Part shown: piece after piece, positions 1 through 38,166 of the stretch | Numbering within the stretch: position 1 is the stretch's first letter | Layout of the letters: each line of letters opens with the position of its first letter | Origin: Escherichia phage T7 | Sequence record: MZ375249.1 | Strand: one strand, 5' to 3' | Length of the DNA stretch: 38,166 nt | Made by a program: the position numbers and the translations under genes | The notes under the pieces: model-generated | The model's input: only the letters and a program-made list of their open reading frames with translations | The model's database searches: none | What the model was told of the DNA's origin: nothing

Positions 1-142
1 TCTCACAGTGTACGGACCTAAAGTTCCCCCATAGGGTGTACCTAAAGCCCAGCCAATCACCTAAAGTCAACCTTCGGTTGACCTTGAGGGTTCCCTAAGG
101 GTTTGTCTTTGGGTGTTACCTTGAGTGTCTCTCTGTGTCCCT
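1..142. repeat. Left direct terminal repeat (terminal redundancy), identical to 38025..38166
   Basis: Exact 142-bp identity between first and last 142 bases; begins with the canonical T7 left end TCTCACAGTGTACGG. Confidence 0.95.
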
Positions 143-340
143 CTCTGTTACAGTCTCCTAAAGTATCCTCCTAAAGTCACCTCCTAACGTCCATCCTAAA
201 GCCAACACCTAAAGCCAACACCTAAAGACCCATCAAGTCAACGCCTATCTTAAAGTTTAAACATAAAGACCAGACCTAAAGACCAGACCTAAAGACACTA
301 CATAAAGACCAGACCTAAAGACGCCTTGTTGTTAGCCATA
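143..340. repeat. Array of short CCTAAAG-type heptamer repeats adjacent to left terminal repeat (concatemer processing/packaging region)
   Basis: Repeated cctaaag / acctaaag / cataaag units visible directly in sequence. Confidence 0.8.
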
Positions 341-369
341 AAGTGATAACCTTTAATCATTGTCTTTAT

Positions 370-392
370 TAATACAACTCACTATAGGGAGA
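370..392 (+). promoter_or_regulatory. T7 RNA polymerase promoter phiOL
   Basis: taatacaactcactatagggaga; 23-bp T7 promoter consensus with one mismatch. Confidence 0.85.
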
Positions 393-443
393 GACAACTT
401 AAAGAGACTTAAAAGATTAATTTAAAATTTATCAAAAAGAGTA

Positions 444-480
444 TTGACTTAAAGTCTAACCTATAGGATACTTACAGCCA
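444..480 (+). promoter_or_regulatory. Host (sigma70) early promoter A1
   Basis: -35 ttgact and -10 gatact with about 17 bp spacing; position matches T7 A1. Confidence 0.8.
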
Positions 481-570
481 TCGAGAGGGACACGGCGAAT
501 AGCCATCCCAATCGACACCGGGGTCAACCGGATAAGTAGACAGCCTGATAAGTCGCACGAAAAACAGGTA

Positions 571-608
571 TTGACAACATGAAGTAACATGCAGTAAGAT
601 ACAAATCG
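571..608 (+). promoter_or_regulatory. Host (sigma70) early promoter A2
   Basis: -35 ttgaca, -10 taagat; position matches T7 A2. Confidence 0.8.
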
Positions 609-695
609 CTAGGTAACACTAGCAGCGTCAACCGGGCGCACAGTGCCTTCTAGGTGACTTAAGCGCACCACGGCACATAAGGTGAAACAAAACGG

Positions 696-732
696 TTGAC
701 AACATGAAGTAAACACGGTACGATGTACCACA
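696..732 (+). promoter_or_regulatory. Host (sigma70) early promoter A3
   Basis: -35 ttgaca, -10 tacgat; position matches T7 A3. Confidence 0.8.
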
Positions 733-843
733 TGAAACGACAGTGAGTCACCACACTGAAAGGTGATGCGGTCTAACGAAACCTGACCTAAGACGCTCTT
801 TAACAATCTGGTAAATAGCTCTTGAGTGCATGACTAGCGGATA

Positions 844-873
844 ACTCAAGGGTATCGCAAGGTGCCCTTTATG
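844..873 (+). promoter_or_regulatory. RNase III processing hairpin R0.3
   Basis: ctcaagggtatcgcaaggtgccctttatg; member of a recurring ctcaagg..loop..gtgg.ctttatg hairpin family. Confidence 0.6.
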
Positions 874-906
874 ATATTCACTAATAACTGCACGAGGTAA
901 CACAAG

Positions 907-1260
907 ATGGCTATGTCTAACATGACTTACAACAACGTTTTCGACCACGCTTACGAAATGCTGAAAGAAAACATCCGTTATGATGACATCCGTGACACTG
1001 ATGACCTGCACGATGCTATTCACATGGCTGCCGATAATGCAGTTCCGCACTACTACGCTGACATCTTTAGCGTAATGGCAAGTGAGGGCATTGACCTTGA
1101 GTTCGAAGACTCTGGTCTGATGCCTGACACCAAGGACGTAATCCGCATCCTGCAAGCGCGTATCTATGAGCAATTAACGATTGACCTCTGGGAAGACGCA
1201 GAAGACTTGCTCAATGAATACTTGGAGGAAGTCGAGGAGTACGAGGAGGATGAAGAGTAA
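907..1260 (+). CDS. ocr: Gene 0.3, Ocr anti-restriction DNA-mimic protein (117 aa)
   Basis: ORF translation [10 protein letters not shown]...EEYEEDEE matches T7 Ocr; acidic C-terminus. Confidence 0.95.
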
Positions 1261-1391
1261 TGTCTACTACCAACGTGCAATACGGTCTGACCGCTCAAAC
1301 TGTACTTTTCTATAGCGACATGGGGCGGCGTGGCATAGACGAAAGGAAAAGGTTAAAGCCAAGAAACTCGCCGCACTTGAACAGGCACTAG
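1260..1391 (+). pseudogene. Remnant of genes 0.4-0.6: gene 0.4 start ([21 protein letters not shown]) fused to out-of-frame 3' sequence of gene 0.6; a separate frame still encodes the 0.6B C-terminal tail up to a TAA at 1415..1417
   Basis: 43-codon ORF overlapping the 0.3 stop; only 180 bp separate 0.3 and 0.7 here versus about 740 bp in reference T7. Confidence 0.7.
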
Positions 1392-1439
1392 CCAACACAC
1401 TGAACGCTATCTCATAACGAACATAAAGGACACAATGCA

Positions 1440-2519
1440 ATGAACATTACCGACATCATGAACGCTATCGACGCAATCAAAGCACTGCCAATCTGTGAAC
1501 TTGACAAGCGTCAAGGTATGCTTATCGACTTACTGGTCGAGATGGTCAACAGCGAGACGTGTGATGGCGAGCTAACCGAACTAAATCAGGCACTTGAGCA
1601 TCAAGATTGGTGGACTACCTTGAAGTGTCTCACGGCTGACGCAGGGTTCAAGATGCTCGGTAATGGTCACTTCTCGGCTGCTTATAGTCACCCGCTGCTA
1701 CCTAACAGAGTGATTAAGGTGGGCTTTAAGAAAGAGGATTCAGGCGCAGCCTATACCGCATTCTGCCGCATGTATCAGGGTCGTCCTGGTATCCCTAACG
1801 TCTACGATGTACAGCGCCACGCTGGATGCTATACGGTGGTACTTGACGCACTTAAGGATTGCGAGCGTTTCAACAATGATGCCCATTATAAATACGCTGA
1901 GATTGCAAGCGACATCATTGATTGCAATTCGGATGAGCATGATGAGTTAACTGGATGGGATGGTGAGTTTGTTGAAACTTGTAAACTAATCCGCAAGTTC
2001 TTTGAGGGCATCGCCTCATTCGACATGCATAGCGGGAACATCATGTTCTCAAATGGAGACGTACCATACATCACCGACCCGGTATCATTCTCGCAGAAGA
2101 AAGACGGTGGCGCATTCAGCATCGACCCTGAGGAACTCATCAAGGAAGTCGAGGAAGTCGCACGACAGAAAGAAATTGACCGCGCTAAGGCCCGTAAAGA
2201 ACGTCACGAGGGGCGCTTAGAGGCACGCAGATTCAAACGTCGCAACCGCAAGGCACGTAAAGCACACAAAGCTAAGCGCGAAAGAATGCTTGCTGCGTGG
2301 CGATGGGCTGAACGTCAAGAACGGCGTAACCATGAGGTAGCTGTAGATGTACTAGGAAGAACCAATAACGCTATGCTCTGGGTCAACATGTTCTCTGGGG
2401 ACTTTAAGGCGCTTGAGGAACGAATCGCGCTGCACTGGCGTAATGCTGACCGGATGGCTATCGCTAATGGTCTTACGCTCAACATTGATAAGCAACTTGA
2501 CGCAATGTTAATGGGCTGA
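1440..2519 (+). CDS. 0.7: Gene 0.7, serine/threonine protein kinase / host transcription shut-off (359 aa)
   Basis: Full-length ORF matching T7 gp0.7 in size and sequence. Confidence 0.95.
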
Positions 2520-2530
2520 TAGTCTTATCT

Positions 2531-2560
2531 TACAGGTCATCTGCGGGTGGCCTGAATAGG
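2531..2560 (+). promoter_or_regulatory. RNase III processing hairpin R1
   Basis: caggtcatctgcgggtggcctgaa hairpin between 0.7 and gene 1. Confidence 0.55.
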
Positions 2561-2589
2561 TACGATTTACTAACTGGAAGAGGCACTAA

Positions 2590-5241
2590 ATGAACACGAT
2601 TAACATCGCTAAGAACGACTTCTCTGACATCGAACTGGCTGCTATCCCGTTCAACACTCTGGCTGACCATTACGGTGAGCGTTTAGCTCGCGAACAGTTG
2701 GCCCTTGAGCATGAGTCTTACGAGATGGGTGAAGCACGCTTCCGCAAGATGTTTGAGCGTCAACTTAAAGCTGGTGAGGTTGCGGATAACGCTGCCGCCA
2801 AGCCTCTCATCACTACCCTACTCCCTAAGATGATTGCACGCATCAACGACTGGTTTGAGGAAGTGAAAGCTAAGCGCGGCAAGCGCCCGACAGCCTTCCA
2901 GTTCCTGCAAGAAATCAAGCCGGAAGCCGTAGCGTACATCACCATTAAGACCACTCTGGCTTGCCTAACCAGTGCTGACAATACAACCGTTCAGGCTGTA
3001 GCAAGCGCAATCGGTCGGGCCATTGAGGACGAGGCTCGCTTCGGTCGTATCCGTGACCTTGAAGCTAAGCACTTCAAGAAAAACGTTGAGGAACAACTCA
3101 ACAAGCGCGTAGGGCACGTCTACAAGAAAGCATTTATGCGAGTTGTCGAGGCTGACATGCTCTCTAAGGGTCTACTCGGTGGCGAGGCGTGGTCTTCGTG
3201 GCATAAGGAAGACTCTATTCATGTAGGAGTACGCTGCATCGAGATGCTCATTGAGTCAACCGGAATGGTTAGCTTACACCGCCAAAATGCTGGCGTAGTA
3301 GGTCAAGACTCTGAGACTATCGAACTCGCACCTGAATACGCTGAGGCTATCGCAACCCGTGCAGGTGCGCTGGCTGGCATCTCTCCGATGTTCCAACCTT
3401 GCGTAGTTCCTCCTAAGCCGTGGACTGGCATTACTGGTGGTGGCTATTGGGCTAACGGTCGTCGTCCTCTGGCGCTGGTGCGTACTCACAGTAAGAAAGC
3501 ACTGATGCGCTACGAAGACGTTTACATGCCTGAGGTGTACAAAGCGATTAACATTGCGCAAAACACCGCATGGAAAATCAACAAGAAAGTCCTAGCGGTC
3601 GCCAACGTAATCACCAAGTGGAAGCATTGTCCGGTCGAGGACATCCCTGCGATTGAGCGTGAAGAACTCCCGATGAAACCGGAAGACATCGACATGAATC
3701 CTGAGGCTCTCACCGCGTGGAAACGTGCTGCCGCTGCTGTGTACCGCAAGGACAAGGCTCGCAAGTCTCGCCGTATCAGCCTTGAGTTCATGCTTGAGCA
3801 AGCCAATAAGTTTGCTAACCATAAGGCCATCTGGTTCCCTTACAACATGGACTGGCGCGGTCGTGTTTACGCTGTGTCAATGTTCAACCCGCAAGGTAAC
3901 GATATGACCAAAGGACTGCTTACGCTGGCGAAAGGTAAACCAATCGGTAAGGAAGGTTACTACTGGCTGAAAATCCACGGTGCAAACTGTGCGGGTGTCG
4001 ATAAGGTTCCGTTCCCTGAGCGCATCAAGTTCATTGAGGAAAACCACGAGAACATCATGGCTTGCGCTAAGTCTCCACTGGAGAACACTTGGTGGGCTGA
4101 GCAAGATTCTCCGTTCTGCTTCCTTGCGTTCTGCTTTGAGTACGCTGGGGTACAGCACCACGGCCTGAGCTATAACTGCTCCCTTCCGCTGGCGTTTGAC
4201 GGGTCTTGCTCTGGCATCCAGCACTTCTCCGCGATGCTCCGAGATGAGGTAGGTGGTCGCGCGGTTAACTTGCTTCCTAGTGAAACCGTTCAGGACATCT
4301 ACGGGATTGTTGCTAAGAAAGTCAACGAGATTCTACAAGCAGACGCAATCAATGGGACCGATAACGAAGTAGTTACCGTGACCGATGAGAACACTGGTGA
4401 AATCTCTGAGAAAGTCAAGCTGGGCACTAAGGCACTGGCTGGTCAATGGCTGGCTTACGGTGTTACTCGCAGTGTGACTAAGCGTTCAGTCATGACGCTG
4501 GCTTACGGGTCCAAAGAGTTCGGCTTCCGTCAACAAGTGCTGGAAGATACCATTCAGCCAGCTATTGATTCCGGCAAGGGTCTGATGTTCACTCAGCCGA
4601 ATCAGGCTGCTGGATACATGGCTAAGCTGATTTGGGAATCTGTGAGCGTGACGGTGGTAGCTGCGGTTGAAGCAATGAACTGGCTTAAGTCTGCTGCTAA
4701 GCTGCTGGCTGCTGAGGTCAAAGATAAGAAGACTGGAGAGATTCTTCGCAAGCGTTGCGCTGTGCATTGGGTAACTCCTGATGGTTTCCCTGTGTGGCAG
4801 GAATACAAGAAGCCTATTCAGACGCGCTTGAACCTGATGTTCCTCGGTCAGTTCCGCTTACAGCCTACCATTAACACCAACAAAGATAGCGAGATTGATG
4901 CACACAAACAGGAGTCTGGTATCGCTCCTAACTTTGTACACAGCCAAGACGGTAGCCACCTTCGTAAGACTGTAGTGTGGGCACACGAGAAGTACGGAAT
5001 CGAATCTTTTGCACTGATTCACGACTCCTTCGGTACCATTCCGGCTGACGCTGCGAACCTGTTCAAAGCAGTGCGCGAAACTATGGTTGACACATATGAG
5101 TCTTGTGATGTACTGGCTGATTTCTACGACCAGTTCGCTGACCAGTTGCACGAGTCTCAATTGGACAAAATGCCAGCACTTCCGGCTAAAGGTAACTTGA
5201 ACCTCCGTGACATCTTAGAGTCGGACTTCGCGTTCGCGTAA
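2590..5241 (+). CDS. 1: Gene 1, T7 RNA polymerase (883 aa)
   Basis: MNTINIAKNDFSDIELAAIPFNTLADHYGERLAREQLALEHESYEMGEARF... ending DILESDFAFA; canonical T7 RNAP. Confidence 0.99.
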   Translation: MNTINIAKNDFSDIELAAIPFNTLADHYGERLAREQLALEHESYEMGEARFRKMFERQLKAGEVADNAAAKPLITTLLPKMIARINDWFEEVKAKRGKRPTAFQFLQEIKPEAVAYITIKTTLACLTSADNTTVQAVASAIGRAIEDEARFGRIRDLEAKHFKKNVEEQLNKRVGHVYKKAFMRVVEADMLSKGLLGGEAWSSWHKEDSIHVGVRCIEMLIESTGMVSLHRQNAGVVGQDSETIELAPEYAEAIATRAGALAGISPMFQPCVVPPKPWTGITGGGYWANGRRPLALVRTHSKKALMRYEDVYMPEVYKAINIAQNTAWKINKKVLAVANVITKWKHCPVEDIPAIEREELPMKPEDIDMNPEALTAWKRAAAAVYRKDKARKSRRISLEFMLEQANKFANHKAIWFPYNMDWRGRVYAVSMFNPQGNDMTKGLLTLAKGKPIGKEGYYWLKIHGANCAGVDKVPFPERIKFIEENHENIMACAKSPLENTWWAEQDSPFCFLAFCFEYAGVQHHGLSYNCSLPLAFDGSCSGIQHFSAMLRDEVGGRAVNLLPSETVQDIYGIVAKKVNEILQADAINGTDNEVVTVTDENTGEISEKVKLGTKALAGQWLAYGVTRSVTKRSVMTLAYGSKEFGFRQQVLEDTIQPAIDSGKGLMFTQPNQAAGYMAKLIWESVSVTVVAAVEAMNWLKSAAKLLAAEVKDKKTGEILRKRCAVHWVTPDGFPVWQEYKKPIQTRLNLMFLGQFRLQPTINTNKDSEIDAHKQESGIAPNFVHSQDGSHLRKTVVWAHEKYGIESFALIHDSFGTIPADAANLFKAVRETMVDTYESCDVLADFYDQFADQLHESQLDKMPALPAKGNLNLRDILESDFAFA

Positions 5242-5249
5242 CGCCAAAT

Positions 5250-5272
5250 CAATACGACTCACTATAGAGGGA
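5250..5272 (+). promoter_or_regulatory. T7 promoter phi1.1A
   Basis: caatacgactcactatagaggga. Confidence 0.85.
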
Positions 5273-5277
5273 CAAAC

Positions 5278-5308
5278 TCAAGGTCATTCGCAAGAGTGGC
5301 CTTTATGA
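5278..5308 (+). promoter_or_regulatory. RNase III processing hairpin R1.1
   Basis: ctcaaggtcattcgcaagagtggcctttatg. Confidence 0.6.
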
Positions 5309-5324
5309 TTGACCTTCTTCCGGT

Positions 5325-5347
5325 TAATACGACTCACTATAGGAGAA
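5325..5347 (+). promoter_or_regulatory. T7 promoter phi1.1B
   Basis: taatacgactcactataggagaa. Confidence 0.9.
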
Positions 5348-5425
5348 CCTTAAGGTTTAACTTTAAGACCCTTAAGTGTTAATTAGAGATTTAAATTAAA
5401 GAATTACTAAGAGAGGACTTTAAGT

Positions 5426-5554
5426 ATGCGTAACTTCGAAAAGATGACCAAACGTTCTAACCGTAATGCTCGTGACTTCGAGGCAACCAAAGGTCGCAAG
5501 TTGAATAAGACTAAGCGTGACCGCTCTCACAAGCGTAGCTGGGAGGGTCAGTAA
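5426..5554 (+). CDS. 1.1: Gene 1.1 (42 aa, unknown function)
   Basis: Small basic ORF MRNFEKMTKRSNRNARDFEATKGRKLNKTKRDRSHKRSWEGQ with RBS; position matches T7 1.1. Confidence 0.8.
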   Translation: MRNFEKMTKRSNRNARDFEATKGRKLNKTKRDRSHKRSWEGQ

Positions 5555-5555
5555 G

Positions 5556-5813
5556 ATGGGACGTTTATATAGTGGTAATCTGGCAGCATTCAAGGCAGCA
5601 ACAAACAAGCTGTTCCAGTTAGACTTAGCGGTCATTTATGATGACTGGTATGATGCCTATACAAGAAAAGATTGCATACGGTTACGTATTGAGGACAGGA
5701 GTGGAAACCTGATTGATACTAGCACCTTCTACCACCACGACGAGGACGTTCTGTTCAATATGTGTACTGATTGGTTGAACCATATGTATGACCAGTTGAA
5801 GGACTGGAAGTAA
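5556..5813 (+). CDS. 1.2: Gene 1.2, inhibitor of host dGTPase (85 aa)
   Basis: MGRLYSGNLAAFKAATNKLFQLDLAVIYDDWYDAY...; ATG immediately after the 1.1 stop. Confidence 0.9.
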   Translation: MGRLYSGNLAAFKAATNKLFQLDLAVIYDDWYDAYTRKDCIRLRIEDRSGNLIDTSTFYHHDEDVLFNMCTDWLNHMYDQLKDWK

Positions 5814-5833
5814 TACGACTCAGTATAGGGACA
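5811..5833 (+). promoter_or_regulatory. T7 promoter phi1.3
   Basis: taatacgactcagtatagggaca (natural G variant at -5). Confidence 0.85.
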
Positions 5834-5835
5834 AT

Positions 5836-5869
5836 GCTTAAGGTCGCTCTCTAGGAGTGGCCTTAGTCA
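5836..5869 (+). promoter_or_regulatory. RNase III processing hairpin R1.3
   Basis: cttaaggtcgctctctaggagtggccttag. Confidence 0.55.
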
Positions 5870-5893
5870 TTTAACCAATAGGAGATAAACATT

Positions 5894-6973
5894 ATGATGA
5901 ACATTAAGACTAACCCGTTTAAAGCCGTGTCTTTCGTAGAGTCTGCCATTAAGAAGGCTCTGGATAACGCTGGGTATCTTATCGCTGAAATCAAGTACGA
6001 TGGTGTACGCGGGAACATCTGCGTAGACAATACTGCTAACAGTTACTGGCTCTCTCGTGTATCTAAAACGATTCCGGCACTGGAGCACTTAAACGGGTTT
6101 GATGTTCGCTGGAAGCGTCTACTGAACGATGACCGTTGCTTCTACAAAGATGGCTTTATGCTTGATGGGGAACTCATGGTCAAGGGCGTAGACTTTAACA
6201 CAGGGTCCGGCCTACTGCGTACCAAATGGACTGACACGAAGAACCAAGAGTTCCATGAAGAGTTATTCGTTGAACCAATCCGTAAGAAAGATAAAGTTCC
6301 CTTTAAGCTGCACACTGGACACCTTCACATAAAACTGTACGCTATCCTCCCGCTGCACATCGTGGAGTCTGGAGAAGACTGTGATGTCATGACGTTGCTC
6401 ATGCAGGAACACGTTAAGAACATGCTGCCTCTGCTACAGGAATACTTCCCTGAAATCGAATGGCAAGCGGCTGAATCTTACGAGGTCTACGATATGGTAG
6501 AACTACAGCAACTGTACGAGCAGAAGCGAGCAGAAGGCCATGAGGGTCTCATTGTGAAAGACCCGATGTGTATCTATAAGCGCGGTAAGAAATCTGGCTG
6601 GTGGAAAATGAAACCTGAGAACGAAGCTGACGGTATCATTCAGGGTCTGGTATGGGGTACAAAAGGTCTGGCTAATGAAGGTAAAGTGATTGGTTTTGAG
6701 GTGCTTCTTGAGAGTGGTCGTTTAGTTAACGCCACGAATATCTCTCGCGCCTTAATGGATGAGTTCACTGAGACAGTAAAAGAGGCCACCCTAAGTCAAT
6801 GGGGATTCTTTAGCCCATACGGTATTGGCGACAACGATGCTTGTACTATTAACCCTTACGATGGCTGGGCGTGTCAAATTAGCTACATGGAGGAAACACC
6901 TGATGGCTCTTTGCGGCACCCATCGTTCGTAATGTTCCGTGGCACCGAGGACAACCCTCAAGAGAAAATGTAA
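5894..6973 (+). CDS. 1.3: Gene 1.3, ATP-dependent DNA ligase (359 aa)
   Basis: Full-length ORF; KYDGVRG adenylation motif; matches T7 ligase. Confidence 0.97.
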   Translation: MMNIKTNPFKAVSFVESAIKKALDNAGYLIAEIKYDGVRGNICVDNTANSYWLSRVSKTIPALEHLNGFDVRWKRLLNDDRCFYKDGFMLDGELMVKGVDFNTGSGLLRTKWTDTKNQEFHEELFVEPIRKKDKVPFKLHTGHLHIKLYAILPLHIVESGEDCDVMTLLMQEHVKNMLPLLQEYFPEIEWQAAESYEVYDMVELQQLYEQKRAEGHEGLIVKDPMCIYKRGKKSGWWKMKPENEADGIIQGLVWGTKGLANEGKVIGFEVLLESGRLVNATNISRALMDEFTETVKEATLSQWGFFSPYGIGDNDACTINPYDGWACQISYMEETPDGSLRHPSFVMFRGTEDNPQEKM

Positions 6974-6976
6974 TCA

Positions 6977-7010
6977 CACTGGCTCACCTTCGGGTGGGCC
7001 TTTCTGCGTT
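6977..7010 (+). terminator. Early terminator TE (host RNA polymerase, rho-independent)
   Basis: GC hairpin ggctcaccttcgggtgggcc followed by tttctgcgttt directly after the ligase stop. Confidence 0.85.
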
Positions 7011-7023
7011 TATAAGGAGACAC

Positions 7024-7046
7024 TTTTACGACTCACTAAAGGAGGT
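7024..7046 (+). promoter_or_regulatory. T7 promoter phi1.5 with atypical TTTTA at -17..-13
   Basis: ttttacgactcactaaaggaggt; core matches class II promoters but upstream AT-box differs from all other promoters in the window. Confidence 0.75.
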
Positions 7047-7053
7047 ACACACC

Positions 7054-7143
7054 ATGATGTACTTAATGCCATTACTCATCGTCATTGTAGGATGCCTTGC
7101 GCTCCACTGTAGCGATGATGATATGCCAGATGGTCACGCTTAA
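7054..7143 (+). CDS. 1.5: Gene 1.5 (29 aa, unknown function)
   Basis: Short ORF MMYLMPLLIVIVGCLALHCSDDDMPDGHA downstream of phi1.5 with RBS aggaggt. Confidence 0.7.
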   Translation: MMYLMPLLIVIVGCLALHCSDDDMPDGHA

Positions 7144-7163
7144 TACGACTCACTAAAGGAGAC
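7141..7163 (+). promoter_or_regulatory. T7 promoter phi1.6
   Basis: taatacgactcactaaaggagac. Confidence 0.9.
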
Positions 7164-7168
7164 ACTAT

Positions 7169-7429
7169 ATGTTTCGACTTCATTACAACAAAAGCGTTAA
7201 GAATTTCACGGTTCGCCGTGCTGACCGTTCAATCGTATGTGCGAGCGAGCGCCGAGCTAAGATACCTCTTATTGGTAACACAGTTCCTTTGGCACCGAGC
7301 GTCCACATCATTATCACCCGTGGTGACTTTGAGAAAGCAATAGACAAGAAACGTCCGGTTCTTAGTGTGGCAGTGACCCGCTTCCCGTTCGTCCGTCTGT
7401 TACTCAAACGAATCAAGGAGGTGTTCTGA
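7169..7429 (+). CDS. 1.6: Gene 1.6 (86 aa, unknown function)
   Basis: [24 protein letters not shown]... at the position expected for T7 1.6. Confidence 0.85.
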
Positions 7430-8011
7430 TGGGACTGTTAGATGGTGAAGCCTGGGAAAAAGAAAACCCGCCAGTACAAGCAACTGGGTGTATAGCTTGC
7501 TTAGAGAAAGATGACCGTTATCCACACACCTGTAACAAAGGAGCTAACGATATGACCGAACGTGAACAAGAGATGATCATTAAGTTGATAGACAATAATG
7601 AAGGTCGCCCAGATGATTTGAATGGCTGCGGTATTCTCTGCTCCAATGTCCCTTGCCACCTCTGCCCCGCAAATAACGATCAAAAGATAACCTTAGGTGA
7701 AATCCGAGCGATGGACCCACGTAAACCACATCTGAATAAACCTGAGGTAACTCCTACAGATGACCAGCCTTCCGCTGAGACAATCGAAGGTGTCACTAAG
7801 CCTTCCCACTACATGCTGTTTGACGACATTGAGGCTATCGAAGTGATTGCTCGTTCAATGACCGTTGAGCAGTTCAAGGGATACTGCTTCGGTAACATCT
7901 TAAAGTACAGACTACGTGCTGGTAAGAAGTCAGAGTTAGCGTACTTAGAGAAAGACCTAGCGAAAGCAGACTTCTATAAAGAACTCTTTGAGAAACATAA
8001 GGATAAATGTT

Positions 8012-8019
<8 letters not shown>
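7429..8019 (+). CDS. 1.7: Gene 1.7, nucleoside monophosphate kinase (196 aa)
   Basis: Full-length ORF overlapping the 1.6 stop (ATGA); size and order match T7 1.7. Confidence 0.9.
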
Positions 8020-8352
<333 letters not shown>

Positions 8353-8355
<3 letters not shown>

Positions 8356-8375
8356 TACGACTCACTATTAGGGAA
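8353..8375 (+). promoter_or_regulatory. T7 promoter phi2.5 (A-initiating)
   Basis: taatacgactcactattagggaa; +1 is A, as known for phi2.5. Confidence 0.85.
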
Positions 8376-8420
8376 GACTCCCTCTGAGAAACCAAACGAA
8401 ACCTAAAGGAGATTAACATT

Positions 8421-9119
8421 ATGGCTAAGAAGATTTTCACCTCTGCGCTGGGTACCGCTGAACCTTACGCTTACATCGCCAAGCCGGACTACGGCAACGA
8501 AGAGCGTGGCTTTGGGAACCCTCGTGGTGTCTATAAAGTTGACCTGACTATTCCCAACAAAGACCCGCGCTGCCAGCGTATGGTCGATGAAATCGTGAAG
8601 TGTCACGAAGAGGCTTATGCTGCTGCCGTTGAGGAATACGAAGCTAATCCACCTGCTGTAGCTCGTGGTAAGAAACCGCTGAAACCGTATGAGGGTGACA
8701 TGCCGTTCTTCGATAACGGTGACGGTACGACTACCTTTAAGTTCAAATGCTACGCGTCTTTCCAAGACAAGAAGACCAAAGAGACCAAGCACATCAATCT
8801 GGTTGTGGTTGACTCAAAAGGTAAGAAGATGGAAGACGTTCCGATTATCGGTGGTGGCTCTAAGCTGAAAGTTAAATATTCTCTGGTTCCATACAAGTGG
8901 AACACTGCTGTAGGTGCGAGCGTTAAGCTGCAACTGGAATCCGTGATGCTGGTCGAACTGGCTACCTTTGGTGGCGGTGAAGACGATTGGGCTGACGAAG
9001 TTGAAGAGAACGGCTATGTTGCCTCTGGTTCTGCCAAAGCGAGCAAACCACGCGACGAAGAAAGCTGGGACGAAGACGACGAAGAGTCCGAGGAAGCAGA
9101 CGAAGACGGAGACTTCTAA
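8421..9119 (+). CDS. 2.5: Gene 2.5, single-stranded DNA-binding protein (232 aa)
   Basis: MAKKIFTSALGTAEPYAYIAKPDYGNEERGF...; acidic C-terminal tail ending DEDGDF. Confidence 0.97.
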   Translation: MAKKIFTSALGTAEPYAYIAKPDYGNEERGFGNPRGVYKVDLTIPNKDPRCQRMVDEIVKCHEEAYAAAVEEYEANPPAVARGKKPLKPYEGDMPFFDNGDGTTTFKFKCYASFQDKKTKETKHINLVVVDSKGKKMEDVPIIGGGSKLKVKYSLVPYKWNTAVGASVKLQLESVMLVELATFGGGEDDWADEVEENGYVASGSAKASKPRDEESWDEDDEESEEADEDGDF

Positions 9120-9539
9120 GTGGAACTGCGGGAGAAAATCCTTGAGCGAATCAAGGTGACTTCCTCTGGGTGTTGGGAGTGGCAGGGCGCTACGAACAAT
9201 AAAGGGTACGGGCAGGTGTGGTGCAGCAATACCGGAAAGGTTGTCTACTGTCATCGCGTAATGTCTAATGCTCCGAAAGGTTCTACCGTCCTGCACTCCT
9301 GTGATAATCCATTATGTTGTAACCCTGAACACCTATCCATAGGAACTCCAAAAGAGAACTCCACTGACATGGTAAATAAGGGTCGCTCACACAAGGGGTA
9401 TAAACTTTCAGACGAAGACGTAATGGCAATCATGGAGTCCAGCGAGTCCAATGTATCCTTAGCTCGCACCTATGGTGTCTCCCAACAGACTATTTGTGAT
9501 ATACGCAAAGGGAGGCGACATGGCAGGTTACGGCGCTAA
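9120..9539 (+). CDS. 2.8: Gene 2.8, HNH endonuclease-like protein (139 aa, GTG start)
   Basis: CHRV...HSCDNPLCCNPEHL...GTPKENSTDMVNKGR motif; paralog of gp7.7. Confidence 0.85.
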   Translation: MELREKILERIKVTSSGCWEWQGATNNKGYGQVWCSNTGKVVYCHRVMSNAPKGSTVLHSCDNPLCCNPEHLSIGTPKENSTDMVNKGRSHKGYKLSDEDVMAIMESSESNVSLARTYGVSQQTICDIRKGRRHGRLRR

Positions 9540-9969
9540 AGGAATCCGAAAGGTTGGAGCGTTTCGCTCTGGCCTAGAGGACAAGGTTTCAAAGCAGTTG
9601 GAATCAAAAGGTATTAAATTCGAGTATGAAGAGTGGAAAGTGCCTTATGTAATTCCGGCGAGCAATCACACTTACACTCCAGACTTCTTACTTCCAAACG
9701 GTATATTCGTTGAGACAAAGGGTCTGTGGGAAAGCGATGATAGAAAGAAGCACTTATTAATTAGGGAGCAGCACCCCGAGCTAGACATCCGTATTGTCTT
9801 CTCAAGCTCACGTACTAAGTTATACAAAGGTTCTCCAACGTCTTATGGAGAGTTCTGCGAAAAGCATGGTATTAAGTTCGCTGATAAACTGATACCTGCT
9901 GAGTGGATAAAGGAACCCAAGAAGGAGGTCCCCTTTGATAGATTAAAAAGGAAAGGAGGAAAGAAATAA
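9520..9969 (+). CDS. 3: Gene 3, endonuclease I (Holliday junction resolvase, 149 aa)
   Basis: MAGYGAKGIRKVGAFRSGLEDKVSKQLESKGIKFEYEEWKVPYVIP...; overlaps the 2.8 end as in T7. Confidence 0.95.
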   Translation: MAGYGAKGIRKVGAFRSGLEDKVSKQLESKGIKFEYEEWKVPYVIPASNHTYTPDFLLPNGIFVETKGLWESDDRKKHLLIREQHPELDIRIVFSSSRTKLYKGSPTSYGEFCEKHGIKFADKLIPAEWIKEPKKEVPFDRLKRKGGKK

Positions 9970-10424
9970 TGGCTCGTGTACAGTTTAAACAACGTGAATC
10001 TACTGACGCAATCTTTGTTCACTGCTCGGCTACCAAGCCAAGTCAGAATGTTGGTGTCCGTGAGATTCGCCAGTGGCACAAAGAGCAGGGTTGGCTCGAT
10101 GTGGGATACCACTTTATCATCAAGCGAGACGGTACTGTGGAGGCAGGACGAGATGAGATGGCTGTAGGCTCTCACGCTAAGGGTTACAACCACAACTCTA
10201 TCGGCGTCTGCCTTGTTGGTGGTATCGACGATAAAGGTAAGTTCGACGCTAACTTTACGCCAGCCCAAATGCAATCCCTTCGCTCACTGCTTGTCACACT
10301 GCTGGCTAAGTACGAAGGCGCTGTGCTTCGCGCCCATCATGAGGTGGCGCCGAAGGCTTGCCCTTCGTTCGACCTTAAGCGTTGGTGGGAGAAGAACGAA
10401 CTGGTCACTTCTGACCGTGGATAA
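9969..10424 (+). CDS. 3.5: Gene 3.5, lysozyme (N-acetylmuramoyl-L-alanine amidase, T7 RNAP inhibitor; 151 aa)
   Basis: MARVQFKQRESTDAIFVHCSATKPSQNVGVREIRQWHKEQGWLDVGYHFIIKRDGTVEAGR... Confidence 0.97.
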   Translation: MARVQFKQRESTDAIFVHCSATKPSQNVGVREIRQWHKEQGWLDVGYHFIIKRDGTVEAGRDEMAVGSHAKGYNHNSIGVCLVGGIDDKGKFDANFTPAQMQSLRSLLVTLLAKYEGAVLRAHHEVAPKACPSFDLKRWWEKNELVTSDRG

Positions 10425-12294
<1,870 letters not shown>

Positions 12295-12297
<3 letters not shown>

Positions 12298-12317
12298 TAC
12301 GACTCACTAAAGGAGAC
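12295..12317 (+). promoter_or_regulatory. T7 promoter phi4.3
   Basis: taatacgactcactaaaggagac. Confidence 0.9.
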
Positions 12318-12356
12318 ACACCAAATTCTTTGAGTAATCAAACAGGAGAAACCATT

Positions 12357-12626
12357 ATGTCTAACGTAGCTGAAACTATCCGTCTATCCGATACAGCTGA
12401 CCAGTGGAACCGTCGAGTCCACATCAACGTTCGCAACGGTAAGGCGACTATGGTTTACCGCTGGAAGGACTCTAAGTCCTCTAAGAATCACACTCAGCGT
12501 ATGACGTTGACAGATGAGCAAGCACTGCGTCTGGTCAATGCGCTTACCAAAGCTGCCGTGACAGCAATTCATGAAGCTGGTCGCGTCAATGAAGCTATGG
12601 CTATCCTCGACAAGATTGATAACTAA
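12357..12626 (+). CDS. 4.5: Gene 4.5 (89 aa)
   Basis: MSNVAETIRLSDTADQWNRRVHINVRNGKATMVYRWKD...; SD acaggaga upstream. Confidence 0.9.
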   Translation: MSNVAETIRLSDTADQWNRRVHINVRNGKATMVYRWKDSKSSKNHTQRMTLTDEQALRLVNALTKAAVTAIHEAGRVNEAMAILDKIDN

Positions 12627-12635
12627 GAGTGGTAT

Positions 12636-12666
12636 CCTCAAGGTCGCCAAAGTGGTGGCCTTCATG
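12636..12666 (+). promoter_or_regulatory. RNase III processing hairpin R4.7
   Basis: cctcaaggtcgccaaagtggtggccttcatg. Confidence 0.6.
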
Positions 12667-12670
12667 AATA

Positions 12671-12693
12671 CTATTCGACTCACTATAGGAGAT
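12671..12693 (+). promoter_or_regulatory. T7 promoter phi4.7
   Basis: ctattcgactcactataggagat. Confidence 0.85.
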
Positions 12694-12699
12694 ATTACC

Positions 12700-13107
12700 A
12701 TGCGTGACCCTAAAGTTATCCAAGCAGAAATCGCTAAACTGGAAGCTGAACTGGAGGACGTTAAGTACCATGAAGCTAAGACTCGCTCCGCTGTTCACAT
12801 CTTGAAGAACTTAGGCTGGACTTGGACAAGACAGACTGGCTGGAAGAAACCAGAAGTTACCAAGCTGAGTCATAAGGTGTTCGATAAGGACACTATGACC
12901 CACATCAAGGCTGGTGATTGGGTTAAGGTTGACATGGGAGTTGTTGGTGGATACGGCTACGTCCGCTCAGTTAGTGGCAAATATGCACAAGTGTCATACA
13001 TCACAGGTGTTACTCCACGCGGTGCAATCGTTGCCGATAAGACCAACATGATTCACACAGGTTTCTTGACAGTTGTTTCATATGAAGAGATTGTTAAGTC
13101 ACGATAA
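12700..13107 (+). CDS. 4.7: Gene 4.7 (135 aa, unknown function)
   Basis: MRDPKVIQAEIAKLEAELEDVKYHEAKTRSAV... Confidence 0.9.
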   Translation: MRDPKVIQAEIAKLEAELEDVKYHEAKTRSAVHILKNLGWTWTRQTGWKKPEVTKLSHKVFDKDTMTHIKAGDWVKVDMGVVGGYGYVRSVSGKYAQVSYITGVTPRGAIVADKTNMIHTGFLTVVSYEEIVKSR

Positions 13108-13125
13108 TCAATAGGAGAAATCAAT

Positions 13126-15240
13126 ATGATCGTTTCTGACATCGAAGCTAACGCCCTCTTAGAGAGCGTCACTAAGTTCCACTGCGGGGTTATCTACGAC
13201 TACTCCACCGCTGAGTACGTAAGCTACCGTCCGAGTGACTTCGGTGCGTATCTGGATGCGCTGGAAGCCGAGGTTGCACGAGGCGGTCTTATTGTGTTCC
13301 ACAACGGTCACAAGTATGACGTTCCTGCATTGACCAAACTGGCAAAGTTGCAATTGAACCGAGAGTTCCACCTTCCTCGTGAGAACTGTATTGACACCCT
13401 TGTGTTGTCACGTTTGATTCATTCCAACCTCAAGGACACCGATATGGGTCTTCTGCGTTCCGGCAAGTTGCCCGGAAAACGCTTTGGGTCTCACGCTTTG
13501 GAGGCGTGGGGTTATCGCTTAGGCGAGATGAAGGGTGAATACAAAGACGACTTTAAGCGTATGCTTGAAGAGCAGGGTGAAGAATACGTTGACGGAATGG
13601 AGTGGTGGAACTTCAACGAAGAGATGATGGACTATAACGTTCAGGACGTTGTGGTAACTAAAGCTCTCCTTGAGAAGCTACTCTCTGACAAACATTACTT
13701 CCCTCCTGAGATTGACTTTACGGACGTAGGATACACTACGTTCTGGTCAGAATCCCTTGAGGCCGTTGACATTGAACATCGTGCTGCATGGCTGCTCGCT
13801 AAACAAGAGCGCAACGGGTTCCCGTTTGACACAAAAGCAATCGAAGAGTTGTACGTAGAGTTAGCTGCTCGCCGCTCTGAGTTGCTCCGTAAATTGACCG
13901 AAACGTTCGGCTCGTGGTATCAGCCTAAAGGTGGCACTGAGATGTTCTGCCATCCGCGAACAGGTAAGCCACTACCTAAATACCCTCGCATTAAGACACC
14001 TAAAGTTGGTGGTATCTTTAAGAAGCCTAAGAACAAGGCACAGCGAGAAGGCCGTGAGCCTTGCGAACTTGATACCCGCGAGTACGTTGCTGGTGCTCCT
14101 TACACCCCAGTTGAACATGTTGTGTTTAACCCTTCGTCTCGTGACCACATTCAGAAGAAACTCCAAGAGGCTGGGTGGGTCCCGACCAAGTACACCGATA
14201 AGGGTGCTCCTGTGGTGGACGATGAGGTACTCGAAGGAGTACGTGTAGATGACCCTGAGAAGCAAGCCGCTATCGACCTCATTAAAGAGTACTTGATGAT
14301 TCAGAAGCGAATCGGACAGTCTGCTGAGGGAGACACAGCATGGCTTCGTTATGTTGCTGAGGATGGTAAGATTCATGGTTCTGTTAACCCTAATGGAGCA
14401 GTTACGGGTCGTGCGACCCATGCGTTCCCAAACCTTGCGCAAATTCCGGGTGTACGTTCTCCTTATGGAGAGCAGTGTCGCGCTGCTTTTGGCGCTGAGC
14501 ACCATTTGGATGGGATAACTGGTAAGCCTTGGGTTCAGGCTGGCATCGACGCATCCGGTCTTGAGCTACGCTGCTTGGCTCACTTCATGGCTCGCTTTGA
14601 TAACGGCGAGTACGCTCACGAGATTCTTAACGGCGACATCCACACTAAGAACCAGATAGCTGCTGAACTACCTACCCGAGATAACGCTAAGACGTTCATC
14701 TATGGGTTCCTCTATGGTGCTGGTGATGAGAAGATTGGACAGATTGTTGGTGCTGGTAAAGAGCGCGGTAAGGAACTCAAGAAGAAATTCCTTGAGAACA
14801 CCCCCGCGATTGCAGCACTCCGCGAGTCTATCCAACAGACACTTGTCGAGTCCTCTCAATGGGTAGCTGGTGAGCAACAAGTCAAGTGGAAACGCCGCTG
14901 GATTAAAGGTCTGGATGGTCGTAAGGTACACGTTCGTAGTCCTCACGCTGCCTTGAATACCCTACTGCAATCTGCTGGTGCTCTCATCTGCAAACTGTGG
15001 ATTATCAAGACCGAAGAGATGCTCGTAGAGAAAGGCTTGAAGCATGGCTGGGATGGGGACTTTGCGTACATGGCATGGGTACATGATGAAATCCAAGTAG
15101 GCTGCCGTACCGAAGAGATTGCTCAGGTGGTCATTGAGACCGCACAAGAAGCGATGCGCTGGGTTGGAGACCACTGGAACTTCCGGTGTCTTCTGGATAC
15201 CGAAGGTAAGATGGGTCCTAATTGGGCGATTTGCCACTGA
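13126..15240 (+). CDS. 5: Gene 5, DNA polymerase (704 aa)
   Basis: [36 protein letters not shown]...; exonuclease and Pol I family motifs; ends NWAICH. Confidence 0.99.
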
Positions 15241-15285
15241 TACAGGAGGCTACTCCAAAGGCATAAAACTATAGGAGAAATTATT

Positions 15286-15585
15286 ATGGCTATGACAAAG
15301 AAATTTAAAGTGTCCTTCGACGTTACCGCAAAGATGTCGTCTGACGTTCAGGCAATCTTAGAGAAAGATATGCTGCATCTATGTAAGCAGGTCGGCTCAG
15401 GTGCGATTGTCCCCAATGGTAAACAGAAGGAAATGATTGTCCAGTTCCTGACACACGGTATGGAAGGATTGATGACATTCGTAGTACGTACATCATTTCG
15501 TGAGGCCATTAAGGACATGCACGAAGAGTATGCAGATAAGGACTCTTTCAAACAATCTCCTGCAACAGTACGGGAGGTGTTCTGA
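15286..15585 (+). CDS. 5.5: Gene 5.5, H-NS-binding protein (99 aa)
   Basis: MAMTKKFKVSFDVTAKMSSDVQAILEKDMLHLCKQVG... Confidence 0.9.
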   Translation: MAMTKKFKVSFDVTAKMSSDVQAILEKDMLHLCKQVGSGAIVPNGKQKEMIVQFLTHGMEGLMTFVVRTSFREAIKDMHEEYADKDSFKQSPATVREVF

Positions 15586-15794
15586 TGTCTGACTACCTGA
15601 AAGTGCTGCAAGCAATCAAAAGTTGCCCTAAGACTTTCCAGTCCAACTATGTACGGAACAATGCGAGCCTCGTAGCGGAGGCCGCTTCCCGTGGTCACAT
15701 CTCGTGCCTGACTACTAGTGGACGTAACGGTGGCGCTTGGGAAATCACTGCTTCCGGTACTCGCTTTCTGAAACGAATGGGAGGATGTGTCTAA
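15585..15794 (+). CDS. 5.7: Gene 5.7 (69 aa)
   Basis: MSDYLKVLQAIKSCPKTFQSNYVRNNASLVAEAASRGHISCLTTSGRNGGAWEITASGTRFLKRMGGCV. Confidence 0.9.
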   Translation: MSDYLKVLQAIKSCPKTFQSNYVRNNASLVAEAASRGHISCLTTSGRNGGAWEITASGTRFLKRMGGCV

Positions 15795-15952
15795 TGTCTC
15801 GTGACCTTGTGACTATTCCACGCGATGTGTGGAACGATATACAGGGCTACATCGACTCTCTGGAACGTGAGAACGATAGCCTTAAGAATCAACTAATGGA
15901 AGCTGACGAATACGTAGCGGAACTAGAGGAGAAACTTAATGGCACTTCTTGA
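15794..15952 (+). CDS. 5.9: Gene 5.9, RecBCD inhibitor (52 aa)
   Basis: MSRDLVTIPRDVWNDIQGYIDSLERENDSLKNQLMEADEYVAELEEKLNGTS. Confidence 0.85.
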   Translation: MSRDLVTIPRDVWNDIQGYIDSLERENDSLKNQLMEADEYVAELEEKLNGTS

Positions 15953-16841
15953 CCTTAAACAATTCTATGAGTTACGTGAAGGCTGCGACGACAAGGGTAT
16001 CCTTGTGATGGACGGCGACTGGCTGGTCTTCCAAGCTATGAGTGCTGCTGAGTTTGATGCCTCTTGGGAGGAAGAGATTTGGCACCGATGCTGTGACCAC
16101 GCTAAGGCCCGTCAGATTCTTGAGGATTCCATTAAGTCCTACGAGACCCGTAAGAAGGCTTGGGCAGGTGCTCCAATTGTCCTTGCGTTCACCGATAGTG
16201 TTAACTGGCGTAAAGAACTGGTTGACCCGAACTATAAGGCTAACCGTAAGGCCGTGAAGAAACCTGTAGGGTACTTTGAGTTCCTTGATGCTCTCTTTGA
16301 GCGCGAAGAGTTCTATTGCATCCGTGAGCCTATGCTTGAGGGTGATGACGTTATGGGAGTTATTGCTTCCAATCCGTCTGCCTTCGGTGCTCGTAAGGCT
16401 GTAATCATCTCTTGCGATAAGGACTTTAAGACCATCCCTAACTGTGACTTCCTGTGGTGTACCACTGGTAACATCCTGACTCAGACCGAAGAGTCCGCTG
16501 ACTGGTGGCACCTCTTCCAGACCATCAAGGGTGACATCACTGATGGTTACTCAGGGATTGCTGGATGGGGTGATACCGCCGAGGACTTCTTGAATAACCC
16601 GTTCATAACCGAGCCTAAAACGTCTGTGCTTAAGTCCGGTAAGAACAAAGGCCAAGAGGTTACTAAATGGGTTAAACGCGACCCTGAGCCTCATGAGACG
16701 CTTTGGGACTGCATTAAGTCCATTGGCGCGAAGGCTGGTATGACCGAAGAGGATATTATCAAGCAGGGCCAAATGGCTCGAATCCTACGGTTCAACGAGT
16801 ACAACTTTATTGACAAGGAGATTTACCTGTGGAGACCGTAG
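15939..16841 (+). CDS. 6: Gene 6, 5'-3' exonuclease (300 aa)
   Basis: MALLDLKQFYELREGCDDKGILVMDGDWLVFQAMSAAEFD... Confidence 0.97.
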   Translation: MALLDLKQFYELREGCDDKGILVMDGDWLVFQAMSAAEFDASWEEEIWHRCCDHAKARQILEDSIKSYETRKKAWAGAPIVLAFTDSVNWRKELVDPNYKANRKAVKKPVGYFEFLDALFEREEFYCIREPMLEGDDVMGVIASNPSAFGARKAVIISCDKDFKTIPNCDFLWCTTGNILTQTEESADWWHLFQTIKGDITDGYSGIAGWGDTAEDFLNNPFITEPKTSVLKSGKNKGQEVTKWVKRDPEPHETLWDCIKSIGAKAGMTEEDIIKQGQMARILRFNEYNFIDKEIYLWRP

Positions 16842-16942
16842 CGTATATTGGTCTGGGTCTTTGTGTTCTCGGAGTGTGCCTCATTTCGTGGGGCCTTTGG
16901 GACTTAGCCAGAATAATCAAGTCGTTACACGACACTAAGTGA
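16829..16942 (+). CDS. 6.3: Gene 6.3 candidate (37 aa) with GTG at the expected start
   Basis: Small ORF VETVAYIGLGLCVLGVCLISWGLWDLARIIKSLHDTK overlapping the gene 6 end; start codon is GTG. Confidence 0.5.
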   Translation: METVAYIGLGLCVLGVCLISWGLWDLARIIKSLHDTK

Positions 16943-16945
16943 TAA

Positions 16946-17000
16946 ACTCAAGGTCCCTAAATTAATACGACTCACTATAGGGAGATAGGGGCCTTTACGA
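16946..17000 (+). promoter_or_regulatory. RNase III processing hairpin R6.5 enclosing promoter phi6.5
   Basis: ctcaaggtccc ... aggggcctttacg flanking the promoter. Confidence 0.5.
16963..16985 (+). promoter_or_regulatory. T7 promoter phi6.5 (class III)
   Basis: taatacgactcactatagggaga exact consensus. Confidence 0.95.
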
Positions 17001-17039
17001 TTATTACTTTAAGATTTAACTCTAAGAGGAATCTTTATT

Positions 17040-17294
17040 ATGTTAACACCTATTAACCAATTACTTAAGAACCCTAACGATATTCCAGATGTACCTCGTG
17101 CAACCGCTGAGTATCTACAGGTTCGATTCAACTATGCGTACCTCGAAGCGTCTGGTCATATAGGACTTATGCGTGCTAATGGTTGTAGTGAGGCCCACAT
17201 CTTGGGTTTCATTCAGGGCCTACAGTATGCCTCTAACGTCATTGACGAGATTGAGTTACGCAAGGAACAACTAAGAGATGATGGGGAGGATTGA
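17040..17294 (+). CDS. 6.5: Gene 6.5 (84 aa)
   Basis: [40 protein letters not shown]... Confidence 0.9.
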
Positions 17295-17298
17295 CACT

Positions 17299-17565
17299 AT
17301 GTGTTTCTCACCGAAAATTAAAACTCCGAAGATGGATACCAATCAGATTCGAGCCGTTGAGCCAGCGCCTCTGACCCAAGAAGTGTCAAGCGTGGAGTTC
17401 GGTGGGTCTTCTGATGAGACGGATACCGAGGGCACCGAAGTGTCTGGACGCAAAGGCCTCAAGGTCGAACGTGATGATTCCGTAGCGAAGTCTAAAGCCA
17501 GCGGCAATGGCTCCGCTCGTATGAAATCTTCCATCCGTAAGTCCGCATTTGGAGGTAAGAAGTGA
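17299..17565 (+). CDS. 6.7: Gene 6.7, small virion protein (88 aa)
   Basis: MCFSPKIKTPKMDTNQIRAVEPAPLTQEVSSVEFGG... Confidence 0.85.
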   Translation: MCFSPKIKTPKMDTNQIRAVEPAPLTQEVSSVEFGGSSDETDTEGTEVSGRKGLKVERDDSVAKSKASGNGSARMKSSIRKSAFGGKK

Positions 17566-17966
17566 TGTCTGAGTTCACATGTGTGGAGGCTAAGAGTCGC
17601 TTCCGTGCAATCCGGTGGACTGTGGAACACCTTGGGTTGCCTAAAGGATTCGAAGGACACTTTGTGGGCTACAGCCTCTACGTAGACGAAGTGATGGACA
17701 TGTCTGGTTGCCGTGAAGAGTACATTCTGGACTCTACCGGAAAACATGTAGCGTACTTCGCGTGGTGCGTAAGCTGTGACATTCACCACAAAGGAGACAT
17801 TCTGGATGTAACGTCCGTTGTCATTAATCCTGAGGCAGACTCTAAGGGCTTACAGCGATTCCTAGCGAAACGCTTTAAGTACCTTGCGGAACTCCACGAT
17901 TGCGATTGGGTGTCTCGTTGTAAGCATGAAGGCGAGACAATGCGTGTATACTTTAAGGAGGTATAA
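17565..17966 (+). CDS. 7: Gene 7, host-range / virion protein (133 aa)
   Basis: MSEFTCVEAKSRFRAIRWTVEHLGLPKGFEGH...; ATG overlaps the 6.7 stop (TGATG). Confidence 0.9.
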   Translation: MSEFTCVEAKSRFRAIRWTVEHLGLPKGFEGHFVGYSLYVDEVMDMSGCREEYILDSTGKHVAYFAWCVSCDIHHKGDILDVTSVVINPEADSKGLQRFLAKRFKYLAELHDCDWVSRCKHEGETMRVYFKEV

Positions 17967-17969
17967 GTT

Positions 17970-18269
17970 ATGGGTAAGAAAGTTAAGAAGGCCGTGAAGA
18001 AAGTCCCCAAGTCCGTTAAGAAAGTCGTTAAGGAAGGGGCTAGTCCGGTTAAACAGGTTGCTGGCGGTCTAGCTGGTCTGGCTGGTGGTACTGGTGAAGC
18101 ACAGATGGTGGAAGTACCACAAGCTGCCGCACAGATTGTTGACGTACCTGAGAAAGAGGTTTCCACTGAGGACGAAGCACAGACAGAAAGCGGACGCAAG
18201 AAAGCTCGTGCTGGCGGTAAGAAATCCTTGAGTGTAGCCCGTAGCTCCGGTGGCGGTATCAACATTTAA
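17970..18269 (+). CDS. 7.3: Gene 7.3, tail/virion protein (99 aa)
   Basis: MGKKVKKAVKKVPKSVKKVVKEGASPVKQVAGGLAG...; lysine-rich. Confidence 0.9.
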   Translation: MGKKVKKAVKKVPKSVKKVVKEGASPVKQVAGGLAGLAGGTGEAQMVEVPQAAAQIVDVPEKEVSTEDEAQTESGRKKARAGGKKSLSVARSSGGGINI

Positions 18270-18282
18270 TCAGGAGGTTATC

Positions 18283-18675
18283 GTGGAAGACTGCATTGAA
18301 TGGACCGGAGGTGTCAACTCTAAGGGTTATGGTCGTAAGTGGGTTAATGGTAAACTTGTGACTCCACATAGGCACATCTATGAGGAGACATATGGTCCAG
18401 TTCCAACAGGAATTGTGGTGATGCATATCTGCGATAACCCTAGGTGCTATAACATAAAGCACCTTACGCTTGGAACTCCAAAGGATAATTCCGAGGACAT
18501 GGTTACCAAAGGTAGACAGGCTAAAGGAGAGGAACTAAGCAAGAAACTTACAGAGTCAGACGTTCTCGCTATACGCTCTTCAACCTTAAGCCACCGCTCC
18601 TTAGGAGAACTGTATGGAGTCAGTCAATCAACCATAACGCGAATACTACAGCGTAAGACATGGAGACACATTTAA
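18283..18675 (+). CDS. 7.7: Gene 7.7, HNH endonuclease-like protein (130 aa, GTG start)
   Basis: HRHIYE...MHICDNPRCYNIKHLTLGTPKDNSEDMVTKGR motif; paralog of gp2.8. Confidence 0.85.
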   Translation: MEDCIEWTGGVNSKGYGRKWVNGKLVTPHRHIYEETYGPVPTGIVVMHICDNPRCYNIKHLTLGTPKDNSEDMVTKGRQAKGEELSKKLTESDVLAIRSSTLSHRSLGELYGVSQSTITRILQRKTWRHI

Positions 18676-20285
18676 TGGCTGAGAAACGAACAGGACTTGC
18701 GGAGGATGGCGCAAAGTCTGTCTATGAGCGTTTAAAGAACGACCGTGCTCCCTATGAGACACGCGCTCAGAATTGCGCTCAATATACCATCCCATCATTG
18801 TTCCCTAAGGACTCCGATAACGCCTCTACAGATTATCAAACTCCGTGGCAAGCCGTGGGCGCTCGTGGTCTGAACAATCTAGCCTCTAAGCTCATGCTGG
18901 CTCTATTCCCTATGCAGACTTGGATGCGACTTACTATATCTGAATATGAAGCAAAGCAGTTACTGAGCGACCCCGATGGACTCGCTAAGGTCGATGAGGG
19001 CCTCTCGATGGTAGAGCGTATCATCATGAACTACATTGAGTCTAACAGTTACCGCGTGACTCTCTTTGAGGCTCTCAAACAGTTAGTCGTAGCTGGTAAC
19101 GTCCTGCTGTACCTACCGGAACCGGAAGGGTCAAACTATAATCCCATGAAGCTGTACCGATTGTCTTCTTATGTGGTCCAACGAGACGCATTCGGCAACG
19201 TTCTGCAAATGGTGACTCGTGACCAGATAGCTTTTGGTGCTCTCCCTGAGGACATCCGTAAGGCTGTAGAAGGTCAAGGTGGTGAGAAGAAAGCTGATGA
19301 GACAATCGACGTGTACACTCACATCTATCTGGATGAGGACTCAGGTGAATACCTCCGATACGAAGAGGTCGAGGGTATGGAAGTCCAAGGCTCCGATGGG
19401 ACTTATCCTAAAGAGGCTTGCCCATACATCCCGATTCGGATGGTCAGACTAGATGGTGAATCCTACGGTCGTTCGTACATTGAGGAATACTTAGGTGACT
19501 TACGGTCCCTTGAAAATCTCCAAGAGGCTATCGTCAAGATGTCCATGATTAGCTCTAAGGTTATCGGCTTAGTGAATCCTGCTGGTATCACCCAGCCACG
19601 CCGACTGACCAAAGCTCAGACTGGTGACTTCGTTACTGGTCGTCCAGAAGACATCTCGTTCCTCCAACTGGAGAAGCAAGCAGACTTTACTGTAGCTAAA
19701 GCCGTAAGTGACGCTATCGAGGCTCGCCTTTCGTTTGCCTTTATGTTGAACTCTGCGGTTCAGCGTACAGGTGAACGTGTGACCGCCGAAGAGATTCGGT
19801 ATGTAGCTTCTGAACTTGAAGATACTTTAGGTGGTGTCTACTCTATCCTTTCTCAAGAATTACAATTGCCTCTGGTACGAGTGCTCTTGAAGCAACTACA
19901 AGCCACGCAACAGATTCCTGAGTTACCTAAGGAAGCCGTAGAGCCAACCATTAGTACAGGTCTGGAAGCAATTGGTCGAGGACAAGACCTTGATAAGCTG
20001 GAGCGGTGTGTCACTGCGTGGGCTGCACTGGCACCTATGCGGGACGACCCTGATATTAACCTTGCGATGATTAAGTTACGTATTGCCAACGCTATCGGTA
20101 TTGACACTTCTGGTATTCTACTCACCGAAGAACAGAAGCAACAGAAGATGGCCCAACAGTCTATGCAAATGGGTATGGATAATGGTGCTGCTGCGCTGGC
20201 TCAAGGTATGGCTGCACAAGCTACAGCTTCACCTGAGGCTATGGCTGCTGCCGCTGATTCCGTAGGTTTACAGCCGGGAATTTAA
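18675..20285 (+). CDS. 8: Gene 8, head-tail connector (portal) protein (536 aa)
   Basis: MAEKRTGLAEDGAKSVYERLKNDRAPYETRAQNCAQYTIPSLFP... Confidence 0.97.
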   Translation: MAEKRTGLAEDGAKSVYERLKNDRAPYETRAQNCAQYTIPSLFPKDSDNASTDYQTPWQAVGARGLNNLASKLMLALFPMQTWMRLTISEYEAKQLLSDPDGLAKVDEGLSMVERIIMNYIESNSYRVTLFEALKQLVVAGNVLLYLPEPEGSNYNPMKLYRLSSYVVQRDAFGNVLQMVTRDQIAFGALPEDIRKAVEGQGGEKKADETIDVYTHIYLDEDSGEYLRYEEVEGMEVQGSDGTYPKEACPYIPIRMVRLDGESYGRSYIEEYLGDLRSLENLQEAIVKMSMISSKVIGLVNPAGITQPRRLTKAQTGDFVTGRPEDISFLQLEKQADFTVAKAVSDAIEARLSFAFMLNSAVQRTGERVTAEEIRYVASELEDTLGGVYSILSQELQLPLVRVLLKQLQATQQIPELPKEAVEPTISTGLEAIGRGQDLDKLERCVTAWAALAPMRDDPDINLAMIKLRIANAIGIDTSGILLTEEQKQQKMAQQSMQMGMDNGAAALAQGMAAQATASPEAMAAAADSVGLQPGI

Positions 20286-20305
20286 TACGACTCACTATAG
20301 GGAGA
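20283..20305 (+). promoter_or_regulatory. T7 promoter phi9 (class III)
   Basis: taatacgactcactatagggaga. Confidence 0.95.
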
Positions 20306-20384
20306 CCTCATCTTTGAAATGAGCGATGACAAGAGGTTGGAGTCCTCGGTCTTCCTGTAGTTCAACTTTAAGGAGACAATAATA

Positions 20385-32000: not shown

Positions 32001-32986
32001 GAACCACTAACTACCTTCTGGATGCTGCGCGTCAAGGTATGCTTGGGGATGTTATTAGTGCCACCCTAACAGGTAAGACTACCCGCTGGGAGAAAGAAGG
32101 CTTCCTTCGTGGTGCCTCCGTAACTCCTGAGCAGATGGCTGGCATCAAGTCTCTCATCAAGGAACATATGGTACGCGGTGAGGACGGGAAGTTTACCGTT
32201 AAGGACAAGCAAGCGTTCTCTATGGACCCACGGGCTATGGACTTATGGAGACTGGCTGACAAGGTAGCTGATGAGGCAATGCTGCGTCCACATAAGGTGT
32301 CCTTACAGGATTCCCATGCGTTCGGAGCACTAGGTAAGATGGTTATGCAGTTTAAGTCTTTCACTATCAAGTCCCTTAACTCTAAGTTCCTGCGAACCTT
32401 CTATGATGGATACAAGAACAACCGAGCGATTGACGCTGCGCTGAGCATCATCACCTCTATGGGTCTCGCTGGTGGTTTCTATGCTATGGCTGCACACGTC
32501 AGAGCATACGCTCTGCCTAAGGAGAAACGTAAGGAGTACTTGGAGCGTGCACTGGACCCAACCATGATTGCCCACGCTGCGTTATCTCGTAGTTCTCAAT
32601 TGGGTGTTCCTTTGGCTATGGTTGACCTAGTTGGTGGTGTTTTAGGGTTCGAGTCCTCCAAGATGGCTCGCTCTACGATTCTACCTAAGGACACCGTGAA
32701 GGAACGTGACCCAAACAAACCGTACACCTCTAGAGAGGTAATGGGCGCTATGGGTTCAAACCTTCTGGAACAGATGCCTTCGGCTGGCTTTGTGGCTAAC
32801 GTAGGGGCTACCTTAATGAATGCTGCTGGCGTGGTCAACTCACCTAATAAAGCAACCGAGCAGGACTTCATGACTGGTCTTATGAACTCCACAAAAGAGT
32901 TAGTACCGAACGACCCATTGACTCAACAGCTTGTGTTGAAGATTTATGAGGCGAACGGTGTTAACTTGAGGGAGCGTAGGAAATAA
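29030..32986 (+). CDS. 16: Gene 16, internal core protein with N-terminal lytic transglycosylase domain (1318 aa)
   Basis: MDKYDKNVPSDYDGLFQKAADANGVSYDLLRKVAWTESRFVPTAKSKTGPLGMMQFT (SLT-type motif). Confidence 0.97.
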   Translation: MDKYDKNVPSDYDGLFQKAADANGVSYDLLRKVAWTESRFVPTAKSKTGPLGMMQFTKATAKALGLRVTDGPDDDRLNPELAINAAAKQLAGLVGKFDGDELKAALAYNQGEGRLGNPQLEAYSKGDFASISEEGRNYMRNLLDVAKSPMAGQLETFGGITPKGKGIPAEVGLAGIGHKQKVTQELPESTSFDVKGIEQEATAKPFAKDFWETHGETLDEYNSRSTFFGFKNAAEAELSNSVAGMAFRAGRLDNGFDVFKDTITPTRWNSHIWTPEELEKIRTEVKNPAYINVVTGGSPENLDDLIKLANENFENDSRAAEAGLGAKLSAGIIGAGVDPLSYVPMVGVTGKGFKLINKALVVGAESAALNVASEGLRTSVAGGDADYAGAALGGFVFGAGMSAISDAVAAGLKRSKPEAEFDNEFIGPMMRLEARETARNANSADLSRMNTENMKFEGEHNGVPYEDLPTERGAVVLHDGSVLSASNPINPKTLKEFSEVDPEKAARGIKLAGFTEIGLKTLGSDDADIRRVAIDLVRSPTGMQSGASGKFGATASDIHERLHGTDQRTYNDLYKAMSDAMKDPEFSTGGAKMSREETRYTIYRRAALAIERPELQKALTPSERIVMDIIKRHFDTKRELMENPAIFGNTKAVSIFPESRHKGTYVPHVYDRHAKALMIQRYGAEGLQEGIARSWMNSYVSRPEVKARVDEMLKELHGVKEVTPEMVEKYAMDKAYGISHSDQFTNSSIIEENIEGLVGIENNSFLEARNLFDSDLSITMPDGQQFSVNDLRDFDMFRIMPAYDRRVNSDIAIMGSTGKTTKELKDEILALKAKAEGDGKKTGEVHALMDTVKILTGRARRNQDTVWETSLRAINDLGFFAKNAYMGAQNITEIAGMIVTGNVRALGHGIPILRDTLYKSKPVSAKELKELHASLFGKEVDQLIRPKRADIVQRLREATDTGPAVANIVGTLKYSTQELAARSPWTKLLNGTTNYLLDAARQGMLGDVISATLTGKTTRWEKEGFLRGASVTPEQMAGIKSLIKEHMVRGEDGKFTVKDKQAFSMDPRAMDLWRLADKVADEAMLRPHKVSLQDSHAFGALGKMVMQFKSFTIKSLNSKFLRTFYDGYKNNRAIDAALSIITSMGLAGGFYAMAAHVRAYALPKEKRKEYLERALDPTMIAHAALSRSSQLGVPLAMVDLVGGVLGFESSKMARSTILPKDTVKERDPNKPYTSREVMGAMGSNLLEQMPSAGFVANVGATLMNAAGVVNSPNKATEQDFMTGLMNSTKELVPNDPLTQQLVLKIYEANGVNLRERRK

Positions 32987-33006
32987 TACGACTCACTATA
33001 GGGAGA
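32984..33006 (+). promoter_or_regulatory. T7 promoter phi17 (class III)
   Basis: taatacgactcactatagggaga. Confidence 0.95.
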
Positions 33007-33058
33007 GGCGAAATAATCTTCTCCCTGTAGTCTCTTAGATTTACTTTAAGGAGGTCAA

Positions 33059-34720
33059 ATGGCTAACGTAATTAAAACCGTTTTGACTTACCAGTTAGAT
33101 GGCTCCAATCGTGATTTTAATATCCCGTTTGAGTATCTAGCCCGTAAGTTCGTAGTGGTAACTCTTATTGGTGTAGACCGAAAGGTCCTTACGATTAATA
33201 CAGACTATCGCTTTGCTACACGTACTACTATCTCTCTGACAAAGGCTTGGGGTCCAGCCGATGGCTACACGACCATCGAGTTACGTCGAGTAACCTCCAC
33301 TACCGACCGATTGGTTGACTTTACGGATGGTTCAATCCTCCGCGCGTATGACCTTAACGTCGCTCAGATTCAAACGATGCACGTAGCGGAAGAGGCCCGT
33401 GACCTCACTACGGATACTATCGGTGTCAATAACGATGGTCACTTGGATGCTCGTGGTCGTCGAATTGTGAACCTAGCGAACGCCGTGGATGACCGCGATG
33501 CTGTTCCGTTTGGTCAACTAAAGACCATGAACCAGAACTCATGGCAAGCACGTAATGAAGCCTTACAGTTCCGTAATGAGGCTGAGACTTTCAGAAACCA
33601 AGCGGAGGGCTTTAAGAACGAGTCCAGTACCAACGCTACGAACACAAAGCAGTGGCGCGATGAGACCAAGGGTTTCCGAGACGAAGCCAAGCGGTTCGAG
33701 AATACGGCTGGTCAATACGCTACATCTGCTGGGAACTCTGCTTCCGCTGCGCATCAATCTGAGGTAAACGCTGAGAACTCTGCCACAGCATCCGCTAACT
33801 CTGCTCATTTGGCAGAACAGCAAGCAGACCGTGCGGAACGTGAGGCAGACAAGCTGGAAAATTACAATGGATTGGCTGGTGCAATTGATAAGGTAGATGG
33901 AACCAATGTGTACTGGAAAGGAAATATTCACGCTAACGGGCGCCTTTACATGACCACAAACGGTTTTGACTGTGGCCAGTATCAACAGTTCTTTGGTGGT
34001 GTCACTAATCGTTACTCTGTCATGGAGTGGGGAGATGAGAACGGATGGCTGATGTATGTTCAACGTAGAGAGTGGACAACAGCGATAGGCGGTAACATCC
34101 AGTTAGTAGTAAACGGACAGATCATCACCCAAGGTGGAGCCATGACCGGTCAGCTAAAATTGCAGAATGGGCATGTTCTTCAATTAGAGTCCGCATCCGA
34201 CAAGGCGCACTATATTCTATCTAAAGATGGTAACAGGAATAACTGGTACATTGGTAGAGGGTCAGATAACAACAATGACTGTACCTTCCACTCCTATGTA
34301 CATGGTACGACCTTAACACTCAAGCAGGACTATGCAGTAGTTAACAAACACTTCCACGTAGGTCAGGCCGTTGTGGCCACTGATGGTAATATTCAAGGTA
34401 CTAAGTGGGGAGGTAAATGGCTGGATGCTTACCTACGTGACAGCTTCGTTGCGAAGTCCAAGGCGTGGACTCAGGTGTGGTCTGGTAGTGCTGGCGGTGG
34501 GGTAAGTGTGACTGTTTCACAGGATCTCCGCTTCCGCAATATCTGGATTAAGTGTGCCAACAACTCTTGGAACTTCTTCCGTACTGGCCCCGATGGAATC
34601 TACTTCATAGCCTCTGATGGTGGATGGTTACGATTCCAAATACACTCCAACGGTCTCGGATTCAAGAATATTGCAGACAGTCGTTCAGTACCTAATGCAA
34701 TCATGGTGGAGAACGAGTAA
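33059..34720 (+). CDS. 17: Gene 17, tail fiber protein (553 aa)
   Basis: MANVIKTVLTYQLDGSNRDFNIPFEYLARKFVVVTLIGVDR...; coiled-coil QARNEALQFRNEAETFRNQAEGFKNES. Confidence 0.98.
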   Translation: MANVIKTVLTYQLDGSNRDFNIPFEYLARKFVVVTLIGVDRKVLTINTDYRFATRTTISLTKAWGPADGYTTIELRRVTSTTDRLVDFTDGSILRAYDLNVAQIQTMHVAEEARDLTTDTIGVNNDGHLDARGRRIVNLANAVDDRDAVPFGQLKTMNQNSWQARNEALQFRNEAETFRNQAEGFKNESSTNATNTKQWRDETKGFRDEAKRFENTAGQYATSAGNSASAAHQSEVNAENSATASANSAHLAEQQADRAEREADKLENYNGLAGAIDKVDGTNVYWKGNIHANGRLYMTTNGFDCGQYQQFFGGVTNRYSVMEWGDENGWLMYVQRREWTTAIGGNIQLVVNGQIITQGGAMTGQLKLQNGHVLQLESASDKAHYILSKDGNRNNWYIGRGSDNNNDCTFHSYVHGTTLTLKQDYAVVNKHFHVGQAVVATDGNIQGTKWGGKWLDAYLRDSFVAKSKAWTQVWSGSAGGGVSVTVSQDLRFRNIWIKCANNSWNFFRTGPDGIYFIASDGGWLRFQIHSNGLGFKNIADSRSVPNAIMVENE

Positions 34721-34778
34721 TTGGTAAATCACAAGGAAAGACGTGTAGTCCACGGATGGACTCTCAAGGAGGTACAAG

Positions 34779-34982
34779 GTGCTATCATTAGACTTTAACA
34801 ACGAATTGATTAAGGCTGCTCCAATTGTTGGGACGGGTGTAGCAGATGTTAGTGCTCGACTGTTCTTTGGGTTAAGCCTTAACGAATGGTTCTACGTTGC
34901 TGCTATCGCCTACACAGTGGTTCAGATTGGTGCCAAGGTAGTCGATAAGATGATTGACTGGAAGAAAGCCAATAAGGAGTGA
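34779..34982 (+). CDS. 17.5: Gene 17.5, holin (67 aa)
   Basis: MLSLDFNNELIKAAPIVGTGVADVSARLFFGLSLNEWFYVAAIAYTVVQIGAKVVDKMIDWKKANKE; one transmembrane segment. Confidence 0.9.
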   Translation: MLSLDFNNELIKAAPIVGTGVADVSARLFFGLSLNEWFYVAAIAYTVVQIGAKVVDKMIDWKKANKE

Positions 34983-34987
34983 TATGT

Positions 34988-35257
34988 ATGGAAAAGGATA
35001 AGAGCCTTATTACATTCTTAGAGATGTTGGACACTGCGATGGCTCAGCGTATGCTTGCGGACCTTTCGGACCATGAGCGTCGCTCTCCGCAACTCTATAA
35101 TGCTATTAACAAACTGTTAGACCGCCACAAGTTCCAGATTGGTAAGTTGCAGCCGGATGTTCACATCTTAGGTGGCCTTGCTGGTGCTCTTGAAGAGTAC
35201 AAAGAGAAAGTCGGTGATAACGGTCTTACGGATGATGATATTTACACATTACAGTGA
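34988..35257 (+). CDS. 18: Gene 18, terminase small subunit (89 aa)
   Basis: MEKDKSLITFLEMLDTAMAQRMLADLSDHERRSPQLYNAINKLLDRHKFQIGKLQPDVHILGG... Confidence 0.95.
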   Translation: MEKDKSLITFLEMLDTAMAQRMLADLSDHERRSPQLYNAINKLLDRHKFQIGKLQPDVHILGGLAGALEEYKEKVGDNGLTDDDIYTLQ

Positions 35258-35262
35258 TATAC

Positions 35263-35292
35263 TCAAGGCCACTACAGATAGTGGTCTTTATG
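35263..35292 (+). promoter_or_regulatory. RNase III processing hairpin R18.5
   Basis: ctcaaggccactacagatagtggtctttatgg. Confidence 0.6.
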
Positions 35293-35351
35293 GATGTCAT
35301 TGTCTATACGAGATGCTCCTACGTGAAATCTGAAAGTTAACGGGAGGCATT

Positions 35352-35783
35352 ATGCTAGAATTTTTACGTAAGCTAATCCCTTGGGTTCTCGCTGGGATGC
35401 TATTCGGGTTAGGATGGCATCTAGGGTCAGACTCAATGGACGCTAAATGGAAACAGGAGGTACACAATGAGTACGTTAAGAGAGTTGAGGCTGCGAAGAG
35501 CACTCAAAGAGCAATCGATGCGGTATCTGCTAAGTATCAAGAAGACCTTGCCGCGCTGGAAGGGAGCACTGATAGGATTATTTCTGATTTGCGTAGCGAC
35601 AATAAGCGGTTGCGCGTCAGAGTCAAAACTACCGGAACCTCCGATGGTCAGTGTGGATTCGAGCCTGATGGTCGAGCCGAACTTGACGACCGAGATGCTA
35701 AACGTATTCTCGCAGTGACCCAGAAGGGTGACGCATGGATTCGTGCGTTACAGGATACTATTCGTGAACTGCAACGTAAGTAG
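35352..35783 (+). CDS. 18.5: Gene 18.5, Rz-like i-spanin (143 aa)
   Basis: MLEFLRKLIPWVLAGMLFGLGWHLGSDSMDAKWKQEVHNEYVKRVEAAK...; N-terminal TM then coiled coil. Confidence 0.95.
   Translation: MLEFLRKLIPWVLAGMLFGLGWHLGSDSMDAKWKQEVHNEYVKRVEAAKSTQRAIDAVSAKYQEDLAALEGSTDRIISDLRSDNKRLRVRVKTTGTSDGQCGFEPDGRAELDDRDAKRILAVTQKGDAWIRALQDTIRELQRK
35467..35718 (+). CDS. 18.7: Gene 18.7, Rz1-like o-spanin embedded in the +1 frame of 18.5 (83 aa)
   Basis: MSTLRELRLRRALKEQSMRYLLSIKKTLPRWKGALIGLFLICVATISGCASESKLPEPP...; lipobox-like ISGC, proline-rich. Confidence 0.85.
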   Translation: MSTLRELRLRRALKEQSMRYLLSIKKTLPRWKGALIGLFLICVATISGCASESKLPEPPMVSVDSSLMVEPNLTTEMLNVFSQ

Positions 35784-35804
35784 GAAATCAAGTAAGGAGG
35801 CAAT

Positions 35805-37565
35805 GTGTCTACTCAATCCAATCGTAATGCGCTCGTAGTGGCGCAACTGAAAGGAGACTTCGTGGCGTTCCTATTCGTCTTATGGAAGGCGCTAAACCTA
35901 CCGGTGCCCACTAAGTGTCAGATTGACATGGCTAAGGTGCTGGCGAATGGAGACAACAAGAAGTTCATCTTACAGGCTTTCCGTGGTATCGGTAAGTCGT
36001 TCATCACATGTGCGTTCGTTGTGTGGTCCTTATGGAGAGACCCTCAGTTGAAGATACTTATCGTATCAGCCTCTAAGGAGCGTGCAGACGCTAACTCCAT
36101 CTTTATTAAGAACATCATTGACCTGCTGCCATTCCTATCTGAGTTAAAGCCAAGACCCGGACAGCGTGACTCGGTAATCAGCTTTGATGTAGGCCCAGCC
36201 AATCCTGACCACTCTCCTAGTGTGAAATCAGTAGGTATCACTGGTCAGTTAACTGGTAGCCGTGCTGACATTATCATTGCGGATGACGTTGAGATTCCGT
36301 CTAACAGCGCAACTATGGGTGCCCGTGAGAAGCTATGGACTCTGGTTCAGGAGTTCGCTGCGTTACTTAAACCGCTGCCTTCCTCTCGCGTTATCTACCT
36401 TGGTACACCTCAGACAGAGATGACTCTCTATAAGGAACTTGAGGATAACCGTGGGTACACAACCATTATCTGGCCTGCTCTGTACCCAAGGACACGTGAA
36501 GAGAACCTCTATTACTCACAGCGTCTTGCTCCTATGTTACGCGCTGAGTACGATGAGAACCCTGAGGCACTTGCTGGGACTCCAACAGACCCAGTGCGCT
36601 TTGACCGTGATGACCTGCGCGAGCGTGAGTTGGAATACGGTAAGGCTGGCTTTACGCTACAGTTCATGCTTAACCCTAACCTTAGTGATGCCGAGAAGTA
36701 CCCGCTGAGGCTTCGTGACGCTATCGTAGCGGCCTTAGACTTAGAGAAGGCCCCAATGCATTACCAGTGGCTTCCGAACCGTCAGAACATCATTGAGGAC
36801 CTTCCTAACGTTGGCCTTAAGGGTGATGACCTGCATACGTACCACGATTGTTCCAACAACTCAGGTCAGTACCAACAGAAGATTCTGGTCATTGACCCTA
36901 GTGGTCGCGGTAAGGACGAAACAGGTTACGCTGTGCTGTACACACTGAACGGTTACATCTACCTTATGGAAGCTGGAGGTTTCCGTGATGGCTACTCCGA
37001 TAAGACCCTTGAGTTACTCGCTAAGAAGGCAAAGCAATGGGGAGTCCAGACGGTTGTCTACGAGAGTAACTTCGGTGACGGTATGTTCGGTAAGGTATTC
37101 AGTCCTATCCTTCTTAAACACCACAACTGTGCGATGGAAGAGATTCGTGCCCGTGGTATGAAAGAGATGCGTATTTGCGATACCCTTGAGCCAGTCATGC
37201 AGACTCACCGCCTTGTAATTCGTGATGAGGTCATTAGGGCCGACTACCAGTCCGCTCGTGACGTAGACGGTAAGCATGACGTTAAGTACTCGTTGTTCTA
37301 CCAGATGACCCGTATCACTCGTGAGAAAGGCGCTCTGGCTCATGATGACCGATTGGATGCCCTTGCGTTAGGCATTGAGTATCTCCGTGAGTCCATGCAG
37401 TTGGATTCCGTTAAGGTCGAGGGTGAAGTACTTGCTGACTTCCTTGAGGAACACATGATGCGTCCTACGGTTGCTGCTACGCATATCATTGAGATGTCTG
37501 TGGGAGGAGTTGATGTGTACTCTGAGGACGATGAGGGTTACGGTACGTCTTTCATTGAGTGGTGA
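35805..37565 (+). CDS. 19: Gene 19, terminase large subunit (586 aa, GTG start)
   Basis: [49 protein letters not shown]...; ATPase and nuclease domains. Confidence 0.97.
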
Positions 37566-37646
37566 TTTATGCATTAGGACTGCATAGGGATGCACTATAG
37601 ACCACGGATGGTCAGTTCTTTAAGTTACTGAAAAGACACGATAAAT

Positions 37647-37669
37647 TAATACGACTCACTATAGGGAGA
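37647..37669 (+). promoter_or_regulatory. T7 promoter phiOR
   Basis: taatacgactcactatagggaga. Confidence 0.95.
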
Positions 37670-37824
37670 GGAGGGACGAAAGGTTACTATATAGATACTG
37701 AATGAATACTTATAGAGTGCATAAAGTATGCATAATGGTGTACCTAGAGTGACCTCTAAGAATGGTTGATTATATTGTATTAGTATCACCTTAACTTAAG
37801 GACCAACATAAAGGGAGGAGACTC

Positions 37825-37872
37825 ATGTTCCGCTTATTGTTGAACCTACTGCGGCATAGAGTCAAGTCCTAA
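37825..37872 (+). pseudogene. 19.5: Gene 19.5 remnant (15 codons, MFRLLLNLLRHRVKS, then stop)
   Basis: Start matches T7 19.5 (MFRLLLNLLRH) but the ORF ends after 15 codons; about 188 bp missing between phiOR and the right terminal repeat versus reference. Confidence 0.7.
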
Positions 37873-37995
37873 GGTATACCCATAAAGAGCCTCTAATGGT
37901 CTATCCTAAGGTCTATACCTAAAGATAGGCCATCCTATCAGTGTCACCTAAAGAGGGTCTTAGAGAGGGCCTATGGAGTTCCTATAGGGTCCTTT
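37865..37995. repeat. Short CCTAAAG-type repeat array adjacent to right terminal repeat
   Basis: Repeated cctaagg / cctaaag / cataaag units. Confidence 0.7.
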
Positions 37996-38024
37996 AAAAT
38001 ATACCATAAAAATCTGAGTGACTA

Positions 38025-38166
38025 TCTCACAGTGTACGGACCTAAAGTTCCCCCATAGGGTGTACCTAAAGCCCAGCCAATCACCTAAAGTCAACCTTCG
38101 GTTGACCTTGAGGGTTCCCTAAGGGTTTGTCTTTGGGTGTTACCTTGAGTGTCTCTCTGTGTCCCT
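38025..38166. repeat. Right direct terminal repeat, identical to 1..142
   Basis: Exact 142-bp match to the window start. Confidence 0.95.

Follow-up and report, generated by a model that had tools for sequence, protein, structure and literature searches.

A shortened terminal repeat in a laboratory-evolved, genome-reduced clone of bacteriophage T7

The genome ends compared with T7

The stretch of DNA analysed here (the window) comprises the 38,166 nucleotides of sequence record MZ375249.1, read as one strand from 5' to 3'. Its first 142 bases recur in direct orientation and with 100% identity at the other end, and the record as deposited contains no longer terminal match. A whole-window repeat search returned this pair as the sole long direct repeat besides the 14-member family of T7 promoters, and an exact match of 142 bp at both termini cannot be a matter of chance. 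The terminal repeat of T7 has been reported to be 160 bp long (PMC3737178), and this is also the length of the exact terminal repeat in the reference genome NC_001604. Global alignment of the two repeats leaves one gap of 18 bp and one mismatch that turns GGGGG into GGGTG (G37T), with 141 of the 142 window positions identical to the T7 repeat (NC_001604 / V01146). An earlier note on this DNA, made from the sequence alone, had claimed the identity of the two ends, the length of 142 bp against 160 bp in the reference, the position of the missing 18 bp between two GGGTT motifs (ccctaagggtt, then tgtctttggg) and a possible G-to-T substitution in both copies; the terminal match and the alignment bear out all of this.

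The window and T7 share the terminal bases (TCTCACAG... and ...GTGTCCCT), the CCTAAAG heptamers, which form arrays on both flanks of the window repeat, the hairpin at 66-82, the right-end flank and the terminase genes. Moreover, the first 36 and the last 39 bases of the repeat are the same as in T7 and both boundary sequences are present. The window thus has what characterizes an exact direct terminal repeat of the T7 type, namely end copies in the same direction, homology to T7, the terminase genes 18 and 19 and the heptamer arrays; an element of that type that is missing is the sequence ATCTGTT directly after the repeat, a feature of the flank outside the repeat proper, which reads CTCTGTT in the window. 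The figure of 142 bp assumes unchanged cut sites: the record ends follow the T7 convention, and the base that adjoins the right-hand cut site is mutated. The repeat is without open reading frames of note.

The exact placement of the gap is ambiguous because GGGTT is present at two positions in the T7 repeat (Table 1). The lost 18 bp, given here as reference 99-116, could be placed anywhere from there to 104-121. In T7 the flanks of the two motifs extend to an imperfect repeat of 10/11 nt, CCCT(AA/T)GGGTT, with CCCTAAGGGTT and CCCTTGGGTT as its units. Across the deletion site the wild-type sequence of T7 reads GGGTTGGGGATGACCCTTGGGTT / GGGTTGGGGATGACCC, whereas the junction of the deleted allele (delta-18) reads CCCTAAGGGTTTGTC.

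Judged by its sequence, the window is a laboratory-evolved, genome-reduced T7 clone from a CRISPR/Cas9 passage series and not wild T7, a point that the earlier note had missed. The database records nearest to it bear the title 'Mutant Escherichia phage T7 clone T7_nnL/S'. The series comprises GenBank MZ375234-294 (Yuan et al. 2022, CiPGr genome reduction), and the records OL964739-41 also belong to it. In this CRISPR/Cas9-based iterative genome-reduction experiment (Yuan et al., Nucleic Acids Res 2022; PMC9825161), T7 was passaged at least 300 times on E. coli MG1655 that was equipped with Cas9, lambda Red and a cassette library for the targeting of genes, and large-plaque (L) and small-plaque (S) clones were subjected to Illumina sequencing and de novo assembly with SOAPdenovo. 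The CiPGr design combines a Cas9 cut with a template with 50-bp arms; only genes are targeted, and the edits remove 100 bp or whole non-essential genes (PMC9825161). The order of the accessions tracks the transfer number (245 is 70L, 246 is 70S, 250 is 90S and 251 is 100L), and MZ375249 falls between clones of transfers 80 and 90; by this pattern it is probably clone T7_90L.

Six segments of the T7 genome are absent from the window (Table 1) and the aligned remainder is ~99.9% identical to T7 (NC_001604). Between window 15256-37864 and reference 16821-39428, a region that includes genes 18 and 19 (terminase), the identity reaches 99.97%. As a side observation, the window has one extra T compared with T7 in the region 37400-37420 (T7 reference 39330), in non-coding sequence downstream of the promoter phiOR. 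Among the full genomes compared this extra base near reference 39330 occurs in the window only.

Table 1. Features of the genome ends, linked changes and segments absent from the window (reference: NC_001604)
Feature	Window	Reference	Strand	Basis
Left copy of the direct terminal repeat, allele with delta-18 and G37T	1..142		+	exact match to 38025-38166; alignment to NC_001604 repeat
CCCCCATAGGGTG, T7 palindrome C5-ATA-G5 broken by G37T	26..38, change at 37 (right copy 38061)		+	alignment, clone comparison
Hairpin palindrome GTCAACC-TTC-GGTTGAC, intact	66..82		+	sequence, folding
Deletion junction, single remaining GGGTT (two in T7)	99..103 (right end 38123-38127)	99-103 and 117-121	+	alignment
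CTCTGTT, A161C form of ATCTGTT, directly after the left repeat	143..149	161-167	+	sequence; motif from literature
T235A (reference numbering), two adjacent left-end repeat units made identical (GCCAACACCTAAA twice)	217	235	+	clone comparison
A405G, +1 base of promoter phiOL, TATAAGGAGA to consensus TATAGGGAGA	387	405	+	promoter annotated at 405; clone comparison
RNA polymerase Q184R (gene 1 codon 184)	3139-3141, change 3140	A3721G		clone comparison
Right copy of the direct terminal repeat, identical to the left	38025..38166		+	exact match
Absent segment, genes 0.4-0.6		1341-1903		alignment to T7
Absent segment, gene 1.4		7608-7763		alignment to T7
Absent segment, gene 3.8		11254-11545		alignment to T7
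Absent segment, gene 4.3		13350-13547		alignment to T7
Absent segment, gene 5.3		16483-16820		alignment to T7
Absent segment, gene 19.5		39420-39608		alignment to T7

Repeat alleles in the passage series and in natural relatives

We have read the left ends of 21 clones of the series and both ends of seven. The wild-type allele of 160 bp was found in 10S, 30L, 40L, 50L, 60L, 60S, 70L, 100L and 110L, which include all checked clones through transfer 60. Delta-18 appears from transfer 70 on: it is seen earliest in 70S and, besides the window, in the checked clones 90S, 120S, 170L/S, 190L/S, 210S, 260L and 300L.2. The remaining clone, 270L (MZ375285), has an allele of 161 bp with C6-ATA-G4, in which CCCTTGGG is changed to CCCTAAGGG. 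A BLAST search with the window repeat extended this distribution to the whole series, as the delta-18 type was found in 48 records, all of them within MZ375246-294 and OL964739-41, and in none of MZ375234-245. With the window included, 49 of the 53 clones from transfer 70 on have the deletion; wild-type-length repeats remain in the other four (70L, 100L, 110L and 270L), and there was thus no clean sweep.

The deleted allele has been modified further in several clones. G37T is common to the window, 170L, 170S, 190L, 190S, 210S and 300L.2, and seven records (MZ375260, 263, 271, 272, 274, 278 and 288) are 100% identical to window 1-142. A sequencing error in the run of five G residues was considered for G37T and rejected, since so many clones have the change; it is a heritable polymorphism. 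A second deletion, delta-11, took out reference 70-80 (11 bp) between two ACCTT repeats and is present in 170L (MZ375265), 170S and 190L and, by length, in MZ375276 and 282. It takes away half of the hairpin GTCAACC-TTC-GGTTGAC and leaves a repeat of 131-133 bp, and because the clones that have it are viable, the hairpin is dispensable. The palindrome C5-ATA-G5 occurs in seven alleles in the series, namely C4/G5, C4/G4, C5/GGGTG, C6/GGGTG, C6/GGGGA, C6/G4 and the wild type. Accordingly, the sister clones differ from the window in various ways: 70S is without G37T, 90S has a C4 run, 120S has C4/G4, 300L.2 has C6, and 170L/S and 190L have the extra 11-bp deletion. Delta-18, together with G37T, was found on two flanking haplotypes, that of the window and that of 170L, which hints at more than passive hitch-hiking.

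The 161-bp allele of 270L deserves separate mention. Here CCCTTGGGTT has turned into CCCTAAGGGTT and now matches the upstream unit exactly over 11 bp, and C6/G4 has replaced C5/G5, as in the natural relatives described below. Recombination or repair between the wild-type and delta-18 alleles could have produced this allele, and so could a chimeric assembly.

In all seven full records of the series that were checked, the two copies of the repeat are identical, whatever the allele. The earlier note had concluded from such identity that the deletion is real and not an assembly artefact. The conclusion holds, on other evidence, but the argument does not. A repeat of 142-160 bp collapses in de novo short-read assembly and is then written at both ends; the copies are therefore not independent, their identity does not exclude an artefact, and identical end repeats in a short-read assembly should not be counted as two observations. 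An assembler could, in principle, have collapsed the near-repeat CCCTAAGGGTT/CCCTTGGGTT, and the depositor could then have placed this collapsed form at each end of the record. The use of SOAPdenovo on Illumina reads would agree with this, as would the copy identity in every record checked, the one-base length differences among records and the 77 bp by which MZ375271 extends past its repeat. Nevertheless, the same pipeline delivered 160 bp in 10 checked clones, and the delta-18 junction is missing from every early clone and from four clones that are contemporaneous with deleted ones. Moreover, the 18-bp spacing of the 5-bp repeats lies well inside the read and k-mer length. We regard an artefact of this kind as very improbable. 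Indeed, the 18-bp deletion is real and heritable, because one exact junction recurs in 49 independently sequenced clones and only from transfer 70, because it is nested with the heritable linked variants G37T and delta-11, and because the microhomology is clean.

Some irregularities of the deposited ends were seen along the way. Some records have single-base length variants of the repeat (140, 141 and 143 bp), which may owe their length to noise in the assembly of homopolymers. In MZ375271 another 77 bp follow the right copy of the repeat, and the deposited genome thus seems to continue across the concatemer junction, which points to uneven curation of the ends in this series.

A comparison with natural relatives of T7 put the deletion in perspective. 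In the phages Yersinia YpsP-G, Salmonella 3A_8767 and Escherichia C5 the segment homologous to the T7 repeat measures 147-148 bp, and is thus shorter than in T7 within the same interior zone. By this homology, it is a different stretch of 12-13 bp that is missing: the relatives have kept GGGGATGACCCTTGGG, whereas TGTCTTTGGGTGT is absent. They have C6/G4 instead of the C5/G5 of T7 and have retained ATCTGTT, and they share the conserved ends, the heptamers and the hairpin with T7. Because the boundaries and the first 69 bp are untouched by the deletion, and because the length of the relatives varies in the same zone, delta-18 is tolerated. In addition, since the relatives lack another 12-13 bp and keep the part that is lost in the window, either half of the G/T-rich interior stretch is dispensable.

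The short homologous segments of these Teseptimavirus relatives might suggest that the window itself derives from a natural strain or relative of T7 in which the repeat is shorter. The indel of the relatives is a different one, however, and the window genome has the engineered gene deletions. Moreover, a search of 50,697 phage records with the window repeat gave matches of at least 95% in the MZ375/OL9647 laboratory series only, and the delta-18 junction had no matches in IMG/VR and the JGI metagenome contigs, where the control with the wild-type junction finds T7. The probability of a natural origin is therefore next to nil.

Origin of the deletion

The shortened repeat is very probably explained by a tolerated, spontaneous microhomology deletion, copied to both ends, in a passaged T7 clone. 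The sequence at the junction has the marks of such an event: the spacing of the GGGTT motifs equals the length of the deletion (18), a single GGGTT was kept, and there are no filler bases. The 18 bp would have been lost spontaneously between the GGGTT direct repeats via replication slippage or short-homology annealing, which lambda Red in the host may have promoted, and the G-to-T substitution in the C5-ATA-G5 palindrome would have followed the deletion. The 11-bp deletion between the ACCTT repeats is the same mechanism acting again. Deletions between direct repeats, and hence by microhomology, are a well known class in T7. The classic early-region deletion mutants likewise lost one repeat copy and the intervening DNA without filler; the microhomology in the window amounts to 5 bp. 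Yet those deletions affect non-essential early genes and remove hundreds to thousands of bp, whereas the 18 bp of the window lie inside the terminal repeat, and thus at both ends.

Considering the history of the clone, an involvement of the editing machinery has to be weighed. A designed CiPGr edit was rejected, as the lost 18 bp are non-coding and the designed edits take 100 bp or a whole targeted gene. A different matter is escape from Cas9, in which an off-target cut in the repeat by a library spacer would have been followed by microhomology repair. The phages went through hundreds of transfers on Cas9 and lambda-Red hosts with thousands of T7 spacers, 23.5% of the T7 point mutations were found in spacer or PAM regions (Yuan et al., PMC9825161), and the zone is rich in NGG PAMs, with 14 candidate protospacers that would be cut there. 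However, the library was aimed at genes only, none of which lies in the repeat, the size of 18 bp again does not agree with the edits, and even the best PAM-adjacent T7 20-mer has at least six mismatches to the 14 protospacers, at least two of which are in the seed. Escape from Cas9 is thus improbable, and a spontaneous deletion remains the preferred origin.

In T7 concatemers one copy of the repeat is present per junction, and this copy is duplicated during packaging. With the second copy synthesised at that stage, any change in the repeat would be found at both ends within one growth cycle, so that the expectation in the earlier note of one and the same change at both ends fits the biology of T7. 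Duplication of exact direct terminal repeats during packaging has been described as a general mechanism (PMC5000459). In addition, the junction repeat forms when the right end of one genome pairs with another genome's left end, and alleles may therefore cross between backgrounds in mixed infections. Such movement fits the presence of delta-18 and G37T on both flanking haplotypes. Most likely, the delta-18 allele was nearly neutral or mildly advantageous and spread as such through the passaged population.

In the main text of Yuan et al. the terminal repeat comes up a single time, in the methods; changes of the repeat are not discussed and end mapping is not reported (PMC9825161). A literature search on repeat changes in other T7 evolution experiments gave no precedent of delta-18; the sole change it brought up is one that Heineman and Brown 2012 label 'terminal repeat', a C-to-T of low frequency at position 189. 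Thus, delta-18 is an ordinary, mechanistically well-understood and tolerated variant, and it is new only as an allele undescribed in the main text of Yuan et al. The finding alone matters little, and the evidence for remodelling of the concatemer junction given below raises its interest slightly. It does imply that 18 bp of the interior of the T7 repeat are dispensable, and 29 bp in sister clones, conserved hairpin included. A dispensable interior narrows what the repeat has to provide for end-joining and cutting, and this is useful for the design of a minimal T7 genome or a T7 phagemid.

The concatemer junction and the question of selection

The change directly after the left repeat is a more interesting feature than the shortened repeat itself. 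ATCTGTT is the class II pause/termination signal of T7 RNA polymerase at the concatemer junction and has been described as strictly sequence-specific and strictly conserved; there the polymerase-lysozyme complex pauses, engages gp18/gp19 and starts maturation and packaging (PMC3276506). Among the checked clones the motif is intact in 10S alone, as it is in the three natural relatives, whereas all 20 clones from transfer 30 on have either A161C or T162C, two of them with T167A in addition. Two independent substitutions within a 7-bp motif, each at high frequency, indicate selection on the motif. The target of such selection is ambiguous, because a sigma-70 extended -10 promoter was recently reported at this site, in which the mutated bases 161, 162 and 167 are positions -18, -17 and -12.

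Two further changes concern the polymerase and a promoter. All full genomes checked from transfer 70 on have Q184R in T7 RNA polymerase; the change adjoins the region 172-180, which is implicated in the recognition of class II signals and in which alteration around residues 173-179 abolishes this recognition. The +1 change of phiOL (A405G) dates back to transfer 30 and, from transfer 70, occurs in every clone checked. It is possible, though on balance doubtful, that the shortening of the repeat is one step of a directional and partly parallel remodelling of the concatemer junction over ~2000 generations. In such a course ATCTGTT would have been destroyed first (A161C and T162C by transfer 30 or earlier, T167A later), after which the phiOL start would have become consensus and Q184R would have appeared, before the repeat was stripped of 18 bp, of one arm of a palindrome and of 11 bp in the hairpin.

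Small mutations of the series concentrate strongly at the left end. In five full genomes, 12 of the 43 small mutations lie in the non-coding left end (1-924), where 1.0 is expected (p = 2e-10), a clustering of ~12-fold, and 4 of 43 lie in the terminal repeat against 0.17 expected (p = 3e-5). Nearly all of the left-end events recur in at least two clones. One reading is that the shortening was positively selected or preferentially transmitted, as fewer G-tracts and palindromes would ease single-strand annealing, duplication of the repeat or passage of the polymerase, jointly with the loss of ATCTGTT, the phiOL +1 change and Q184R. The stepwise changes of the repeat, from delta-18 via G37T to delta-11 and the C-run alleles, point in this direction, and so do the two flanking haplotypes and the high frequency of the deletion in the late clones. 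The predicted single-strand folding of the repeat weakens, with energies of -24.9 (wild type), -16.1 (window) and -13.4 kcal/mol (170L), and G37T ranks 20th of the 426 possible substitutions for loss of structure, within the top 5%, in what is a post hoc test. In the same post hoc test, however, the deletions are unremarkable (13/143 and 48/143 for delta-18, 28/132 for delta-11), and the folding Z-scores of the repeat are not significant, that of the wild type included. The predicted destruction of structure by the repeat mutations is, therefore, a weak hint.

Moreover, mutations are frequent at homopolymer runs and microhomologies even in the absence of selection, and the natural relatives have kept the hairpin and the G-tracts. 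As wild-type-length alleles last to transfer 270 and the deletions are structurally unremarkable, near-neutral spread is the default reading, and direct selection on delta-18 is rather unlikely, as is a selected or preferentially transmitted shortening within a remodelled junction. By simple reading of the sequence, there are five G-tracts between reference 88 and 130, and delta-18 takes away two of them. A G-quadruplex was considered for delta-18 and dropped, since the loops of 8-9 nt in the sequence fall outside the canonical motif.

Should the changes at the junction turn out to be selected, the canonical pause and a large part of the repeat interior would be dispensable to T7, or their loss even an advantage. 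Likewise, remodelling of the junction, if true, would have direct consequences for the model of packaging initiation in T7, and the repeated mutations of the pause signal could provide a direct genetic test of the need for polymerase pausing in packaging. A last change in the left end, T235A, looks, from the sequence that it produces, like a templated homogenisation between neighbouring repeats.

Follow-up and report, generated by a model that had tools for sequence, protein, structure and literature searches.

A very probably unplanned deletion of genes 0.4 to 0.6 at an imperfect direct repeat in a genome-reduced clone of phage T7

Studier, Rosenberg, Simon and Dunn reportedly described, in 1979, deletion mutants of the T7 early region that had formed at short direct repeats, and Kong and Masker are said to have found in 1994 that breaks stimulate deletion between repeats in T7. 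The classical early-region deletions are viable losses of class I genes lying between 0.3 and 1, and their endpoints fall at a short direct repeat of which one copy is kept. The deletion analysed here resembles them in both respects; unlike them, its repeat is imperfect (9/12 positions identical), the exact identity at its crossover is 1 nt, and the break behind it was presumably made by Cas9.

The closest described system otherwise is the series of T7 clones reduced in genome size with CRISPR/Cas9 (CiPGr; Yuan, Shi, Jiang and Ma 2022, NAR 50:13183, PMC9825161; GenBank MZ375233-MZ375294 and OL964739-41). In that study T7 was passaged 300 times on E. coli MG1655 with Cas9 and a plasmid library, each plasmid combining a spacer with a 50+50-nt template for deleting one gene or 100 bp, and the library containing up to eight spacers across each targeted gene (PMC9825161). 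Loss of “large fragments (gp0.3-0.6, gp4.3-4.7 and gp19.5)” is described by the authors as undesigned and probably the result of CRISPR escape (PMC9825161), and they attribute the retention of ocr to the type I restriction system of the K-12 host (PMC9825161).

We assign the window (the whole 38,166-nt stretch of DNA that was analysed) to this series as a sibling clone. The evidence that connects the GenBank series with the paper is strong but indirect and consists of clone names, which give transfer number and large or small plaque, the design reported in the paper, and the deletion pattern. The 100 nt spanning the first deletion junction recur without a single difference in 31 GenBank records, every one titled “Mutant Escherichia phage T7 clone T7_nnL/S” (MZ3752xx), and among 50,697 phage records this junction sequence is absent outside those clones. 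All six deletion junctions of the window, including that at 0.4-0.6, are common to T7_90S, T7_130S and T7_150S; these three clones match the window at 99.93-99.96% identity over its full length and differ from it by 12-25 substitutions or indels, and none of the collection's records is an exact match to it. The loss of genes 0.4-0.6 has already been published and the sequence family deposited, so the deletion itself is not new. What is only modestly new is the anatomy of its junction, together with a reciprocal allele, and an error in the reference sequence affecting the tail of gene 0.6B. In the main text of PMC9825161 there is no account of the junction, of the repeat or of the reciprocal pair of alleles, and the terms “microhomology” and “NHEJ” are absent from it; a literature search combining T7, Cas9, escape and microhomology found nothing relevant. 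Although the fragment label used in the paper is “gp0.3-0.6” (PMC9825161), gp0.3 is intact in the window.

Aligned to V01146, the whole window is colinear, its identity being broken by six gaps, of which the 0.4-0.6 gap comes first (Table 1). Identity extends on the left up to window 1323 (T7 1341) and on the right from window 1323 (T7 1904), so that the ambiguity at the junction amounts to 1 nt (G). Missing relative to V01146 is T7 1342-1904, 563 bp; relative to modern T7 it is 1342-1905, 564 bp, because an extra A at position 1896 falls within the lost segment. A preceding sequence-only reading, which had proposed a deletion of about 563 bp with its junction near 1321-1326 and had named alignment to a reference as the check, is borne out on size and position, with identity to V01146 flanking the gap on both sides. 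The left end of the deletion lies in codon 22 of gene 0.4 and the right end within the ORF in the 0.6B frame, four annotated genes being crossed. The removal of genes 0.4, 0.5 and 0.6, also part of that reading, holds for the whole window: neither a second copy of the deleted segment nor its proteins were found in it (blastn at word size 7, tblastn), and the sole blastn matches of the segment are short ones between its RNase III hairpin and other T7 RNase III sites.

Table 1. Features of the 0.3-0.7 locus and programmed-looking deletions elsewhere in the window (window coordinates; a solidus marks a junction between two adjacent bases)
Feature	Position	Strand	Basis or remark
Gene 0.3 (ocr), intact	907..1260	+	117-aa ORF; protein identical to V01146 gp0.3
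Gene 0.4 remnant: codons 1-21 and first base of codon 22	1260..1323	+	Equals T7 1278-1341
Chimeric 43-codon ORF with TAG stop: gp0.4(1-21) and 22 out-of-frame residues	1260..1391	+	
Deletion junction	1323..1324	.	Base-by-base extension against V01146; same in 31 GenBank clones (MZ3752xx)
Surviving right-hand repeat copy, GGGCGGCGTGGC	1323..1334 (T7 1904-1915, V01146)	.	In-register comparison
Remnant of 0.6B-frame ORF, last 30 codons and TAA	1325..1417	+	tblastn, parental ORF4 residues 43-72, 100% identity
Gene 0.7 (protein kinase / host shut-off), intact	1440..2519	+	359-aa ORF; protein identical to V01146 gp0.7
Gene 1.4 deletion, 156 bp, exactly ATG to TAA	7026/7027		Looks programmed
Gene 3.8 deletion, 292 bp, within its CDS	10516/10517		Looks programmed
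Gene 4.3 deletion, 198 bp, starts at ATG	12323/12324		Looks programmed
Gene 5.3 deletion, 338 bp, starts at ATG	15255/15256		Looks programmed

One way to account for the gap is that the DNA comes from a T7 relative in the wild that has always lacked these genes, or that the gap is an artefact of assembly. The 0.4-0.7 interval is indeed variable among T7-like phages, and many relatives match only part of it. Against this, both flanks are T7 up to the junction, remnants of gene 0.4 and of the 0.6B-frame ORF persist, the junction is present in 31 separately sequenced clones, and the genome also carries programmed deletions; natural polymorphism or assembly artefact is effectively refuted.

Both genes bordering the gap were expected to have been kept, and both proteins are identical to their V01146 counterparts. 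The spacing of 180 bp given earlier between the ocr stop and the 0.7 start is right as the length of 1260-1439 (180 nt) and one too many as a strict gap, which from the last base of the ocr stop to the 0.7 ATG is 179 nt, A1260 being common to the TAA of ocr and the ATG of gene 0.4 in the overlap TAATG. An ORF of 43 codons that begins with the gene 0.4 N-terminus and ends in TAG had likewise been read from the letters, and it is present as described, carrying gp0.4 residues 1-21. The source of its 22-residue tail is the 3' end of the 0.6B-frame ORF, read in another frame; the sibling GenBank records contain no annotation of this chimeric ORF. The remnant in the 0.6B frame itself is recovered by tblastn as ORF4 residues 43-72 at window 1325-1414, read in frame 1322+, and has no in-frame start codon. 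Upstream of gene 0.7, an AAAGGA motif resembling a Shine-Dalgarno sequence can be read at 1425-1430 and presumably serves gene 0.7 itself.

Which of the two frames carries the true 0.6B C-terminus depends on the reference. The sequence-only reading had placed it in the frame other than that of the chimeric ORF; this agrees with the ending found in modern T7, which recurs as a conserved ending in phages C5, NC-A and Yanou, and disagrees with the annotation of V01146/NC_001604, in which “possible gene 0.6B” has the ending ...GRRGIDERKRLKPRNSPHLNRH, the very tail that the chimeric ORF carries. The annotated tail exists because the 1983 sequence is missing one A at 1896, which T7_10L (MZ375233), AY264774 and other modern T7 sequences have; with the A in place, the 0.6B-frame ORF acquires a different set of last residues (~25). 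The modern ending is kept in other phages, and the frame chosen in the first reading is therefore the biologically conserved one. Judged by predicted reading frames, the chimeric fusion is out of frame relative to the conserved 0.6B-frame ORF. Residues 20-43 of the chimeric ORF match phrog_8393 at positions 88-111, whereas the modern ORF matches up to position 104 only. We explain the former match by survival of the V01146 0.6B tail in the profile: phrog_8393 appears to carry a tail derived from V01146.

The same reading had advised looking for short direct repeats at the junction in order to judge whether the deletion was spontaneous or designed. An imperfect 12-nt repeat is present there. 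Its left-hand copy, GTGCGCTGTGGC (T7 1341-1352, V01146 numbering), is lost from the window, and its right-hand copy survives; the two are identical at 9/12 positions and share an exact GTGGC core at the 3' end. When deletion registers are drawn at random from the genome, only 0.3-0.5% have a repeat this good at the junction. Within the 0.4-0.6 interval, 86 repeat pairs are of equal quality and 11 are better, so that the repeat alone does not explain why this deletion won; the survivors were presumably chosen by selection, through the protospacers removed and what must stay, and not by repeat quality alone.

Comparison with sibling clones reveals three different alleles in this region. Allele A is the version in the window, with the right repeat copy kept and exact identity at the crossover of only 1 nt; for this reason the argument from the repeat draws its force from the 9/12 match and from the existence of a reciprocal allele. 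That reciprocal, allele B, occurs in sibling records (n = 10; e.g. T7_150L, T7_5t1) in the same register, with the left repeat copy kept, and differs from the window solely where the two repeat copies mismatch, at three positions. Its ORF, likewise of 43 codons, contains ...SDMVRCGIDE..., and the crossover that formed this allele falls inside the exact GTGGC. The OL96473x-74x records have the reciprocal form of the junction, and the form seen in the window occurs in MZ3752xx only. Allele C (T7_50S, T7_100L.2 and others) is a 677-bp deletion at a CTGA microhomology, by which 0.4-0.6 are likewise lost and ocr and 0.7 spared; in MZ375242 (T7_50S) the CTGA lies at 1305-1308 and the gap from ocr to 0.7 is only 66 nt. 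T7_10L still has a wild-type 0.4-0.6 region and T7_30L has lost it, allele A being present by transfer 30. The window and its siblings thus display the marks of a repeat-mediated deletion: endpoints on a direct repeat, one copy left, and a reciprocal product in the same register.

We consider it highly probable that the window is a genome-reduced T7 sibling whose 0.4-0.6 deletion was unplanned and arose via the imperfect 12-nt repeat, likely in the repair of a Cas9 break. The undesigned origin is supported by endpoints inside ORFs, by the imperfect repeat, by the reciprocal and independent alleles, and by the contrast with the programmed deletions. A designed deletion, in which a homology template or successive programmed edits took out genes 0.4 to 0.6, has some initial appeal, as the same genome contains four clean deletions that look programmed, in a system using 50-nt arms, and genes 0.4-0.6 are non-essential targets of the library. 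It is nonetheless very improbable. The authors themselves state that large-fragment loss in the early region was undesigned (PMC9825161); the endpoints fall in mid-codon 22 of gene 0.4 and within the 0.6B-frame ORF, away from gene boundaries; and a “cassette-gene” or “cassette-100” plasmid removes one gene or 100 bp, as opposed to the 564 bp over four annotated genes lost here. Nor could a single synthetic template yield two versions of the junction in the same register. On the choice between spontaneous and designed, the evidence points to an event that was spontaneous, was guided by the repeat and came under selection by Cas9.

Four of the other deletions in the genome provide the contrast. 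At 1.4, 3.8, 4.3 and 5.3, identity at the junction is 0-3 nt. The fifth, of 189 bp, takes out gene 19.5 between two identical 9-nt direct repeats, ATAGAGTCA (window 37856-37864), and is a second undesigned, repeat-mediated deletion.

Several further differences were recorded across the window. After the deletion in gene 3.8, translation from the start codon of 3.8 would run in frame into gene 4A (window 10488-12236), giving a predicted 582-aa primase/helicase with a 16-residue N-terminal extension, which is annotated as such in sibling records; the usual start codons of 4A and 4B have been retained. In the terminal repeat, 18 bp are missing from both copies relative to T7 (after window 98; near 38123-38127). 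The same loss is found among clones of each allele type (A, B and C), and it was therefore either recombined among lineages or recurrent. A404G (window 387) lies one base before the annotated start of the phiOL promoter (405) and is present in every examined CiPGr clone except T7_10L. At the protein level, differences from V01146 comprise Q184R in T7 RNA polymerase (window 3140), K404T in DNA polymerase (window 14336), T13P and R25S in gp7.3 (window 18006 and 18042), G809S, K1158R and A1193V in gp16 (gene 16 at 29030-32986) and K214E in the tail fibre gp17 (gene 17 at 33059-34720); some of these may be differences between laboratory strains and not new mutations.

By the most likely route, the 0.4-0.6 deletion would have begun with a Cas9 double-strand break in gene 0.4, 0.5 or 0.6. 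The broken ends would then have been resected and the two imperfect copies of the 12-nt repeat annealed, after which trimming of the flaps and ligation would have given the deletion product by illegitimate recombination. Such a product would have been retained because the targeted protospacers were removed and the lost genes were dispensable in culture. An alternative requires no cut at all: a spontaneous mutant, formed by slippage or recombination at the repeat, could have pre-existed in the population and later been enriched, either because Cas9 selected against the wild type or because a shorter genome conferred an advantage in growth. Deletion at short direct repeats in T7 has long been known (Studier et al. 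1979, Kong and Masker 1994, both as cited in PMC5630979), the anatomy of the junction is what slippage would be expected to leave, and the region holds three different alleles. The junction is, on the other hand, confined to the clones of one study among 50,697 phage records, with no record from outside CiPGr carrying it, double-strand breaks are reported to stimulate repeat-mediated deletion in T7 (Kong and Masker 1994, cited in PMC5630979), and this population was under continuous Cas9 cutting. Break-induced annealing and pre-existing slippage are inseparable by sequence alone; with the confinement to one series and the constant cutting taken into account, we regard a pre-existing mutant as unlikely and favour repair of a Cas9 break.

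Repair by annealing could also account for the pair of reciprocal alleles. Once paired, the two repeat copies would differ at three positions and form a mismatched heteroduplex, whose two strands, by replication or patch repair, could give rise to allele A with the right copy and allele B with the left copy. We suggest, tentatively and as somewhat less than an even chance, that A and B are two sister products of one break-repair intermediate, a heteroduplex whose three mismatches were replicated uncorrected. Among the sequenced clones, allele A appears from transfer 30 and allele B only from transfer 150, so that the two need not share one origin: the pair may also have come from separate events at this repeat or from conversion at a later stage. 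Left-end markers, considered as a test for a common background of A and B, proved mosaic across alleles A, B and C and uninformative on lineage.

The deletion has probable consequences for several host-directed functions. The first reading's description of gp0.4 as an FtsZ inhibitor agrees with established literature, according to which gp0.4 blocks the assembly of FtsZ (Kiro et al. 2013, cited in PMC4944311); in a proposed model its central helix-turn-helix inserts into a cleft of FtsZ (PMC4944311). In the window, gp0.4 is cut to 21 of its 51 residues. The chimeric ORF matches phrog_7202 at positions 2-25 of 50 only, with 38 bits as against 113.6 bits for the wild type, and at 43 aa it falls outside the full-length gp0.4 family, whose members have ~50 aa with a central helix-turn-helix. 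With 21 residues left and half of the profile matched, gp0.4 function is likely lost, in support of the earlier suggestion that this host interaction had disappeared. A 43-aa fusion peptide is probably still translated from the 0.4 ribosome site, because the 0.4 start codon and the GGAGGA upstream of it are both intact, and is presumably inert. Also gone, and beyond what the sequence-only reading had noticed, are gp0.5 and gp0.6A/B, a promoter and an RNase III site; the five further deletions and the identity of the genome as a published laboratory mutant are likewise additions to it. gp0.6 is reported to target or inhibit MreB (Molshanski-Mor et al. 2014, cited in PMC6965359). No Pfam family was found for gp0.4, gp0.5 or gp0.6.

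At the RNA level, the lost segment included promoter B, a minor promoter for E. coli polymerase (T7 1514), and a stable hairpin at T7 1428-1479 (z = -2.85), the sequence of which matches windows overlapping or adjoining other T7 RNase III sites. Because of these matches we take the hairpin to be R0.5, the RNase III site between 0.4 and 0.5. The site was assessed by folding and by paralogue matches; an Rfam scan of T7 800-3300 returned no match to a curated RNase III-site family. R0.5 is absent from the window, and its paralogous RNase III sites elsewhere in the window are kept. No new promoter or terminator was created by the junction in the fused region scanned (1100-1600), and 1255-1460 shows no significant RNA structure (z = 0.28). 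With R0.5 and promoter B gone and nothing new in the fused region, the 0.3 and 0.7 messages should remain joined as one RNA.

For readers of the deposited record, the gene content of the window should not be taken as natural variation, since this is an engineered, published T7 mutant, and the 43-codon ORF is no gene, being an accidental by-product of the deletion. The missing A in V01146 has given “gene 0.6B” a wrong C-terminal tail, and the error appears to have spread to a PHROG profile. Beyond annotation, the deletion is of little importance. If alleles A and B are indeed sister products, the clone series would record single-strand annealing on 9/12 identity during escape of T7 from Cas9, and the “1-nt microhomology” junction of the window would be the hidden partner of a 5-nt one. 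A junction nearly free of homology (1 nt) turned out, once siblings were compared, to be repeat-based and to have a reciprocal allele, which calls for caution in classing break-repair junctions as end-joining or annealing.

What the first reader, a model, noticed from the sequence alone, without database searches (positions are those of the whole stretch)
6974..7053. Gene 1.4 is absent and promoter phi1.5 carries a unique TTTTA upstream box
Seen in sequence: the TE terminator is followed within about 15 bp by the phi1.5 promoter and gene 1.5, with no ORF between. The promoter reads ttttacgactcactaaagg, whereas every other promoter in the window has A at -16 or -15, or both. From established knowledge, reference T7 has the 51-codon gene 1.4 here, and the offset jump is exactly 156 bp, the length of 1.4 from ATG through stop. 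Inference: a precise ORF excision with no flanking microhomology, which looks designed, and which replaced the -16/-15 bases of phi1.5.
Basis: partly seen in the sequence, partly recalled or inferred. Interest (0 to 1): 0.5.

Follow-up and report, generated by a model that had tools for sequence, protein, structure and literature searches.

The report
Engineered T7 gene 1.4 deletion scar
The window is a laboratory genome-reduced phage T7 in which gene 1.4 was cut out exactly from start codon to stop codon; because that stop codon is also the first three bases of the next promoter, the promoter was clipped, which is a published, man-made and well-tolerated change rather than a natural novelty.

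Summary
Against reference T7 (AY264774 7609-7764, which is V01146 7608-7763), the window lacks exactly the 156 bp of the gene 1.4 CDS. The junction lies at window 7026|7027, has no microhomology and can be placed only one way. The gene's TAA stop is also positions -17 to -15 of promoter phi1.5. The box therefore changes from TAATA to TTTTA (A>T at -16 and -15). No other of the 17 phage promoters in the window has this box.

The window is a full-length genome from the CiPGr CRISPR genome-reduction series (Yuan et al., NAR 2022). It is a sibling of clones T7_90S and T7_130S. That study's "cassette-gene" library used 2x50-bp homology arms to delete entire annotated genes.

67 deposited lab T7 genomes carry this junction or a one-base-shifted version of it. 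No natural viral contig does.

Published in-vitro data put each single change at about 68% of wild-type promoter activity. Phages carrying the clipped promoter make large plaques, or have a near-normal burst size.

Verdict: real, man-made, already known and of low interest. The one useful point is a design hazard: 7 of 17 T7 promoters share their first three bases with the upstream gene's stop codon.

The parts
5894..6973 (+). Gene 1.3 (ATP-dependent DNA ligase), intact. This is the left context of the scar; its stop codon TAA is at 6971-6973.
   Evidence: The ORF list and the annotation of the homologous records.
6981..7011 (+). Early terminator TE, intact. The 8-bp G+C-rich stem with a TTCG loop is at 6981-7000 and the interrupted T-run at 7001-7011. 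The annotated termination point (V01146 7588) maps to window 7007.
   Evidence: The fold; the V01146 annotation and sequence; identity to the reference in the alignment. The simple terminator scan does not call it because the T-run is interrupted.
7014..7019 (+). Orphan Shine-Dalgarno sequence (AAGGAG) of the deleted gene 1.4. It now has no start codon downstream at a functional spacing.
   Evidence: Sequence. In the reference the ATG of 1.4 follows it at AY264774 7609.
7026..7027 (+). Deletion junction. Window 7026 equals AY264774 7608 and window 7027 equals AY264774 7765. The 156 bp of the gene 1.4 CDS, ATG through TAA, are missing, with 0 bp microhomology.
   Evidence: The same junction is found in 63 deposited CiPGr T7 genomes.
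7024..7046 (+). Clipped class II promoter phi1.5 (-17..+6): TTTTA CGACTCACTAAA GGAGGT, with +1 at 7041. Positions -17..-15 (7024-7026) come from the old 5' flank of gene 1.4. Position -14 onward is native.
   Evidence: Promoter table, pattern search, V01146 promoter annotation.
7054..7143 (+). Gene 1.5 (29 aa), intact. Its own SD, AGGAGG, is at 7040-7045. Its TAA stop (7141-7143) is in turn -17..-15 of phi1.6.
7141..7163 (+). Promoter phi1.6, unaltered (TAATA box, +1 at 7158), 117 bp downstream of phi1.5. It provides redundancy for transcription of genes 1.6 onward.

Best explanation
This is the scar of a designed whole-ORF deletion of T7 gene 1.4, made by the CiPGr method. The method combines Cas9 cleavage inside the gene with recombination against a plasmid-borne 100-bp template. 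The template joins the 50 bp before the ATG to the 50 bp after the stop codon. Phages that recombined escape Cas9 and take over during serial transfer.

In T7 the TAA stop of gene 1.4 is also -17..-15 of promoter phi1.5. Removing 'ATG through stop' therefore put the upstream TTT in place of TAA. This gave a TTTTA box and brought the promoter to 17 bp after the TE termination point.

The specificity-determining core (-12..-1) and the initiation region are untouched, and the box is still all A/T. The promoter is therefore expected to remain active at a moderately reduced level, very roughly half. This is inferred by multiplying two published single-mutant values.

Any loss is buffered. T7 RNA polymerase transcripts from phi1.1A, 1.1B and 1.3 read through TE, and phi1.6 lies 117 bp downstream.

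Shown: the deletion boundaries, the promoter change, the lineage, and the viability of carriers. Inferred: the exact arms of the template, the size of the promoter effect, and that the clipping was unintended.
For: - The gap equals the gene 1.4 CDS to the base, has 0 bp microhomology and can be placed only one way.
- The same genome carries other deletions with a design signature. Delta-5.3 starts at the ATG and stops 30 bp before the next start codon. Delta-3.8 and Delta-4.3 spare the next gene's RBS. These have 0-3 bp microhomology. The 18-, 564- and 189-bp deletions carry 5, 1 and 9 bp of junction homology and are not ORF-aligned.
- The window shares every deletion with clones T7_90S and T7_130S and differs from them only by SNPs.
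- Early clone T7_10S still has the gene, annotated by the depositors at 7609-7764. T7_30L has only the 564-bp deletion plus Delta-1.4: 39,938 - 720 = 39,218 bp.
- The junction is present in 67 phage records, all lab T7 mutants. It is absent from IMG/VR viral contigs.
- Activity estimate from Komura 2018, file S2: wild type 142-188, -16T 114.5, -15T 115.7. A four-substitution variant with a TTTTT box still gives 15.6.
- Tolerance: T7_30L is a large-plaque clone. No CiPGr clone up to about transfer 300 shows a point change in the box. T7-B carries a one-base-shifted version of the deletion (box TTTAA) and has a burst of 197 against 224 for wild type.
Against: - The link between these accession numbers and the paper rests on clone names, the deletion pattern and dates. 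Supplementary Table S10 is not held, and accession searches of the literature found nothing.
- The main text never mentions gp1.4, so the cassette sequence itself was not seen.
- The TTTTA double mutant was not found in the stored part of the activity table. Its strength in the phi1.5 context is therefore an extrapolation.
- phi1.5 was under strong selection in another T7 evolution experiment. The change need not be neutral.
Confidence: 0.94

Rival explanations
1. A spontaneous deletion (replication slippage, illegitimate recombination or a CRISPR-escape event) that happens to remove gene 1.4.
For: The same genome does contain undesigned deletions: 564 bp in 0.4-0.6, 189 bp at 19.5 and 18 bp in the terminal repeats. 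The paper reports such escape deletions.
Against: Those spontaneous deletions carry 1-9 bp of junction homology and ignore ORF boundaries. This one has 0 bp and matches the first base of ATG and the last base of TAA. The chance that both ends land on those exact bases is roughly 1e-4 or less. It was also re-made deliberately by a second group.
Confidence: 0.03
2. A natural T7 strain polymorphism. Some wild T7-like phages lack gene 1.4, and this is one of them.
For: gp1.4 homologues are detectable in only 46 phage records. These are T7 itself plus a few close relatives. By contrast, 236 records match the surrounding ligase-to-1.7 region. So the gene is not universal in the group.
Against: The rest of the window is about 99.9% identical to T7. 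All 67 records with the junction are labelled 'Mutant ... clone'. Earlier clones of the same series still have the gene. IMG/VR contains neither the junction nor any TTTTA-box promoter with this core.
Confidence: 0.01
3. An assembly or sequencing artefact that collapses 156 bp.
For: None specific. The window does carry one private 1-bp insertion (37767) that could be a sequencing error.
Against: More than 60 independently assembled clone genomes show the identical junction. There is no repeat flanking the gap that could cause a collapse.
Confidence: 0.01

Closest known systems
CiPGr 'cassette-gene' deletions in phage T7 (Yuan, Shi, Jiang, Ma; Nucleic Acids Res 2022; PMC9825161); sibling clones T7_90S (MZ375250) and T7_130S (MZ375258)
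   Same: The Delta-1.4 junction is identical. So is the full set of larger deletions: 18 bp in both terminal repeats, 564 bp, 156 bp, 292 bp, 198 bp, 338 bp and 189 bp. The design logic of whole-gene removal with short homology arms also matches.
   Different: The window differs from each sibling by about 10-20 SNPs or 1-bp indels. Its own record was not in the searched collection. MZ375249, the gap in the accession run, is absent.
T7-B chassis phage (SMART method, mBio 2025; PMC12153263; PV223880)
   Same: A deliberate seamless 156-bp deletion of gp1.4 that also clips phi1.5. The phage is viable with a near-wild-type burst size.
   Different: The deletion is shifted by one base (AY264774 7610-7765), so the box reads TTTAA instead of TTTTA. 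It was made by Red-ccdB recombineering and genome assembly, not by Cas9 selection. The set of other deletions differs.
Wild-type T7 class II promoter phi1.5 (Dunn and Studier annotation, V01146 +1 at 7778)
   Same: Positions -14 to +6 and everything downstream are identical, including the class II -2 A and the GGAGG initiation region that doubles as the gene 1.5 ribosome-binding site.
   Different: -16 and -15 are T instead of A. The upstream flank is replaced. The promoter now lies 17 bp rather than 173 bp after the TE termination point.

Membership tests
Designed CiPGr whole-gene deletion | The deleted interval equals the annotated gene, as the cassette-gene design specifies. | tested here: met
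   The gap is AY264774 7609-7764, the gene 1.4 CDS. The depositors annotate it at the same coordinates in T7_10S.
Designed CiPGr whole-gene deletion | A template-directed junction with no microhomology. | tested here: met
   0 bp of shift ambiguity in either direction.
Designed CiPGr whole-gene deletion | The genome belongs to the serial-transfer lineage of that study. | tested here: met
   It shares all deletions with T7_90S and T7_130S. Clone names follow the paper's scheme. The undesigned gp0.3-0.6 and gp19.5 losses match the text.
Designed CiPGr whole-gene deletion | A synthesised cassette exists with 50-bp arms flanking gene 1.4, and the accession is listed in the paper's Table S10. | not testable with these tools
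   No supplementary files are held for the paper. Accession searches returned nothing.
T7 RNA polymerase promoter (23-bp, -17..+6) | A conserved specificity core at -12..-1, including GACTC at -11..-7. | tested here: met
   CGACTCACTAAA, identical to native phi1.5, with one class II difference from consensus at -2.
T7 RNA polymerase promoter (23-bp, -17..+6) | An A/T-rich -17..-13 element with the consensus TAATA. | tested here: inconclusive
   The box is still 5/5 A/T but reads TTTTA. No natural T7 promoter has this box, and no IMG/VR contig has it with this core. Each single change keeps about 68% activity in vitro. The double mutant was not found in the stored data.
T7 RNA polymerase promoter (23-bp, -17..+6) | Initiation by T7 RNA polymerase at +1 G. 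| not testable with these tools
   This needs in vitro transcription or 5'-end mapping. There is only indirect support from the viability of carriers.
Spontaneous microhomology-mediated or CRISPR-escape deletion | Short direct repeats at the junction, with boundaries unrelated to gene limits. | tested here: not met
   0 bp homology and exact CDS limits. This contrasts with the 18-, 564- and 189-bp deletions in the same genome, which carry 5, 1 and 9 bp.

The most novel reading that the evidence does not exclude
The early and near-universal spread of Delta-1.4 in the CiPGr lineage might owe something to the promoter change itself rather than to loss of the 51-aa peptide or to Cas9 escape. Delta-1.4 is already one of only two deletions in the large-plaque clone T7_30L. 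Under this reading, a weakened phi1.5 placed right after TE retunes the onset of class II transcription. phi1.5 would then be a tunable control point of the T7 programme.
Probability: 0.05. Interest if true: 0.3.

Novelty: already known. Interest (0 to 1): 0.1.

Why it matters
It matters little for biology. The feature is a published laboratory construct, not a natural variant.

It does matter for the scan, because it shows that this window is an engineered genome. Other "odd" features in the window should be read in that light.

It also illustrates a practical design hazard. In T7, 7 of 17 phage promoters share their first three bases with the stop codon of the gene upstream. Automated "delete the whole ORF" pipelines therefore alter promoters silently. 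Two independent groups did so at phi1.5, and neither group's main text, as far as I searched it, mentions the promoter change.

Tried and rejected
- Literature searches for the accession numbers (MZ375237, MZ375234, MZ375250, MZ375293, OL964739, PV223880-83) found nothing. The supplements of the CiPGr paper are not held. The accession-to-paper link therefore stays circumstantial.
- Imburgio et al. 2000, the classic single-substitution table, is not held. The PRSeq paper randomised only -12..-7. The NAR 2025 and Sci Rep 2024 papers gave no data for -16/-15. The 2026 Salis-lab preprint says only that TAAT at -17 raises the transcription rate.
- The exact TTTTA double mutant in a consensus background was not in the stored rows of Komura's table.
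- The generic terminator scan does not detect TE. I relied on the fold and on the V01146 annotation instead.
- I first read PV223880's box as a possible compensatory -14 T>A point mutation. I rejected this once the genome comparison showed a one-base-shifted deletion, with the same shift at Delta-5.3.
- I considered the T7 RNA polymerase Q184R change as a possible compensator. I set it aside because, from general knowledge, it lies outside the AT-rich recognition loop (residues 93-101) and the specificity loop (739-770).
- I asked whether the deletion creates a new ORF from the orphan RBS. There is no start codon at a usable spacing.

Full report
**What is there**

The finding's interval (window 6974-7053) lies between the ligase gene 1.3, which ends at 6973, and gene 1.5, whose ATG is at 7054. 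It contains four things:
- the intact early terminator TE, with the stem-loop at 6981-7000 and a T-rich tail to 7011;
- the ribosome-binding site that used to serve gene 1.4 (AAGGAG, 7014-7019);
- a T7 RNA polymerase promoter reading TTTTACGACTCACTAAAGGAGGT (7024-7046, +1 at 7041);
- no credible ORF.

**Comparison with the reference**

A megablast of 6400-7700 against 50,697 phage records gives about 100% identity to phage T7. Wild-type records such as AY264774 match in two pieces. Many 'Mutant Escherichia phage T7 clone' records match in one piece.

The alignment shows a single 156-bp gap spanning exactly the annotated gene 1.4 CDS. This is AY264774 7609-7764, or 7608-7763 in the canonical V01146. 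A base-by-base walk confirms the length. It also shows that the gap cannot be shifted by even one base, so there is no microhomology.

In both references the TAA stop of gene 1.4 forms positions -17..-15 of promoter phi1.5 (TAATACGACTCACTAAAGG). Removing ATG through TAA therefore substitutes the TTT that preceded the ATG. The result is -16 A>T and -15 A>T, with a new upstream flank. The TE termination point (window 7007) now lies 17 bp before the promoter instead of 173 bp.

The other 16 phage promoters in the window read TAATA (12), CAATA, CAATC, CTATT and TAATT. All have A at -15. Both of its stated refutation tests come out in its favour.

**What the window is**

The window is a complete T7 genome of 38,166 bp, with both terminal repeats. 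Against AY264774 it carries seven kinds of deletion:
- 18 bp in both terminal repeats (5-bp microhomology);
- 564 bp across genes 0.4-0.6 (1 bp);
- the 156-bp Delta-1.4 (0 bp);
- 292 bp inside 3.8 (0 bp), stopping 19 bp before the gene 4A start;
- 198 bp of 4.3 (3 bp), compatible with a start at the ATG;
- 338 bp of 5.3 (0 bp), starting at its ATG and stopping 30 bp before gene 5.5;
- 189 bp at 19.5 (9 bp).

Four of these therefore look template-designed: ORF-aligned and sparing the next gene's ribosome-binding site. The other three look spontaneous.

The window shares all of them with the deposited clones T7_90S (MZ375250) and T7_130S (MZ375258). It differs from those clones only by a few SNPs.

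The early clone T7_10S (MZ375234) is full length. It has gene 1.4 annotated by the depositors at exactly 7609-7764. T7_30L (39,218 bp) has only the 564-bp deletion and Delta-1.4.

**Source**

The clone names (transfer number plus L or S for plaque size) match Yuan et al., Nucleic Acids Res 2022 (CiPGr; PMC9825161). So do the designed and undesigned deletion pattern and the four-phage study design.

That paper describes 200-bp chip-synthesised cassettes. Each carries a spacer and a 2x50-bp homologous-recombination template, in two versions. [quoted passage not shown] The paper reports undesigned large deletions at gp0.3-0.6, gp4.3-4.7 and gp19.5. It names clones such as T7_300L. It also states that cassettes were not designed against 'likely regulatory elements'.

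I could not see Supplementary Table S10, which lists the accessions, or the oligo list. The link is therefore strong but circumstantial.

**Distribution**

The 60-bp junction occurs in 67 phage records, all laboratory T7 mutants. Sixty-three are identical. Three CiPGr clones (e.g. T7_260L) have additionally lost the 117 bp between phi1.5 and phi1.6. These two promoters share an 18-bp direct repeat. The loss leaves one hybrid promoter that keeps the TTTTA box.

The PV2238xx records come from a second study, the SMART method (mBio 2025, PMC12153263). That study re-made the deletion 'seamlessly', citing the CiPGr gene list. Their deletion is AY264774 7610-7765 and their Delta-5.3 is 16485-16822. 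Both are exactly one base off the CiPGr intervals. This is consistent with the same numbers having been applied to the reference that is one base shorter (inference). Their phi1.5 box reads TTTAA.

Neither the junction nor any TTTTACGACTCACTAWAGG promoter occurs in 2.9 million IMG/VR viral contigs.

gp1.4 is a 51-aa hydrophobic peptide of unknown function (PHROG 17655). It is detectable only in T7 and a few close relatives.

**How it works**

The mechanism of origin is shown as far as sequence can show it. Cas9 cuts in gene 1.4. Repair from the plasmid template joins the 50 bp before the ATG to the 50 bp after the TAA. The edited phage escapes further cutting and is enriched.

The functional consequence is inferred. 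From general knowledge, the -17..-13 element is read by the AT-rich recognition loop of T7 RNA polymerase through the minor groove, where A:T and T:A are hard to tell apart. Promoter specificity resides at -12..-5, which is untouched.

In Komura et al. 2018 (PLoS One; file S2), wild type gave RNA/DNA ratios of 142-188. The -16 A>T variant gave 114.5 and the -15 A>T variant 115.7. The class II -2 T>A variant gave 138-161. A four-substitution variant with a TTTTT box still gave 15.6. Retention of the original base among active variants is 80-85% at -16/-15 against 99% at -9..-7. Multiplying the single effects predicts roughly 45% of native strength. The double mutant itself was not in the stored rows.

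Carriers are clearly fit enough:
- T7_30L is a large-plaque clone.
- No point change appears in the box in any clone through about 300 transfers.
- T7-B has a burst of 197 against 224 for wild type.

Redundancy is plausible. From general knowledge, T7 RNA polymerase reads through TE from phi1.1A, 1.1B and 1.3. phi1.6 lies 117 bp downstream.

One caution applies. In a Bull-lab experiment with a re-targeted polymerase, phi1.5 was the one promoter that changed rapidly in all four lines. It can therefore matter.

**Rivals**

- A spontaneous deletion is contradicted by the exact CDS limits and the lack of microhomology. The truly spontaneous deletions in the same genome look different.
- A natural polymorphism is contradicted by the lineage and by the junction's absence from natural contigs.
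- An assembly artefact is contradicted by more than 60 independent assemblies.

**Verdict**

The observation and the interpretation are both correct. The feature is a man-made, published deletion scar. Its effect on phi1.5 is a predictable by-product of T7's stop-codon/promoter overlap. That overlap holds for 7 of 17 promoters.

Novelty: already known. Interest is low (0.1), apart from the design-hazard lesson and its value in flagging the whole window as an engineered genome.

Noticed in passing
window 370-392 (phiOL; SNP at 387): The replication/left-end promoter phiOL has +1 A>G, which changes the start region from AGGAGA to the consensus GGGAGA. Sibling clone T7_90S additionally has -11 A>G, which makes phiOL a perfect class III consensus promoter. 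This suggests selection for a stronger phiOL in this serial-transfer lineage.
   Followed up: partly
window 103|104 and 38127|38128; also 37 and 38061: An identical 18-bp deletion (GGGGATGACCCTTGGGTT, 5-bp microhomology) and an identical G>T substitution are present in both 160-bp terminal repeats. This is expected if both copies are regenerated from one during concatemer processing.
   Followed up: partly
reference AY264774 (L004), promoters phi1.3, 1.5, 1.6, 2.5, 4.3, 9 and 17; in the window e.g. 7141-7143: In 7 of 17 T7 promoters the TAA at -17..-15 is the stop codon of the upstream gene (1.2, 1.4, 1.5, 2, 4.2, 8, 16). Any ATG-through-stop excision of those genes clips a promoter.
   Followed up: yes
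L010 (PV223880) 6127|6128 and 13000|13001: The T7-B chassis phage from a second laboratory carries the Delta-1.4 and Delta-5.3 intervals shifted by exactly one base relative to the CiPGr clones. This fits coordinates having been transferred between two references that differ by 1 bp. Its phi1.5 box is TTTAA.
   Followed up: partly
L009 (MZ375283, T7_260L) about 427-460; also MZ375286 and MZ375290: Later CiPGr clones lost the 117 bp between phi1.5 and phi1.6, which removes gene 1.5. The loss apparently arose by recombination between the 18-bp promoter repeat. It leaves one hybrid promoter that keeps the clipped TTTTA box rather than phi1.6's intact TAATA.
   Followed up: partly
window 1323|1324, 10516|10517, 12323|12324, 15255|15256, 37864|37865: There are five further deletions. 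Three look designed (3.8, 4.3, 5.3): ORF-aligned and sparing the next gene's RBS. Two look spontaneous: 564 bp in 0.4-0.6, and 189 bp at 19.5 with the 9-bp repeat ATAGAGTCA.
   Followed up: partly
window 3140: T7 RNA polymerase carries Q184R (CAA>CGA), shared with sibling clones. It lies outside the known promoter-contact loops, and its significance is unknown.
   Followed up: no
window 37767: A 1-bp T insertion about 100 bp downstream of phiOR is private to this genome: it is absent from T7_90S, T7_130S, T7_10S and the reference. It could be a private mutation or a sequencing error.
   Followed up: no
window 14336, 18006, 18042, 23120, 31454, 32502, 32607, 33698: Missense changes relative to AY264774 occur in gene 5 (K404T), 7.3 (T13P, R25S), 11 (A153E), 16 (G809S, K1158R, A1193V) and 17 (K214E). 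A153E and K214E are also in the early clone T7_10S, so they are background differences in this laboratory's strain. The others are absent from T7_10S, and R25S is also absent from sibling T7_90S.
   Followed up: no

Follow-up and report, generated by a model that had tools for sequence, protein, structure and literature searches.

Genes 2.8 and 7.7 in a Reduced T7 Genome

Two short genes of the HNH endonuclease type, 2.8 and 7.7, are found in the stretch of DNA analyzed here (the window), which comprises 38,166 nucleotides of Escherichia phage T7 (MZ375249.1). Gene 2.8 lies between genes 2.5 and 3, with its GTG start directly 3′ of the gene 2.5 stop codon, and gene 7.7 lies between genes 7.3 and 8 (Table 1). 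Both are 100% identical to their wild-type T7 counterparts. Three longer open reading frames in these regions (18250..18675 for 7.7, 9472..9969 for gene 3, and one beginning at 18660 for gene 8) were rejected in favor of the T7 reference starts, which have proper Shine–Dalgarno sequences; the 7.7 frame from 18250 is a mechanical upstream extension. In RefSeq, 2.8 and 7.7 are entered as endonuclease and HNH endonuclease; both, along with 3.8, are handled as homing endonucleases in a 2025 preprint (bioRxiv 10.1101/2025.09.07.674715), so that the earlier note went too far in describing their role as unknown.

Table 1. Features at the 2.8 and 7.7 loci and deletions carried by the window. Deletions are relative to the T7 reference NC_001604 and are given in its numbering.
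Feature	Window position	Strand	T7 position (NC_001604)	Details
Gene 2.8	9120..9539	+	9857..10276	GTG start, 139 aa
2.8 3′ end	9508..9539	+		gene 3 Shine–Dalgarno AAGGGAGG at 9508-9515, ATG at 9520; read from the sequence and the T7 annotation
Gene 3	9520..9969	+		divergent tract vs C5 (L003 1000-1455)
Gene 3.8 remnant	10488..10561	+		first 29 nt and last 45 nt; junction 10514-10516
Shine–Dalgarno AGGAGGT	18272..18278	+		serves 7.7 in T7, gene 8 in Salmonella phage C2
Gene 7.7	18283..18675	+	19848..20240	GTG start, 130 aa
7.7 3′ end	18662..18677	+		GGAG at 18662-18665; TAATG overlap of 7.7 stop with gene 8 start
First ~300 nt of gene 8	18675..18975	+		divergent tract vs Salmonella phage C2
Deletion, genes 0.4 to 0.6			about 1353-1903	
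Deletion, gene 1.4 exactly			7608-7763	
Deletion inside gene 3.8			11254-11545	292 bp
Deletion, gene 4.3			13353-13547	
Deletion, gene 5.3	junction 15255..15256		16483-16820	
Deletion, gene 19.5			39429-39608	
Deletion, 18 nt in each terminal repeat	99 and 38123			

The genome surrounding these genes is a product of laboratory reduction. The whole window aligns end to end with MZ375258 (clone T7_130S) at 99.95% identity and has every deletion junction in common with that record. Furthermore, a 12-kb stretch around 2.8 is 100% identical to several records named "Mutant Escherichia phage T7 clone" (MZ3752xx), and over this stretch the window is wild-type T7 apart from the deletions. The MZ3752xx series stems from CiPGr, a CRISPR/Cas9-driven iterative reduction of the T7 genome, in which pooled guide and repair cassettes were employed over 300 transfers in E. 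coli MG1655 carrying Cas9 plasmids and clones were picked every 10 transfers (PMC9825161). The window genome is an engineered intermediate of this stochastic, stepwise deletion series, from about transfer 130 of 300.

Smaller changes are also present. The terminal repeat is 142 nt long rather than 160, as an identical 18-nt segment (GGGTTGGGGATGACCCTT, flanked by two GGGTT repeats) is missing from each of its copies; a G>T change at repeat position 37 is likewise found in both. Relative to wild-type T7, gene 7.3 displays two point changes (window 18006 and 18042), genes 1, 5, 11, and 17 display single changes, and gene 16 displays three; none of the window's point changes falls within 2.8 or 7.7. 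Elsewhere in the series, gene 2.5 of clone T7_300S (MZ375292, 7886-8464) is annotated 120 nt shorter than in wild type. The DNA of this region aligns to T7 throughout with only point changes, which suggests a premature stop removing the acidic C-terminal tail of this single-stranded DNA-binding protein.

Family Membership and Predicted Architecture

Homology between 2.8 and 7.7, as the earlier note had proposed, was borne out by pairwise BLASTP, which aligned gp2.8 and gp7.7 at 48% identity over 134 aa (E = 2e-36). The extended motif that the note had described as common to both proteins is exact in gp2.8; in gp7.7 the second NP is replaced by NI (HICDNPRCYNIKHL), and the motif matches once relaxed at this point. 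The YGVSQ.TI segment is present in both. Both proteins also belong to the HNH family by the gathering cut-off of Pfam HNH_3 (24.8 bits), gp7.7 with 49.6 bits and gp2.8 marginally with 26.1 bits, the latter score being backed by the match of gp2.8 to phrog_59 (HNH endonuclease, E 1e-30). The same PHROG is the best for gp7.7 (E 3e-33). Weak Pfam matches were additionally obtained for both proteins to the I-PpoI zinc-loop family and, in their C-termini, to helix-turn-helix entries. Among 5.8 billion proteins searched, gp2.8 had 56 homologues and gp7.7 had 35, most of them encoded on phage-sized contigs; members of the family were counted in 1463 phage records, at many different positions in the genome.

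The predicted key residues of gp2.8 are C18, H59, C61, C66, H71, and N80, among which H59 is predicted to serve as the general base, H71 to bind zinc, and N80 to bind metal; the equivalent residues of gp7.7 are C4, H48, C50, C55, H60, and N69. Five positions (H59, C66, H71, L72, and N80 in gp2.8 numbering) are invariant in a 44-sequence alignment, and C18, G29, Y30, H45, R46, C61, N63, N68, P69, D83, and R89 are conserved in at least 90% of its members. Neither gp2.8 nor gp7.7 has lost any of the predicted catalytic or zinc-binding residues. The zinc-site spacing H-x-C-x4-C-x4-H is likewise present, with C61, C66, and H71, the predicted zinc ligands, conserved. An AlphaFold model of gp2.8 (mean pLDDT 90) displays N-terminal strands followed by a ββα unit, composed of strands 56-59 and 72-75 and helix 77-86, and then by three C-terminal helices, with a helix-turn-helix predicted at about residues 98-129. 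The arrangement by which HNH nucleases are recognized, with a His at the end of the first strand and an Asn in the helix of the ββα unit, is found in the modeled positions of H59 and N80 in gp2.8 and is predicted for H48 and N69 in gp7.7.

Searches of PDB sequences with gp2.8 or gp7.7 as single sequences returned chance-level matches only, and the two related enzymes of known structure, I-HmuI and I-PpoI, were reached only by profile searching and fold searching. When the gp2.8 model was compared with the PDB using Foldseek, I-HmuI from Bacillus phage SPO1 (PDB 1u3e) was retrieved first with a probability of 1.00, followed by I-PpoI, the His-Cys box enzyme of Physarum (PDB 1a73/1a74); the E-values are modest (1.4e-3 and about 6e-2) and the TM-scores low (0.33-0.42), in part because the protein is elongated and multidomain. 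Among PDB sequences, the family profile matched the same two enzymes: the alignment with I-HmuI (E 6e-6) spans almost the entire length, and that with I-PpoI (E 5e-4) covers the H..C..C..H..N segment HLCHNTRCHNPLHL...N.

I-HmuI, the top full-length match by both structure and profile, shares the Pfam HNH_3 domain with gp2.8 and gp7.7 and presents its parts in the same order: an N-terminal β-sheet DNA-binding region, the HNH core, and a C-terminal helix-turn-helix. I-HmuI differs in being encoded within an intron, 2.8 and 7.7 being free-standing genes, and in having no Cys/His zinc ligands around its catalytic histidine; the sequences are about 18% identical. I-HmuI is known to nick one strand. 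I-PpoI displays catalytic and zinc-ligand spacing identical to that of gp2.8 and gp7.7, namely HxCxNxxCxNPxHL and then an Asn nine residues past the second His. The I-PpoI residues aligned with H59, C61, C66, H71, and N80 of gp2.8 are His98, Cys100, Cys105, His110, and Asn119. This likeness is confined to a core of roughly 50 residues, however, and I-PpoI differs in having a second zinc site, in being a dimer encoded by a eukaryotic intron, and in lacking a C-terminal helix-turn-helix. As judged from the model and alignments, gp2.8 and gp7.7 are predicted to be laid out like I-HmuI and to have a catalytic core braced by zinc in the manner of I-PpoI.

The earlier note regarded 3.8 as the third member of this family and as deleted from the genome. 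The deletion is confirmed, with 292 bp of the gene missing. Membership stands insofar as wild-type gp3.8, also the product of a free-standing gene, scores 56 bits against Pfam HNH_3, but the relationship is a distant one: BLASTP similarity extends over about 50 aa of the HNH core (E 5e-11 vs gp7.7 and 4e-7 vs gp2.8), and the best PHROG families of gp3.8 are 4578/99 rather than phrog_59. Its core is of the I-HmuI type (DHIDGN...N), without the Cys/His zinc ligands of gp2.8 and gp7.7; the N-terminal CxEW...GYG region is absent, and the C-terminal part is different. By sequence, gp3.8 is a distant relative in the same Pfam family, of a different subfamily and architecture. The product of gene 5.3 was considered as a fourth HNH protein and rejected, as it matches the PD-(D/E)XK endonuclease family PDDEXK_5. 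T7 contains three HNH_3 genes in two subfamilies along with 5.3 as a fourth, unrelated nuclease-like accessory gene, and it is the 3.8-type HNH_3 gene and the PD-(D/E)XK gene that are gone from the window clone.

A separate consequence of the 3.8 deletion concerns the neighboring primase/helicase gene. The start codon of 3.8, which has a strong GGAGGT ribosome-binding site, is brought in frame with gene 4A. The fused open reading frame (10488..12236) encodes a primase/helicase with 16 extra N-terminal residues, predicted to be made alongside the normal 4A and 4B, and GenBank record MZ375258 annotates the longer, 4A-extended frame as primase/helicase. The 3.8 deletion of the CiPGr series thus results in an in-frame extension of this gene.

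Insertion Junctions and Translation Start Signals

Relatives that lack 2.8 or 7.7 reveal how each gene is placed. In Escherichia phage C5, which has no 2.8, gene 3 starts with a GTG immediately adjacent to the stop codon of gene 2.5. The sequence TAAGTGG is common to T7 and C5; in T7 its GTG starts 2.8, and gene 3 (endonuclease I), which overlaps 2.8 by 20 nt, begins at a new ATG 400 nt later than the C5-type GTG start. At the second locus, Salmonella phage C2 displays 7.3, then TCAGGAGGT, then gene 8, with no 7.7. The GGAG within the 3′ end of 7.7 in T7 is likely to be the Shine–Dalgarno sequence of gene 8. The same junctions are also empty of 2.8 in Serratia phage Pila and of 7.7 in Salmonella phage Sal_R1S and Escherichia phage Bas103. 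Occupied junctions are known as well: Salmonella phage BP12A, a member of another genus (Berlinvirus), has an orthologue of 2.8 between genes 2.5 and 3, again with a 20-nt overlap; at about 73-74% identity to T7, this protein is closer than the products of the flanking genes (61% for gp2.5 and 69% for gp3.5). In Dickeya phage Katbat, gene 8 is directly adjoined by an HNH gene.

The insertion point of 2.8 and of 7.7 is exact, with the stop codon of the preceding gene on one side and an important gene (3 or 8) on the other. Each insert uses the start signals from which gene 3 or 8 is translated in insert-free relatives, and the 3′ end of each appears to supply a new ribosome-binding site for the downstream gene.

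Divergent Tracts beside the Inserts

Divergent tracts were identified beside both inserts by comparisons of two genomes each, which cannot tell which genome is the recombinant: between T7 and C5, gene 3 is about 73% identical, gene 2.5 about 96%, and the start of gene 3.5 96-100%; between T7 and Salmonella phage C2, the left flank up to the 7.7 junction is 94-98% identical, the first 300 nt of gene 8 78-84%, and the sequence further downstream 90-100%. The left edge of the gene 3 mosaic block coincides exactly with the 2.8 insertion point. Across a wider set of records, 113 contain the T7 gene 3 allele at 90% identity or above, as many as carry 2.8, and in all other records gene 3 identity is 80% or less, with the 80-90% band empty. 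The gene 3 and gene 8 tracts are one-sided and begin exactly at the inserts, the trace that co-conversion during homing, their likely origin, would leave; ordinary mosaic recombination, not driven by an endonuclease, could have generated them as well.

Selfish Homing Endonucleases as the Best Explanation

We consider 2.8 and 7.7 to be free-standing, selfish homing-endonuclease genes of one HNH (His-Me finger) subfamily, dispensable in pure culture and incidentally present in this clone, and assign this reading a probability of roughly 0.85. It draws directly on the homology of the two genes, their intact motifs and predicted fold, their presence and absence at the junctions, the divergent tracts, the laboratory origin of the genome, and the loss of 7.7 in a further clone of the series (see below). 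Cleavage activity, target sites, and homing are proposed for gp2.8 and gp7.7 from these features, the literature searched having yielded no cleavage activity, target site, or homing event for either protein.

Each protein is predicted to comprise a small N-terminal β-sheet DNA-binding region, a zinc-stabilized ββα-metal nuclease core (H-x-C-x4-C-x4-H-x8-N), and a C-terminal helix-turn-helix. Homing would begin when T7 co-infects a cell with a relative that is without the endonuclease gene. The enzyme would then recognize a site located at the empty junction (2.5/3 in the case of 2.8 and 7.3/8 in the case of 7.7) or a short distance 3′ of it, and would nick or cut the DNA there. Recombinational repair from the T7 copy would finally transfer the endonuclease gene to the recipient, along with a few hundred bases of gene 3 or gene 8. 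By analogy, 2.8 and 7.7 may share the lifestyle of the free-standing Seg and Mob homing endonucleases of T-even phages. Genes of the Seg/Mob type lie between conserved genes, are patchily distributed among relatives, and have their flanking markers co-converted. Seg proteins possess GIY-YIG nuclease domains, unlike the HNH proteins gp2.8 and gp7.7.

Retention, Dispensability, and Alternative Readings

Retention of 2.8 and 7.7 in an otherwise trimmed genome had been singled out as conspicuous in the earlier note, a view that the history of the clone does not support. T7_300S carries the same deletions as the window and additionally lacks gene 1.7, gene 4.7, and T7 19848-20216, the last of which takes out 7.7, start codon included, except for its final 24 nt, so that the gene 8 ribosome-binding site is spared. 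The product of 7.7 is listed among removable genes in the CiPGr paper (PMC9825161), and in a later, separate T7 chassis/genome-engineering study 7.7 was deleted seamlessly. Whether deletion of both genes is tolerated, a check that had been suggested, is answered by published T7 mutants that lack 2.8 alone, 2.8 and 7.7, or 2.8, 7.7, and 3.8, the triple mutant being viable and forming plaques (bioRxiv 10.1101/2025.09.07.674715). The PhageMaP preprint, consulted for per-gene data, makes no mention of 2.8 or 7.7. Since the window represents an intermediate engineered clone, 7.7 was later lost, and the triple deletion is viable, retention signals no hidden need; as the genome is an engineered intermediate, its retained genes say nothing about natural selection.

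An alternative account of the persistence of 2.8 invokes a constraint in cis, in which deletion of the whole gene damages endonuclease I expression and is selected against; we rate it as somewhat short of an even chance. The gene 3 Shine–Dalgarno sequence AAGGGAGG and ATG lie inside 2.8, and loss of the whole gene may be disfavored because its 3′ end carries these start signals. Consistent with such a constraint, the inner part of 2.8 is present in 113 of 113 matching records (T7 and a few close relatives), including T7 genomes of 35.8-36.5 kb, the most reduced ones, whereas the inner part of 7.7 is present in roughly 94 to 98 T7 records and that of 3.8 in only about 70. Many later CiPGr clones also keep 2.8, but with a CTA>CGT change at codon 72 (L72R) that is absent from the window. 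The altered site, at L005 345-346 in MZ375276 (T7_220S), corresponds to window 9334-9335 and lies inside candidate Cas9 protospacers, and the substitution affects an invariant residue beside the predicted zinc-binding H71. L72R is probably a Cas9-escape mutation that also inactivates gp2.8, in which case 2.8 would have been targeted and would have escaped by mutation rather than deletion. What weakens the constraint in cis is that the escape role of L72R is one that we infer, and that a 2.8 deletion has been made and is viable (bioRxiv 10.1101/2025.09.07.674715). The PCR product of that deletion shrinks from 706 to 400 bp, which implies that part of 2.8, probably the 3′ end, was kept.

It is more doubtful that the two proteins were kept as DNA-binding anti-defense factors that blunt the DNA-break-sensing system GAPS4 and for which nuclease activity is not needed. 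The idea derives from the observations that catalytically dead T7 gp3.8 (H34A) weakens GAPS4 protection and that T7 devoid of 2.8, 7.7, and 3.8 forms smaller plaques and is outcompeted by the wild type only in cells with active GAPS4 (bioRxiv 10.1101/2025.09.07.674715). The DNA-binding modules predicted in the modeled gp2.8 and in gp7.7 may fit such a role. However, gp3.8 was the only one of the three proteins expressed alone in the preprint, and 7.7 was lost later in the same CiPGr series. Moreover, nothing was found showing GAPS4 in the series host, MG1655 with Cas9 plasmids, and an anti-defense benefit could therefore not explain retention in the window clone. An anti-defense role is in any case compatible with 2.8 and 7.7 being homing endonucleases.

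Least of all do the data agree with a recent duplication within T7 that left two decaying, inactive relics, which we hold to be very improbable: 2.8 and 7.7 are T7's only two matches to their family and share 48% identity, but each is closer to its own orthologues from other phages or from metagenomes (72-89% identity) than to the other, phages of other genera have orthologues at the same junctions, no catalytic or zinc-binding residue has been lost from either protein, and the two genes fall into separate clades, each with its own orthologues, in a neighbor-joining tree of 93 family members built from short proteins without bootstrap or other support values. The separate clades favor the view that the two genes came into T7 independently, from one endonuclease family, and not by recent duplication.

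Implications for T7 and Its Relatives

As a discovery, the finding carries little weight, given that 2.8 and 7.7 are already known as HNH nuclease genes, are annotated as such in the T7 reference genome, and have published dispensability. What is modestly added here to the known picture is that the inserts have taken over the start signals of the downstream genes, that divergent tracts are linked to them, and that their zinc motif resembles that of I-PpoI. For the trimming of T7, the last ~30 nt of 2.8 and the last 24 nt of 7.7 should be kept because the ribosome-binding sites of genes 3 and 8 sit there. The sharp identity breaks at both inserts constitute candidate target regions for the proposed homing. 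Beyond the reading of 2.8 and 7.7 as selfish homing endonucleases, it is conceivable, though we think it rather unlikely, that both genes have become entrenched, such that their takeover of the start regions of genes 3 (endonuclease I) and 8 (portal) makes clean loss costly, and that their products perhaps also attenuate DNA-break-sensing defense independently of nuclease activity, as gp3.8 does. If true, entrenchment would explain why 2.8 is kept in all 113 matching records and was hit by L72R instead.

What the first reader, a model, noticed from the sequence alone, without database searches (positions are those of the whole stretch)
15241..15285. Gene 5.3 deleted with its last ~19 nt retained ahead of gene 5.5
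Seen in sequence: the DNA polymerase stop (15240) and the 5.5 start (15286) are only 45 bp apart. The spacer is tacaggaggctact joined to ccaaaggcataaaactataggagaaattatt, which keeps the 5.5 ribosome-binding region. From established knowledge, reference T7 has the 118-codon gene 5.3 (a putative nuclease-fold protein of unknown function) here; the offset jump is 338 bp.
Basis: partly seen in the sequence, partly recalled or inferred. Interest (0 to 1): 0.45.

Follow-up and report, generated by a model that had tools for sequence, protein, structure and literature searches.

The report
Engineered gene 5.3 deletion in T7
The window is a laboratory genome-reduced phage T7, and the short gap between the DNA polymerase gene and gene 5.5 is the scar of a published CRISPR/Cas9-plus-template deletion of the dispensable nuclease-like gene 5.3, so it is real but already known.

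Summary
Gene 5 ends at 15240 and gene 5.5 starts at 15286. The 45-nt spacer joins T7 position 16482 directly to 16821. That is a 338-bp deletion running from the A of the gene 5.3 ATG to 19 nt before the end of its stop codon. No microhomology lies at the junction, and no 5.3 remnant exists elsewhere in the window.

It misses the origin of the sequence. The window is 99.95% identical to 'Mutant Escherichia phage T7 clone T7_130S' (MZ375258.1). It carries six further deletions against reference T7.

The exact junction occurs in 46 public phage records. All are mutant T7 clones whose names fit the clone-naming scheme of the CiPGr genome-reduction study (Yuan et al. 2022, PMC9825161). That paper names gp5.3 as its worked example of a targeted gene. 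It used Cas9 guides plus 2 x 50-bp recombination templates designed to delete whole genes.

Natural T7 relatives without 5.3 have a different, 19-nt spacer. The 5.5 ribosome-binding region is intact. No annotated promoter or terminator is lost, and no new signal appears at the junction.

Verdict: a known engineered allele, of low interest.

The parts
13126..15240 (+). Gene 5 (T7 DNA polymerase), intact, stop TGA at 15238-15240. It carries one substitution against the reference (window 14336, codon 404 AAA to ACA, K404T).
15241..15255 (+). Retained native gene 5 / 5.3 intergenic leader (T7 16468-16482). It includes the now orphaned gene 5.3 Shine-Dalgarno AGGAGG at 15244-15249, with no start codon at a usable distance downstream.
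15255..15256 (.). Deletion junction: T7 16482 joined to T7 16821, 338 bp (T7 16483-16820) missing, 0 bp microhomology.
15256..15274 (+). Last 19 nt of gene 5.3 (T7 16821-16839) including its stop TAG (15272-15274). There is no start codon, so it is non-coding here.
15273..15285 (+). Gene 5.5 translation initiation region. The AGGAG at 15273-15277 overlaps the 5.3 stop and lies 8 nt before the ATG. It is identical to T7, and the same 'ctataggagaaattatt' is found in natural 5.3-less relatives.
15286..15585 (+). Gene 5.5 (H-NS-interacting protein), intact and identical to T7.
15206..15305 (.). Inferred footprint of the 2 x 50-bp homologous-recombination template (T7 16433-16482 + 16821-16870). 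It is found contiguous in the window. The arm positions are inferred from the junction and the published 50-bp arm length, not read from the cassette list.

Best explanation
[quoted passage not shown] T7 was passaged on E. coli MG1655 carrying spCas9 and a pooled pTarget library. Guides cut inside gene 5.3, and the break was repaired by recombination with a plasmid-borne template of two 50-bp arms. Those arms join the base before the 5.3 ATG (T7 16482) to a point 30 nt upstream of the gene 5.5 ATG (T7 16821). The product has lost every 5.3 protospacer, so it escapes further cutting and spreads. Gene 5.3 is dispensable, so the phage stays viable. The retained 30 nt keep the 5.5 ribosome-binding site, and no annotated promoter or terminator is removed. 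Shown here: the junction, its precision, its presence in the study's clones, and loss of all candidate protospacers. Inferred: the exact arm coordinates, and that this event arose from the cassette rather than by chance.
For: (1) The window is collinear with MZ375258.1 'Mutant Escherichia phage T7 clone T7_130S' with only 19 differences. It carries six further deletions against NC_001604, one of which removes exactly the gene 1.4 ORF, T7 7608-7763.
(2) The 44-mer across the junction occurs in 46 of 50,697 phage records: MZ375250-94 (43 records) and OL964739-41. All are Escherichia phage T7, and the six inspected are described as mutant clones.
(3) The clone names (T7_80S, T7_90S, T7_100L, T7_130S) match the paper's scheme. 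Large and small plaques were picked every 10 transfers from the cassette-gene library.
(4) The paper states that cassettes carry a 20-bp spacer and 2 x 50-bp HR arms and that cassette-gene deletes the entire gene. It also reports that gp5.3 deletion was followed by PCR and 'became dominant in the populations'.
(5) The deletion starts exactly at the A of the ATG and has 0 bp of microhomology. The deletions of kinds the paper calls undesigned have direct repeats at their ends: 9 bp at 19.5 and 1 bp at 0.4-0.6. The 18-bp terminal-repeat loss, which the paper passages read do not mention, has 5 bp.
(6) Another clone from the same deposit series (OL964749, T7_1t2) has a different deletion in 5.3 of exactly 100 bp (T7 16642-16741), matching the second cassette type, cassette-100.
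(7) The deleted segment holds 33 candidate SpCas9 protospacers (20 nt + NGG), and none remains in the window.
(8) NC_001604 annotates no promoter or terminator between phi4.7 (13915) and phi6.5 (18545). The junction creates no terminator-like site, its only promoter-like match nearby is a weak minus-strand one, and it shows no unusual RNA structure (z = -0.54).
Against: The supplementary tables listing cassette sequences and accession numbers are not held. The link between these GenBank records and the paper therefore rests on clone names and content, and the arm coordinates are inferred. The 46 clones come from serially transferred populations and are not independent events, so recurrence alone does not prove design. 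I could not find a uniform rule for how much is kept upstream of the next gene: 30 nt here, 27 nt after 1.4, 34 nt after 4.3 and 19 nt after 3.8. The exact record for the window is not in the searched collection.
Confidence: 0.93

Rival explanations
1. A spontaneous deletion, by illegitimate recombination or replication slippage, or an undesigned CRISPR-escape deletion. It happened to remove 5.3 and was selected because it destroys the Cas9 targets.
For: The same genome carries deletions with microhomology at their ends that look spontaneous (19.5: 9 bp; terminal repeat: 5 bp). The paper reports undesigned large deletions and escape mutations.
Against: There is no microhomology at the junction, and the left end falls exactly on the first base of the ATG. 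The paper's list of undesigned T7 deletions (gp0.3-0.6, gp4.3-4.7, gp19.5) does not include 5.3, which is instead given as the example of a targeted gene whose disruption was tracked.
Confidence: 0.05
2. A natural T7-like allele that never had, or naturally lost, gene 5.3.
For: The slot between gene 5 and 5.5 is naturally variable. It is empty in Shigella phage ESh6, Yersinia phage phiA1122 and phage 13a, and T3 has an HNH endonuclease gene there. gp5.3 homologues occur in only 100 of 50,697 phage records.
Against: Natural empty sites have a 19-nt spacer (ttctataggagaaattatt). They lack both the 5.3 leader (acaggaggctactc) and the 5.3 tail (caaaggcataaaa) that the window keeps, base for base as in T7. 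The rest of the window is about 99.95% T7 and carries other engineered-looking deletions. No natural phage record has the junction.
Confidence: 0.01
3. An assembly or sequencing artefact that collapsed 338 bp.
For: None specific. There are small oddities at the genome ends.
Against: There are no repeats at the breakpoints to cause a collapse. The same junction appears in 46 separately assembled genomes. The paper reports PCR detection of the gp5.3 deletion.
Confidence: 0.01

Closest known systems
CiPGr genome-reduced T7 mutants (Yuan, Shi, Jiang, Ma, Nucleic Acids Res 2022; PMC9825161), e.g. GenBank MZ375258.1 clone T7_130S and MZ375250.1 clone T7_90S
   Same: Identical 5.3 junction and the same set of other deletions. 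MZ375258.1 is collinear with the window over its full length with 19 differences.
   Different: The window (38,166 bp) is not identical to any record in the searched collection. MZ375249, which by the accession order (T7_80S = MZ375248, T7_90S = MZ375250, T7_100L = MZ375251) would be T7_90L, is absent from the collection and is probably the window itself. This is inference.
Wild-type T7 gene 5.3 locus (NC_001604 16483..16839)
   Same: The flanks are 100% identical, and the gene 5 stop, 5.3 leader, 5.3 tail and 5.5 start are all as in T7.
   Different: 338 bp of the 357-bp ORF are missing, so no gp5.3 can be made.
Natural 5.3-less Teseptimavirus arrangement (ESh6, phiA1122, 13a)
   Same: Gene 5 is followed directly by gene 5.5, with the same 5.5 ribosome-binding sequence ctataggagaaattatt.
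   Different: The natural spacer is 19 nt and the window's is 45 nt, with T7-specific 5.3 leader and tail remnants.
cassette-100 allele of 5.3 (OL964749.1, clone T7_1t2)
   Same: Same gene disrupted, in the same series of deposited mutant T7 records.
   Different: An internal deletion of exactly 100 bp (T7 16642-16741) leaves a truncated annotated ORF, rather than the 338-bp near-whole-gene deletion.

Membership tests
Designed CiPGr 'cassette-gene' deletion | Deletion end points set by gene boundaries, not by sequence repeats | tested here: met
   The left end is the first base of the 5.3 ATG, the right end is 30 nt before the 5.5 ATG, and there is 0 bp of microhomology.
Designed CiPGr 'cassette-gene' deletion | The allele is present in the study's deposited mutant clones and absent from natural phages | tested here: met
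   46 records share the junction. All are Escherichia phage T7, the six inspected are mutant clones, and there are no others among 50,697 records.
Designed CiPGr 'cassette-gene' deletion | SpCas9 targets lie inside the deleted segment and are lost in the product | tested here: met
   There are 33 candidate 20-nt + NGG sites in T7 16483-16820, and none is left in the window. Which guides were actually used is unknown.
Designed CiPGr 'cassette-gene' deletion | The junction equals the synthesized 2 x 50-bp HR template for gp5.3 | not testable with these tools
   No supplementary files, and so no cassette list, are held for the paper.
Spontaneous microhomology-mediated deletion | Short direct repeat at both ends, one copy retained | tested here: not met
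   0 bp at the 5.3 junction, against 9 bp (19.5) and 5 bp (terminal repeat) elsewhere in the same genome.
Natural 5.3-less T7-like allele | 19-nt gene 5 / 5.5 spacer ttctataggagaaattatt without 5.3-derived sequence | tested here: not met
   The window has 45 nt, including the 5.3 leader and the 19-nt 5.3 tail.
PD-(D/E)XK endonuclease (Pfam PDDEXK_5), for the deleted gene's product gp5.3 | Profile match above the curated threshold | tested here: met
   E 1.1e-10, 42.1 bits against a cut-off of 26.1, residues 5-96. There is a weak match to PDB 2ost 'putative endonuclease' (E 0.013) with an aligned D-L-V ... K-V-Q-V-K stretch.
PD-(D/E)XK endonuclease (Pfam PDDEXK_5), for the deleted gene's product gp5.3 | Demonstrated nuclease activity | not testable with these tools
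   [quoted passage not shown] The paper is not held, and which phage's Gp5.3 it means is unverified.

The most novel reading that the evidence does not exclude
Loss of gp5.3 may be advantageous in itself on E. coli MG1655, beyond escape from Cas9. The PD-(D/E)XK nuclease could be costly, or its DNA-end products could be sensed by host defences, as the cited Ppl work hints. That would help explain why the 5.3 deletion swept the passaged population and is present in nearly all sequenced clones from transfer 90 onward.
Probability: 0.12. Interest if true: 0.3.

Novelty: already known. Interest (0 to 1): 0.07.

Why it matters
It matters mainly as provenance. The window is an engineered, genome-reduced T7, so its missing genes and odd junctions should be read as laboratory edits and passage artefacts, not as natural variation. 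The allele confirms what the source study already reported, that gene 5.3 is dispensable for T7 growth on E. coli MG1655. The comparison with natural relatives adds a small point: the gene 5 / 5.5 slot is naturally polymorphic. It can be empty, hold a PD-(D/E)XK gene or hold an HNH gene, which fits 5.3 being a mobile, homing-endonuclease-like passenger.

Tried and rejected
(1) I looked for the paper's supplementary tables (cassette sequences, accession list). None are held, and a full-text search for 'MZ375233' found nothing.
(2) I tried to find a record identical to the window. The closest is MZ375258.1 with 19 differences. MZ375252.1 is 37,779 bp, so it is not the window. MZ375249 is not in the collection.
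(3) I looked for a uniform design rule for the sequence kept upstream of the next gene. The four precise-looking deletions keep 30, 27, 34 and 19 nt, so there is no rule.
(4) I looked for a relocated or remnant 5.3 in the window and found none.
(5) I looked for a new promoter, terminator or RNA structure made by the junction and found none.
(6) I tried to read the Ppl/Gp5.3 paper (Xu et al., Mol Cell 2026). It is not held. Citing papers mention only NTP sensing. Two of those look-ups used substring matching and returned mostly irrelevant text.
(7) One literature search failed on a term that was too short.

Full report
**Observation**

The window has a 704-aa DNA polymerase ORF at 13126..15240 and a 99-aa gene 5.5 ORF at 15286..15585. 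The 45 nt between them read tacaggaggctactccaaaggcataaaactataggagaaattatt.

A BLAST comparison of the whole window with reference T7 (NC_001604, fetched) shows a collinear alignment at about 99.95-100% identity, broken by several gaps. At the finding, window 15255 aligns to T7 16482 and window 15256 to T7 16821. T7 16483-16820, 338 bp, is therefore absent.

Gene 5.3 is annotated at 16483..16839. The deletion begins at the A of its ATG and leaves its last 19 nt, with the stop TAG at window 15272-15274. T7 16483 and 16820 are both 'a' while the window has 'c' on each side of the junction. The breakpoint is therefore unambiguous and has no microhomology.

Neither gp5.3 (tblastn) nor the deleted DNA (blastn-short) has a significant match elsewhere in the window. 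The observation and the 338-bp offset are confirmed.

**What the window is**

The 1045 nt around the finding match many T7 records in two pieces, because those records have 5.3 present. They match a block of records named 'Mutant Escherichia phage T7 clone ...' in one piece. The window aligns end to end with MZ375258.1 (clone T7_130S, 38,167 bp) with only 19 differences.

Against the reference it carries these changes:
- an 18-bp loss in both terminal-repeat copies
- a 563-bp loss across genes 0.4-0.6
- a 156-bp loss that is exactly the gene 1.4 ORF (T7 7608-7763)
- a 292-bp loss inside gene 3.8
- a 198-bp loss of gene 4.3
- the 338-bp loss of 5.3
- a 189-bp loss at gene 19.5

A 44-mer centred on the 5.3 junction, too short on either side to seed a match in wild type, hits 46 of 50,697 phage records. 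These are MZ375250-MZ375294 (43 records) and OL964739-41. All are Escherichia phage T7, and all those inspected are mutant clones.

**Source study**

The clone names fit Yuan et al. 2022 (PMC9825161). T7 was serially transferred on E. coli MG1655 carrying spCas9 and a pooled pTarget library. Each 200-bp cassette had a 20-bp spacer and a 2 x 50-bp homologous-recombination template. [quoted passage not shown] Eight large (L) and eight small (S) plaques were picked every 10 transfers from the cassette-gene libraries, and 60 T7 mutants were sequenced.

The paper uses gp5.3 as its worked example. Its deletion was followed by PCR and 'became dominant in the populations'. Its list of undesigned T7 losses is gp0.3-0.6, gp4.3-4.7 and gp19.5, which does not include 5.3.

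In the deposited series, T7_80S (MZ375248) still has 5.3, while T7_90S (MZ375250) and T7_100L (MZ375251) have the deletion. MZ375249, which by this order would be T7_90L, is missing from the searchable collection and is probably the window. That last step is inference.

A clone from the companion accession block (OL964749, T7_1t2) carries a different 5.3 allele, an internal deletion of exactly 100 bp, T7 16642-16741. This matches the cassette-100 design.

**Mechanism**

The best explanation has three steps.
- Cas9 cuts inside 5.3.
- The break is repaired from a plasmid template whose arms would be T7 16433-16482 and 16821-16870. This 100-nt string is contiguous at window 15206-15305.
- The product has lost all 33 candidate NGG protospacers of the deleted segment, so it is immune to every 5.3 guide and rises in frequency.

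The junction, its precision, the lost targets and the shared allele are shown. The arm coordinates and the causal link to a particular cassette are inferred, because the supplementary cassette list is not available.

The contrast within the same genome supports design. The 5.3 and 1.4 junctions are blunt and sit on ORF boundaries. The 19.5 and terminal-repeat losses sit between direct repeats of 9 and 5 bp.

**Consequences**

No gp5.3 can be made. Its Shine-Dalgarno (AGGAGG, 15244-15249) is orphaned with no start codon in range. Gene 5.5 keeps its own initiation region (AGGAG at 15273-15277, ATG at 15286).

The reference annotation has no promoter or terminator between 13915 and 18545. No annotated transcription signal is therefore lost. 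The junction region contains no terminator-like site. Its only promoter-like match near the junction is a weak minus-strand one (9 of 12, 15309-15280). The region also folds no better than shuffled sequence (z = -0.54).

**The deleted gene**

gp5.3 (118 aa) matches Pfam PDDEXK_5, a PD-(D/E)XK endonuclease family, above threshold (E 1.1e-10). It also matches PHROG 5018, of unknown function, and weakly matches PDB 2ost, 'putative endonuclease' (E 0.013), with an aligned DLV...KVQVK stretch.

Homologues occur in only 100 phage records, 57 of them at 95% identity or more. The gene 5 / 5.5 region matches 686 records.

In natural relatives the slot varies:
- ESh6, phiA1122 and 13a have it empty, with a 19-nt spacer ttctataggagaaattatt.
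- T3 has an HNH endonuclease gene there.

This pattern fits a mobile, homing-endonuclease-like passenger gene, which is an inference. It also shows that the window's 45-nt spacer is not the natural empty-site allele, because it keeps T7-specific 5.3 leader and tail sequence.

One lead could not be read. [quoted passage not shown] I could not confirm which phage's Gp5.3 it concerns.

**Rivals**

- A spontaneous or escape deletion is disfavoured by the blunt, ATG-precise junction and by the paper's own lists.
- A natural allele is excluded by the spacer comparison and by the T7 identity of the rest of the genome.
- An assembly artefact is excluded by the absence of repeats at the breakpoints and by 46 concordant assemblies plus reported PCR.

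**Verdict**

The feature is real and correctly interpreted, but it is an already published engineered deletion in a laboratory phage. Interest is low.

Noticed in passing
window 98|99 and 38122|38123: Both copies of the terminal repeat lack the same 18 bp (T7 99-116, GGGTTGGGGATGACCCTT), which sits between GGGTT direct repeats. The repeat is therefore 142 bp instead of 160 bp. Both copies also share a G-to-T change at position 37. The same state is seen in MZ375258.1.
   Followed up: partly
window 7026|7027: A 156-bp deletion that is exactly the gene 1.4 ORF (T7 7608-7763), blunt, with no microhomology. It looks like a second designed whole-gene deletion. It clips the first bases of the phi1.5 promoter region.
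   Followed up: partly
window 1323: A 563-bp deletion (T7 1342-1904) removes most of gene 0.4, all of 0.5 and 0.6A, and most of 0.6B, with 1 bp of microhomology. It overlaps the gp0.3-0.6 region that the source paper lists among its undesigned large losses.
   Followed up: partly
window 10516|10517 and 12321-12323: A 292-bp deletion inside gene 3.8 (T7 11254-11545) starts 29 nt into the ORF and ends 19 nt before the gene 4A start. A 198-bp deletion of gene 4.3 (about T7 13352-13549) has a 3-bp CCA ambiguity. Whether these were designed or spontaneous was not resolved.
   Followed up: partly
window 37856-37864: A 189-bp deletion covers most of gene 19.5, between 9-bp direct repeats (ATAGAGTCA). 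It looks spontaneous and matches the paper's undesigned gp19.5 loss.
   Followed up: partly
window 14336; also 3140, 23120, 31454, 32502, 32607, 33698, 18006, 18042, 387: Point differences from NC_001604 include DNA polymerase codon 404 (AAA to ACA, K404T), RNA polymerase codon 184, tail and internal-core genes 11, 16 (three sites) and 17, and two sites in 7.3. There is also an A-to-G change at T7 405, the position annotated for promoter phiOL. Whether these are passage adaptations or stock differences was not examined.
   Followed up: no
loci L008 (ESh6), L009 (phiA1122), L010 (T3), L011 (13a): The slot between gene 5 and gene 5.5 is naturally polymorphic in T7-like phages. It is empty with a 19-nt spacer in ESh6, phiA1122 and 13a, holds an HNH endonuclease gene in T3 and holds the PD-(D/E)XK gene 5.3 in T7. 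Phage 13a additionally has an endonuclease gene splitting gene 5 itself.
   Followed up: partly
L007 (OL964749.1) 774|775: Clone T7_1t2 has an exactly 100-bp internal deletion of gene 5.3 (T7 16642-16741). This is a second engineered allele of the same gene.
   Followed up: yes

Follow-up and report, generated by a model that had tools for sequence, protein, structure and literature searches.

A 189-bp deletion near the right end of this T7 genome is mediated by a 9-bp direct repeat, one copy of which was kept, and it has cut gene 19.5 down to a 15-codon remnant. The allele is known rather than new, having already been deposited as part of an engineered phage lineage. It probably formed by annealing or recombination between the two repeat copies, following a Cas9 break in gene 19.5, and was kept as a CRISPR-escape deletion that nobody had designed.

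Endpoints of the right-end deletion

The analysed window, i.e., the whole stretch of 38,166 bp, has the T7 terminal repeat at each end and aligns collinearly to NC_001604 (39,937 bp), with >99.9% identity apart from a few gaps. The presence of terminal repeats at both ends and this collinearity indicate that the window is the complete genome of a T7 derivative. The features located around the deletion are the following:

37647..37669, + strand: phiOR promoter TAATACGACTCACTATAG, with +1 at 37664 (sequence and alignment)
37766 (reference 39331/39332), + strand: 1-bp T insertion changing GAATGGTGATT to GAATGGTTGATT, between phiOR and gene 19.5
37811..37820, + strand: gene 19.5 ribosome-binding site, intact, with GGGAGGAG at 37813-37820, the same as in the reference
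37825..37872, + strand: truncated gene 19.5 ORF, MFRLLLNLLRHRVKS; ATG at 37825-37827, 15 sense codons, TAA at 37870-37872
37856..37864, + strand: deletion junction, with the one kept copy of the 9-bp direct repeat ATAGAGTCA (alignment)
37865..38024, + strand: right-end repeat region that was kept, from the junction to the terminal repeat, identical to reference 39618-39777

The original prediction was that of a deletion of ~188 bp in this region, to be checked by alignment to the reference. A four-way alignment and BLAST against NC_001604 revealed a single gap between phiOR and the terminal repeat, corresponding to the loss of 189 bp (reference 39429-39617 or, equivalently, 39420-39608), with the endpoints falling exactly on the 9-bp direct repeat. 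The anticipated size held for the net shortening, but not for the deletion itself: the genome is 188 bp shorter because the 189-bp deletion is offset by the 1-bp T insertion at 37766. This insertion is unrelated to the deletion, and it was not present in the reference or in nine related clones, all of which were aligned at that position. We have also remeasured the distance from the phiOR +1 (37664) to the right terminal repeat (38025), which was 361 bp in the window and 549 bp in NC_001604 (annotated positions 39229 and 39778), in agreement with the values first proposed (361 and about 549 bp).

The reference carries ATAGAGTCA twice. The left copy (39420-39428) lies within gene 19.5, in codons 11-14, and the right copy (39609-39617) lies 71 bp beyond the gene 19.5 stop codon, abutting the first right-end repeat unit. 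Exactly one copy was kept and no bases were inserted at the junction, and a junction rebuilt from the reference matched the window exactly. No exact direct repeat of at least 9 bp other than ATAGAGTCA brackets gene 19.5 within the interval from phiOR to the terminal repeat. If deletion endpoints were random, a junction homology of at least 9 bp would be expected with P ~3e-5; the five other internal (non-terminal-repeat) deletions of this genome have 0-1 bp, compared with 9 bp here. The suggestion that the deletion lay between short repeated segments, pointing to recombination, was borne out as far as short direct repeats and the recombination or annealing that they imply are concerned. It had, however, assigned the repeats to the right-end array, and the left copy is inside gene 19.5; the ATAGAGTCA pair lies outside the CCTAAAG-type array, with the right copy just before it.

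We have searched the rest of the window for the lost 189 bp, and only chance matches of 10-15 nt were obtained, which rules out relocation of this DNA within the genome.

Gene 19.5 remnant and lost palindrome

The 15-codon ORF with its stop at 37870..37872, already recognized in the original prediction, could be read directly in the window sequence. It is composed of 13 native codons followed by two new ones (K and S) and the stop codon. Reference gp19.5 has 49 amino acids, as expected from the 49 codons attributed to its gene, 36 of which were lost. The remnant is devoid of the hydrophobic segment found at about residues 13-36 of reference gp19.5, of the portion matching Pfam DUF5465 (residues 31-49), and of the region matching phrog_2193. 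This 15-residue product is presumably that of a null allele. A non-essential protein, gp19.5 has been linked to the timing of lysis (PMC2680503; PMC8365609). Together with the gene segment, 79 bp of non-coding DNA 3' of gene 19.5 were lost.

The deleted DNA includes a 41-bp imperfect palindrome (reference 39568-39608) centred at reference 39588, which is 190 bp to the left of the terminal repeat. Its arms (39568-39586 and 39590-39608) are complementary at 15/19 positions and are separated by a 3-nt loop. Among 16 distinct natural T7-group sequences, the palindrome varied at one of 41 columns, the central loop base, with nine variable columns found in each of the flanking segments of 33 and 24 bp. 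Its predicted single-strand fold was no better than that of shuffled sequence (z = -1.18), and significant single-stranded DNA folding is accordingly unsupported. The palindrome is probably the "m" (M-hairpin) site, which serves in the processing of concatemers. Heineman et al. (PMC2680503) place "m" next to 19.5 and describe the loss of both in the mutant of Kim and Chung (1996), for which they give late lysis and small plaques.

The allele belongs to a CRISPR-driven genome-reduction lineage

A 39-mer spanning the junction, and matching only the contiguous junction, was searched in 50,697 phage records. It was found in 41 of them, all within MZ375238-MZ375292, and the positive records whose descriptions were read were all entered as "Mutant Escherichia phage T7 clone T7_nnS" or "...L." Nineteen clones of the MZ375233-292 series were without the junction. 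It was also absent from the natural T7-group phages, as judged from 187 matching records, and natural relatives retain a 280-bp spacing across the site.

All 41 carriers are clones of the CRISPR/Cas9 "CiPGr" reduction of the T7 genome described by Yuan et al. (2022) in Nucleic Acids Res (PMC9825161). According to that paper, T7 was passaged 300 times on E. coli MG1655 equipped with plasmid-borne Cas9 and lambda-Red and with a pooled spacer library with 50-bp-arm repair templates, the Cas9 library being aimed at non-essential genes. At every tenth transfer, a large-plaque (L) and a small-plaque (S) clone were taken for sequencing. The paper lists gp19.5 among three T7 "large fragments" that were lost without design, for which a CRISPR-escape mutation is suggested; gene 19.5 appears to be among the designed targets.

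The window and T7_90S (MZ375250) are collinear: all six deletions are common to both, and 15 small differences set them apart. The window is probably clone T7_90L (MZ375249), based on the accession order of the MZ375233-292 series; clone names were confirmed for 18 records and followed that order. Besides the right-end deletion, the window has five internal deletions:

window 1322/1323, reference 1341-1903: 563-bp deletion across genes 0.4-0.6
window 7026/7027, reference 7608-7763: gene 1.4 coding sequence removed exactly
window about 10516, about reference 11254-11542: gene 3.8 mostly deleted
window about 12322, about reference 13353-13547: gene 4.3 mostly deleted
window 15255/15256, reference 16483-16820: gene 5.3 mostly deleted

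The ribosome-binding sites downstream of the 3.8, 4.3, and 5.3 deletions were spared. The deletions of 1.4, 3.8, 4.3, and 5.3 fit template-directed edits, and that of 0.4-0.6 is probably another undesigned loss. As a separate observation, the +1 base of promoter phiOL (window 387, reference 405) is changed from A to G, giving the consensus TATAGGGAGA; this substitution was seen in 30L and in the later clones checked, and not in 30S.

When compared with the published study, the gp19.5 loss reported there (PMC9825161) corresponds to a junction that is base-identical in the 41 deposited clones, and the CiPGr clones share a background formed by a deletion within 0.4-0.6 and the deletions of 1.4, 3.8, 4.3, and 5.3. 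The window differs from the deposited clones in its unique T insertion at 37766 and in its own combination of genome-end alleles. The accessible text of the study does not mention the 9-bp repeat, the lost palindrome, or the association with plaque size that we present below.

Association with plaque size

For transfers 30-170, the junction was present in 14 of the 15 S clones and in one of the 14 L clones (120L). The latter count becomes 2/15 if the window is 90L. Fisher's exact P for the difference between S and L is ~2e-5. For transfers 180-300, it was present in all clones (26/26). Five extra clones (MZ375293/294 and OL964739-41) were without the junction 39-mer. They are taken to come from the follow-up screens of the same paper on plain hosts, the descriptions read being those of T7_100L.2 and T7_5t3, and right-end alignment of MZ375293 and OL964741 showed an intact 19.5 region in both. 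This pattern, a correlation within one evolving population and not the outcome of a reconstruction, is consistent with an allele that is costly but was maintained under the CRISPR regime.

The deletion was found in different genome-end contexts. In 30S it is combined with T162C and a wild-type terminal repeat, in 40S with A161C and a terminal repeat of the full 160 bp, and in the window with a shortened terminal repeat; the shortened repeat occurs without the 189-bp deletion in 80L and 160L. Since all four combinations of deletion and terminal-repeat state exist, either recombination or recurrence must have occurred.

Changes at the concatemer junction

Two further features of the genome ends were altered in the window:

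143..149 (reference 161-167), + strand: class II pause element, ATCTGTT changed to CTCTGTT (alignment)
38025..38166, + strand: right terminal repeat, 142 bp vs. 160 bp, lacking 18 bp at 38122/38123 and with G replaced by T at 38061

In the concatemer, the pause element is located ~300 bp downstream of the deletion junction. It was wild type in 10L and mutated in every clone examined at transfer 30 or later (17/17, of which 16 are deposited and one is the window), whatever their 19.5 status. Five combinations were observed (ACCTGTT, ACCTGTA, ATCTGTA, CCCTGTT, and CTCTGTT), with substitutions at three positions, the allele of the window being present in 34 records. Reportedly, class II termination does not survive any base change in the element (bioRxiv 10.1101/2021.01.11.426313), and a transposon-type screen identified just two essential loci at the ends of T7, position 162 being one of them (PMC11482910). 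We have considered A161C as a deletion-specific compensator, based on its frequency with and without the deletion (30/41 vs. 1/19), and ruled this out because every clone examined from transfer 30 has a mutation in the element. A Cas9 off-target origin of the pause-element mutations is unlikely, since the overlapping protospacers have at least seven mismatches to other PAM-adjacent 20-mers in T7.

The left terminal repeat (1-142) has both changes of the right copy, with the 18-bp deletion at 98/99 and the G-to-T change at 37. The 18-bp deletion (reference 99-116) occurred between GGGTT repeats, with 5 bp of junction homology, and takes out an inverted repeat that can be read from the sequence (AAGGGT...ACCCTT). 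The 47 records that carry it all belong to the CiPGr study, and its occurrence at both ends fits one junction copy duplicated during packaging. The G-to-T change at window 37/38061 (reference 37/39814) lies within the terminal-repeat palindrome CCCCCATAGGGGG, where sibling clones showed at least five other alleles (G35T, single-base deletions, and an extra C). The variation in this palindrome may reflect a selection hot spot or homopolymer sequencing noise. Separately, 170L and 220S were seen to carry an 11-bp deletion, ACCTTCGGTTG (reference 70-80/39847-39857), inside the terminal-repeat hairpin GTCAACCTTCGGTTGAC, so that a further palindrome close to the junction is being lost.

Among the clones, three terminal-repeat palindromes were recurrently deleted or mutated. 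The changes in the pause element, the 41-bp palindrome, and the terminal repeats go unmentioned in the available text of the CiPGr paper (PMC9825161). The patterns suggest selection on concatemer-processing signals, with hitch-hiking in a few long-lived lineages as an alternative. That the 189-bp deletion is itself one of several convergent lesions dismantling the T7 concatemer-processing cis-elements on Cas9/lambda-Red hosts is a speculative extension, which we hold to be rather unlikely. If the changes were selected, the M-hairpin and the junction pause would be dispensable, or even harmful, in this setting, and T7 ends would then be made by another route.

Origin of the deletion

The lineage was exposed to Cas9, and the pathway that we favor starts with a double-strand break that the nuclease would have made within gene 19.5, between the two repeats. 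The broken ends would have been resected by an exonuclease, and the 9-bp repeats could then have annealed through T7 gp6/gp2.5 and/or lambda Exo/Beta, with removal of the flaps. The product would survive because the targeted protospacers are gone. The result is the 15-residue gp19.5 remnant and the loss of the 79 bp of downstream non-coding DNA, in an allele that seems costly (small plaques) but is viable, and that had become universal among the sequenced clones by transfer 180. In support of this pathway, for 10 of the 13 candidate NGG protospacers in gene 19.5 the predicted cut falls within the lost 189 bp, and there is precedent for T7 evading CRISPR through deletion of a non-essential target gene (Strotskaya et al. 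2017, PMC5389539). In six undeleted clones (80L, 100S, 130L, 150L, 160L, and 170L), gene 19.5 was unchanged, and so no alternative escape mutation was found there. The gene being intact in L clones through 170 transfers, CRISPR pressure on it must have been weak, or the spacers poor. Given weak pressure, the deletion may be of spontaneous origin. Replication slippage or recombination at the repeats would then have taken place without a Cas9 break, and the product would have been selected, or have hitch-hiked, for loss of the palindrome (the candidate M-hairpin) instead of loss of protospacers. We regard this course of events as unlikely, although several observations speak for it. Gene 19.5 is otherwise unmutated in the undeleted clones. 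The palindrome of undeleted clones bears T39591C (12 records in all), which from transfer 60 on is carried by all of them but 70L; from transfer 80 on, each sequenced clone has a lesion of the palindrome, either T39591C or the 189-bp deletion. An additional clone, T7_5t3 (OL964741), which may or may not be independent of the main series, has A39585G, which changes the base opposite T39591 in the palindrome. Both substitutions are outside the seed of any NGG protospacer, which hints that palindrome loss, and not protospacer loss, was selected, and other hairpin-forming or pause elements near the concatemer junction were repeatedly changed. Against this, most clones with the deletion form small plaques and kill weakly, and the region is retained by the clones presumably selected on plain hosts; T39591C is possibly one hitch-hiking event in one lineage; and the authors of the CiPGr study (PMC9825161) ascribe the undesigned losses to CRISPR escape. 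Repair of a Cas9 break through the 9-bp repeats, with escape as the benefit, is thus the origin that we retain as probable.

The same paper, in which gene 19.5 is apparently a designed target, raises the question of whether the deletion could be a designed edit of 19.5 as a cassette gene, introduced by homologous recombination with a 50-bp-arm template. Other deletions of the window do look designed, such as the exact removal of the gene 1.4 coding sequence. However, the endpoints of the 189-bp deletion are off the gene boundaries, one lying in codon 14 and the other 79 bp beyond the stop, and they fall on a natural 9-bp repeat, whereas the designed deletions show 0-1 bp of homology. The CiPGr paper (PMC9825161) moreover classes the gp19.5 loss as undesigned. 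Based on the non-boundary endpoints, the 9-bp homology, and this "undesigned" label, we have ruled out a designed edit as highly improbable. Nothing specific speaks for an assembly artefact or a natural polymorphism among T7 strains, apart from repeat-rich genome ends being prone to misassembly. A 9-bp repeat is far too short for assembly collapse, and the junction is present in 41 assemblies and missing from 19 clones of the same series, which were presumably assembled alike. As to natural variation, 0 natural T7-group phages had the junction among 187 matching records, their 280-bp spacing being retained. With 41 shared junctions and none in natural phages, both possibilities were rejected, their likelihood being negligible.

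Significance and comparison with known systems

The deletion shows that T7 can grow and be packaged without reference 39429-39617, which comprises most of gene 19.5 and the following 79 bp, and that repeats only 9 bp long suffice for T7 to lose the DNA between them. This information is of use in the annotation of the record and in phage-genome design. The ~60 time-ordered public genomes seem to carry unreported parallel changes in packaging and processing signals, including a pause element that is held in the literature to be required and intolerant of any base change. The side observations on the palindrome and the pause element are more interesting than the 19.5 deletion, and will mostly be of interest to T7 specialists.

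Work of the Masker laboratory in the early 1990s reportedly established that T7 deletion between short direct repeats is stimulated by double-strand breaks. Deletions of that type have in common with the present one the short flanking direct repeats, the one copy that is kept, and the absence of filler DNA. They differ in that the break would here have been made by Cas9, as we infer, and in that lambda-Red was also present in the host.

A CRISPR-targeted non-essential gene was likewise lost by deletion, and not altered by point mutation, in the study of Strotskaya et al. (2017, PMC5389539). There, 59 nt of gene 0.7 were deleted and the targeting system was of type I-E, whereas the nuclease was Cas9 in the lineage analysed here.

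The closest counterpart is T7 Δ(19.5-m) (Kim and Chung, Virology 1996; Kim, Kim and Chung, Virology 1997), as cited in PMC2680503. In both phages, gene 19.5 and adjacent non-coding DNA were lost. The same source describes T7 Δ(19.5-m) as viable, with small plaques and with the region implicated in concatemer processing; this is paralleled by the present allele, for which plaque size is known by association. The present allele differs in having arisen under Cas9/lambda-Red passaging and in having kept the first 13 codons. The 189-bp allele thus belongs to a class known since 1996, that of T7 lacking 19.5 and m, and the palindrome that was lost with it is probably m itself.
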